DNA of 64,000 bases from Utricularia gibba (taxonomy: Eukaryota > Plantae > Magnoliophyta), in NCBI GenBank assembly GCA_002189035.1, contig NEEC01000019.1, positions 682,001-746,000 on the forward strand, in the 5' to 3' direction. This document shows positions 1 to 64,000 of this stretch, piece by piece; the first letter of the stretch is position 1, and every line of letters begins with the position of its first letter. Below the pieces are notes generated by a model that saw nothing but the letters and a program-made list of their open reading frames with translations, was not told the origin of the DNA and searched no databases. The position numbers and the translations under genes are program-made.

Positions 1-373
1 AGGCAACGAGGCCACGTTGGTGGTAATTAATGGGGTTAGTTGGGATTAACTCTTAATTAATCACGCAGCAGTAAACGTCGTCGTCTTCCCACCGGAGGAC
101 TGCCTTGCCCTTGCCTACTGGTGAATAATTGGGTACCTCATTTTCATGCATTTACTTCATTTCACCAGCCTACCTTCCTGCAACGCAACGGATCCCGATT
201 CCCAATCACTGTTGCGTTTTGATGTGCATTCATTGCGCATTTGGCTCCAACTTGAAAAGATTCTATCAAAAATTGATGATCTTTTCTTTTTTTCTGGTGC
301 GAACGGAGATTGGGATGCACGCCTCTATCTATATAATGGGGGTCTGGTGGATCGCAGGACGCACTCGAGTTTA

Positions 374-818
374 ATGGCTGCGGGTTCAAAGGTTTTGCTT
401 TTGTCGCTTATCGCGGCGGCGCTGTTTTCCGGTCATGGGGTGACGGCGGGGGTTACCTGCGACGTGGTGATCTCCGGATAGCGAGATGCATCCCCTACGC
501 TTCCAACCCGAGTAACTCATCTCCCACGGTGGACTGCTGCAAGGGGTAAGGAATCTGAACTCCATCGCCAAGACTACCACCGACCGTCAGAGCGTTTGCA
601 AATGCCTCAAAAGCCTCGCCTCCGTCTACCCTCCGAGCACCGCCATCAGAGCCGCCACGATTCCCGGGAAATGCGGCCTTTCCATTCCATACAAGTTTGA
701 TGCCAGCATCAACTGTGCCACGTAAAATGCTCTGAATTCTAAGATCTGACAATGTTGCTGATTTGTAACATCGCACCATTTTACAGCTTGATTTGTTTGA
801 ATTTTCAGGGTGCGGTAA
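374..818 (+). CDS. LTP: Type I non-specific lipid transfer protein (2 exons; two apparent 1-nt deletions)
   Basis: Signal peptide MAAGSKVLLLSLIAAALFSGHGVTA. Restoring one A at ~478 and one G in the run at 543-546 gives the full 8-Cys motif VTC..ARC..DCC..VCKC..GKC..INC. GT-AG intron 722-808 and tiny terminal exon (T-V-R-stop), typical of type I LTPs. TATA (ctatatataa) near 329. Confidence 0.9.
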
Positions 819-1656
819 ATGCTCGGTGGCATGGCGATGGTGCCTGCAGGAGAAGAAGACACCGCTATTAAAATAAACCTCTGTCTTCTTTCATGTGGAT
901 GGATGTCTGTCTGAGTACAGAGAGGGATCTCTTCTCTTGCAGTCATGTAACCCTGTTCTTTTTCAGAAGTCATCACTTTCACCTTGAAATTTGGAGACCC
1001 AACAGCTCCAGAGAATGCATAACCTCCCAAATAAGAAACGCAAAACACTTCTCAACAATTCATAATCTTGGTCAGTTTATATCTCATAAACCAGTTGCCT
1101 TTACCATCAAACAGAGGCACTGCAAATCTCCTCTTCTAGAAGTGGAAATCAACTGATGTTTTAGATTCTTCTCTTCACAATTTTAGGAACTTTCTAGAAT
1201 ACATTCATTGCCACTTTGGACATGAAATTCTGTGCTGCTTCAATCCAATCAATTCACTCTTCCTTCTAGAAACGTGTCACCTGCATGCACATTCACCGTC
1301 CACATCTATGCAGGTCATGGCCCTGTGGATGAGATTCTCGTTCACCCATGTGCAGGATACGGGAATCATTTCATCGTATCCAGGCCGGGTCGAACCGGAT
1401 CTCTAGGTCGAGAAAACCCCGAACCGAGGGACCGGTTCACTACTTCGGTTCGCGGGGTTTCCGACCCTTGTGCCGTGTCCACGTATCAGAGTTTGTGTCT
1501 TTCTAAATTACATGCATGATGTGATAAAAAGGGAAAAGCAATGTTACCGCAATGGATGTTTTGGTGGGATGCACCGAAACCCTAAGTGGGAATCTACTCC
1601 CAGTCCATCTCTGGTCCAAAGCCCCAATATAAATAACGTTCTGCACATGCAATTGA

Positions 1657-2406
1657 ATGAGTGGCGAGATGATGTACACTGACAGCCTTCTTGTCCCTTT
1701 AAGCATATTGTTGATGATAGGATACCACGGCCGTGTTTGGTACCGCTTGAAGCACGCGCCGTCGGTCTCCGCCGTCAGCCGGAAAGCCTGGATCCGGGAA
1801 CTCCACCAGGTTGTATCTCAAACACCCAAAACTCCTAACCGTAAAAAAAGTACATTTTTATTGTGATTTTTTTACCAGGTGGAAGCTTGAACTTGTGTTG
1901 TCCAGGGAGATGACAAGAAGGCTATGCTTGTGGTTCAAAGCTTGAGAAACACCCTCATGGGCGCCATCCTGACGGCCTCCGTCACCGGCCTCGCTCTCGC
2001 CTCCCTAGCGGCCATCGCAAACTCCGCCTTCATCGCGAATCGGCAGCTCACATCTTCGCACTTCCGTTTCGACACCGACACTCCGATGATCCTGCTGCTC
2101 AAGTACGCCTCGTCCTCCATGTTCTTGGTAGCCAGCTTCACTTGCAGCTCCCTGGGCGTGGGGTTCTTGGTGGATGCCAATTTCGTAATCAACGCCACCG
2201 GAGAACATTCCGGGTTCGGGTACACCGCATCGGTGGTGGATCGGGGCTCCATGTTGGCGATGGCGGGGAATCGGTTTTTGTGCATGGCGTTTCCGATGTT
2301 GCTGTGGCTGCTTGGGCCTCTGCCGGTGGTTGTGTCTTCAATGGCTCTTGTTTGGGTGCTCTATAGGCTTGATTTTGTGGAACCCTTCCCTAGACCCTTG
2401 GCATAG
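1657..2406 (+). CDS. DUF599 family membrane protein (2 exons)
   Basis: Exon 1 1657-1809 (LLVPLSILLMIGYH..RKAWIRELHQ), GT-AG intron 1810-1905, exon 2 in frame GDDKKAMLVVQSLRNTLMG..LLKY..GNR..FPMLLWLLGP. Matches plant DUF599 motifs as recalled. Confidence 0.88.
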
Positions 2407-3398
2407 TTACAAGGAATTGTGTGATTAATTTTGATACCTGTAAAAAATATTTTAATAGATCGAAGTAATGAGATAGGTAAATGATAACTGATATTTCAAA
2501 TAATAATAACAATAAATTATAATAATTTGTATCTTTATTTTTTATCAATATATTTTTTTATTTTTTGAAAAAATATCAATGTTCATTACTTTTGTATGAT
2601 ATTGTATATTTTAAAAACATAAATTTTATGATTTATGTTTTTTATTTCAAAAAAAAATTGATATAAAATTAAAATAATTATTCTATTTAATTATATTTAC
2701 TTTCATATATAATCATATCAATATTAGGTAATGAATCTTATATTTTATACTCTTTGGTCACTCAATGTCTTCTTTGAGTACATTTTCCATAGTCGTCAAT
2801 GATCTATGCTCTATTTCATGATATTATTTGATTTGATCATTTAACTTTCACATTATTTTTTCTATGTTGGGGGGTTAGAATAATCCCTCCATTTAATCAT
2901 ATTTCCTATTTCATTTGTAATCGATATAAGATATCGAAATTAAATCTCATGCTATATACTCTCCCCCATTTTAGTCATGCAGCATTTATGTTGCATGCAT
3001 ATCCCATCATTATCCCATATATGAATTTGATTTTGATATCAAATATTATATTACATATGTATTATTTGCTTAGAATATCCAAATCTCGTATTTCACATTC
3101 TATTCTTTTGAATAAATTGACTCATTTGAGATTGGTTACTCTATTTAAGCACATTCCTATCCCATACTATTTGAGGGATATCTACGTAGTGTTTGAACGA
3201 GGCCTTACACTTGTGACGAAGCTTGAGCACTGGAAGAGCCTCATCAGCGGGTGCTGTTGTGTAGAATTGGGTAAGGTTTTTAAACTAGTGTAAAGGTCCT
3301 GCACCCGTGGACCATCCCTTGGGTGATGGTCCCAAACTCCATCAATTTCAACACCGCACCGTGTGAGAGTTACACTGCCTCAATAACTCTGCTAGGAT

Positions 3399-4230
3399 GA
3401 GGGTTGTGTATCGAGTTTCAGGTAACCGAAAACCGAACCACTTTTTTGTATTCGGTTATCGGTTCGATTTTTTTGGTTTTCATGGGGTTCACAAATTTTA
3501 CAAAATCTTGGTTTTCGGTTTGGTTCAATTTGCTGGAATAATGTGTATTGGAGAAGAGAGTCTCTATCCCACATTACTTCATTTTGTCTCGAGCCTATTA
3601 GGGTTTACGGTTCACGATTCGATTGATTTCTAAGACCGAGAAAGTAGTTTTCAAAAAATCTCTTGAATTCTGAGATTATGTGTATTAGGTTTTTAAAGTA
3701 GTTCATTTTGATTCGATTGATTTTAAGCCTATTGGAGAAAGTAGTTTTCTAATATTCGAGCCTATTAGGGTTTGCTGGAATAATGTGTATTAGGTTTTTT
3801 CTTTTTCTTTTGTGTTCGATTTCCAACACGGTTTTCAGTTTCCAATATTCATTTTAAATCAAAAAAATTGAATTTTTTAAAATATTTCTTTAATATTAAT
3901 TAAGTCCTATACTAAAATAAAAAAACACAACCCAAGTGCAATGTGAAGCAATATTTATTAGGTCATGGCTCCATTAAGGTTATTATTTTCACAAACCATT
4001 CTTACTTCTCCTTTTGTTAGACTGCAAAAAATTGAGGAGGGGATTAGAAGAGTTGGTCATTGGATTTAATTTAGTTTTTTGCGAACCGAACCGACCTTTT
4101 CATCAGTCTGGTTTGATTTGGTTTAAGAAATATCGATTTTGATTCAATTCTTGAAAATATAAGATTTTCGATTTCAATTTTTTCGATTACGGTTTGATTC
4201 AATTCGGTTAAAATCGAATGCACAACCCTA
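3399..4230. mobile_element. Non-autonomous hAT-like MITE with AACCG/CGGTT-rich subterminal repeats
   Basis: Left end (g)agggttgtgtatcg; right end reverse complement tagggttgtgcattcg. 8-bp flanks gctaggat / cctcggat match 6/8 (degenerate TSD). Many aaccg/cggtt motifs near both ends. Confidence 0.6.
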
Positions 4231-4796
4231 CCTCGGATGGCTCCCAGGTCACCTTCTCACTTGTGTCACGCGGCCACGTTGCCCAATTATAACTATAAAT
4301 TTTAAGTCATATGTATCTTATATAAACTTTTAAAGTATTTAATGTTCTAAGGATTCACTCATGCTATCTTAAACTATCAAACATATTGATTCATCGCATG
4401 CATATGCATTGATAGGTCATAAATGACATACTTTCTAGTAGTTCATAAGATGAATATTCAACTTGTTTTAATCATTTGTCAATACTAAGATTCCAAATAA
4501 CCCAAATTGCACTTTTATTTGATTATACTAATATCGTTTCATGACCACTTCTAGATCTCAAATCATATATATATGATGTTTCGGTTCTTCGGATTCTATA
4601 TTTTGCGACTTGCGTTTTAATGTTTCCAGACAATATAGCCAAACATTTTGGTAAGAAGAAATATGATTGCAAGATTTCGAACAAAACAAATGATGAACAC
4701 TCAATAATCTATTTGTCTAAGTCTTTATGAAGGTATACGGAATTACTCTCGTAAACCCAATTCACGCACATGTTTTTCGTTTGGCCTATCAAGATC

Positions 4797-5916
4797 TTAA
4801 TTCCACCACTGTGCACCAAGCTCATATTCAGGAGTTATAAGATAATCCTCAAAGGGAAAGCCGTTGGGATCATCCTGTTCGCTTCTCGGGTCGCCGATTT
4901 CGTTGTAAAATGGAGTGTTTTCCAGCGTGTGGAAGGTCAATCGGAATGAAGGCCCCTCTGCCGGCGCGACGGCGGTCTTACAGGTGTGTCGTGCGATGTA
5001 GGTTGTTCTGTAAATGGGGGGATACTCTTGTGTCATTTGCACTTGCTTTAAAGCCCCACACTTCTGATCGAACTTGTGGCTGCATCTGAAGTAACACCTG
5101 CATCCAATTTCAGTGTAAAAGTTAGGCTAAAATGCATGCAGTTCTGCCCGTAGAGGCAACATGTCGTATAACGCATCCGATCGGACACGTTTGGAGTGTC
5201 GGATTAACCTCGGATATCTCTCGTTGCTGATCTTTTTCTGACCGTACTTCCTCCACTCGTATCCGTCATGTACTCCCTCGTTCTCCACCACCCAGCTTTC
5301 GCAAGTGCTTCTGCAGAAAAAAGAGATTGTAATTTCTTTATGATTGATTGAGAAAAATATTGTTTATATTACAAAAATGGTCACTATATTTTATGTGTGT
5401 TAAAAAATTGGTCATTCTATATATAAAAATTTGTTTTTTAATATGTAATAGAAAAAGATGAAATGATTATTTTTAAAATACTCCAAAATATGTGACATAT
5501 GTGTGAAAAGATGAAAGGTAGGGTTGCAGATCAACTAATGCCACTTAACAAAGTTTTTTTCAATTCAACATAAGACCATGTAACGTTCGGTACCTTGTTT
5601 TACGGCGGAGGGGGCGATCAGTAACGCCGGCGGCCGAGAGAGTGAAGCCAGGCTCCACCGCCGGGACTCCGGAAATCTCTCCACCGACCGCACCGGGATC
5701 GAGAATCAAAAGCGCCTGCGATAAGGAGTGCGACACTCGGTCAGCTAGGCCCTGCGCTTGGAGTAGAGAATCGGGTCCATGGAGCTGCCCACCGTGGTGC
5801 AGGAACTCAGAGAGTCGCTCCGCCGCGAGTTTGCCTTCTGTCAACACACTGATGAGGCTTTCCCCGCCGTTGGATTCGTCAGAGCTCTGCCCCGGTGCCC
5901 CATAAGAATAAAACAT
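4797..5916 (-). CDS. Group III WRKY transcription factor (WRKY70/WRKY62-like), 3 exons
   Basis: Exon 2 encodes DGYEWRKYGQKKISNERYPR and exon 3 CYFRCSHKFDQKC..YRTTYIARHTC (C-x7-C-x23-H-x-C finger), with the R-type intron inside the domain. Exon 1 ends at a GT donor at 5593. Start uncertain: 5916, or the ATG near 5903 if one G is missing. Confidence 0.9.
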
Positions 5917-6141
5917 GATTCCAACTGAATCTCGGGGTCCTCAAGGTCTCAACAATGCTTTATATATGGCGTGCAAAGAGAAGAGCTTTCCTGGAAACTC
6001 AGGGGAAACTGCAGAGGATATTCTTGGAAACAGGGGAGTTACGGTTTAGTTCCAAACTCCCCTGTTTTCTCACACTTTTTCTCATTACTCGTGTTTGATT
6101 TACAGCATGTATGTAGTACATAATTTTGTATAGTGCATCAC

Positions 6142-7914
6142 TCATAGCTCATCCCTGTGTAGCACTGTCTGTAGACTCTGTTTTCTGTTGCAGCCCCATC
6201 TGCAGTTCCATGAACACCCTGAGTTGAATGTGTTCAGCCTGGTGGATTGAAGGGATATGATGCTTGAAGTCGAAGGGGAGTTGGAGAGGACGACTGCATA
6301 TCCATCGTCCATGTACTCTGTTCCTTCAGGAAACAGTTGCCACAGAAGGCAGCCTGCTCCACTCCCTCCTCTGCTAGTGGAATTCAGTATCATGCTGTAC
6401 ACTGCAGTCACCACCCTGTCGCGGCATGTTGTGTTGTATCCGGGGTCCTTTGCAGATACCCCGAACTCCGAGAACACCACCGGCATTCCCAGATTGTGTT
6501 CCGCATCCTCTATGTGGGATTGCATCCATGTCTTTGTGAAGCTTATTTGTGCGTCAGTAATGGAAGATGGCAGCCTTCATCCATCGGAAATGCAACAGTT
6601 AGAGTTCATATGGGGTGCTTTTTATGTATGGAGATGCTTACCATGAATCGGGGTACATGTGTACCGATGCGAAGTCGACACCGGGAGCTTGATGGTTGCG
6701 GATGAAGTCTGTTCCGGCTTGTTGACAGGTCGCATCCGGATTGAGTTGAACTCGCTGGGGAGTGGAAGGACCGTAGAATCCTTCAAGGCCAATCTCAAGT
6801 AAATGCTTCGGATCAATGCTTTTCACATACTCCGCCATCTCTTCAATCCAGCTCTGCAAGGAGGAAAAGGTGCTAGTGTTGTTAAAATACATGGCTTCTT
6901 GCAGGAGTTAAAGAGGGATGTCTACGAACATGTAGCTTGTCCCCTGACGGGTCTGATTCACACCGAGGCTCGTTCATCAGCTCCCAAGCGAGAATGGTGG
7001 GATCGTATTTGTAGGCTATGTTGGTGATTGAGTTCACCCTGTTCAGCAATGTCTGAACCAGATCCATGGTGAGAAGACATAGCAGAATCACTTCAAATAG
7101 AGGTGGAAAAAGTAGTTCCCGAGGAGATTTACATTGATATGTGCCTTGTAATAGGACTTGATGGTTTCGTGAGAGAAGAAATCATCATTGGAAGTTAGAT
7201 TGAGGCCAGCTTCTTTACCCCATTTCACATACTGAGCTTTCCCTCCGTAATCTTCCCAGTTGTTTACCATTGAGAGTATCAGTCTTATTCTGTACTTCCT
7301 TGCTTCACTCACCACGAAATCCAACCCCTGAAAGCCATCCAAAATCGTAAAGAAAAAGCAGTCTCTCCAGTGCTCTCCATTACCATCGTTGCTGGGGTAT
7401 GAGGGAGGGGATTAGTACCTTGAAGACTTGTTCATCATAAACAGAGGGTGACCTTTGCAATGCTCTCCATTGGCCATCGTTAAATGCCCATGTTCTGCAA
7501 ACCGATAAGCCGACAGTTGATGCTTCCTGAAACAAGTGACTGACTTTCCCCTTTGTTGATTCATCTGTACCAAAAACCATCAGCCAGTATGTGTTGAATC
7601 CATTGAAATAGAAGGGCTTCCCATCCACAATGAACTGTTTCCCTCGTGTCTTCACAAAGCTCCATGTATCTTGGTGCAGTTCCTCATCATCATCCTGATG
7701 TCTGCATATTGCCAGAAAAGAAGAGGCTATTGAGATGGCAAACAGAAGTTGTAGGAAACGCATTTCACCTCTCGTACACTTCATGAGATGACAAATGTAG
7801 CTCTATGCTCTCCTCGTTCTTGTGCTGCTCATCTTCTTCAACACTGGAGGCACATAAGAGAAAGGGAAGAATTATGCAGGCAATTGCCAAACCTTTGAAG
7901 CAAAATGCTTTCAT
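6142..7914 (-). CDS. MAN: Mannan endo-1,4-beta-mannosidase (GH5 subfamily 7, MAN6-like), 6 exons
   Basis: Signal peptide [22 protein letters not shown] from 7914; 67-nt intron 7768-7702. Motifs [28 protein letters not shown] (acid/base Glu), VFSEFG (nucleophile Glu). C-terminus [15 protein letters not shown]. Confidence 0.95.
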
Positions 7915-8894
7915 GTTGTTTGCAGGACACTGTATTGGTGAACTACAGAATTGTAGGTATATATGAGCACTTTCTTGAACTGATAGGGAGCCATGGTGGA
8001 GAGCATGTGTGCCTTCAAAGCGAAGATGCAAATTCTTCTCCATAAATTATGGCACACAACATCAACCATTTCTTGAAGTCTCTAAAACATCGAATTCATA
8101 ATCTTCTCATTCCTCTATGAACTCCCCACATGGTAACAGGTCCATTAGCTCAAATTTTATTGCAAATGAACCCATGAACCGAAAATGGAAGTGTAACACT
8201 CTAACAAGTTCGATCTAATATCTACTCCTCCCGGAACCATGGCAGTGCAGATAGTCGAATTAAAGATAATTCTGGAGGATGCTCTTATGAGGCTTCCTGA
8301 GACAAGAGGGTGGACCTGAGTTTGTGAAGCAGGAATGAAGCACAACAACTCCCAGATTCTTGATTCTGAATCCACTGCTTGCGTTGCTGTTGGGAGAGAG
8401 GAATCATCTTCAATCTTCATGAACCAGAAGAGCGCTGAATCAACTGATGAATAGAAGACCCACACCATCAATCCATACGCCAGCAGACAGAAGTTCTGTT
8501 CCAACAACTAAACCGACACTGCATGATAGTGCAAAATCTGTCTCATGTAATAACCACATTCTTGTTTTATCCATTCAAGAAATACCAACTTCTTGTATGT
8601 GTTTTTTCATGGAAAAATTGAATCTTTTTTTTTTCAATGGCATGGGAAATCTGAATCTAAAAGTATGTTATATGAAATAAAAGTGAGTTGATTTTCTTTA
8701 AATAGTTTGCAACAGTGAATTGTTTTGTAGTTAGAAAGTGTAAATTTGGTAAATTTTTTGGCTTTGAATGAAATTTATAGAAGTATACGCTTTTGATTGG
8801 TGAGGGTGAAGGGGGAGTATTGATCCACATGACCATATCTGCGAGCTCTTCGGCTCTCCTCCGCCACACACAAAATCCGCTCGCCGCCGTTGTG

Positions 8895-10591
<1,697 letters not shown>

Positions 10592-11146
10592 TGCACCCTC
10601 ATGGAGTTTCCAGCGAGCCATCTGTAGAGATCATTACGAGAAAATCCTTTTTTTCCCTCTTTCTTGTTCATGGGGACAGTAACAGCAGAATGTTCCAAGT
10701 GTAACTACAATGGGATGTATCCTAGAAAAAGTTTCTGCCCAACTCAACTTCATCAAGGCATGATCATAAGCGTGGATTCTTTAGTTTCGATAAGGATCAG
10801 ATTAAACTGGAAAAATGATCATTATAACCAAGAATCAATCCAATCAATAATAACAGTAACACAACGGCTTATGAGATCACAAAAACAAAAACCCTATTCC
10901 ATAACCTTGTACATACACTTCTTCCTTCTGTCCTCCCCTGCTCTGACACTCAGACCTGAGTGTTTGTGTGTACATTCCGTCGATGCATTCAAGAAGACAG
11001 GGAAGGGGAAATGCAGCAGTTTCAGGTTTCAGGTTTCAGCTTCAACCACCAAATCACTATTCTATATGTTACACAATCACCACTTGAATCAGTGAGGTAA
11101 GGAACAGACAAGATGTCAGCCCTCTCAGCATTTAAAAGACAAGATG

Positions 11147-13684
11147 TCAACGTCCTGTTTTAGCACGCTTCATTCCGCTTGAATTGAAAGGCGACCCACT
11201 TCCACTTGGTCCAGGACTCTCCTCTCTGAAACTTGAGTTTAAGATGGCTAGCTCACGGAGTTGCTGTCTTTTTATGTAATCCTGAGACTCATCCTGCAAA
11301 ACCGAGGTTACAGGAGTGTTGCATTGCACTTTGCGCATGAATGGTGTGTAGGGGTCAAATGTAAAAACATGACTGATGCATCACACGACGCCAAACACAT
11401 CAATTTACTTGCTTTCTTGAATTCAAAACAAGGGGCGTTGAGTTTAGCTTTTTTCCATGACAATTGACTAAATACATACCACTGGCTTCAGCAGTTCCTC
11501 AATTATATCATGTGCTTGCCTCAGTTTGATGTCAATGATGCTTGCTGGTAGATCAGCTTCGATAAGAATGTGAAGCGGCTCGTTCAGGTGCTCATACCCT
11601 GGACGGCCTCGTAGTTTTTCTTCCTGAAAGTGTACGTGCCATAGAAGGTCAGCTACCACTCTTGAAAAGGAATCCAGTGAAAAGCACGTAAATCACCTTG
11701 TCAGGATCCTTTATGGAACCCTTCCCTCTGATATAAACTCTACAGCCAGTAGAGGCTTCAACTCGTTTCAGTGAATTTCCCCGAGGGCCCAAAAGACGTC
11801 CCACAAAATTGAACTAGAAGGCACAAACGGGTTTGAGCAGCATTTAAAGAAATAAACCACCAGATCTAACAAGTTGAAGAATAAAGCAAAAAATTACATT
11901 AGGATAGATGTCCACCGGAATTTCTAACCGCAAAACCTTTTTTGCCGTGTATGAACTGGGACTCGCTGGTGCCCCTTGCCAGTCCATCATCATTCCAGGC
12001 GGTGTACTGAATCTCTACAAATTCAGTCAAGAAATTGGAAAAAAATTACATTTGAAAGAAACATACGCAAATCAAAGGACATATGTTGACAAACACAAGT
12101 AGTGTTCAGGAGTAAACAGCAGTCAATTTTTCTGCGTCAGTTCTGGAAACCATTACTCATCATGGAAATCAAGATGTGCACATTCAAACATGTACATCAT
12201 GAGTCAAGCTAAAGCAGCTAAATTCTGTATCTGTGAAAATTAAGTATTTCAAGTTGCCAAATCCAAGATATTTTCATGCGACACTAAAGAACAATTGGGA
12301 AGATTTTTCTTATAGAAACAAGCTTGTATGATAAGACAAAAAAACTATCTTCCAACACTACATTGCAGAATGTCACAGACAACTGCCTTGCCCCAAATGA
12401 CACGGTTTGTAAGAAACAACTGACCATCTACAAACAATAAAAGCAAGGAAGCATCCAACATATCTGAAGGAACGAATGTGAAACTCAAAATTTTTTTCTA
12501 TTCAATAAATTTTCATGAAACATCAGAAACGAATCCTAAAAAACACCATGACCTTCCCCAGATGCACATGGATTTTGGATTTGATTTTTAGACTTTGAGG
12601 CGAATCTGAATATCATAAAAAACTAGTGCAACATTTGAAATTTCTGTTAGCTTTCGGGAACCGACAAAAGCATGATGAAAAGACTGAACTCTATGAAATA
12701 ACGCCCACGGTTGCCAAAGAAAAAATCACCTCCTGTGGAAGACCATTCCAACTTCCCAATCCTATCCCGCCAGAACTTGATAACAAGTTCGGTGATGCCA
12801 TAGGACTCGGACTTCTATGCCTTAGTCTCTCAAATTCACTGAAGCTTTGATTCGGCGTCATTCCAGTAAGCTTAAAAATCTCTGAACAGATAAGATCGTA
12901 AGGAATACAGATATCAAACCAGATTCAACTAAAGAATGTATATTCAAGAAGCGGCAAATTAGTACACGCCACAAGAAAAGGTGAATTATAAATAGAAGAA
13001 AGAAGTGCTGCCATTAATATAATATCAGACATACACAGAACAAGTTAACTTCTGCATTGATAATTTGATATCAAGAAACTTTAAAGAAGCCTGAGAAACC
13101 GGATATCCAATTCTCCAACAATCTCCGAATACAAAAAGTTCCATAGAATTTTAACACACTTTTTCCCATTTAACTAAGCACACAACAGATCGTGAAATCA
13201 ATCTGTAAGGAAAAAAAACTGTAGATGAAGTGTCCACTATTTAAAGAGCGAACTGATTGCGTTCTATTATTAAATCACAAAAAATTCGTTGAACCCACAA
13301 AGGAAAATCGATTGCAGGAAGAGCCCTCATGCCTGAGAGAAATACCATCCAGTATTCCAAATTGTAGCAACTTTAAAATAGAGAAGGGTAAAACGCGAAC
13401 CTTGACTCAGCAGTCTGCTACAGATTGGAAGAACTTGCATGAAAGGAGCAAGCTTTTGCTGCTCCGCCAGCAGCTCCGACAAGTACTGATTACTGAAATT
13501 CGCCCCGAAATAAAAGCACAGCATAAACAGAGAAAACCGCATACAGATCAAACTCCAAACTGTACGAAAAAGCAATATATGTATGATCTAACCAACTCAT
13601 GTACCTGTCGACTTCTGGGGAACTTCTAATCTGCGGAGAAGCCACTCTCGCCGGCGAAAAATTCGGGTTGTACAGGCCGGACAT
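11147..13684 (-). CDS. QUAKING-like STAR/KH-domain RNA-binding protein (SPIN1-like)
   Basis: Start [21 protein letters not shown] at 13684; QUA1 [27 protein letters not shown]; [22 protein letters not shown]; QUA2 [19 protein letters not shown]; ends KRAKTGR. Confidence 0.94.
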
Positions 13685-14533
13685 ATTTTGCTCATGGGAA
13701 AAAAACCTTCTCAGATTTGATGTAGGGTTTAACAGCGGCAGCCCAACTGCACAGTGCCAGCGCAAAGCGAGATACAAGGGCAACAAAAAAAAGGGTCACG
13801 AGGAAATCGAAATATAGAAAAAAATTAAACGAGGAGGAATTAAGGTCTGCTCTCTCTCAGACAAAGTCTGGATTTTTGTGAAGCGAATCAAGTGGGAGTT
13901 TGAAAAATATCTACCCATTCAAGAAAACGCGGTTTTTCCTCCGGCCCACATCGATCTACGTACACGAATTAGTGTACACGAAACTTCACGGACTCTCATG
14001 TACGTCGGTTCCATGTGAAAATCAGGAAATGGAATTGCTCACAGGTGTCATTCTCGTTGGTCTAATTTGAAGCCTCCTACCGGCCGGCACTTGTCGCTCA
14101 TGCAAGGCCAGATGAGGCGGCAGTGAAGCCCCATTGGCCATCGGAGATGGAGCCCAGTTTCTTGGGAACCTCAATTTCTTTTTCCATATTTTCTTTTTTT
14201 CACATTTTTGTTCTCGCGGCTCGCACCCATTTCCGTTTCATTTTCCTCCCGGTGGGCGGCGAGGAGGGATCGGGGAAGAAGAAGGAGAAAGTTCTCAATT
14301 TGATCGATCATGCACCAAATGAGCAGAAATTCTGCAGTTCTTCAAATTCCACGACTTCCAGTCATATACGAGATAAGGAGGACAACAAAAACCCAATATA
14401 AAGAAAACCGTTTCCTATTTAACTTTAATTAAATATATTATACAAATGGGTGGGATACTTGATTTCAGTCATTATACATAATTTAATCATTAAATTTCAA
14501 AATTATCTCATAAACTCCTTAATTTACATTTTA

Positions 14534-15338
14534 GGGAAAAATCATTTTTTAAGTCATAATATTTAAGTCATTTTCATTTTACAGTCAAATACTTTAACTT
14601 ATGCAAAATTAAATAAAAAAGTTTACAAATAAACTCAATTTATGGCATTTTGACTAAAAAATATTTTAAAATTTGATATATATATATTTTAAATAGAACT
14701 AAAATTTAATATATATTTTTAAAAATATTTTAAATTTTTAAAAATTATTTTTCTCAATTTTTAATATTTATTCTATGATACTTTACATTATCCAATTTTT
14801 TTTTTAGATTTAAACATCTTAATAATAATACGTGAACATAAATAATATTTTCTTATATTTTCTCTAAAATACTACGTATCCTCGTATGTTTATTCCTCGA
14901 TTACATCAACTGTATCACACATACTACACAAGCCTTTTATTTTGATACTTGAATTTGCATAAATATCTTTGATTAAAATTGAAATACTAAGATATAAAAG
15001 AAGTTTTGTATATAGAATTATTATTTCTATAATATCATTTTGTAGTAAATTATAAGAAATGAAACTAGAAAAAATTGTAATAAATTTTCATAATTTTTTA
15101 GTATTTTTTTCATATATTTTTAAAAAATTTACAATATTTTTAAAAAATGTATATTAAAATTTAATTCTCTTTAAAAATATTTATCTCAAATTTTAAAAAA
15201 TTTTAAAATAGTTTTTAACCGATATACCATAAATTGAATTTATTAATAAATTTATTGAATGTATTTTGCATAAATTAAAGTATTTGACTGTAAAATAAAA
15301 ATAATTAAAATATTATGACTTAAAAAACGATTTTTCCC
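14534..15338. mobile_element. Non-autonomous Mutator-like element (MULE) with long TIRs
   Basis: Both ends read gggaaaaatc(a/g)ttttttaagtcataatattt..ttttacagtcaaatactttaa(c/t)ttatgcaaaat when the right end is reverse-complemented, with homology over roughly 230 bp. 9-bp flanks tacatttta / tacttttta match 8/9. Confidence 0.82.
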
Positions 15339-16398
15339 TACTTTTTATAAACAATTTATATTCGAAATTATGAAATTATATATTTAATTCTTTATATTAT
15401 CAAAACTAATATATTTTGATCATATTATCATTATAATGATACATCATATAAGATGTGATATAATCATCATCATTTTAAATTATATTAGATGCACATTTCC
15501 AATATAAACATTGTCATCTTGAATTACAAACATGATATAATCCAAATAATTGTATTATTTGATTCATCAAACTTCATACGTGAATATAAGAAATCCTAGT
15601 ATGAAATTTTATTAAATTTAAAATTAGAGTTGGATTATGGTGTCATGAATCTGTTTATTTTTTATAAATTTTGAAATTATTTGGATCTTCGTTGTATGGT
15701 TTTAACAATTTAAAGTATTTTTTTAATTTTAGAATTCGAAAATTAAATTATTTATATTGATGTAAACTTGTTATTGTTTTTCTAATTTTTTCTTTTACAA
15801 ATACATATGCATATTAATATTCAATTAATATTTTATTTGATTCTATTTCTTCAAAAATTAATTTATGAAAAAAATTTCTAATAAAATGTAAGTTGGATAG
15901 TTGTATTTTAAAAATAAAATATTTCTAGATTACTGTTTTATTAAAATAAAATATTTATTTTTATTTGTGAAATCCATTTTCACAAATTATTGAAATTAAA
16001 TAATGGAGCGAAGCGGGGAGAAGCAGACGCGGAAATTATTTTAATGGCATCGACCCCCGCAAAGCTCGTCGCCAGAATGCAACCGCCAGTTTGCGTTTGT
16101 CGTCTATCGTTGCCCAGAAGGAGAACGCGGTGAGAAGGCCTGAAACCGCCAAGCCCCGCCAAGCCCCGCCGCGCAGAATCCTCCGGCGGGGCCGCCGCTG
16201 CCTGTTCAAAATTTTGTAAATTTTGCTTGACTTTTTGATGACTTGTTCCCACATTGATTTCTCCGCCGATCGTTTTTTGAGTCTCCTTTTCAAACTCGTC
16301 CGCAGGTAATCGTCAAAATTTTTATTTAATTTGGTTTTTTTCGTTGTGAATCTGTGGTGGAGAAGGATTTCGTTTGGTGTTTGAGGATATCATCGGGA

Positions 16399-18972
16399 AT
16401 GGAGTCCGGTGAAAATTCGGAAGCTTCCGCCTTCCATTCAGGAGGGCAAGGAACTTACACTTCTTCAAACCTTGTTCGATCTTCTCTATCCACCTTGCTA
16501 GGGATTCTAAGAGATAGGCCGCATCATTTGGAATCGGGTGATGGAATGACTTCCGGCAACAATTATCAACGCCTGCAGCTTAATTCAATTGAAGCAACTC
16601 CATCGTCTGTGAATAGCGATCGCGCTGCTGAAGAGGTGTCTATTAGGATCACTGGTCCTGATGAACTTGAGCATGATAGGAGTTCAACCGCCAGTGCTTC
16701 ACAGTTTAGTGCACAGGCAGGAGCGTTTATACAGCCAATTTCAAGACCAGGATTTGCGGTTCCCCTGTTATCCTCATTGGAGCATGCTGAATTGGGAGTT
16801 GGACATGATTCCGGAAATGTTTCTCCTATTGAGCATGCTGGTGATAATCCGGATACTGATGATGAAGTTGGCATCGACAATAGGGATTCATTGTCTCCTT
16901 ACCAAAGAAATGATATTCAGATGGCTGCAAGGTGGATGGAACATGTCCTTCCTTTCTCGTTGCTTCTGTTGCTAGTGTTAATACGGCAACACTTGCAAGG
17001 TATGTTAATCGGTTGCGGATTTCAATCAATAATTACGCTTTTGATTTCCGTAGCTTTAATTTTTTTCAACTTGGTGTCGCAGGATTCTGTGTCACCATAT
17101 GGGTTACTGCTTTTTTGTTTAAGTCGAATGATATTGTAAAAAAGCAGGCTGCTCTTAAGGTAGTATTTTCTTTTCCCCTGAATTTTGCTGTAAAACGAAA
17201 AGCTCATTCAGATACAATCTAATAATGCCTCCGTTAGTTAGCATTGTAATGTTTCTCTTCAGGGCGAGAGACAAATTTCTGTGCTCATCTGCATTTCCAT
17301 TCTTTTGGCACTTCATGTTGTGGGAGTTTACTGGTGGTATCACAATGATGAACTGCTTTACCCACTAGTGATGCTGCCACCTACGACCATTCCTATTTTT
17401 TGGAATGCCATATTCATCATTATGGTAAATGGTATAGTCTCTTCCAAGCTACTTTGATTTATGAGCTTTTAGTAAAATGATCCACTGGGGTCATGATTTC
17501 ATTTTTTTGATTCTTTTACTAGATACGCTGGTTCGACAGGCAGCAATGGTGTTCAAGTGCGTGGTACTCATGCGCCACAAAAATGGCACTCACAACTACC
17601 GTAAACAGGTACTTTTTAATTCTCAGAATTTTTATTGTACTCAGTGTTGAAATCCGATTCGAGTACCCATTCTTCACCTTGTATACTATAGATGAATAAA
17701 AGTTATTTGATTCAGGTTCAAGTTCTGACAATGATTGAGTACCTGATGCTTCTTTATCGCACTCTTGTTCCTGCCCCTGTTTGGTATCGTTTCTTTATGA
17801 ACAAGGAGTATGGGACAATATTCTCATCACTAACGACTGGACTCTATCTAACTTTCAAGCTAACTTCTGTTGTTGAAAAGGTGACTAATGCTCCCTTTAT
17901 TCTTATTCCCTGGTCTACGTTTGTGATATTTGGTGTCTGTTTATTTATTTGAAACATATAAAGAGGAAGCACAACCCATTGACTAGTTCTGATTTTCAGG
18001 TTCAGACATTTGTTCTCGCTCTGAAAACACTGGCAAGGAACAACATTCATTATGGAACATATGCCACATCAGAGCAGGTGCTTCATTTCTTGCATTATGA
18101 TTATCTATACTGCCTTGACATGTTTTTAAGTGCTCCTTGAAAAACCATTTGGCAATGGTGTGCGCGATTGTTTTGTTTGGAAGGAAATATTTCTGAATCT
18201 TCCGTTGCCTTGACATCCATGCGATCCTAGAGGCGGAGCAAAGATGTTTCAGTATGCATATGATTACGGAAAGAAGTGTTCTTAGTAGTTCTTGTTGTTT
18301 TAATAATTTTCCTTATCTCTTGACTGAAGTCTGTTTGCGTTGCTCATCTCATATTATATTCCACAGTGTAATGGTGTGGGAATGAATTTGCATTTAACTG
18401 ATGCAGGTTACGACAGCTGGAGATTTGTGCGCTATTTGTCAGGAAAAGATGCATCTTCCTGTTATCCTCCGTTGCAAACACATATTTTGCGAAGAATGTG
18501 TATCTGAGTGGTTGGATTTCCTCCCTACCTTCTTTCACTCTTTCGTACTTCTCTTTACTGCTAAAATGCTAGTTGGCATCAAAACCTTTAATCTGATTCT
18601 AGTTAAAACGGTGCTTGTGCTGAAATTCTTGAGAGATGAATACAACTGTATATTTCCTGAAACATCATCTCCGTTTTGTCGGCAACTTTGCCATCATGGG
18701 CTTGTACTAAATGATATATATGCATACTCTCGCTTGGGTTCCGTGTTTCTCACACCAGTAATCCCCAGCAAAAGCTTTCCATTTGGATTTCGTTCTTGTG
18801 CTATGGGTCCAGTTCTTAATCTCTTTGCACCAACTATTCTAAGGTGATAATTGTTTCATGGCACAGGTTCGAGAGAGAACGGACTTGCCCTTTATGTCGG
18901 GCCTTGGTTAAAACTACCGATCTCAAATCTTTTGGCGATGGATCAACTAGTCTATTCTTTCAGTTATTTTAA
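16399..18972 (+). CDS. RING finger and transmembrane domain E3 ubiquitin ligase (RNFT1/2-like)
   Basis: Spliced exons are in frame: hydrophobic segments ([34 protein letters not shown]) and C-terminal [45 protein letters not shown]; ends [10 protein letters not shown]-stop. Confidence 0.92.
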
Positions 18973-19500
18973 GTTCAAATTCTCATGCTTACTCCATTCA
19001 ACCCCAGATTCTCACGATATTATAACAAGCAGCCCGCACGTTTCCTCAGGTGATATTTTCTTGAAATGACTACACATCTGGAACAGAATTGCGTTGATAG
19101 TTGTTGTATGCCTTTAACCAACTCCCGAAACCATACTTTCCGAGTGTGAATAGCTCGTTGATACACGGGTGAGAAATTCTGTTGGATCGAGGAGTCATTA
19201 ATGTATTTATGTATCTTTCCTTCATTCCCATTTGTGTATCTTACCATTAATATATTTATGCACCTTCATGAGCATATTCTCATTCTGCAGTATCACCCCA
19301 TCCCCCAGCCTTCATTGGATGATTTTTATAGTAAATGTGCTGCTTATGGGAGACGACTTGTGTGATTCCAAACTGTAGATTTTATTCAATCAAGTAGGCG
19401 AAGGTGGGGACCCCTCATAACATCATCAAATCTACAAAAGAAAAAAAAAAATGCACAGATTCCAAGCGTGTGAATAAACTGGCTGGCCATCAAAGCTGCT

Positions 19501-22340
19501 TCAAAACAGCAAGTTGAGGTATAGAATGATCCATCCAGCCATGGAGAATATGGCAAAAATGTGAACCCAGAATAAAACTGCTGCAGCTTCCCGCCCACAA
19601 CCTCGTAGACTCGCAACAGCACCTGAAAGAAACCACCACCAAAACAGTAGTGCACTTAAAACTGCAATTACATGCACACCCAAACATGGAGCCGTATGCA
19701 AGAGCTGCGGTGCTCACCTGCTAGCACAGAAGTAGGCATCGAGTGCTGCAGTAGGAGTACAAACCGAAACATTTTATCATCTGGAGGCAGTAACCCAAGC
19801 TTATCAGCAAGCATCACAATGCCTAGTCCGGTCGGGGGAACCAAGACCAATCGAGCAAAGATGATAGATACGGTCGTCCGGATGCCGAGTTTTGAACTTC
19901 CGGGGCCTAAAATGATTCAGTTTAGGGGATTACCATTCACAAACAATGATGGCAGAATGCTGGTTGTTCCAAACTTCACCAACAAGAACTTACCATTCAC
20001 AAGGTTTCCCCCAAGGCCAACAATATGCAAGGAATCATGGCGTCCCTATTAAAGGCCAACAAATTTGTGAGACCAAGCACATTCATTGCTATTGATTCTC
20101 CATTACTAAAAAGAAGCGGTTTAGAATGAGTGCAGCATACCCGAGAATCATACAGCTGTCGGTGAAAAAATAGAGGGGAGCATCTGAAGTGAATATTAAA
20201 TTCTTCAAAAATGGCACGCATCCTATGGCTATTGCCAGGATCTGCAGAAAAAGGAGGAAAATTAAAGCATAAATCACCTGAGTTACTGGATGAGTTTTAT
20301 CTAGCAGCAGAAACGATCAACTAAAAGCTTGCTATTTTTAGCTGAATTGGATCAAGGCAGGCCAATCAATCAAAGCAGGGAACATGGCTAGATCAGTAGC
20401 ATAAACATTAAAAAAATGGAGTGGCATGCTTTGCTGGACTTCGTATAAGAAACTGGACTTACTGATGCAATAATTGGGGGTTGAAGTATTTGCTTGAGCT
20501 TCAATTTATCATATACATACACCAGGAAATTTTTAACCTACATGGGCAGCAAAGGAAAAATTATTTTCAGCAGTCACTCCACTTTAGACAAATTTACATC
20601 TGTTCACGAGTTGTTCCTGATAAGTACAAGGGAAATATCGAGTTAAGATACAAGAATAGAAAGCAATGGAGGTATTCGATGTCAAATATCGTTCAAGAAT
20701 GGTGCAGATGCAGCATGAGTAGAATGATTTTACGGGGTGGGAAAAAATTACAGCCTCGAAGTAAGCACAGAATTTGAATACAAATTACCTTATCTTTTGT
20801 GGAGACACTTGATTGAGCTGTTGCACTCTCCCCAAAAGGAGGGGAATCTGCTGCTCAGGATCAACAGCAACAGCAACAGAGCTAAATTTTGTAGGACTCT
20901 TGATGGCCTGAACTGGCTCATCGACGTCAAAGGTCCCCTCCGGTGGAGGGGCAAGCATGTGAAAAACATAGGTATAAAGTACGATTGCTCCCACCTGAAT
21001 GAGAGAGACTATTCTGAGATCCAGTGAAAAAAGTTTGAAGCAGTCACTAGAACAATGAAATGGTTACAGGAAAGTCATAGTCACTTTCGATCAAAATTTT
21101 ATGGTTTTTTTTTTGAAGAGAATATAATGGCGTTAAGACAATATATTTATTCATTGGAAGACCTACTCGAAATTCAATGACAGCACCTACGAATTTACTC
21201 AAACAAACAATAAAAAGATGGTGAGGAACTAAAAACTTATTTCATCCCTCCATTCAAGACTCTACTTGCAGTAAACTCTGAATATGGGAAACTAGTTTAT
21301 TAGTACCCATTGTCCAAACGAGATGTAAGCATTCCCATCATGAGAACATTTAGCCGAGTCTCCGAAAGGATTTGATTTGTCACGACAGAGTGCAGCAATC
21401 AAAACGAGAGGCACATTTCCAATATTTCCTGCAAACAAAAAAAATGTATGATGGTCCAAGTATAAAGGCTGAGAGGTCACCATCTGTGAAATCATACGTA
21501 TGAATTTATAAGGATAAATGCATCAAATATGCATGTTTGACAGTAAGTAAAATCATATGCATCATCAATAAGTCACTAATATACTCAGCCATCTCCATCT
21601 TGATAAATTAAAAAAAAAACAGTTGGGAATCACTGGAGATGACCTAAAAAGCTCAACTAAATTCTCAATAATCTACAGAATGCTGCCAAGTGTAAAACAG
21701 TGATGAAATACAAACCTATTCCAATTTGAATTATAGTGAACTTGAAATATGGATACGGGGGCCGGATAATAGATGCAACAATGAGACCTATAATGGATCC
21801 AGATATGGTTCCGAGAATAACATTAAAAGGGATGAACCACCTGCATCATCAAAATAACACAATAGTATAGCAAAATGTTTTAACGCAAAGAACAATCATG
21901 TGCTAGAATGAAAACACACCATTCTAACATCTTTTCCCAAGTAATCGCTTGACCCAGTTGAGAAAAAATCAAGCATGGTAGAAGAAGAGAGAAGACCAGC
22001 TGCATCATGTAACGGAATCAGTAGACATCAAAAACATCCTTATGAAACACGCAAAATCACCGTTCACAGAGCTCGATCCAAAAAAGGGGGAATTTTTATT
22101 CACTAATGCTACAAAAAAATGGATCAGTAACTAGAGTTTGCTCACCCCATTCAATAGCTTTCTTCCGTTAGCAGGTAGAATATTTACGTACTTCGATGCC
22201 ATCATAAAGCCCAAGAAACACATAGTGAAAACCTTGGCTATAGGCAACACGGCGATCTTAATGGACCCAAGAAGCGATTCACCGCCTCTTTGGGGCTCCA
22301 CTATCATCTGAATCAGTATCCTTTGCATTCTATCCGCCAT
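19501..22340 (-). CDS. PILS6: PIN-LIKES auxin carrier, PILS6-like (one apparent 1-nt deletion)
   Basis: Motifs IKIAVLPIAKVFTMCFLG, GNIGNVPLVLIAALCRD, AYISFGQWVGAIVLYTY, KLKLKQILQPPIIAS, FVLLLQHSMPTSVL, AAAVLFWVHIF..LNLLF. The loop exon ending at ~20788 is one base short of joining the next exon in frame. Confidence 0.93.
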
Positions 22341-23002
22341 CTCCAAATCCCACAACTGGAAGCCCTACAACTTCTCTGTCATTCACTCACACCCAAGGAG
22401 GGATCACTTCCAAACAATATTCCAGAATCTCGAGCAAACACCCAGAGTTGTGCTTCCTCCGAACGCAGTCCGGAAACAGAATCACCAAAATAAGAATCCC
22501 AGGAACTTATCAACAAAAGCGTTCAATCAACAATGATTAGATATCACAAAACCCAGTCAGTCAGCTAAAACGCACCAGGTGGACGACCCTCCCAATAAAA
22601 AAAAAAGGAAACCCAGGACAGCACGGCTGATTCCCCCCACACCAGAGAAAACAAAAGAAAAAAGAAAAACACTTGAAACGTAGAAAAGGAATCAAAAAGG
22701 CGGTTGCAGCAGTTGTTTGTAGGGACGAATTCAATGACGGTGATGGCAATAGGAACGTGGTGGTCGGCAATGGAAAGGAACAACGCGAAATTCCGATTTG
22801 CCACAGTAACAAAAGAGACGTAGCGGGCTGGAAGTCCGCTGGTTTCCCGGAGTTTCGCAACGCCACGACGTAATCATCACGGTTCACATGAGGGAGGCTG
22901 TAAAGAAGAAAGTTCTTCGAAAGATGAAAAAATATAATATTAATTTATATTTTAACCGATTGGAGAATTTTGTGGAGTCCTGAATTTAAAATATTATTCA
23001 TA

Positions 23003-23548
23003 TCAAGGAACATAAACAACGGTGCGCATCATATCCTTGAACTCCACGAAATCCACCCGTCCATCGTGATTACGATCAACGGACGAGATCATCTTCTCCA
23101 CTCTCTCTATCTCCTTGCCCGCCTTCCTCCCCAGTTTCCCCAGCACTCCCTGCAACTCCCTCGCCGAAATGTAACCGTCGCCGTCTTCATCGAACACCTT
23201 AAACGCCTCTTTCAGATCCGAGTCCTCCGTCTCCGCGCCGCCGCATTCCACTCCGCCGAAGAACACCTCGTCCAGAGATCGGTGCAGCGCCTCGAAATCC
23301 TCGTACGTCAGGCCATCCTTCCCCGGCCGAATGTGTTCCTGCACAATCGACTCCACCTGCGATGGATCCGCGTCGAGGCCTAGGCGGTTGAGCGCCTGCC
23401 GGAGCTCGTCGACGGTAATGACGTTGTCGTGGTTCTGGTCGAATACGTCGAATATGCGGCGGAGGCGGACGGAATTCAGGCTGGCGCTACGTAGGCGGAA
23501 GGTGGCGCCGGTTTTGGTCTCCTGTGCCATTGATGTGTCGCTCTGCAT
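23003..23548 (-). CDS. Calmodulin-like EF-hand protein (CML42/43/CAST-like), intronless
   Basis: SFRLRS-like N-terminal motif (FRLRSASLNSVRLRRIFDVFD); EF hands DQNHDNVITVDE, DEDGDGYISARE, DRNHDGRVDFVE. Alternative start at 23530. Confidence 0.93.
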   Translation of the reverse strand: MQSDTSMAQETKTGATFRLRSASLNSVRLRRIFDVFDQNHDNVITVDELRQALNRLGLDADPSQVESIVQEHIRPGKDGLTYEDFEALHRSLDEVFFGGVECGGAETEDSDLKEAFKVFDEDGDGYISARELQGVLGKLGRKAGKEIERVEKMISSVDRNHDGRVDFVEFKDMMRTVVYVP

Positions 23549-24075
23549 TTTTTCCTCCGATCGCGGATCATCGCCGTGAGATTATATACACGTCTGCAGG
23601 AGGTGGGAGATGAACTTGGAAACGACGCCGTTTGATGCCGACGCTGGCGCGCAATCCACGCGCAGCGAAGAGAACCGCTTGGCGCGGGATCGTTCTCTCT
23701 GTTCTCACCACGTGTCGTGATTATGCAGCAAGTTAACAAGCGAAGTTTAATGCCATACCCAAAAAAGAAACATATTCTTAATTAAATATTTTGATAATAT
23801 TATATATAGACTTAATAATACATTATCTATCAGATAATAGATTTTTTTTTCCTCAAAATAGCCATCTTTAGAAAAACAGACTTTAAGTAACGAAAATTTT
23901 TATAGTATATTTCTATTTTTTTCATAATTACTTTAGAAAAATAAAAAATAATTGATAGAAATATAAATATATTATAATTATTTTATAAAACTGTAAAAAT
24001 AGATTTAGAAATACTTTTCAAACTAAAAAATTATTTTGTAAAAAATTATTTTTAGTAGTTTTTAGTTTTTTAAAG

Positions 24076-24078
<3 letters not shown>

Positions 24079-24126
<48 letters not shown>
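24079..24126. repeat. (TA)n microsatellite, about 24 units
   Basis: Directly visible tandem TA run. Confidence 0.95.
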
Positions 24127-24130
<4 letters not shown>

Positions 24131-24563
24131 AATAAAATAATTTTTTAAGATTAAAAAATATAGATCCATGGATAATCATTCAAAATTTTAAAAATAACAA
24201 GATTGATTAATCTCTACATCCATTATTTTTTAAAAACACCTTTTAAAAGTTTTAAAGTTTTAAAAATATATTTGAAAAGCTTAGTTAAAAAGTAAAAATT
24301 AGATGAAAAAACAGCTCATTTCTGATTTTTTTTCAAAAATAATTTTTATAATATAATTTTAAAATTAATTTTGATAAAATTATTTTTATAATTTATAGTA
24401 TTATAGAATAAAACTGTTTTTATTTTTTAGAAAATAGACACAATCCCTAAAAATTTTCCAAAACACTCATTCATATTTTATTTTATACAAATTTTAAAAA
24501 GTTCTACCACGTGTGGGTAGAAAGTTTATTGTACAAGCATCTGCCGAACTGGCTTGATCGGCT

Positions 24564-27500
24564 TCATGTTAGAACACCCTTGAGGTACAATGATGCCTGC
24601 GTGATTACTCTGGAGACTCTCCAGACTTCGTGCTGTACCTCGTGCCATGATTCAGTAGTGTTCAGGCGCTCTGCGTTTTCAAGCGCATCCGCTATCCCCG
24701 GAAACAACGACGAGCCATAGTCGTCGTGCTTCGCAGGTGCAAAGATCTGAAACCAAAGAAATGATCACTCTGGGGACGAAGCTGATCAACTTGGCATCAA
24801 ATGCGGGAGCCTACCAGGTGCTTATACCAGGGTCTCTCTTGAAGCCCTTCCCTGTCGATGAACGCACGCTCGGTCATCATGAGTCTGTCATTCAAATCTC
24901 TAATCCTGAGCCCGTGTTTGGAACTTCCTATCCAGCCTTTTCCTCCCTTGTGCTTCTACAGAGAAAAGAAAAAGCATTGCAGCCATGCATAGTGTAGTAG
25001 TTCCTTTTGAATTTGTGAAGCTCAAATGATTCATCTCTTACCTGGATTTCTTCGTTCACGCTAATGGCTGCTTTTTCCAGTTGAGAAATAGCGGTGAACA
25101 GGGGATCAGTGGCAATGCCTTTATTCAGGACTTTATCTTTCAAGCTCTGTGCTCCTTTCTGCTCGGTGTGTTGGATTCTCAGGAATGAAATGTTGGTGTA
25201 GTGTAGCTTACTTCATAAAAGGCTAAACATACCTGAAGTTCAGCAGCATAGGAAAGATAGTTGAAGGGTAAGATTTCATCATCTGCTAGCCGGAGGGCTA
25301 ACAGACCCCAAAAATTTGACACTGTTTGGACCACATATAGATCACTGTTAGAAGAAAGTTGAATTTCTGACTACTTGTGCGAAATAAAAGCTGTGAAAGC
25401 CGCTGTAATTTCTCAATCTGCTGTTTTCCAGAATTTCAGTGCAGCTTCTGAAGAGATTACCTGCAACATGCCTGTGGAATCCTGGATCTCCATATCTACT
25501 CATCCATATGAAATCATCATACATTGAGTGGTACACTGGGTATCCTGCGGATATTAATCCACTCAACCCTTAGCTGCACAGTTTAATGCCTTATCTAAAA
25601 CTTAAAGAACTTCAGATCAGTGGTTTCCATGATCAAATTTACCCAATATACTGTGAACATTTATCCCCACTGGTTTGGCTGGGTCTTAACTCATTGCTCA
25701 TTCATAGTTCCATGTTGTTTTCAGAAAAAAAAAAAAAAGACTATAGAGAGGCCTCCAGACTTAGCACACCACATTTTTACCATGAAACAGAGTTCTAAGA
25801 TCTGACCAGACTGTTAAATGGTACGAGGCAACAGATAAAGTATTTACCTTCACCGTAGCTCACATCTGTTGCTGGAATACCAATGTGATGCAAGAAAGGG
25901 GAAAAATCAGAACCCCCACCTCCAAGCCTCCCAATCTACGTGAACAAAAAATAAGGAAGGGCTTAAAGGATTCAATCATAGATGTCAAGGAGATACTGTG
26001 AAATCTTACCACGGGATTCTTCATGGGGCCAGACCATGAATCATACAAGGTCTGAGATGAGTTGCCTGGGTCCGGAACCTTGGAGTAACAGAGAATCATT
26101 AGCTAATCTTATCAAAAAGCCTAATCACATTATATGTGTGTTGGCAGTTTCAGGAAAATACAGAATCAGAGAATACACTCCGATTTTATGACAATGAGTT
26201 CAAGACTGTGTCATTCTGATCAAGGAAATTGTTCAGTACCTGCTTTGCAATTTCTTTAATCAATTCATCAAGTTGAGGGGTTGCACTGGCTTCAAATCCA
26301 GTGCCGCATACCGCAATATCAACATTCAAGTAAGCTACTGCTTTTGACATTAACACTTGCCTGTTTTCTTCAACCCATTCCGTAGATCCTATCTGAAAGA
26401 GTGAAATAAAGGAATCAGGCAACGTTTGCATCATCTTCTATTAACTTAAAATTGAGTTTGCGAGTAGTGATAATGAAACTTGAAAAAGCAGAGTTTGAGA
26501 AAGACCAAGCCAGGCTCCTCCGCATCCCAATTACAAAGAATAATTGTTCTCCTAGGCTTCCACCCTTTTTTTCTCAGCCTTTGCAGTCTCTCAGCAACCT
26601 ACATTTTCATTTTAAATTCTTTACACAAAGAGAATAGTAGTCCATGTGTGAGAAAAAAGATTTTAATTAACAGAGCAAAGGTTTAAACCCCAAGTGTGAA
26701 TAGAGAAAGAGATGAAACATGTCCTAAAAAACTGTGATCTATGTCTGAAATAACTGAGAGAAATTATCAATCACATCAAGAAGTGATGCGGTGCCACTAC
26801 TGGGATCAGCAGCTCCAAACGTCCAAGCATCCCGATGATTACCCAGAATCACAAACCTGATAAACACCAACACTCGCACATTACATTGCAGTATTTGAAT
26901 TATACTAAATGGCAAATCATATTGGCATATAACACAAGTCTTATATAAGAGAAGCACACCTATCAGGTTCTTGTTCTCCTTCAATGATTCCAACAACATT
27001 CTCTATTCTCTTAATGTCATGATTCCCCTGCGGATTACAAAAACCAATCCCACCATCCATCAGCAGAACAAGCACATGCTAGATTGATTGAGCATGTTCA
27101 TGTTGTGGGAGGCTCATAGGCCTGATTCTATGGACCAAGAACTTTACCTGATATGTCAAATTCACAATTCCTGGTCCTGGTCCAACTCTGTAAACAGGAG
27201 CATCAACACCACCTTGCCAATCATCTCTAGCTTTTTCTCCACCAATTGATCTCATAATCACTTCTCCGTCTGCCCACGAAATTGGAAGAGATGGAATCAT
27301 CACTAAATCCCCTGTTTTCTCCGCTTCATCAATCGATAACCGCTCACAACCGGCGGCGCTCGGCCACCCAGGCGTCGTCGGGTCGCCAACCCCGTTATAA
27401 ACCGAGCCCACCTGAACCCCTGTCGGCGGCATCCATTTGTCGTCGGGAAACCATTTCGCATCACCTCCGCCGCCGCCGTAGTCTTTTCGGTCAGTATAAA

Positions 27501-28077
27501 TCAGAGCTCCTACTGCGCCGGCGTCTTGGGCGTTCTGCACTATGTCCCCTCTGAATATCTTCCCATATTTCGCTAACGCTCCCCGACACATTAACCCCCA
27601 TTTCAGCCAATACAGCGTAATCATCCACCCGGCCGTAGTTCACGTACACAACCGGGCCAACGGCGTTTCCCGATTTCGCGTACCCGTGGTAGGTGGGCTG
27701 AACTTGGTCCGCCACATTTGCGTAAGGATCGCCGTTGTAAATCTCCTGCCGGAGAGTGAACTCAGTCGGCGGGTCATTCAGAGACAGAGAACGGGACACT
27801 GGGTAAGTCAGGAGAATGTCGTAAGGAGCTACGTGAGTGTCAAAACGCAAGGAAGTGAGAGTAGAGAGAACATAGCCGGCAGCTTCGGCGTTGGCCTCGG
27901 AGCCGGCGACGTGGGGACGGCGCGTGAGTATAAAGAGATGGTTTGATATTGAATCATTCCGAGAAGACGCGCCGGAGAGGAAGAGAGAACGGTAGTGGGA
28001 GACGTCGGTAAACAGCGGAAAGAAGAAAGGGTAAAAAGCAGCGACGGCGAGGAAGGCCTTCAGACCGCCGATGCCAT
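24564..28077 (-). CDS. LAMP1: Glutamate carboxypeptidase II-like peptidase (LAMP1/AMP1 family; two apparent deletions in exon 1)
   Basis: Motifs [87 protein letters not shown]. Downstream exons are intact. Frame breaks lie just after the ATG (~28063) and at ~27575. Confidence 0.92.
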
Positions 28078-28229
28078 TGCAAGTTGCAAAACACCACTAC
28101 ACAGTAGACAATTGACTAAATTTATTACAAAAGGATATCCACCCGATCATTTGTCTTCATTGTCTCAATCATTAAAAAAGAAACACCTTTTGGTGATAAA
28201 AAACCAAACTGAATAGCTCATAAGAAGAA

Positions 28230-30287
28230 TCACAAAGCCACTGATCCATAAAATACCACCTCTGCTGGACCTGTCATGTAGATATGATTATCATCTTCAC
28301 TCCATTCGATGTCCAGTGGCCCTCCAGGAAGATCCACCGTGCAGCTCTGTGATCAACGAAAATGGATTAGATTCTGGAACTTCTCACTTGCAAGAGATGA
28401 TGTCTACCAAAGCTTACCCGGCTGGACCGGCCCTCAAGAACGGCAGCCACGACGACGGCACAAGCACCGGTTCCGCAGGCTAGAGTAGCGCCTGCAAGCA
28501 CAGTGCGGATGATGGAATAAAAGGTCTGGTTCAGAGGAAAGTGAGATAAAGAATGAAGGTTGTGTGCAGGTATGGTACCGGCACCACGCTCCCAAACACG
28601 CATTTTAAGGTGACTTGGAGACAGGACTTGAACGAATTCTGTAAAAAAAAACATTTGTTAGATAGCAAGATGAGAGTGCAGCTCATAAGAGCTTTTTACA
28701 TCCTTCCTGCACGTGAAGAAGGTGAAACCTGTGTTTGTCCGAGCAGGGAACACTGCATGATGTTCGAATTTCGGGCCTATCGCTGAAAGATTTAACTCAT
28801 CCAATTGCAAATCCTGTGTCGTTAAATGAGCAATCAAGATGAAAATATTGCATGAAGACCATATAATAAGACCACACAGAGGACAAAAAATTGCTACCTC
28901 GCCTGATGCAAAACCAAAAGTGACACAGTGGGGATTTCCCATGCTTACGCAAGTTACATTCCAGCGCAAACCATCCACTTCTAGCATTGTTTTAACAACT
29001 GACTCATCTTTATTTGGAGGTAACCTCGTAGGAACCTCGGATGCCTTCAGGATAGGCTCACCCATATCAACACGCACCTGCAGATTTGTTCAAGAACATA
29101 AAACTACAAGAAGATGCCCATACAGTAAATGTTCTTTACAGAAATTGACAACACTTTTCTAGAAAAATCAAAGTTTCAAATGGAGATGGACCTTTCCATC
29201 TTCTTGAATTTCTGGGATTATCAAACCAGCACCTGTGTGCACAGTAAACCTACGAGGTGGAGGGAGGTTACGAAAACTACTAACAACAATTTGCTGTCAC
29301 AAAATGATCATAATCAAGATTAAGTAAAAGCACGGGACTGCAATGCAAATAGAAAACAGAAGGGAAGCACGGAAGCATCTAGCTTCCAGAAAATAAAATT
29401 TGAATCACCTCTGCTTCCCCTTCAGATTCTCAAGCTCTGCAATGAACCTCGCAAAACACCGAACTCCATTACCACACATCTGAGACAGAAGCAGAACGGT
29501 ATCTCACATAGATGCCGATATGAAGATCACAAAGAATACAGCTCGAACACTTTGTGTTCATACACCAGTTAAGGTAAAAGGATAAGTGATATCAAATTCA
29601 TGCTTCAAGCAAGTCAGAAAGGGACTGTTTACGAAATAGGCAAGCACTTTTGATAGAACACAATAAGCATTCATCATTTTAATATTCGGAAAAACCATAA
29701 TTGGATTACAAAAAAAAGCTTCCATTCCAGTAGACAACAAAAACACAAGCATTCACCTCAGGTTCACTACCATCAGAATTGAATATTCTCATGGTAAAAT
29801 CAGCACCACCTATTCCTGGCAATGCAAATATGACTCCATCGGCTCCAACACCAAAGTTCCTATCACATAACGTGACTGCTTGTTTTGGTGTAATTTTTGG
29901 CTCAATTGCATCTCGATTATCAACCTAATTAAAAGAACATTGAATAACATCAAAACAGAAAAAAACAATGACATGAGGAGAAATTTATCTAGTTACCAAG
30001 ATGAAGTCATTGCCAAGGCCATGGTACTTGACAAAATGAAGAAAGTTGGTCTCTTTACGATCACGAAATGACATGGGAGGGTGCCTCTCGGGAGCCTCAA
30101 TGCTCACGGAGCAAGATGTACTGAGTTTAGTTTTCGGAACACCGCAAATACCATTGAATCTCAGATTGCGACACCCCTCAAATGAAGAGGAGATTTTACG
30201 GCAGTCGAAAGAAAATGAAGAAAGTAGGGAATAAGAGCGGCCACAGAATGCTGCTTTTGAAGACGAAATGGCGCCAGCAACTTCCAT
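28230..30287 (-). CDS. DAPF: Diaminopimelate epimerase, chloroplastic
   Basis: Ser-rich transit peptide; [53 protein letters not shown]. All checked exons join in frame. Confidence 0.96.
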
Positions 30288-31321
30288 AAGCTACGTTTCA
30301 CTGTCAAAACTGAGGAAATGAACAATCGCACGAAAAATCATGAATACGCGAGCAATGAACTGGTTTTAAATACCTGGAAAGCAGAACAAACAGTATCAAC
30401 AAGAAAAACGTCGGCGAAGATGGCTGCTTTCCACTCCCCACACCCTAAAAAAACCCTAAATTGCCATTTTAATAACTTCGTTGTTAGAAACATGACTTTG
30501 TAGTGCAACTAAATAAACGATTGTATCGAAATGAATGTATTTAAGGTAATTTTCCGGTTTCAAAATTTAAAAACATCTTTATTACTTGTATATTTCATAA
30601 TTTATAACTATGTTGTCAACCTAGAATTTTTTGATCATCCATATATCTTGATTATGGTCAAACCAATCACACTCGATCAAATATAATCTACATAGTGAAA
30701 GCAATGATGAGCCAACCTATGTATGTTTAAGTAGAACAATTCTTAAATACCACATGGTTTTTTAATTTAAATGAAATAACAAAGAATCGAAACACTTTAT
30801 ACAAACAAAAAAAGCGAAACATGAAAGCCAAAAACACATTTACCAAAGAAATGAGAGTGCAACAGATTGAAATAAAAATTGAATGTTTTAAGAGTTCTAA
30901 TTTGCTAAAACTATAGCTACTTCAATAACCCGTAAAACATGAGAATTTGTTGTAATGAGGAGAAAAAAGAAATAATTGAAAGTAAAATAGTTAAATAAGT
31001 TTGAGGGATGTGTAATTTAGGATTACCCAATGCAGAAATCTTCAGAATGCAAGTAACTCAGGTTAACTTGGCCAATTTTTGTCTAAATTGAAAACATAGA
31101 TATATAATAGAGGATCAGACGAGTACATATGAAGACGACAAAAATAATCATACTAAAACCAACTTCTTTCTACTATGTTTCATTGGCATATTATGCCAAT
31201 ATGACATTCTTAATGTTAAAATTAATGATATCATATAGCGAAGAAATATATTTAAAATTCAAATATATATTAAATGTGAATCATATTAAAAAATAATAAA
31301 TTCAATCAATTAATAATAATT

Positions 31322-31343
31322 TATATATATATATATATATATA

Positions 31344-31373
<30 letters not shown>
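31322..31373. repeat. Compound (TA)n(TTTA)n microsatellite
   Basis: Directly visible. Confidence 0.9.
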
Positions 31374-31376
<3 letters not shown>

Positions 31377-31858
31377 ATTTTATTTTAATTTTTTTATATT
31401 AAATCATTTGCTCGAATAAACACAACTGCTTCTATTGCAAACAATTATCTAATAATATGAGAGATCCTTCACCCTACAATTATTAATTCAAAACAAGGTA
31501 GGATTTGTGAATAAGCAAATCCAACCACCAGCAAGTGAAAGTCCAAATTTCCCAATCGCAGAAGGTGTAATGACCTAATTGATCATTTAGAATACTAAAT
31601 TACACCAATTTGCTTATGTAAGTTGGATGGGTCGATTCGAAAACCCGAATCCAATAGACCCGATTTTTGGGCAAAACAGGAAACGTTTTGCGTGGGTGTT
31701 GAAAACACAACTCAAGACTTGAGTTTATTATCAGAGGAAGTAGTGGCTTGTCAGCTGTTCCCATGAACATTTTTATTAAGACAAGCAGTTTCAACTCCCT
31801 GCTGCACCACTCCAACAAACACACCAAAACAGAGACCGAGATGCATCCCTGCCATGCT

Positions 31859-35207
<3,349 letters not shown>

Positions 35208-36945
35208 CTTCACTCAGATCTAGTCGCCAAACACGCAGTATGATATGTGGGCGCTCCTGTTCGGTCCGAGCAGAGAGATATATAGAACGTGGGATATTCC
35301 GCAAAGTCTGCGCCCGCCTCGGCTGCAATTATTATTCATCTCCTGTTACAGCACAAATGCGCAACTCTGAAGTCAGTCACCGCTGGCCCACATGAAGAAA
35401 AACAGATATCCACATGCACCGCGGCGGGCATTCGGCACCTGTCCGACGCCGTCAGAAGTGTTGTAGAATAATTCTGATGTTTCTAATTTAATTTAAATTG
35501 TCAAAATATCATAAAATAATTTAATAATAAAATTATCCGTAGAAGATGAGAGAATGTTATCACGTGTTGCACTTGCTATTAATATTTTGCAGTTAATGCA
35601 ATTATTTCATTTTTTTATGAGTAGAATTCTTTTTTTCTTATTTATTACATTTTCAAAAAATAAAAATAAAAAAGTAATAACTATTATTTACAATTTTCAA
35701 AATAAAAATTCCAATTTTTTAAAGTATGTCCATTTTATCGAATTATGCATTTCAATCTATTGCAATTAAAAACTATATTTACTACTTATTAGTATAACTA
35801 ATAAGTCATTTGATAATAAAATATTAATATATTTAAATATAATATAATTGAAATTTTCTATATCATTTTAATATATTTAAATAGAATGTAATTGAAATTT
35901 TCTATATCATACTATTAAACATTTTAAAAAACACATCTTAGTATAGATATAATTAGCCCTGTATCTTATTCCCTTCATTTGTGTATATCATTTATACATT
36001 AAAAAAATGAGTATATGAACAATATAATCATACAAGATTATTATACATATGTTAATTAATCAAACAATGCTTTAAGTGTAAATTTGGATATAAATCTTCT
36101 ATGCTATACTATCAAACACCTTATAATAATTTTTTTACATGTATCATTTTTCTCACCCCATTGAATTCAATGGTGTGTGTGTGAAATCATTTAGAATCTC
36201 ATAGAATTTGCTTCTATAGCTCTAACTGCTCCCAAAGTCTTTATATAATGGAAAATATAATTATGAGAAGTATTTTTTATTATTTTTATTTTTCAAATTA
36301 TCAATCTTTCATCTTGTTTTTCACACTAAAAATAAATATTTTTCCTACTACAACATCCATGAGTTGAGTTGATGCCGGTTTTATGGAAGCTATGTTGCAC
36401 GTGATCTTTTATTAAAGTATCCGATGTCACACTCTCTCTCACACATTAAGTCTATTTTTTTCAACACAGTATGGATACTTTTATCACATAGTTAAAATAC
36501 AGTGGGTATTTTTGAAATTAACTCATGTTGTACGATTGCATACTATTCCTCGAAAATCACGCACCAAGTGTGTAATTAGTAAGATGCATGTAAGTTGTGT
36601 GTATATTTTCTATTGATTGTTTTAAAATTTATCTATCCTTCATTTCTCTTATATACACCATATATAAAAAAATACATACGTAGTAGGTAAATGTCTCACA
36701 CACTCAATTAGTATATTTTTCAAAATCACCCTATTTTATATTGTATTTTGTTGTCATTGACTTTTAGGTATCAATGAATATTTTAAAGTTAATTACAAAG
36801 AATCTTGCACCTATCCACCCCAATCTCGCACCTCCACACATTTTGGTGCAACCTACTACCTAGTGTGGAAGTCTACCGGTTCATAAATGAAGCCTCTCTT
36901 GGTGGATCATTTTGTGTGAAATCAAACCCACATGAGCGTGTTTTC

Positions 36946-36966
36946 GGGCTTGGCTCTTTGGGCCCA
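36946..36966 (+). promoter_or_regulatory. Site II elements (TGGGCC/GGCCCA) upstream of STT3A
   Basis: cgggct..tttgggccca about 190 bp upstream of the STT3A ATG; typical TCP-bound housekeeping promoter motif. Confidence 0.5.
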
Positions 36967-37151
36967 GTTAGCATTGCCAAGTAGCACGAGCCAATGAGAA
37001 GACGCCACATCATTCGCTGAAACAGCAGACCTTCGAAGGCTAAAACTCGTAATAAGCGACCATAAGTCTTCCTACGCCAGTCCGCGTTACTGTTGCCGGA
37101 GGACTCAAGGTACACGGCGGAGGAAACGGTGAGATTGGACATCCGCTATTG

Positions 37152-40100
37152 ATGACGGCCGCGGATACTCAGGAGAAGGCCGTACGGCATGCTTTTGGAA
37201 ATGTGCTTTCCGTCTTCATTCTCTTGCTAATTGGCGTTTTCGCCTTTTCGATCCGTCTGTTCTCGGTAAGATTATCTCTCGTCATTCAGTTGTCTCTTTG
37301 TCTGTGTAGCATTTTTCTGGTTCGAGTGTTGGGAATTGATGGCGTTTGTTGTATCTCGTCTTTTATTTCGCATTGGAATTGGATTAGCTATTCTGTTGCA
37401 TAATGGTGTTTGCTTGCTGTTTGGGCAGGTGATTAAGTACGAGAGTGTGATTCATGAGTTTGATCCTTATTTCAACTACAGAGTCACGCAGGTACGAAAG
37501 GCTTTTTGTTCACTTTGTTTTAGCGAGATGGAATATTAGTCTGGAAATTTGTGCACGTTTGGGAGTGTGTATGGGTGAAAACTGAATCCCGATCTGAGTT
37601 TGGGCTGCTTTGCTGCATCATGTCAATGCAAAGCGTGAACAAGAAAACTTGCTTTCTAGATTTAAAACTATATATTTGATGGGTTTCAAAGTTCTTAAAG
37701 TCTGATAATTTTTTAGAACAATACCGTTTTTGTTTAGTGAACTGTGTCATGACGTAACTTGTATTTGTTGCAGTATCTTACAAAGAATGGAGTTTATGAC
37801 TTTTGGAATTGGTTTGATGACCGAACATGGTAAGAGCTGCAATACTCTATTAATTTTCATGGAAAATGGGGTTCTCAATTTGTATGTCCTCAAGAATCTA
37901 AATGTGCTTTGATAATCTTTTGAAGGTACCCTCTTGGACGTGTGATTGGGGGAACTGTCTATCCTGGGCTCACATTGACTGCTGGAACACTATGGGGGTA
38001 TGTAGCTTAGAATCTTTTTTTAGTACTTCATCAAGAAGGTACATAGGTTTCTGGAATTGATTTTTTTTTCTCTCATCTTTCCTTCTTTTTTTTCTTAAAA
38101 TCATATGACCTTGATTAATCCATGTTGGTTGTCATTTTCTGGCAGGATACTTAATGCCTTCAATATTCCCCTCTCTGTGGAAACTGTTTGCGTGTTTACT
38201 GCCCCAATATTTTCAGCTTTTGCTTCTTGGGCAGCATACCTCCTGACAAAGGTTTTACTCATCTAAAATGCCTCCAACACATCCAAACTATCTGGATTTT
38301 TTTGGGAATAATGGTCTTAGTAGGTATTCAGCTGATGTATTTTCTTTATGTAGGAAGTTAAAGGAGTTGGCGCGGGATTAACTGCTGCAGCTCTTCTCGC
38401 AATGGTACTTTTTATTATTTTTTGAAGGGCTCGTCTTGTTCTATCTCGGTTGTGTCATGTATTCATAACTTTTGTCCTGCAGGTTCCTTCTTACATCTCT
38501 CGATCTGTGGCGGGAAGCTATGACAATGAAGCTGTGGCTATATTTGCGTTGATTTTCACTTTCTATCTCTATATAAAGGTGGTATTTTGATGTGTCGCAA
38601 TTGATTCTCAGCATGCTATATGCCCTTATGAGCTTATCGAAGTTTGCTGGCTTGATTTTCTCGTGTCTATAACAGTGTGAGAATGTGTGAAGAATTAAGA
38701 TTTCTATATTTTTCTTGCATCTGTGATAGTTTGAGAAGGTGTGAAAAAATACAATGTAGGAATCATGTTTGGCATAAAACTTTGTTACTGATGGAAAATA
38801 GCTTGATGTCCTATCTTTATATTTAGTGACCAAACTTGCTGCTTTTAGTTAGTCTGGGATCTCTTGTGGACTCATATCATACACATGGTCTTCTACTGCT
38901 CTGATTTTTTTTTTTTTTTTGGTAGACGTTGAATACTGGCTCCCTTTTTTATGCCACCCTGAATGCAATGGCATACTTTTACATGGTAAGTTGGCCTACC
39001 TGTTATAACTATTATACTTACGAGGAGCACGCAATTCATATTTATGAAAAAATGCTATGGTATTGTGAAAATTCTGTCTAGGTTTGCTCGTGGGGAGGAT
39101 ACACCTTTATCATAAATCTTATTCCAATGCACGTGCTTTTATGCATAATAACTGGCCGGTATTCTTCACGTCTCTATATTGCATATGCTCCGCTGGTGAG
39201 TACCCACTTTAATTTTTTTGAAAATATGTTCTGAATCGTACTTTTATAAGCATTCAATATACTATTTCTGGGTGTTGCGTATTCTGTTCTTCTTGAGATA
39301 TTTTCCTGGACATTTCGCATTTCTGCTGCCTTCCAAATCACTATCTTCGGAAATGCAGGTTGTTTTGGGGACATTGTTAGCGGCTTTGGTGCCTGTTGTT
39401 GGCTTTAACGCTGTGATGACATCTGAACATTTTGCATCTTTTTTGGTTAGTATCCTGTATTCAAGTTGGATATGCAGCTAGCTATACAGAATATGGGTAG
39501 CTGGTGTTCGGTCTCTTCTATGATTGTAAAACGTGTCCTGTCTCACACTCACACCGTATTGGCACGTGATGAGATACTTTGTGCATTAGGAAACCGGTTC
39601 AAGTGTGCCAAGTTGACCTGCTATGTATGGTACTTTATTGTAGATTTTAAAACTTCATGTGTGTCTTGAACCTAAACTATGAATCTCATAATAATGAAAA
39701 TTTCCAACTCATCAGTAAGGTCAATAACACCAAATGAAGACTTAGGCTACCCTTATTATAGCTTTTTTTTTTTGTTCGGGTAAAGAAGAAATAAACTGTA
39801 CTCCCTTTGTGTTGATTGTTTGATTTGTCCTGGCTCTCTCCTTCAGTGGTGGACTTTTAAATTCTGGGTGGCACTTGTTTGTGAACAGATTATAGAAACA
39901 TTGTTTTTCCTTGGTTGATATATGCAGGTCTTCATTATCATACATGTTGTGGCTCTCGTTTATTACATCAAAGGGATTCTTACCCTCAAATGTTCAAAGT
40001 AGCTGTTACCCTTGTTGTATCAGTTGGCATGTAAGCTCATCTGATTCAGGGATTTGATGAAAGTGTCAATATGTTTTACCTGGTTTAGATACTACAACCT

Positions 40101-43100
40101 GCTTGTCTTATTGTGTTTCTATTGAGGCATGACTTCAATTTTTTAAAATGTATCCGGGATAAGTGGAATTCTTCCACTCATAATCCATGCTACTTTGATC
40201 AAGAAATAGATGTTCATGTATGATTTTTGCTCTTGATATATCTTGCTTCTTCTTATTGATACTTGCACTTCGCTCAGGATTGTCTGTTTCGCTGTTCTGG
40301 CTATCTTAATAGCAATGGTAGCTTCCAGCCCAACGAAAGGATGGAGTGGAAGAAGCCTGAGCCTTCTTGATCCGTAAACGTTTTTTTTTTTTAATTTTGA
40401 ATAATGTTGGAGGTTCTCATGATATCCTATAACCCCTTACCTTTCATAATTTACTGTGCTAAAAGATAAAAATTTAATCCCCTGGGAGATCATTTAAAAC
40501 TGCACGTTCCCCTGTTGCTCCTAATGCTAAGTGAACTAATGTTTTATTTTTCGCAGAATGAGTAGTAAATTTACTCCTTGTATAACAAATTCACATTAGG
40601 ATATCTCAATGTCAGATAATAAATCTTTCAATTAGCTCAAAGTCCTCAATGATGCATGGCATGCTCCTCTTGATTAATTATCAGATGAATTTATCCTGCC
40701 TTCTTGTATCCATGCTTGTTTTCTATGCCCTTTTATCTGAAATATTTTTTTTCCCATATGCGATTCTGTGACAGGACATATGCAAGCAAGTACATACCTA
40801 TTATTGCTAGCGTTAGTGAACACCAGCCTCCTACATGGCCTTCTTACTTTATGGACATCAATGTCTTGGCCTTTTTGGTCCCTGCTGGTATCATCGTAAG
40901 TTCTAGATATTCTTTTCGAATTTTCTTTAATATATTATTGTTCTCTATACAGTGCTTTATATTTAAGGTTCTTTACTCTTGTAGGCTTGCTTTTTGCCGC
41001 TATCTGATGCAAGCTCTTTTGCTGTCCTCTTTATTGTTACATCAGTTTATTTCTCCGGCGTCATGGTATGCAAATTAGAAACAATTTTCATGCATATCTT
41101 TTCTTTTTGAATTTTTTTCCTTCATATACTCAGCATACCATAATAATATATAGGTACGCTTAATGCTTGTACTAGCTCCAGCGGCTTGCATAATGTCTGG
41201 GATAGCTCTTTCTGAAGCTTTTGATGTTCTCACTAGATCTGTTAAGCTTCAGTTTTCTAATGTCAACCAAACCGCTGATGCCAGTGTGAGCAAACCAATC
41301 GTATTACCAGAAATTATTAATGTTAGATTAGTATTGAAATTTTGAAGGTATTTGTTAGGCAGGGGATAGTAATCAAGTTTCAACAAAAAATGCTGTGAAT
41401 CCAGAGTCTGAGAAAGTGGAAGACACTTTGAAGGAAAGACCTTCAAGAAAATCTAAGAAGAAGGAAAAGGAGAAATCCGAGAGCACATCGGTTACCCGTC
41501 AGATTGAAAAGAAACAACTCCTGGTGTTACCGTTCGAGGCTTCTCTGGTCGCAATAGTGCTACTTGTATTGCTGGGTGCATTTTATGTGGTGTGATTCTT
41601 GCATCAGTCTTCTCTAATATTATACGGTTATTGTTTCATTTAAATAGTGTTTTTTCATGAATAATGCAAACGCCTGAGAATGGATTTTGGCAGCATGATT
41701 TGTTTTGGTAATAGGCGTCTAAGGAAAGTTTGTCGCAGGTTCATAGTGTTTGGGCTGCAGCAGAGGCCTACTCAGCACCTTCTATTGTGTTAACATCTCG
41801 ATCTCATGATGGGCTACATGTCTTTGATGACTTCAGGGAAGCATATGCATGGTTGAGTCATAATACTGATGTTGATGATAAGGTGAATGTGAACTGCATG
41901 TATTTGATGACACCAGGGAAGCATACGCCTAATGCATATTTTGTTTTATTAACATCTCATTCAGGTTGCCTCTTGGTGGGATTATGGATATCAAACAACC
42001 GCCATGGCCAATCGCACAGTGATAGTGGATAACAATACCTGGAACAATACACATATTGCAACTGTTGGTACTGCTATGTCATCACCCGAGAAAGCAGCTT
42101 GGGAGATTTTCAATTCATTGGATGTTAAATATGTCCTCGTAGTTTTTGGAGGTTCGTTCTTTTTTTAGCTAGTTGTTAAAATTCCATGTGATCTCAGAAA
42201 CAGAAATACCTACTTTGATATCCGTTTCAGGTCTTGTTGGATATCCTAGCGATGATATTAACAAGTTTCTGTGGATGGTTCGCATAGGAGGAGGTGTATT
42301 TCCTCATATCAAGGAGCCTGATTATCTGGTCAGTAGCTAATGATAGAAATGCTATCAGTCAGTTTCTTTCATTCCGTTTTTCTCTTCTCCACCTAAACCT
42401 TCCCATATGGTAACGGACTTGCTATCAACTCTAGAGGCTCCTGTTTTATGACAGTCGATTTTTTTGACCTGAAATCATCTTTTTCATTTTCCATCATGGT
42501 CTCAACAGAGAGATGGCCAGTATCGGATAGATTCTCAGGCCACTCCAACCATGCTGAATTGCCTCATGTACAAACTTTCTTACTACAGGTGATTATCGCT
42601 GTCTCATCTGGAAGTGTCATTGATATGTGAGCTTAAAACAGTTTTATGTCTATGAACTGTTGATAAACGATTAACAGAATCAAGGGAGAAATATTGATAG
42701 ACATTTTGCTTACTAGAGTAGTTATTTTATGGATATTACGGTTCATATGTGCCCCAATCCCTCTTGTAGATTTGTGGAGACCGACGGTAGAGGATTCGAC
42801 CGAGTGAGACACACTGAAATCGGGAAGAAGTACTTCAAGCTCACCCACTTCGAAGAGGTATGCGATGAATACGTGGCTTGTTTTGCATCTATTAAACAAT
42901 CTGGCCTCAACAAACAAAACCTGACGCTCGCTGTTCACATCAATCATTTTTTTTCTCAGGTGTTCACCACTCACCATTGGATGGTTAGGATTTACAAGCT
43001 AAAGCCTGCAAAGAACAGAGTCCGCGGCAAGACAAAGAAGTCCAAATCGGTACTTGAGACACATGTCCTTTAACCAGCTTTCTGAATCCACATGGGCATT

Positions 43101-43214
43101 AATTGAACTGATCTGAGCTGCCCCAGTGACATGATTGTGCCCTTTTTGCAGAAAACTAGCGTTGCAAGCAACCAGAAACGTGGCAGAGCAAGAAGGAAGA
43201 ACCCTTATCTTTGA
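37152..43214 (+). CDS. STT3A: Oligosaccharyltransferase catalytic subunit STT3A (one apparent 1-nt deletion)
   Basis: [78 protein letters not shown]; terminal exon ends RKNPYL-stop. The C run at 39983-39985 is one base short of [11 protein letters not shown]. Confidence 0.96.
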
Positions 43215-44331
43215 AGTTACGAGCACCATCCCTTTTTTCTTTTGCAGAAACAAGTCAGTTGGCAACACTTGGGAGAGAAATACAAGGTGATGATCACTGT
43301 CTTCGAATGTAAGAACAACTTTGTGTGCTACTCTACTCTTCTACGGAATTCAACGCCTTTTCAGCGGGGCTCGTCCATCATGTTTAGGGAGAGTGCTAAG
43401 TGCCCAGAAAATGAAACCACCCGAACCTAAAACCTCTCCACCACACTCAGAAACATGTCATGCCATGCCATTAGTTCCTCGACAGGTCAGGTCAATCCTA
43501 TTGTGAACCTACTAAATTCACAACGCATGGATTCCGCCATGGTCATCTACCATCTGACAAACCATGGAGTACATACATCTGCATAGTTGGTTTTTGCACG
43601 CACGTGCCACAGCACGTGCCCTCAGCTACTTCACCAGCCCGACCTGCCTGCCCCCATGCACATGGTTGCCTTATGTTAGATCCCCCCCTTGATGACGTTT
43701 GTTGGCAGTGTCTAGCAACCTAACCTGTAACACCTTTCTTCATAACAAGGGTCTTCTTGGGAATAGGTCGACATAGAGAGAAAAAGCTATGTTTTTTTGG
43801 AGTCACTCACTCCCCTAAAGGAATAGGTTCATATTTGTATCAAGTAAATTAAAAATTCCCATGAAATTATACCTTGCTTCCCCCGCCACCATGCATCTAT
43901 CTCCTTTTCCCTTTTTTCTTTTCTTTTGCATAGTGGAGTCACTCACTCCCATGCCCCCTACCATACCCATGTTAAGTAACAAATCTAATTCATTTTTAAT
44001 GACTTGTTTTAATGCACTTTTAAATATTCCCCATGGATGGATGTGTTTCACCCTAATTCTTACCATTTCCACATTCCACCCAACTAAAGCTCGTTTAATG
44101 TAGTAAACCACATTGAAAAAAAAAAGATTTTTATTTAAAGGATTATGAAGGTTTTTACGAAATAAAAAAAAAAAGCAAGTCTATCAATAGAAATGTCGGA
44201 ATTGATTTTAGAAGTACATCGAACAACTCCTCATAGAAGTAATACTTAATACAACGGACGAGGTTAAGAGCCGTAGACCGAAAAGCTGGGGGAATATTTT
44301 CAGTTAAAAAAAAAGGAGGGGGTGATAACAC

Positions 44332-44915
44332 TTAACCGCTATGCTTCCACAACAAGCTTTCGAAGTCTTCTGAATGCAGACTCAGGAAAATCGGCGGTTG
44401 ATCGTAATCGTCGTATTCCCATACTCCGGTCTCCACCGCGGTGAACTCCTCCCCGCCGCTCAGCTTCGGAAGCTCAACTATCTCCTCCAGCTCCTCCGGC
44501 GCCGTCGACAATTCCGAATCTACGAACGATGGTGAGCTGCGCTGTGGCTGGTCCAGCATCGCCGCCTTGGTCGCCGCGGCCTGGATGTCTCGCGTGGAGG
44601 ATGTTGCCGGACGCGGGAGCAGGTCGGCGATTTCGGGGAAGTTGAGTACGGCGGAGCTGCCCTTCACGGCCATTGCCGCCACGTCATGCGCACGCGCCGC
44701 CATGTCCGCGGTGGCGAACGTCCCTAACCAGATCCGTGACTTTTTCTTGGGTTCCCGGATTTCGGATACCCACCTTCCCCAAGCCCTCATCCTCACACCT
44801 CTGTACACCTTCTGCTTCCACTCCTGCTGCTGCTGCTGCTGCAGCTGCTTCTCCGTGGCTCCACACTTCCTCTTTCTCTTATCGGGGCCCCCGCCGTCGA
44901 GCGCTGCCTCTCCAT
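44332..44915 (-). CDS. AP2/ERF DREB subgroup A-4 (TINY-like) factor, intronless (one apparent 1-nt deletion)
   Basis: AP2 domain [43 protein letters not shown] followed by LPRP..RDIQAAA. The AP2 frame has no upstream ATG before a stop; adding one base in ggggccccc (44884-44892) links ATG 44915: [23 protein letters not shown]. Confidence 0.93.
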
Positions 44916-45043
44916 ACCTGATACCACCACCGGAAACGGCAGTCTTTTATAAACGCTGGTGACTTGTCACCGTAATTCCGGGATAAAAATACAAGAAAAA
45001 GAAATGTTTGAGAGGAGGCCAGTGAGTGACTAGTTTCCGCGGT

Positions 45044-45045
<2 letters not shown>

Positions 45046-45077
<32 letters not shown>
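45046..45077. repeat. (TA)16 microsatellite in the DREB core promoter
   Basis: Directly visible, about 130 bp upstream of the DREB ATG. Confidence 0.9.
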
Positions 45078-45079
<2 letters not shown>

Positions 45080-46195
45080 TCCCTTATTTATATATATATT
45101 TAAATTATTTACATTTAAATAAACATAATTTAAATCATTTGTATTTTAAAATTTTTACACCTGTATAATAATATTATATTTAGTATATATATTTAAAATG
45201 TAATAAAAAATTTACATAAAATAATAGTTTTCAAAAACGGTTTATAAAATTGTTTTATAAAGAAATGAGAATTGTTTTCTGGGGGATAAAAACATTTTAT
45301 TCCAAATTTTGAAATTCAACTGAGGAGGAGCAAAAAACAATTATAATTCCATTTTTACTACTTTTATAAAGTTTCATCATGTGTTAATTTTTTTTATTTA
45401 AAACAGAATGGGCTACCACTGTTTCTTATGGATAGTACTTGATGCATCAATTATAATTCCATTTTTTTGTTTTTAGTATCATTAATTTTCTCACAAGACT
45501 CAATTCCTGATGGAAACAATGAGACTGTTTTGTTTTATTATTTTTTTGAAGTGATTTTGTTTAATTACTCTATATTCTAATATTTGACTGTTCTATAGTA
45601 CAATCATAAATTATGAATTAACTTTATAAATTATTAACTTTCTTAATTTATTTTTAGTGATTAAATAAAAATTAATTAGAAAAATTTATACTATTTCCTT
45701 TTTATATATTTTAAAAACACATATATATCATTAAACTTTTTATAATAATTTTATCTATTTAAAATGTATAGTATATAATTTAAATGTTAAATTCTATGGT
45801 ATAATTTTATACAATTGCATAAAATAATTTTAGAATCTCAAAACTAACTATATTTTATATAATTTGAAGCACAACATGAAATTAAATAATAGTCCCAATG
45901 TATCCAAAGCTCAAATCTACTTCAAGTGAACCTTGAGGATGTTAAGTAAAAAAATGCGCATTATCATCTTAAATATAAGTTTTATTATTATAATAATTAA
46001 AAAACCCATACATATAAACACCTGTTATGATCAATAAAATGACACCATTAAGACTTTGTTTGGTTAATGAATTTAAATTTTAATGAGTTTAGACAAATCC
46101 AAATATATAAATATAAAAACATCTATACTCTATTTTATATATACATATATTCATATATGAGGATAATATGTAAATATAATCTACCTATCAAACAA

Positions 46196-46394
46196 CAGGA
46201 GCCAATCTTCAACTTTTAATGTAGGGGGGAATAAAATCCTTTTTTATTAACCATACTTTATTAATGTAAAATTAAGGGGGCTAAAATTTAATTATTATAA
46301 TTTTAAATCTTATTAACTTTCAATCTCATTCATTTTTTTTTTTTAAAAAGGAAGGGCTACAGCCCATGCTCATTATGCTTAAGATCTGCCCCTG
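46196..46394. mobile_element. 199-bp hAT-type MITE
   Basis: Imperfect TIRs caggagccaatctt / caggggcagatctt (right end reverse-complemented), flanked by a perfect 8-bp TSD tcaaacaa (46188-46195 and 46395-46402). Confidence 0.85.
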
Positions 46395-47665
46395 TCAAAC
46401 AACATAACTGTATTAAATCTATTATAAAACAACTTATATTTTGATATCAAACAAGCGTTAGTGTTCTGAAATTGTTGGGAGCGCACATGGAATGGAAGCA
46501 CCAGCTGGGCGGTTGGGTGGTTGAGTTCCTGGAAGCGAGTTTTTATTGCACCATGAAACCCGTAGGGACGACGAGTGGGATGAAGTTGTCATTGCTCCAG
46601 GGCCGGGCAGGGGCAGGCGCAGGGGCAGGGGCAGGGCTGCCGGCTCCCTCCTTTTGGAATTACGCTTGTCCTCTTCTGTTTTGGCCTCCCCAACCCCCCA
46701 TTATTAAATCACACCCACACACCACAAAAAAAAATAATAAAAAAAATTTGATCTCCATCTTTTTTTAAAATTTTTAAAAAATATATTATAATTTCAGCAC
46801 ATGGTAATTCCAAGACCGGAGATGGGTGGCGTACCACGTGGCTAATAAATAGGGGGGCCTTCGCCGCTGGGCCTCGGGGTAAGGATAGCCCGGCTCGGTA
46901 TGGATAAGGCTTGCGACCCGTTTGAAAATGGGCTGACCAATGGACCCGTTTGTAAATGGGCTGTGGTTTTTTTTTTAAATTTTTATTTTTGTGTTGGGAA
47001 AAAATTGGGGGAGGGATTTTTTCGACGATAATTATGTGGATAAGATTTCTCCAGAGCAACGGAAATTTTCGACCCCCGCTCAGCTTCATGCACATTGGCC
47101 ACTCGCCAGTCTCCTGGCCTCAGGCGCAGGTAATTTCCTTTCCATTTAGTTTATCTTCTGGGAGTTGTTGATTTTGAAAACCGTTGATGATCGTCGTTTT
47201 TTAGTGTTGAATGGAAGACTGGTTCTTGTTTGTCTCTGCGACTATGGAACGTGTAAAGTTTGCCTTCAAGGACCCTTTGAATATTCGTCGCGTTTCATTG
47301 AATAGCCTTGTTAACTTAGTCTGATGTATTGCTCCATTTTGGGCTTCAGTTGGTTTGCCTGGGAGTAAAATGAGCCAGTGGTTTTTTGTGCTATTGCACT
47401 TTTTATGAAAAAAATTTAAGATGCTTATTGGTCAAAGCTACTTTGTTTCCCTGGTTTCAATTTGGGTGCAACTATGAGAAGATTTCCATCATGATGTTAA
47501 AGATATTGCACATGAATTGCAGATACAGATTTATGGATTTGCGCTTTTTTTATGAAGGATAACAGCAGTTGGAGAGCCTAGCAATAATAGTATCCAGTCA
47601 ATATAAGAGTAGGGAAGCAGGAGCATGGGACAGTAATCAGAGATTTGAAAATTACGGCTTAAGAA

Positions 47666-49985
47666 ATGGCGGTAACGTTTATACCTGCTTATGTGGATTT
47701 GCGCTATCACTTTTAATGTTCAAATGATTATCAAAATTCAATTGTACATGCGATGGCCTGAAAGTTTCATATGTTAAATTTTCAAAGTCATTTCAAAGTT
47801 TTATGCTGGTTCGTCTCAGTTGACTATCTTCAGTTTGTATGGATGGATAGTACCATACCGACTGAATGATCACCTGTTGTGAAAACACTGGTCTCACTCT
47901 ATTGTTTCAGCAGAATTACATTTCTCAGTGTCATTTGCTGCGTCTTTTCTGATTGATTTTCCTGAGAATACCTGCATTTTTCTGCTATTTGATCCACTGC
48001 ATGTTCTTTTATCAGGAAGTGGGGTTACAAGAGAAGCAAATGCATTCTTTTTCAACCTCATCTGGTCAATATAATCAATTCTCATGTCCAATATGTTTGA
48101 GCAATGAAAGTTGTCAAATTGTTCGGTCAAGAACCAAGTTGATGAATACTCTGATAGACAAGGGAAAGCCTCGTGAAGTACATACTCTTTTCAAATCATT
48201 ATCAGAAGAGGGACACAGACCTTCACTCGTCACTTACACCACAGTTTTGGCAGCTCTGACTATGCAGAAGCGTTTTAAGGCCGTTTCTTCCCTCCTTTCC
48301 AGTGTAGAGAAGGATGGACTTAAGCCGGACTCAATATTTTACAATGCAATAATCAATGCTTTCTCTGAATCGGGTAATATGGATGAGGCAATGAAATTAT
48401 TCAAGAAAATGAAGGAAAGTGGATGCAAGCTAACGACAAGCACCTTCAACACATTAATTAAGGGATTCGGCATTGTAGGCAGGCCTGAAGAATCCTTCAA
48501 ACTATATGACTCGATGTCAGCTGAAGAAGATGTGAAGCCGAATGACAGGACATTCAATATTCTTATTAGAGCTTGGTGCAACAAGGGAAACACTGAAGCA
48601 GCATGGGATATAGTGTATAGAATGATTTCAGCTGGACAGAAACCTGATGTTGTAACGTATAATACAATTGCAAAGGCTTATGCTCAGAAGGGAGAAACCA
48701 GCAAAGCTGAAGCTATGATTTATCAGATGCAAAATGACAAAGTTGAACCCAATCAGCGTACTTGTGGTATTATTCTAGATGGCTACAGCAAGGAAAGGAA
48801 TATGCAAGCTGCAATTAGGTTCTTGCATAGAATGAAAGAGCTCAGAGTGCAACCAAATCTTGTTATTTTCAACTCACTGATCAAGGGGTATCTCGATACC
48901 AATGACCCGGATGGTGTTAATGAGGTGAAGTTAGTAATAGAGTAGTACCAAACTTGCTGTTTTCAGTCGAACAATTACCTCATGCATTTTGTTATGTGAA
49001 TTTACTTGATGCTAATTTTGTGGCAGCATCATATTTCAGTACAAGTGTGTGAATGTGTCTTCCCTAACTGCCCTTTATTATTTGAACATTTCTTTGTTGA
49101 TAGGCCCTTTCTTTGATGGAGGAGTTTGGTGTGAAGCCTGATGTGGTAACATACAGCACCATCATGAATGGGTGGAGTTCCAGTGGAATGATGGACAAAT
49201 GCCAAGAGATATTTGATGATATGACAAAGGGAAATATCGAGCCAGATGCCCATGCCTACAGCATTCTTGCTAAAGGATATGTTCGAGCTGGAGATCCCGT
49301 AGAAGCAGAAGGGGTCCTGAAGCAGATGGCGAAAGCTGGTATTCATCCGAATGTTGTCATATTCACTACAATCATTGCGGGTTGGTGCAATGCTGGGAAG
49401 ATGGAGCATGCCCTGGAAGCATATGAGATGATGTGCGAGATGGACATATGTCCAAACATGAGGACTTTTGAAACGCTCATATGGGGATATGGAGAGGCCA
49501 AGCAGCCCTGGAAAGCGGAGGGAATCTTCAAAATCATGGAAACAAAAGGCATCCAACCTCGGAAGAGAACCAGACAGCTTGTGGCTGATGCATGGCGAGC
49601 CATTGGCTTCGTGAGTGAAGCCAAGAGGATCATGGATGGCTCAGTGGATGGCCATCACACTCGCACGCAGGAGCAAAACGTTAACAGCAACGGCAACTTC
49701 AAGGAAAAAAGCGGTCCGATAGAGCTGCAGAGTGAATCTCCTTCAGCCGCCTTCATGGCTCATGGGGATGCCTTGAAGCAGCATAACGGTGGAAGCACAG
49801 GCACTGGGAAGCACCACATGGTGCTGAATACTTCTTCATCATGGCGGTCCAGATGCATCATCTCCATTGCCAAACATTCCAGCCCATGCGGGTTCAAAGG
49901 GAAAACAGAACTGATAAAAAGAATGCAGTTCACTTCCATGGGAAAGGAGGTTTGTCCAGTGCACCCGTGCAAGGTGATATGCTGA
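47666..49985 (+). CDS. P-class pentatricopeptide repeat protein (At5g21222/At5g25630-like)
   Basis: Tandem 35-aa repeats ([60 protein letters not shown]) after VRSRTKLMN; intron 48925-49103. The start (micro-exon ATG GCG at 47666 spliced to 48016) and the 3' end are inferred. Confidence 0.9.
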
Positions 49986-50301
49986 ATGAGTTGCCGTTTT
50001 GTTCAGCATGTTCATTTCCACTTGTTTGTATTCCCATTTCTAAACATTCAGCTCCAATTGTTAAAGGAAATCCCGCTTACTTTTATGAGGCTTCACAAAT
50101 AACATGAAGATTTGTCTTTACGGCTAGCTTTCTGCCCACAAGGTCCCATGGGCAGAAATTCAAAGACAACGTGGTGATTATAAACGCCAAAATACGCCAC
50201 AAATGAAGGAAGCTACCATTGCAGCCAAATTATAGATTCATCATCATATTACTTATTACAATTCCGAACACGACCATTCTACAAGAACAGTAGTAGTGGT
50301 T

Positions 50302-50430
50302 AAATGTCAACATTTTGGAAGCTCGCCGCTCATTGCAATGGGGCAGCAATCCTCCTGCGTAGGAACTGCAATTCTCCATCGACTGATATGTTAACATGAT
50401 GAAGAGGAGCATATCTTCTAATGGAATCAC
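50302..50430 (-). ncRNA. Possible H/ACA snoRNA (weak)
   Basis: Two hairpins (gattccatt/gatgg with gatatg/catatc; gctgc-cattg/caatg-gcggc) and a 3' ACA+3 nt (acattt). The H box is non-canonical (agaatt). Lies within the snoRNA cluster. Confidence 0.3.
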
Positions 50431-50443
50431 CAAGTCAACTGAA

Positions 50444-50524
50444 GCAACTCAGTCCCTTAGATGTTCAGAATGATGCGATCATATCCGCAGTCATTACAGG
50501 TCTGTAAGAACTCATCATCGTTAC
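50444..50524 (-). ncRNA. Box C/D snoRNA, snoR19-like (U25/snR56 counterpart), two 18S guides
   Basis: Stem GTAAC/GTTGC, box C ATGATGA, guide TACAGACCTGT before D' ATGA, guide GAACATCTAAGGG before D CTGA. The guides pair with adjacent 18S segments ACAGGUCUGUG and CCCUUAGAUGUUC. Confidence 0.92.
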
Positions 50525-50573
50525 TTCAACATATCATCACCTTGGAGCTAAACACAAAAAAGCTTTTAATGGT

Positions 50574-50703
50574 TGATGTAGCTGCCCAAGTGTTCTCCAC
50601 ACATAATAAATGAGGAAGTGACAAGAGCAGCACGCATGATTTTGCTTCTAGGGAACGAGTTGAAAGGAAATGAAGTGAAGACCAGTCAACCAGATAGCGA
50701 AGC
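50574..50703 (-). ncRNA. Candidate box H/ACA snoRNA
   Basis: Hairpin 1 cttc..gttga/tcaac..gaag, hinge containing ANANNA (aaatca), hairpin 2 gctgctc/gggcagc, then ACA plus 3 nt (acatca); about 130 nt. Target not identified. Confidence 0.6.
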
Positions 50704-50748
50704 TATAGTCCCAAGTTTAAATCTTGTGTGAAAATAATAGTTAAAAAA

Positions 50749-50828
50749 GGCCTCATTGAGAAGATTAGACTGTCTACACAAATTGCTTCAGACATATGCT
50801 TGTCATGGTAAATTTTTAATCATCGGCC
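50749..50828 (-). ncRNA. Box C/D snoRNA, U27/snR74-like (18S Am28)
   Basis: Stem GGCC/GGCC, box C GATGATTA, guide GACAAGCATATG before D' CTGA pairing with 18S 5' CAUAUGCUUGUC. The terminal D box is the variant ATGA. Confidence 0.88.
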
Positions 50829-50894
50829 TACACAAAGACTGAAAATACAGAACACCAACACATGCCACGAAACAGAACTAAGATCATAAATGTT

Positions 50895-50973
50895 GTCATC
50901 AGATAGGAGCGAAAGACATTCATAATAATCATTGGTATGATCATTTGAACTATGCTTCTGATCCTCATTTGAC
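50895..50973 (-). ncRNA. Box C/D snoRNA, U80/snR60-like (two 25S guides)
   Basis: Stem GTCA/TGAC, box C ATGAGGA, guide GCATAGTTCA before D' ATGA, C' ATGATTA, guide GTCTTTCGCTCCTAT before D CTGA. Pairs with 25S UGAACUAUGC and AUAGGGGCGAAAGAC; D+5 gives yeast-equivalent Am817 and Gm908. Confidence 0.93.
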
Positions 50974-51064
50974 CAGAACAAAAAGAAATTTTCTGAAACT
51001 ACAAAACAACGGCAATACGGAGGCGAATCAAGGTAAAAGATAGAAATATAAACATGAAGAAACA

Positions 51065-51136
51065 AGCCTCAGAAGGAAGGCAGTAGTGTTATGTAATCAC
51101 AAGTTTTCATGGACACCACGTAAATCATCATCGGCT
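51065..51136 (-). ncRNA. Box C/D snoRNA guiding 18S Am420 (yeast numbering; snR52/SNORD83-type site)
   Basis: Stem AGCC/GGCT, C ATGATGA, D' ATGA, C' GTGATTA, guide CTGCCTTCCTT directly before D CTGA; complementary to 18S AAGGAAGGCAG. Confidence 0.9.
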
Positions 51137-51256
51137 GATTAACCCAGAAACACAAACGCACATAGAAAACTCCAGAATAAGGTAAAAGATCCAACATTCA
51201 CAAGAAAACACGAAAAACGAACGAATTTAGAGATGAAAGGAAATGCACGAAAACTA

Positions 51257-51358
51257 TGGACTCAGTTTATGGGTGGTGATATATCAGAATGGTCGGCATG
51301 GCAGGATGAATGCCAATACGACGAACGAGACCTATCACAAAATCGATCTTCATCGCCC
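51257..51358 (-). ncRNA. Box C/D snoRNA with two 18S guides (snoR32-like)
   Basis: Stem TGGGC/GTCCA, box C CGATGA, guide AGGTCTCGTTCGT (18S ACGAACGAGACCU), internal hairpin ttggcat/atgccga, guide CACCACCCATA before D CTGA (18S UAUGGGUGGUG). D' box is degenerate. Confidence 0.85.
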
Positions 51359-51514
51359 AGACTCCAATACATGAAACCACACAAGGTGAAATAGATTCTG
51401 AAAACCCCAACTACATCGTAGATCCGGAGCGCTCATGGAAGGATTTGAGATGTCGCGATCTTAAAATAGGAGAAAGACGCCGGATCCAGACGTCGTAGGT
51501 CGGCGTTCCGAGCG

Positions 51515-51593
51515 GTATTTATCAATTTCATGTCAAACCCTAACCCTAATGATCGTGGGCCTATTCTTAATGGGTCCAGTAGTTTACGGCCCG
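51515..51593 (-). promoter_or_regulatory. Site II + telo-box + TATA promoter module of the snoRNA cluster
   Basis: Site II-like TGGGCC (51556-51561), tgggtcca and ggcccg; telo-box AAACCCTAACCCTAA (51535-51549); ATAAATA on the minus strand (51522-51516), in the order expected for minus-strand transcription. Confidence 0.75.
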
Positions 51594-52397
51594 AAAAAAG
51601 ATTTGGTCCAAATAGTTCGTTCACAGCCCGAACTTCAAGGAATGGACGCTTTTCCGGGTTTGGCGCGAAGCTTCATCCACAGCCACTCAGCCAGCCCCTT
51701 CGCTTTTAGGTCGGTTTACTGTTTGCCTTTCCATTCATTCTGGATGTTTGTCTTCTTGTTTTTGTTTTCTGGGAAACCCATTGCTCGTTGGGTAGTAGGG
51801 ATGGTTGCAGAGGAGTCATCCATGCAGAAATCGAGTCCCCTTCACTTCCGCAAGGTGTTTGCTTTAAGTCCTAGCGAGTAATATGGTTCAATGAGATGGG
51901 ATGGGAAATAGGAGAGATGTTGATGAGTAGTGAATGATCTGCAAGGTGTTGGTGGCTCAAAGATATGTGCTGAAGCAGCATCAGGGACTTCCAAGAAGTA
52001 TATCCCTGATGCTGTCACGAGCATCAGGATACTCCGATCCTTGGGGAGATGAAACTCTCAATCTCAGTTACACATAAGAAGCTTGGAATGATGTAAATGA
52101 AATGCATTCAGGGATATGATGATACACTGCAGGAAACACCTTTCCAAAGGGTTTTCTATAAATAATTGTGCAAGCATCACTGGCCACAAATTTGTGACAT
52201 TTACAGAAACTATCCCAGCATCTATGTAAAAGAATGGAATGGTACAAAGCATTGAAGTTGGTCGATCAATTATCTGGATTCCTCCTTTGTTGCAGTTGGA
52301 CTTCGTACAACTTCATAACTTCAATGTAACTTATGCTGCGTTAATGCCTCAAGTCGAGGAGTCTTGGGAGGGATTCTCTCAATGCCCCCAACACTCT

Positions 52398-55300
52398 TCA
52401 GATGTGTTTGTTCTCCAGGAATGAGGCAATGCTGACAGCAACCGCAGCAGTCCTGAGAGAAATGGGAAGATTGGCAAGGCCGTTGCTCAGTGGCTGTACA
52501 TCTTTGGAATCGGACACAGGCAGCGAAGAGGTCAACTCTTTTTCATTGGCTGATTCTGTTTGCAAAAGAGAAGAGTATCTTGTTTCTGCACAAGGAACAC
52601 AAGATATAGGACATGTCAGCGAACTGTATGAATGATGAGCAAGCCCACATTTTGGGATCAGTAGCAGAGATATCGCCAATACTCATGAATCCAACAACGC
52701 AGCAACAAAAGAAAATGACACGAACTTGCCTTTTATTTCCCCCAAAGTGATGAGCCTGTTAAGGCATTCTCGAAACTTTGTTAAAACTATTCGTTCTTGC
52801 TCGGCATATGACTTGGTTACTCCACGCTCAAGTGGCAACTGGGAAGACATGTTATTATCAACCTCTAACCTCTTAGGAGAAGCAGTGAACATGGCATCTT
52901 TTTCATCACACATTAGAGCTGCAGTACTGGGAGAAACCGGTCTCCCTTTAGATGAATCAGCTCCATCTGAATAGAATTCCTCTGGTCCAGTTTTCTCTGC
53001 CTGATCATCAAATGAAGATGCATCATTGGGAGTTTTCTCATGGGTTGAAGGCTCCGATGTCTGAAGTATTGAAGTAGGCGCTGCTCTAAGGTTTTCAGCC
53101 TGCTTTTCTACATCTCTTTCATCTGTAACCATCAGAAGTACACCATCCGCAACATATAACTCAACCGAAATTGGCAAATGATCTTTTTTTTTTTTAACTA
53201 AATCAGCGATTGTGAACATAAGATCAGATAAATTGAGATGAGAAATCATGCAAAATCGTAATGAAGACAACGATTAATGAATGAAACGTTGCTGACAATT
53301 ATTTATTTTTAAATAAACACAATTTATATTGAAGACACGAAGAGAAATTATGAGAAGCAATATTGAAATAAAACCAGAAACAATAATTGGCACAATCTAT
53401 AAACATTGTAACCAAAAAATACAATTCAGCAGTCAAAGGAGATATGATAAATCTAAAGCACAAAAAAAAAAGAACACCTGCTAGCATCTTTGCAGTTTGT
53501 CCAGAATAAACTACAAGCACTGAACAAAGTTCCTTCAAATCCTGTGGCTGAATAATATCGGCCAAGAGGGACCTTCAACAGCAGTTTCCTGGTTAGTCTC
53601 CAGCCTAAAAGAAAAATAAAGAATGAAAGTACTCCCATACCTATAAGCGAACTTTGAAGGACCTCGGCCTGGAATTCCACCAGGCCGAACAGCAGGAGTT
53701 GAAGATGAGGGAATAGAGGCTCTATCATTGTGACTAGCCTGGTAATAAAAAACACAAAAAATATAAATAAGTAGGTAAAAGAGGCCCTGAAATATTTGAA
53801 GTTTGGATAAAAGTTTGTGTTCCTCGTCAAATGGAGAACACATGAACAAATGAGCTTGCCTTTATTTCAAACGGATTTTTACCTGTTGAAACTGTCCAAG
53901 CTTGCTTACAGGATCTTTTAGTGTCGACCCAAAACAGAGATCCTGTCCCTTCCTTTTTTTGTTATACGGGAGAGTGCCAAATCCAGATGACCCAATCGCA
54001 CCTGTAATTGCAGCATTTGCTGCCTGCTGGATAAATGACATGTTAGCATGATCGCCATGAAAGAGAGCCTGCCTCTCTTCACTTCCTTCAAAATTCTTGC
54101 AATCCATGCATTTACAATTTTCAGAACAGAGTATGTTTGCTTGGAAACATTCACAATACTTCTTGAGGCACCCTGATTTCTTGCAGTGGCATCCTTTATT
54201 GTGCTTTCCTGTAGCTAAACCATCTTCATCCTGCATTAACAACATTGTATCTCCCATTTAATGTTTTTGGTTAGAAACTAACGCAAGGAAATGTAAGGAC
54301 ATTGGAAATACATCGCAGAATTTTAATGCTCAATCCCCCCACTGAAACCCCCGACAACACATCTGCGTTTAGAAGCATGCAGTTTTCCATTTCTCATTTT
54401 TCTACTTCATTCAAGAGAAAGATAAAATAGCATTAGCGTAGATTTCTTTATAGCAAAAATTGAAAAGTGAGTCAAGCTTACTCATCCAACCTCAATGCTT
54501 CAGGAATGTATCAGAATATCCAATTCTTACATTGAAATACGGCTTTGAAAGAAAAGGAAACTTTCAAAATGGCATTCCAAGTTGTGCTATTACCCGGCTA
54601 TCCCTAGCTCCATGTGGACTGCTAGCAATTTTTGGCCTAAAAGCATTTGGATTGCGCTCCAATGTTGCACCAACAGCTTCACGTCTTGCAGCTTCATTCT
54701 CGACATTGTTGTGGCAATTCACACAGTTGCAGCCATCACAATAGATTCCAGAGGCAAAACATTCACAATACCTGATCAGCAATAATTGATGAACTAACCT
54801 TAATAAAACAGGAAGCATGCGGTTCAGAAATACACAGTTTTTAAGATGACAAACGCTACAAGAACACCAGAAAAGTAAGAAAAATAAAAAAAAATTGGTG
54901 TTAGACACTGCAAAAGATATGATGCACATGTTTAGCAGTAGGGAATCAGACAATCATCAGCTTTGATATATCTTCGATATCACCGTAACAACGATCAAAA
55001 CCTATTTGAAGGTGTCTTTGCATTCAAGTAAACAAAGAAAAAAACATAACTTCTTCCCAGATACAAGGCACATCTAAGTGGATACCACAACATGCATGTA
55101 TTAAAAGATGGAAGAGCAAACTGCTTACAACTTCAAACACCGTGAATGCTTGCAATTACACTGTTTTTGCTTTTTCGGAGTACCGTCTCTTGCTTCATTT
55201 AAATGTTGCCTCCCTCGCGATCTTGGTGATTCAGGGTTCCTGTTTGGAAAAAGAAAAGGAAAATGAAGGTATCAGTCTCGTAATCCAACTAACAAGATGA

Positions 55301-56067
55301 ATCCAAATGACATCCAAAATAAGGGAATGTGTCAAAAAGATTGAGTAGATGCTCTAAAATCATGCAGACAATGCACTATTTCTCAAAGTGCAGATCTTTG
55401 TATCATACGCAACAAACGTCCCTCTCTAAATGTAACTGGCAGTAACATGTGGAACTAAAAAAACTCGATTTCAATTCACCCAGAAGGAAAACAACTAAAA
55501 AGCACGTCAACCGAGTGTGAGCGAAAGCAATGAACTCACTTATATTACAGTTATATTACTAGAATAAAATAAATGATGCCTCGAAGACTTCAAACTCATT
55601 GAATAACAGCATAGAATAAGAACATTAAAGCTCAAACCATTGAAACGGAAAAAGGTAATACCATAAACAAACGAAAAAGGAAAGGCGGTGATTTCCTGAA
55701 ATATGCGAATAAAGTTTGATAGTCACAGCTCAAAGACGACTTACATAAAAGGGCGTGTGACAGAATTGTTAAGTGGCCCAGGTAGCTGAGAGGGGTTTTG
55801 TATCCCCATGAACGGCATCTGCTGGGGAGGAAGCTTTGTTGACTGGATGGGTTTTGCCATCTGCGGTATCGGAGACTGAGGCGGCGGCTGGATGGGTTTT
55901 GCCGTCTGTTGCTGCTCCACCGCTGACGGACCGCTACTGATGTCAGTGAAATCCAGCTGCCTCACAAGCTTCCTAGCCGGAAAATCCACGACCGCGGTGG
56001 AATACGACTCCGATACCGAAGGCGGCGGGTTGTTTGGAGGTAATTCCCCACCCTCCCTTTGGTCCAT
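52398..56067 (-). CDS. Tesmin/TSO1-like CXC (CPP) domain protein, TCX5/6-like DREAM component
   Basis: [10 protein letters not shown] motif; CXC1 [34 protein letters not shown]; linker [10 protein letters not shown]; CXC2 [37 protein letters not shown]; C-terminal [11 protein letters not shown] and [12 protein letters not shown]. Confidence 0.95.
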
Positions 56068-58180
56068 TCAAGAATCAAATCAAAGAATGAAAACCCAGAA
56101 AAATAAGACACCCACAAAGAGAAACAAAAACCGTCACTCTGTTGCACTGAATAAGAGATCAAACTTTCTCCTCAACCGAAACTCTGCTCTACTTTCACAC
56201 AATTCTCTTCTTGAACAAAAAAAATCGAAGGGACGGATCCAGCCAACCGTCAATGGAGACGAAAAATGCGTAATCGCGTATCCTCAATCTCCAAATCTAC
56301 GAATTGGGAGGCCAAGGGAGAAAATCAATTCAAAATGGGGCTGTGTTTCTCAGTGTCGTCCTCCCTCTCTGGCTCAACTTTTGAAATTCAATTTTGTGGA
56401 TTTTTTGACGGTCAGATGAGAATCTATTGATTATCCAACGAGCCTAATGTATTTCATTAAATCAACGGTCTGAATTCATAGAAGGGTCACAGGTGCTCTA
56501 CCAGCCGTTGATCTCATGAAACCAAATCTGCTTTTTTTTTTAATATTTTATAATCTCACTGAATTTTAGGACAGGCGAGTGATTCCGACCTCATGACGCA
56601 ATGCAGGTTACGCTCCTCTGCCACCGGTCCAATGCACCACCCCCATGGACATTCTCCTCTATACATGTTGCTTCCGTTCGGTATCAACAAGAATCAGAAC
56701 CAAACCAAATTAAATATCAGTTAATTAATTCTTCACCAAATTCATTAATTTCGATTCTTAATCCATCTCAATTCGATTATTCAATTTCAAATAAGAATCG
56801 ATTATAAAATATTTATTTATATTTTAGATTTTATACATTAATAATCTAAAATCTCAATTGTATTTATTTTTTAGTATATGAATAATAAATTTATATTATT
56901 AATTTTAAATAATATATATTTATTCATAAAAATACAACATATTATATAATTAATATTATAAACATGATTTATATAAAAATAAAAAAAATAATCAATTCAA
57001 ATTCAAATAAATGATTTATAAGAATTCATATTCAAATTAGAACTATTTATAATAATTTACTATAACATTTTAGTCATACTCAAATCATTTAGGAGTCATT
57101 TGATAATATAGTATTAATATGTTTAAATATAGTATAATTGATTGTGTATATATATGATGGAGGGACAAATGGGTCGATGAAAATCGATTGGAGAAAAAAT
57201 TAAAAGATGTTCTGACAAATCGCTGTTGGTTGAAACCATGGTAACTGTCTCAACAATCTGAAAAATAGTCGAATTACAAGAATGAGAGCATAGTTGATGA
57301 TTACCTATTAGCGAGATTACAGTATGATTGGTTGGTTGGCACAAAAAGTAGGCAATTTGTGCATGATTTAGAATTCAATTAGGTTAACCTTTTCTATAAA
57401 TATAAGAAAACCTGAAAAAGAAAGTGTTGAACTTTTAACATTTCAACCTATGTCTCTTTCTCCTCCTTCGAAACAATTTTTTGGCGAGCTTCGATAATTT
57501 CGTGATTTTTCTGTCTTCCGACGATTTCCTCATAAAAACCCTTGTGTGTTCCCATTTCCATCAACCCCACCACATCATCCAAAACGATAATATCTAAATC
57601 GGATCCTACTCGTTCGACCTTATCCATAATCCAAAAATCGGTTTTTACCTTTGTGTCGGTTTTCAACTGCAACAATATATATATACAAGTAAATATAAAT
57701 ATGATATATATTATATACAACGATAATTGTATATGACGTTTGATATACAAGAATATAAATTTAAATATATGAATGATATACATATAATTAAACTCTTCTT
57801 CAGTTATATATATCATTTATATATTTAATGAGTATGTCAATAATATAGTCATATAAGTTTAATATACATATACTAATCAATTATATGTAAATTTAGATAT
57901 AAATCTTATATACTATCTTATCAAACACTCCCTTAATATCCATCCATTCCAATTTATTATTTTTTAAATGATTTCAATTCTAGTTAATTTTGCATAATAT
58001 CCCATTCATGAATATCCCTATTCTCATGCCATCCCTTGGTCTGAAAATGTTACGCCAAACGGTTTCCCTGAAGAAAGTTTTTCGTTAATGTTACAGCACC
58101 ACCGTGCCGCAAATTCGATACAATCGACGTTCCGGTGCGTTCGATGAGTACAAGACAATGGATGGTTTCACCAAACAGTC

Positions 58181-60065
58181 TCAAGAGAACTGAATGGAAA
58201 AGCCATCTTTGGTGGTGACGATCCTCGATGAGCCAAAATCTTCCAAGTCTGAATCAGAATCCAGATCCCTGGGGAAGTCCTCGTGCTGGTTGCCAGCATG
58301 TGCTGAGGGAATCCTCAACTTGGATAGAGGAACCGGCAGTGGCTCCTCCGTGAAGTACTTGTCCTCGAGCAACTCCGATGGAGAAGCTCTACATGTGGGG
58401 TTAAAAGGCAGCAGCTTCTCCACAATACGAACTTCGTCCGGCGATCGCCTCTGAAGGCGAGCTTCCAAACCGATCGGCTTTTCGACATTACCAAATGAGA
58501 TAATGTGGTAGTCGGGAAGTTGCTCACAACCAGGCCAAGATTCACTGTTCAGCTTCCCCAAGATGCTGAAGATTTGATTCAGCTGGTCGATGTCAGAGGT
58601 GCCGGGAAAGAGTGGTTCCAGGCTGAAAAGCTCCGCGAAAATGCACCCCACAGACCACAGATCAATTTCAAGGCCATAATTTGTGGAACCATAGAGTAGC
58701 TCAGGAGCTTTATACCACCGAGTTCCAACACACGAGGTAAGAGGGCAAGTCCCTTCAGCTCGAGCATCGTCGACTTCATAAGAATAAGGGGTCTGGAAAG
58801 GATCTTCGAGGTCACTGGTTGTGCATGTAGCAAGACAAGATACGGCTCCGTCGAGAGTTATGCTTTCATCATCAATATCACTGGGTAAGTTGCCACTTCT
58901 GAGGTTGTCTGGCTCCACAACAGTCTTTTCATTCCCCTGAAATTCGGGCTGATGAATTAACTCAGTATGTTGAGCTGAAACAATTTCATGATGTTGTCCA
59001 AATGCCTCTTCATTTGAAGGGGGTGGCTCAATAAACTGATTACATCCATGGCACTCGCTGAATCCAGGGGTCAACTGAATCCTTGCCTGAAACAGATTAT
59101 GCACTATTGACACAGCATGCTCAAAAAAGGCGTATTTACTTTTATGTGAAACCAAAACATCAACTCCAGAGAAAAATTAAGATAACTGCATGTAAAGGGA
59201 GTAAACAATGCAGCTCCAAAACCATGTGATACAAAATATGGTCATGTTCTCCTGCAGAGTTTTCAAAAATGTGCTTTTTTTTTTTTAACTTGTTGCGTGT
59301 TTCATTCCACATGATAGGCAAATCTGAACATCCAAAATGAGAGGAAAAATAGGCATGAAAAAGTATAGCAAGCAAGAAATTTTCAGGATCGTTTCAATTT
59401 CAGTGATGCATACATGAAAATTGTTCCTTCCGATCAAGAAAAGCTACTCCACAATTAAAAAGACCAAACTTTGTAGGAAGAGGCATCAATCCAAGCTATT
59501 AACATGAAGCCTAAATGAAGATATTAGCAAGAAGCATTCGTGAATCTAAACTGCAAAACCTTGCCTGCCCAAAATCTGCGATCTTGAGAACTCCATCCGC
59601 AGAAATCAGCAGATTCGACGGCTTCAGATCCCTATGAACAATGAAATTACGGTGGCACGCATCAGCCCCACGAAGAATCTGCAACATCCACTGCTTAATT
59701 TCTCCCACGCTAATCCCATTTTCCCATTCCTTCTTAGCAGCCTCGATCACCGCAGCCAAATCGGTGGGCAAGTATTCTAGCACCAACACCGCGTCGTCAT
59801 CCTCGCTCCAGAAAAATTCATGCAAAACAATGATATTGGGGCAGTTTTGAAGCGTTTGAAGGGCCTCGACCTCCCTGAAAGCCGATTGGTAATCGTGCAC
59901 TTCCTTAAGCGCGACGATGAGAGAATCGGAGAGTCGCCGGGCCTTGTAAACATCCGAATACGCCCCGAAACCCACGCGCTCCAAGATTTCATACTTGTCG
60001 ACGATCTCACGGCGGCCGTGGATGCTCCAGCTCTTCTGCCGCGGAGGCGAAGCCCTCTCCTCCAT
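58181..60065 (-). CDS. CDKF;1: Cyclin-dependent kinase F;1 (CAK-activating kinase), 2 exons
   Basis: KSWSIHGRREIVDKYEILERVG.GAYSDVY, HRDLKPSNLL, ADFGQAR, then a long insertion before LTSCVGTRWYKAPELLYGS. The insertion is diagnostic of CDKF. Confidence 0.95.
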
Positions 60066-60852
60066 GCTTCGATTTCACGCAGATAGGTAAAAATACAAAA
60101 AGAAATAGAAAGATTTTTTGTATGTAAAAATTGTGTGTCATTTCCATTTCCATGTATTATTATTTTTAAATTTGAGAAGATTACAATAACAACATTTCAA
60201 TTTTTATTCAATATAAATAATTTAATTCATAAATTTCAAAATCACAAAAAAAAATAATTAAATTTTATAAAATCATGCAACGAAAAATTAAACAATTTTT
60301 AAAATTTTTAAAAAATAAATCAATTTACGATATTGTGAATGATTTCTAATTTTAAACCTAACAAAATTTAATGTTGAAGATTTTCGTATTGTATTTGAAG
60401 TTCAACCAATCTAATAATTCTCATATTAGAATTATATCACATTTGTATTTCATATGATTCAAATTAATAATGATTATATCAAATTCATATTTTATATTAT
60501 TCAAATCGATGATAATTATATCATTTATTATATAGAATACCATTATAAGAAGGTTAACATCAAAATTGGTAAATTTTGATAATATAATGGATTAAATATG
60601 TAATTTTAAAATTTAAATGATAAATTATTTATAAAAAAACAAATAGAGATTTATGAGATAATTTTAAAGTATTAAATTATTAATATTGAGTGTCCTCCAC
60701 AATCTTACTTTTAAAATTTAATACGAAATTAATGCATTTCATTTTTTTATTATTTTTTTTCAGAACGAATTAGATTTTATTTTCTAAGACTGAAACTCTG
60801 ACGGACACGACAAAGAAAGCACGCCGAAGACCTCAACATGCATCGAATGGGT

Positions 60853-61923
60853 TCACTGAGGAAGCTTGTTGAGTTTGCAGTAGACATAGTCTTTGTATTT
60901 CTTGGTCTTGTACTTCGCCGGGTTTTTGTCGCCGACGAGTTTCGGAATGGGGCCGACGGACTGCTCCGCCGGGGGCTCAACGAACACCGGCCATGACATC
61001 CTCGTCTTCTCTTTGTTCACCGTGGTTCTATGGAGCACAGCCTTGTACTCTCCGTTGCTGAGTATCTGTGAACAAGGAAGAAATGCTTACAACCAGTGAA
61101 AAAGTGGTACTTATGATGACCGAGTGGCGGATACCTCAATCTGGTCTCCAATGTGAATTATGAGAGCATTTGGGATGTACTTAACATCATACCAGTTCCC
61201 ATCCCTGCAAACTTGGAGACCCTGCACGTGATTCGGCACCAGGATGGTTAAGCTCGACATGTCGGTGTGAGCCACCACTCCGAGGACGAGATCCGGCTGT
61301 GGGCACGGCGGATAGTAGTTTATCTTCATCAGAAAATTGGTCTGTTCCCCACCAACGCCGGTGGCTAGATCATCCTCTTCCAATCCCAGGCCTAGTGACA
61401 GCAGCCTCAGCAACTTGTCTGAAACTTGCTTCATTCTCTTAGCATACTCCTCATTCGCTACCCTGTAGGAGGATGGGTTTTGGGGCCAGTACTTGTAGTT
61501 GACAGCAGAAGGAGGCCAGATCATGTGAAACAGATGATCTACCCATCCCTTTTTGCCCTGTGTCTCCTTCTGCAGAGCTGTCCCATATCCCTCGATTCCT
61601 GATTCAGGGGTTTTCGCGATGGCCTCCTTCTCCGTTTCCGGCAAATCGAAGAACTCCTTCCCAACTCTTTGCAATTCCGAGATGAGTTCCCCGGGGACTC
61701 CATGGTTCACCACTTGGAACAATCCCCATTCCCTAGCAGCGCCGCTCACCTTCCCGATCAGTTCCTTCTCGTCGCAGCCCTCGTCCATTTCGATGACGGG
61801 CACCTCCAGGACGACCCCTTTCAAGGTAGTGGCCGCCGGCTGCTCGTCCCTCGGTCGTACGAACTCCGGCGGGATGACGCCCGCGTGCACCGACTGTACG
61901 GCTACGGATTGAACCCTCTCCAT
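60853..61923 (-). CDS. FLS: Flavonol synthase (2OG-Fe(II) dioxygenase), only 2 exons
   Basis: [76 protein letters not shown]; single 69-nt intron 61134-61066. Confidence 0.96.
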
Positions 61924-62452
61924 CGCCGCACTTCACACTAGAACACGCTTCACGGGAGTGCCCCAAAATTTATGAGCGATGAAATTGTTCACCGTCCGCA
62001 ACTACCCATTAACTACCCTCATTATTCCTCTCTCGCAATATAAAAAATAATAATAACAATAATAAATATGGCCAATATTTTAACATATATATCATGCAAT
62101 AATCAAATTTATATCAAAAGGTAATATCGGACAAACAACCATAAAAACATTAAGAGCAAAAATCATGTAGTTATAATTTATAATTACGTCGGTGTAATAC
62201 AACATTTTGTGGTATATAACGTTGGTTATTATTCTAATTAATTCAAATATATTATTAATTACGACACGTACTTAATTATGATTTCATAATGAAGTGACAG
62301 TATGACTATTTAGTTCATCCACCTAATTAAGAGTGAATTATACCGTAGTCAATCATTTCGAAAATTGATTTCTCCCACATGTTTCAATAAAAAATTTATA
62401 TATAGAGTAGTCATTTTTTTGATGTGTGGTGGAGCTCAAAATAGGCAAATGA

Positions 62453-62472
62453 CACGTGGAGTTGGGTAAGGA
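62453..62472 (-). promoter_or_regulatory. G-box/ACE adjacent to a MYB-recognition-like element upstream of FLS
   Basis: CACGTG (62453-62458) next to ccttacccaac on the minus strand, about 530 bp upstream of the FLS ATG. Resembles the ACE+MRE light-regulatory unit of flavonol genes. Confidence 0.45.
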
Positions 62473-64000
62473 GGAGGCTTACCAATTGTTAGATAGATAA
62501 ATAATGAAATCGGCTTATTACAAACTAAATCGATCCATATAAAGGCCTTTATGCTGTATTGAAAAGTTGTCCCAAAATAACATACCGGTAAGTGTCAAAA
62601 TTTGGCAGTACAAATTGAAAAGTAGTTAAATTACAATAATGTCAGAACAGTTGGTGTAATATTACCACAATACGATTGTCAGTCAGAAAGTAATCGACAT
62701 TTGACAAAAATCAGAATTAGATCGAATTCACCTTTTTCATAAATATAAGAAAACTTGAAAAATAAATGATTGAAATTTCTATATTACTGCTTATACCCCC
62801 TCCCACCCCCCATCTGTAACTAGAAAATCGGTCAAATCCCATAGAACCGATTTTCGACCCCAACACTTTGGCGTATATCTACTTTTCTAATTGATCATAA
62901 CGTTTTAGGGGAAATACATTAAGAAGAAAAGGAAGGTTAATAAATCATTAAGAAAGATGGATATCGACTTTTATTGATGGTTAAGTATAGGTTTGAAATA
63001 TTGAGTTTATTGTAATTTTTTATTATATTTATTATAAAATATTTAAAAAATCACTGTACATGATCATTTCCAATTTTAAATTTTTTTATTTTTTTAAAAA
63101 TTTTATTATATCAAACCTATCATTATACTACTGAAAGCTGCTTCTAACACCTTTTTTATTTCTTTTTGTTTTTTCAAGGCATGAGAATGTTCAAATATAA
63201 TTTACATGTCACCTTTATTCTTTTAGAATATGTTTTTAAAATTATAAAAAAAAAATTCCGCCCGTCTTTCAAAATTCTATATGCAATTAAATAAATTTAA
63301 TTTTCCAATTCATAGTACGAAAGATTACTTTTCAATCATGAAATTTTTTAAAAACTCATTTAAAATAAACTATTAAACAGTTCCTAAATTATACTAAATA
63401 TGATGAAAATAAATGTTTGAATTTCTAATTGAATTTAATGGGAAAATGATCGAGCTTTGGGAATATTCGTTTCTGAAAAAAGAAAAATTCAAATTTGGGA
63501 ACATTGATAGCTAAGAATAGGGGGGGCAGGGAGTGATATGAATAATTAAACAATTATTTTGAAGAATAATTATCTTAATGATACAAAATCAAAAACTCAT
63601 ATCTTTTGAAAATTTGTTTGGATAATAATCATTATTATTAATAAATATAAATTAAATTCATTGAAAATATGTATATAGATAAAATTATTTATACTATATT
63701 CATTTTTTATTTTTACAATTAATATACATATAAATAAAAAATATTTATACTGATCTTCGTGGTTGTATATTATTTACAAAAAATAATAAAAAATATTGTA
63801 TTATTTTGTTGATTCCATATTATCTAGAAAAAAATGAATCATTCCAAAAAAAATGAACTATTTGGATATAACAGAAATATTTGGGAAATAGGTTTTTCAA
63901 AAAGAAAAATAGGTTATTATTTTTTGAAAGAAATTAATTTAAAATGATATTATTATTTTTCATTATTATCCTTTATGCCGCAAATTATGATTCACTAAAA

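Follow-up and report, generated by a model that had tools for sequence, protein, structure and literature searches.

We identified, in the gap between the PPR and TCX genes of Utricularia gibba (50302-51593), what is very probably a polycistronic gene for box C/D snoRNAs, independently transcribed by RNA polymerase II and of the standard plant kind. Here we refer to the whole 64-kb stretch of DNA that was analysed (64,000 nt) as the window. The gene comprises five box C/D snoRNAs identified by Rfam cmscan, all on the minus strand and arranged along the transcript in the order Z43-U83-U80-U27-SnoR19 (Table 1). The family membership of the units, the complementarity of their guides to rDNA, the geometry of the targets, the motifs of the promoter and the presence of one transcript covering all units are established. 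As had been noted before, the locus is invisible to ORF annotation: ORF-based gene calling leaves the region blank, yet it encodes five guide RNAs directed at eight conserved rRNA methylation sites, all of which have been experimentally mapped in Arabidopsis. Since the locus is made up of known families with known target sites, in a textbook plant arrangement, we regard it as an annotation gain rather than a discovery.

Table 1 Features of the snoRNA locus in window coordinates, listed from the promoter to the 3′ end of the transcript
Feature	Position	Strand	Basis	Guides and predicted targets, or remarks
Site II element TGGGCC	51556-51561	+ (as read)	Motif scan	
Telo-box AAACCCTA	51535-51542	+		Then a further, partial telomere-like repeat, to 51549
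TATA-like box ATAAATA	51516-51522	-	Sequence reading, motif scan	
Start region and 5′ leader of precursor	51359-51491	-	X6 and X1 contig ends	
Z43/SnoR32	51258-51358	-	RF00330 snoZ43, 87.8 bits, above gathering	D′ to 18S A1330; D to 18S U1266 (predicted, rDNA duplexes)
snoU83	51065-51136	-	RF01179, 62.3 bits, above gathering	D to 18S A440 (predicted, 11-bp rDNA duplex)
snR60/Z15 (plant U80)	50891-50977	-	RF00309 snosnR60_Z15, 64.2 bits, above gathering	D′ to 25S A826; D to 25S G917 (predicted, rDNA duplexes)
U27	50749-50828	-	RF00086 SNORD27, 34.8 bits, below gathering (52)	D′ to 18S A28 (predicted, 12-bp duplex with 18S)
H/ACA-like candidate	50574-50717	-	Hairpin, AAAUCA (50637-50642), hairpin, ACA (50577-50579) plus 3 nt	
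SNORD25/SnoR19	50443-50525	-	RF00054, 76.9 bits, above gathering	D′ to 18S G1434; D to 18S U1448 (predicted, rDNA duplexes)
3′ tail of precursor	50204-50442	-	Poly(A) site at about 50219	Alternative contig end at 50204
AAUAAG element in the 3′ tail	50252-50257	-		

Box C/D units

The Infernal cmscan search against Rfam matched five C/D families, four of them above the gathering threshold. The remaining one, U27, was matched with an E-value of 8.5e-4 in the local cmscan. All six plant U27 homologues found were also sub-gathering in Rfam (35.9-45.2 bits), and, judged by these homologous sequences, the score obtained here is at the level typical for plant U27 genes. A terminal stem of 4-5 bp, a C box and a D box are present in each of the five units. 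The preliminary description had placed minus-strand C/D units in the PPR-TCX gap, and the Rfam matches, boxes and stems support five such units where it had put them.

The C boxes of the five units read UGAAGA, UGAUGA, UGAGGA (Z15), UGAUUA and UGAUGA. Four units have CUGA as their D box, and U27 has a non-canonical AUGA; the latter form was found in 5 of the 7 aligned plant U27 copies, with the remaining two having ACGA and AUAA. The three spacers that separate Z43, U83, Z15 and U27 are 62-121 nt long and contain 52-54% U, in agreement with the U-rich spacers described earlier, whereas the fourth gap, between U27 and SNORD25, is 223 nt long with only 38% U. A sixth C/D unit, at about 50192-50262, was considered and rejected, with hits only at an E-value of about 3, far below gathering, and an extent that runs beyond the poly(A) site.

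Guide elements and their targets

Guides were paired with 18S and 25S rDNA from metagenome contigs representing other eukaryotes (115 loci). The target was taken as the base opposite the 5th guide nucleotide, and target sites follow the Arabidopsis numbering. Eight guides formed 10-14 contiguous Watson-Crick pairs with this rDNA; the pairing of the Z15 D guide extends over 15 pairs, one being G-U. The bases opposite the 5th guide nucleotide were A, U, A, A, G, A, G and U, and the targets of the double-guide units lie 64 nt (Z43), 14 nt (SNORD25) and 91 nt (Z15) apart. Both the target bases and the spacings equal those of the Arabidopsis RiboMeth-seq sites A28, A440, U1266, A1330, G1434 and U1448 in 18S and A826 and G917 in 25S, and the Arabidopsis Nm map assigns the same eight sites to the same snoRNA families (Wu 2021). 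The claim that the guides fall on known 2′-O-methylation positions is matched by the rDNA and by the Arabidopsis map. For seven guides, 42-115 of the 115 rDNA loci conserve the target core; for the D′ guide of Z15, 13 of 115 do so. As a shuffled-guide control with a G-U-tolerant score discriminated poorly on a 10-kb locus, the case rests on the contiguous Watson-Crick cores, the identity of the target bases and the exact spacings.

In Z43, both guides are invariant across 8 plant copies, and the D′ box is degenerate (CGUA); a degenerate D′ box was also remarked for SnoR32, to which 18S U1266 and A1330 are assigned (Wu 2021). The D′ guide of snoU83 had no rRNA target, and alignment with other plant copies showed this region to be shortened and non-conserved. 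The Z15 guides are conserved in the alignment of plant homologues, and their two 25S sites are assigned to U80 (Wu 2021). In case of SNORD25, the two 18S sites are assigned to SnoR19, and dual guides are described for sites 11-18 nt apart (Wu 2021). Overall, guides are invariant across plant homologues, whereas the flanking sequence is divergent.

The 3′ guide of U27, UCUAAUCUUCUC, sits directly ahead of the AUGA D box. In Arabidopsis this element is assigned to Am43 of U6 snRNA (Wu 2021, Tables 1 and 3), and by analogy the U27 identified here probably also guides U6 snRNA methylation. Both U27 guides are invariant in 7 plant copies, and the combination of the AUGA D box with the U6-directed guide is common to most plant copies found.

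H/ACA-like candidates

In its title, the preliminary description had counted one or two H/ACA members in the cluster. This was not borne out, as no H/ACA family of Rfam was matched at E ≤ 10 by two candidate segments searched in isolation. In the segment at 50302-50442, neither a hairpin-H-hairpin-ACA fold nor an Rfam match was found; its MFE fold is not bipartite (z-score -0.8), and a basal stem beside the ACA is missing from the second hairpin.

The other segment, within the gap between U27 and SNORD25, has a partial case. It would make the locus a mixed C/D and H/ACA cluster, with the gap encoding a sixth member, an H/ACA RNA (snoRNA or scaRNA) about 144 nt long, which we consider conceivable but unlikely. 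Like box H/ACA snoRNAs, the candidate can be read as two hairpins joined by an ANANNA hinge, with an ACA 3 nt before its proposed end, and each putative pocket is placed 15 nt from its H or ACA box. It is the sole hairpin-ANANNA-hairpin-ACA solution within the precursor, with a fold z-score of -2.13, and an equally good architecture was obtained in 1 of 150 dinucleotide shuffles. The gap itself is longer and less U-rich than the true spacers, as described above, and the four variants that other runs carry within the candidate are all in loops or bulges. Moreover, mixed C/D-H/ACA clusters are known in Arabidopsis, where SnoR5 is present in the U31-U33-U51 cluster.

On the other hand, the candidate differs from box H/ACA snoRNAs in having no family match, rRNA target or conservation, and in the atypical form of its first hairpin. 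A search with this segment alone likewise gave no Rfam match at E ≤ 10. Its pockets had no target conserved in the 115 rDNA loci, with shuffled pockets performing as well or better, and no homology was detected in the other fetched plant clusters. Hairpin 1 folds as a three-way junction, its 3′ pocket strand is only 3 nt, and the variant density in the gap resembles that of the spacers. As a model, the candidate could be a lineage-specific orphan H/ACA snoRNA, or an snRNA-directed scaRNA, newly inserted into an ancient C/D cluster, a reading that we hold to be rather doubtful.

Promoter and transcript

A site II/telo-box/TATA module had been proposed directly upstream of the units, and we located it at 51516-51561. 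Its site II and telo-box motifs fit the published TeloSII definition (PMC4660826). In the whole window, just 7 telo-boxes and 29 site II (TGGGCY) motifs are present on both strands. The RNA contigs have their 5′ ends at 51491 in run X6 and at 51479 in run X1, which puts the TATA-like box 25-43 nt upstream of them.

The transcript data consist of assembled contigs, not raw reads, from four long-RNA runs labelled 'RNA?'. One contig of run X1, 1276 nt long and identical to 50204-51479, covers all five units, unspliced and with no joints. Run X1 also contains a paralogous U27-SnoR19 transcript. In run X6, the contig starts at 50219 and is preceded by 22 T, corresponding to a poly(A) on the minus-strand RNA. 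Depth was zero in all four runs at 51574-52137, and the bin at 51480-51573 had a depth of 1.04, from X6 only. Zero depth was found on both flanks of the transcript, with the neighbouring genes assembled as separate contigs. The preliminary description had proposed a polycistronic gene with its own promoter, and the TeloSII/TATA module, together with one collinear RNA contig, the poly(A) end and the silent flanks, supports this.

Variants between runs were rarer in the snoRNA units (5/423 nt) than outside them (33/853 nt; Fisher p = 0.008), but leaving out one divergent contig makes this depletion less significant (p = 0.07). In one X6 contig, the RNA 5′ end coincides exactly with the 5′ end of U27 (50828), followed by 20 non-genomic letters, and the poly(A) is retained; this hints at an intermediate of spacer processing.

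The unprocessed 1.27-kb RNA assembled in several runs at a k-mer depth of 22-63, above the 3-19 that these runs show for contigs of the adjacent TCX 3′ region, although a contig of the PPR 3′ region had a depth of 93 in run X5. Depths of contigs reflect expression poorly. Perhaps the full-length polyadenylated RNA also functions itself as a sno-lincRNA, beyond its role as a precursor, since Arabidopsis lncCOBRA1, a proposed sno-lincRNA, has the same TeloSII promoter type. We find this very improbable: lncCOBRA1 is not polyadenylated, and the non-snoRNA parts of the transcript show a higher variant density and no conservation in other plants. An intronic snoRNA cluster in a larger spliced host gene, as is often the case in rice, would agree with a sequence resembling a 3′ splice site in the tail (about 50285), but we reject it as extremely unlikely because no joint was present in any of the four runs and the contigs begin close to the TATA box and finish in a poly(A) tail, with zero coverage beyond either end.

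Proposed expression of the gene

For the independent polycistronic gene, we propose that the TeloSII/TATA promoter would drive a transcript of the minus strand that is about 1.27 kb long and extends from about 51491/51479 to 50219/50204. This precursor is not spliced and can carry a poly(A) tail. By analogy with the established plant pathway, the five C/D snoRNAs would be excised by endonucleases cutting within the spacers, after which exonucleases would trim the ends up to the assembled snoRNPs, and it is in this way that we infer processing to mature 70-100-nt RNAs in Utricularia gibba. Again by analogy, the snoRNAs, with fibrillarin, would guide 2′-O-methylation of the rRNA of this species at the eight sites, each unit acting on the targets given for it in Table 1, and U27 probably on U6 snRNA as well.

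Comparison with known snoRNA clusters

Plant polycistronic snoRNA genes with TeloSII promoters were reportedly described by Leader et al. in 1997, Brown et al. in 2001 and Gaspin et al. in 2010. The polycistronic TeloSII snoRNA genes of plants (Qu et al. 2015, PMC4660826) resemble the gene described here in having snoRNAs on one strand, short U-rich spacers and one Pol II transcript over all members. No substantive difference from them was seen, and the polyadenylated precursor was readily assembled here. That polycistronic snoRNA genes are an established plant system, as had been stated, is in line with this published gene type.

The neighbouring PPR gene is the orthologue of At5g25630, with best identities of 60-69% in various eudicots. 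No snoRNA was found beside the PPR orthologue in the fetched Liquidambar, Coptis and Escallonia loci, and a search with a spurious 81-aa ORF that crosses the cluster turned up no transcripts of close relatives.

The combination of members had been suggested to be lineage-specific. However, Z43, U27, U83 and Z15/U80 co-cluster in other plants, the differences being confined to the order of the members and to SnoR19; hence the combination is not lineage-specific. PMC5122169 summarises an Arabidopsis snoR32.2-U27.2-U80.2 cluster and a rice cluster 43 consisting of U27-U80b, with the same linked families, where Z43 corresponds to snoR32 and Z15/snR60 to U80. These families have the same targets (18S U1266/A1330, 18S A28 and 25S A826/G917). 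Relative to the Arabidopsis order given in this second-hand account, U27 follows U80 in Utricularia gibba, and snoU83 and SnoR19 are additionally present.

In plant DNA from metagenome contigs, we detected Z43-U27-U83-Z15 tandem arrays at two loci (L034 and L084). They share four of the five families with the Utricularia gibba gene, with identical guides and the same AUGA D box in U27. Unlike the gene described here, these arrays place U27 directly after Z43 and are without SNORD25/SnoR19, and their snoU83 keeps a longer D′ region that is lost in the Utricularia gibba copy. Further plant metagenome loci carry Z43-U27 (L042) and Z43-U27-U14-U14-snoR21b (L025).

The yeast and human counterparts in Rfam (snR60, snR74/U27 and snR56/U25) agree in guides and box architecture, the yeast-equivalent targets being A28, A420 and G1428 in 18S and A817 and G908 in 25S. 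In contrast to vertebrate U27, the plant 3′ half carries the U6-directed guide. The locus adds one more data point to the reshuffling of member order in plant snoRNA clusters, in which linked families are retained.

The snoRNA units and their precursor

Five box C/D snoRNA units lie on the minus strand between the PPR and TCX genes, in the interval bounded by the 3′ ends of both, and the locus represents a standard polycistronic C/D snoRNA gene of plants that had not been annotated. The preliminary description, which had proposed a hidden polycistronic cluster of five such units in this gap, was correct in its core claim, but the object is an ordinary one. At gathering thresholds, Rfam cmscan returned 4 matches in the entire window, all of them within the cluster and on the minus strand, and the fifth unit, U27 (SNORD27), was detected below gathering in a permissive scan of 50000-51800. 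Each of the five units has C and D boxes and a terminal stem of 4-5 bp. The three spacers between Z43, U83, Z15 and U27 are 62-121 nt long with 52-54% U; the gap from U27 to SNORD25 has 223 nt and 38% U. The SNORD25 C box is preceded, 16 nt upstream, by a second C-box-like GUGAUGA (50534-50540), possibly either a relic or an alternative 5′ end.

Features of the cluster and related plant loci (L numbers, genomic contigs from metagenomes, with their own coordinates). Pairs are contiguous Watson-Crick pairs on the eukaryotic rDNA loci; the base is that opposite the fifth guide nucleotide.
Feature	Position	Strand	Evidence	Guide pairing or description
snoZ43 (SnoR32)	51258-51358	-	Rfam cmscan, 87.8 bits	D′: 12 pairs, A; D: 11 pairs, U, 64 nt upstream of D′ target
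snoU83	51065-51136	-	Rfam cmscan, 62.3 bits	D: 11 pairs, A
snosnR60_Z15 (plant U80)	50891-50977	-	Rfam cmscan, 64.2 bits	D′: 12 pairs, A; D: 15 pairs including one G-U, G, 91 nt downstream of D′ target
SNORD27 (U27)	50749-50828	-	Permissive Rfam scan, 34.8 bits (gathering 52), E 8.5e-4	D′: 12 pairs, A, position 26-28 in contigs starting at 18S 5′ end
SNORD25 (SnoR19)	50443-50525	-	Rfam cmscan, 76.9 bits	D′: 10 pairs, plus a G-U and one further pair, G; D: 13 pairs, U, 14 nt downstream of D′ target
Site II element	51556-51561		Motif scan	Directly upstream of cluster
Telo-box	51535-51542		Motif scan	Directly upstream of cluster; with second partial repeat
TATA-like ATAAATA	51516-51522		Motif scan	Directly upstream of cluster
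L034	482-2291		Rfam	Tandemly repeated Z43-U27-U83-Z15 units
L084	37-1059 and 7765-8343		Rfam	Two Z43-U27-U83-Z15 tandem arrays, ~6.7 kb apart
L042			Rfam	Z43-U27
L025	898-2112		Rfam	Z43-U27-U14-U14-snoR21b

Judged from its sequence, U27 is real despite its sub-threshold score. All six plant homologues were likewise under gathering (35.9-45.2 bits), and in an alignment of 7 copies both GACAAGCAUAUG, which guides on 18S, and UCUAAUCUUCUC, the 3′ guide, were invariant; thus, the low score reflects a model derived mostly from animal sequences rather than decay of this copy. In Arabidopsis, Am43 of U6 snRNA is the site attributed to the 3′ guide (Wu et al. 2021, Table 3, PMC8053127). The terminal D box reads AUGA in 5 of the 7 copies, ACGA or AUAA in the other 2, and CUGA in none. 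With AUGA as the D box, and with what we take to be the U6 sequence, the fifth position of the 3′ guide comes out one nucleotide off.

Four public runs, seen as assembled contigs, were compared with 49600-52400. One 1276-nt contig of run X1 is identical to 50204-51479 with no joints, and a contig of run X6 extends to 51491, at a distance of 25-31 nt from the TATA box. A further contig of X6 starts at 50219 after 22 T, which represent the poly(A) tail of an RNA transcribed from the minus strand; 33-38 nt upstream of this site is an AAUAAG element. In all four runs depth was zero at 51574-52137 and 50070-50163, coverage of the bin 51480-51573 came solely from the terminal bases of the X6 contig ending at 51491, and the neighbouring genes were assembled as separate contigs. 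Together, the contig ends, the poly(A), the silent flanks and the separate neighbour contigs point to RNA rather than contaminating DNA, and to independence from the TCX gene. At the contig level, the precursor is polycistronic, polyadenylated and unspliced. An intronic location of the cluster is argued against by the unjointed X1 contig, the poly(A) end and the silent flanks.

One X6 contig (record 17) that retains the poly(A) end at 50219 stops exactly at the U27 5′ end, 50828. Past this point it carries 20 non-genomic letters, which in reverse complement end in GGG and look like a template-switch oligo. The contig may represent a 5′-trimmed, still polyadenylated processing intermediate.

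With motifs defined as in Qu et al. 2015 (PMC4660826), we found all three elements of the proposed site II/telo-box/TATA module at 51516-51561; such motifs are few, with 7 telo-boxes and 29 site II motifs over both strands of the 64-kb window.

Guides and rRNA targets

Our rDNA search pattern was built from the two Z43 guides alone, reverse-complemented and separated by a gap of 40-62 nt. It matched 120 metagenome contigs; 115 of them were eukaryotic rDNA, in which the gap was almost always exactly 51 nt. The Arabidopsis RiboMeth-seq map (Wu et al. 2021, Table 1, PMC8053127) assigns 18S U1266 and A1330 (64 nt apart) to SnoR32, A440 to SnoR15/U16, A28 to U27, G1434 and U1448 (14 nt apart) to SnoR19, and 25S A826 and G917 (91 nt apart) to U80. 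Our predicted targets agree with these sites in base identity in 8 of 8 cases and in spacing in all 3 pairs, so that the methylation targets claimed at first, now paired with real rDNA, were borne out. Their yeast and human equivalents (A28, A420, U1262, G1428, U1442, 25S A817/G908, and human A1383) are consistent by offset, with the yeast numbering as we presume it to be. The SnoR32 guide for A1330 adjoins a degenerate D′ box, and both SnoR19 guides are used, at sites 11-18 nt apart (PMC8053127). The degenerate box is CGUA here and invariant in 8 plant copies.

The D′ guide region of snoU83 (51099-51131) is ~10 nt shorter than the Rfam consensus, unlike other plant copies, and had no rRNA match among the rDNA loci; hence this copy probably functions with a single guide. 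At position 51071, run X6 has a snoU83 D box of CCGA, not CUGA (A>G on the plus strand); this would mean a broken D box in an allele, accession or homeologue.

H/ACA candidates

One or two H/ACA members had also been claimed. The permissive scan of 50000-51800 gave no credible H/ACA family, its sole H/ACA row (18.6 bits versus gathering 70, E 2.2) overlying the U27 unit. When all non-C/D parts of the precursor were scanned for hairpin-ANANNA-hairpin-ACA, there was one solution, 50574-50717, which we consider unlikely, if not negligibly so, to be an H/ACA snoRNA and an extra cluster member. It folds in this form in isolation (z -2.13), each pocket is 15 nt away from its box, an equally good architecture arose in only 1 of 150 dinucleotide shuffles, and the interval holding it, between U27 and SNORD25, is unusually long and low in U for a spacer. 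However, it had no Rfam match even when searched alone and no homologue in the other plant loci fetched, its first hairpin is atypical, and neither pocket had a conserved target in the 115 rDNA loci, where shuffled pockets often did better. The other candidate, 50302-50442, whose start lies 3 nt past an ACA, was rejected, having no hairpin-hinge-hairpin fold (z -0.8) and no Rfam family.

Conservation and comparison with other plants

The adjoining PPR gene (47953-49985, plus strand) is the orthologue of Arabidopsis At5g25630, with best identities of only 60-69%, to various eudicots. It is convergent with the snoRNA gene, their RNA 3′ ends being roughly 180-200 nt apart. The orthologous loci in Liquidambar, Coptis and Escallonia had no snoRNA nearby; thus, the position beside the PPR gene is not conserved.

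BLASTN matches of the precursor to the fetched plant loci were confined to the snoRNA units; spacers, leader and tail never matched. Variants across runs were rarer within units (5 in 423 nt) than outside (33 in 853 nt; p = 0.008, or p = 0.07 without one divergent contig). A 1950-nt paralogous contig of run X1 (record 2), from elsewhere in the genome, has a SnoR19-like segment (matching 50440-50504 with 7 differences) and a U27-like one (matching the 18S guide, 50787-50805), ~870 nt apart. The U27-SnoR19 pairing therefore exists twice in the species, and the paralogous transcript is perhaps from a duplicate cluster.

Because a Z43 gene read in antisense fits the rDNA pattern as well, five plant genomic contigs were recovered too. 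One of them, L073, has a weak MIR396-like match (3024-3168, 41.6 bits versus gathering 80) 2.7 kb downstream of its Z43 gene. As L025 joins Z43 and U27 to other members, this pair is the stable core around which the other members vary. Conserved clusters have been described in Arabidopsis (snoR32.2-U27.2-U80.2) and in rice (cluster 43, U27-U80b) (PMC5122169). Together with the arrays in the plant contigs, they make 4 of the 5 families habitual neighbours, and the suggested lineage-specific member combination did not hold, Z43, U27, U83 and Z15 being co-clustered in both L034 and L084. The cluster is thus composed of catalogued families aimed at mapped methylation sites and is related to the described Arabidopsis and rice cluster; from the Z43/U27/U83/U80 clusters of other plants it differs only in order, with U27 after U80, and in the presence of SnoR19.
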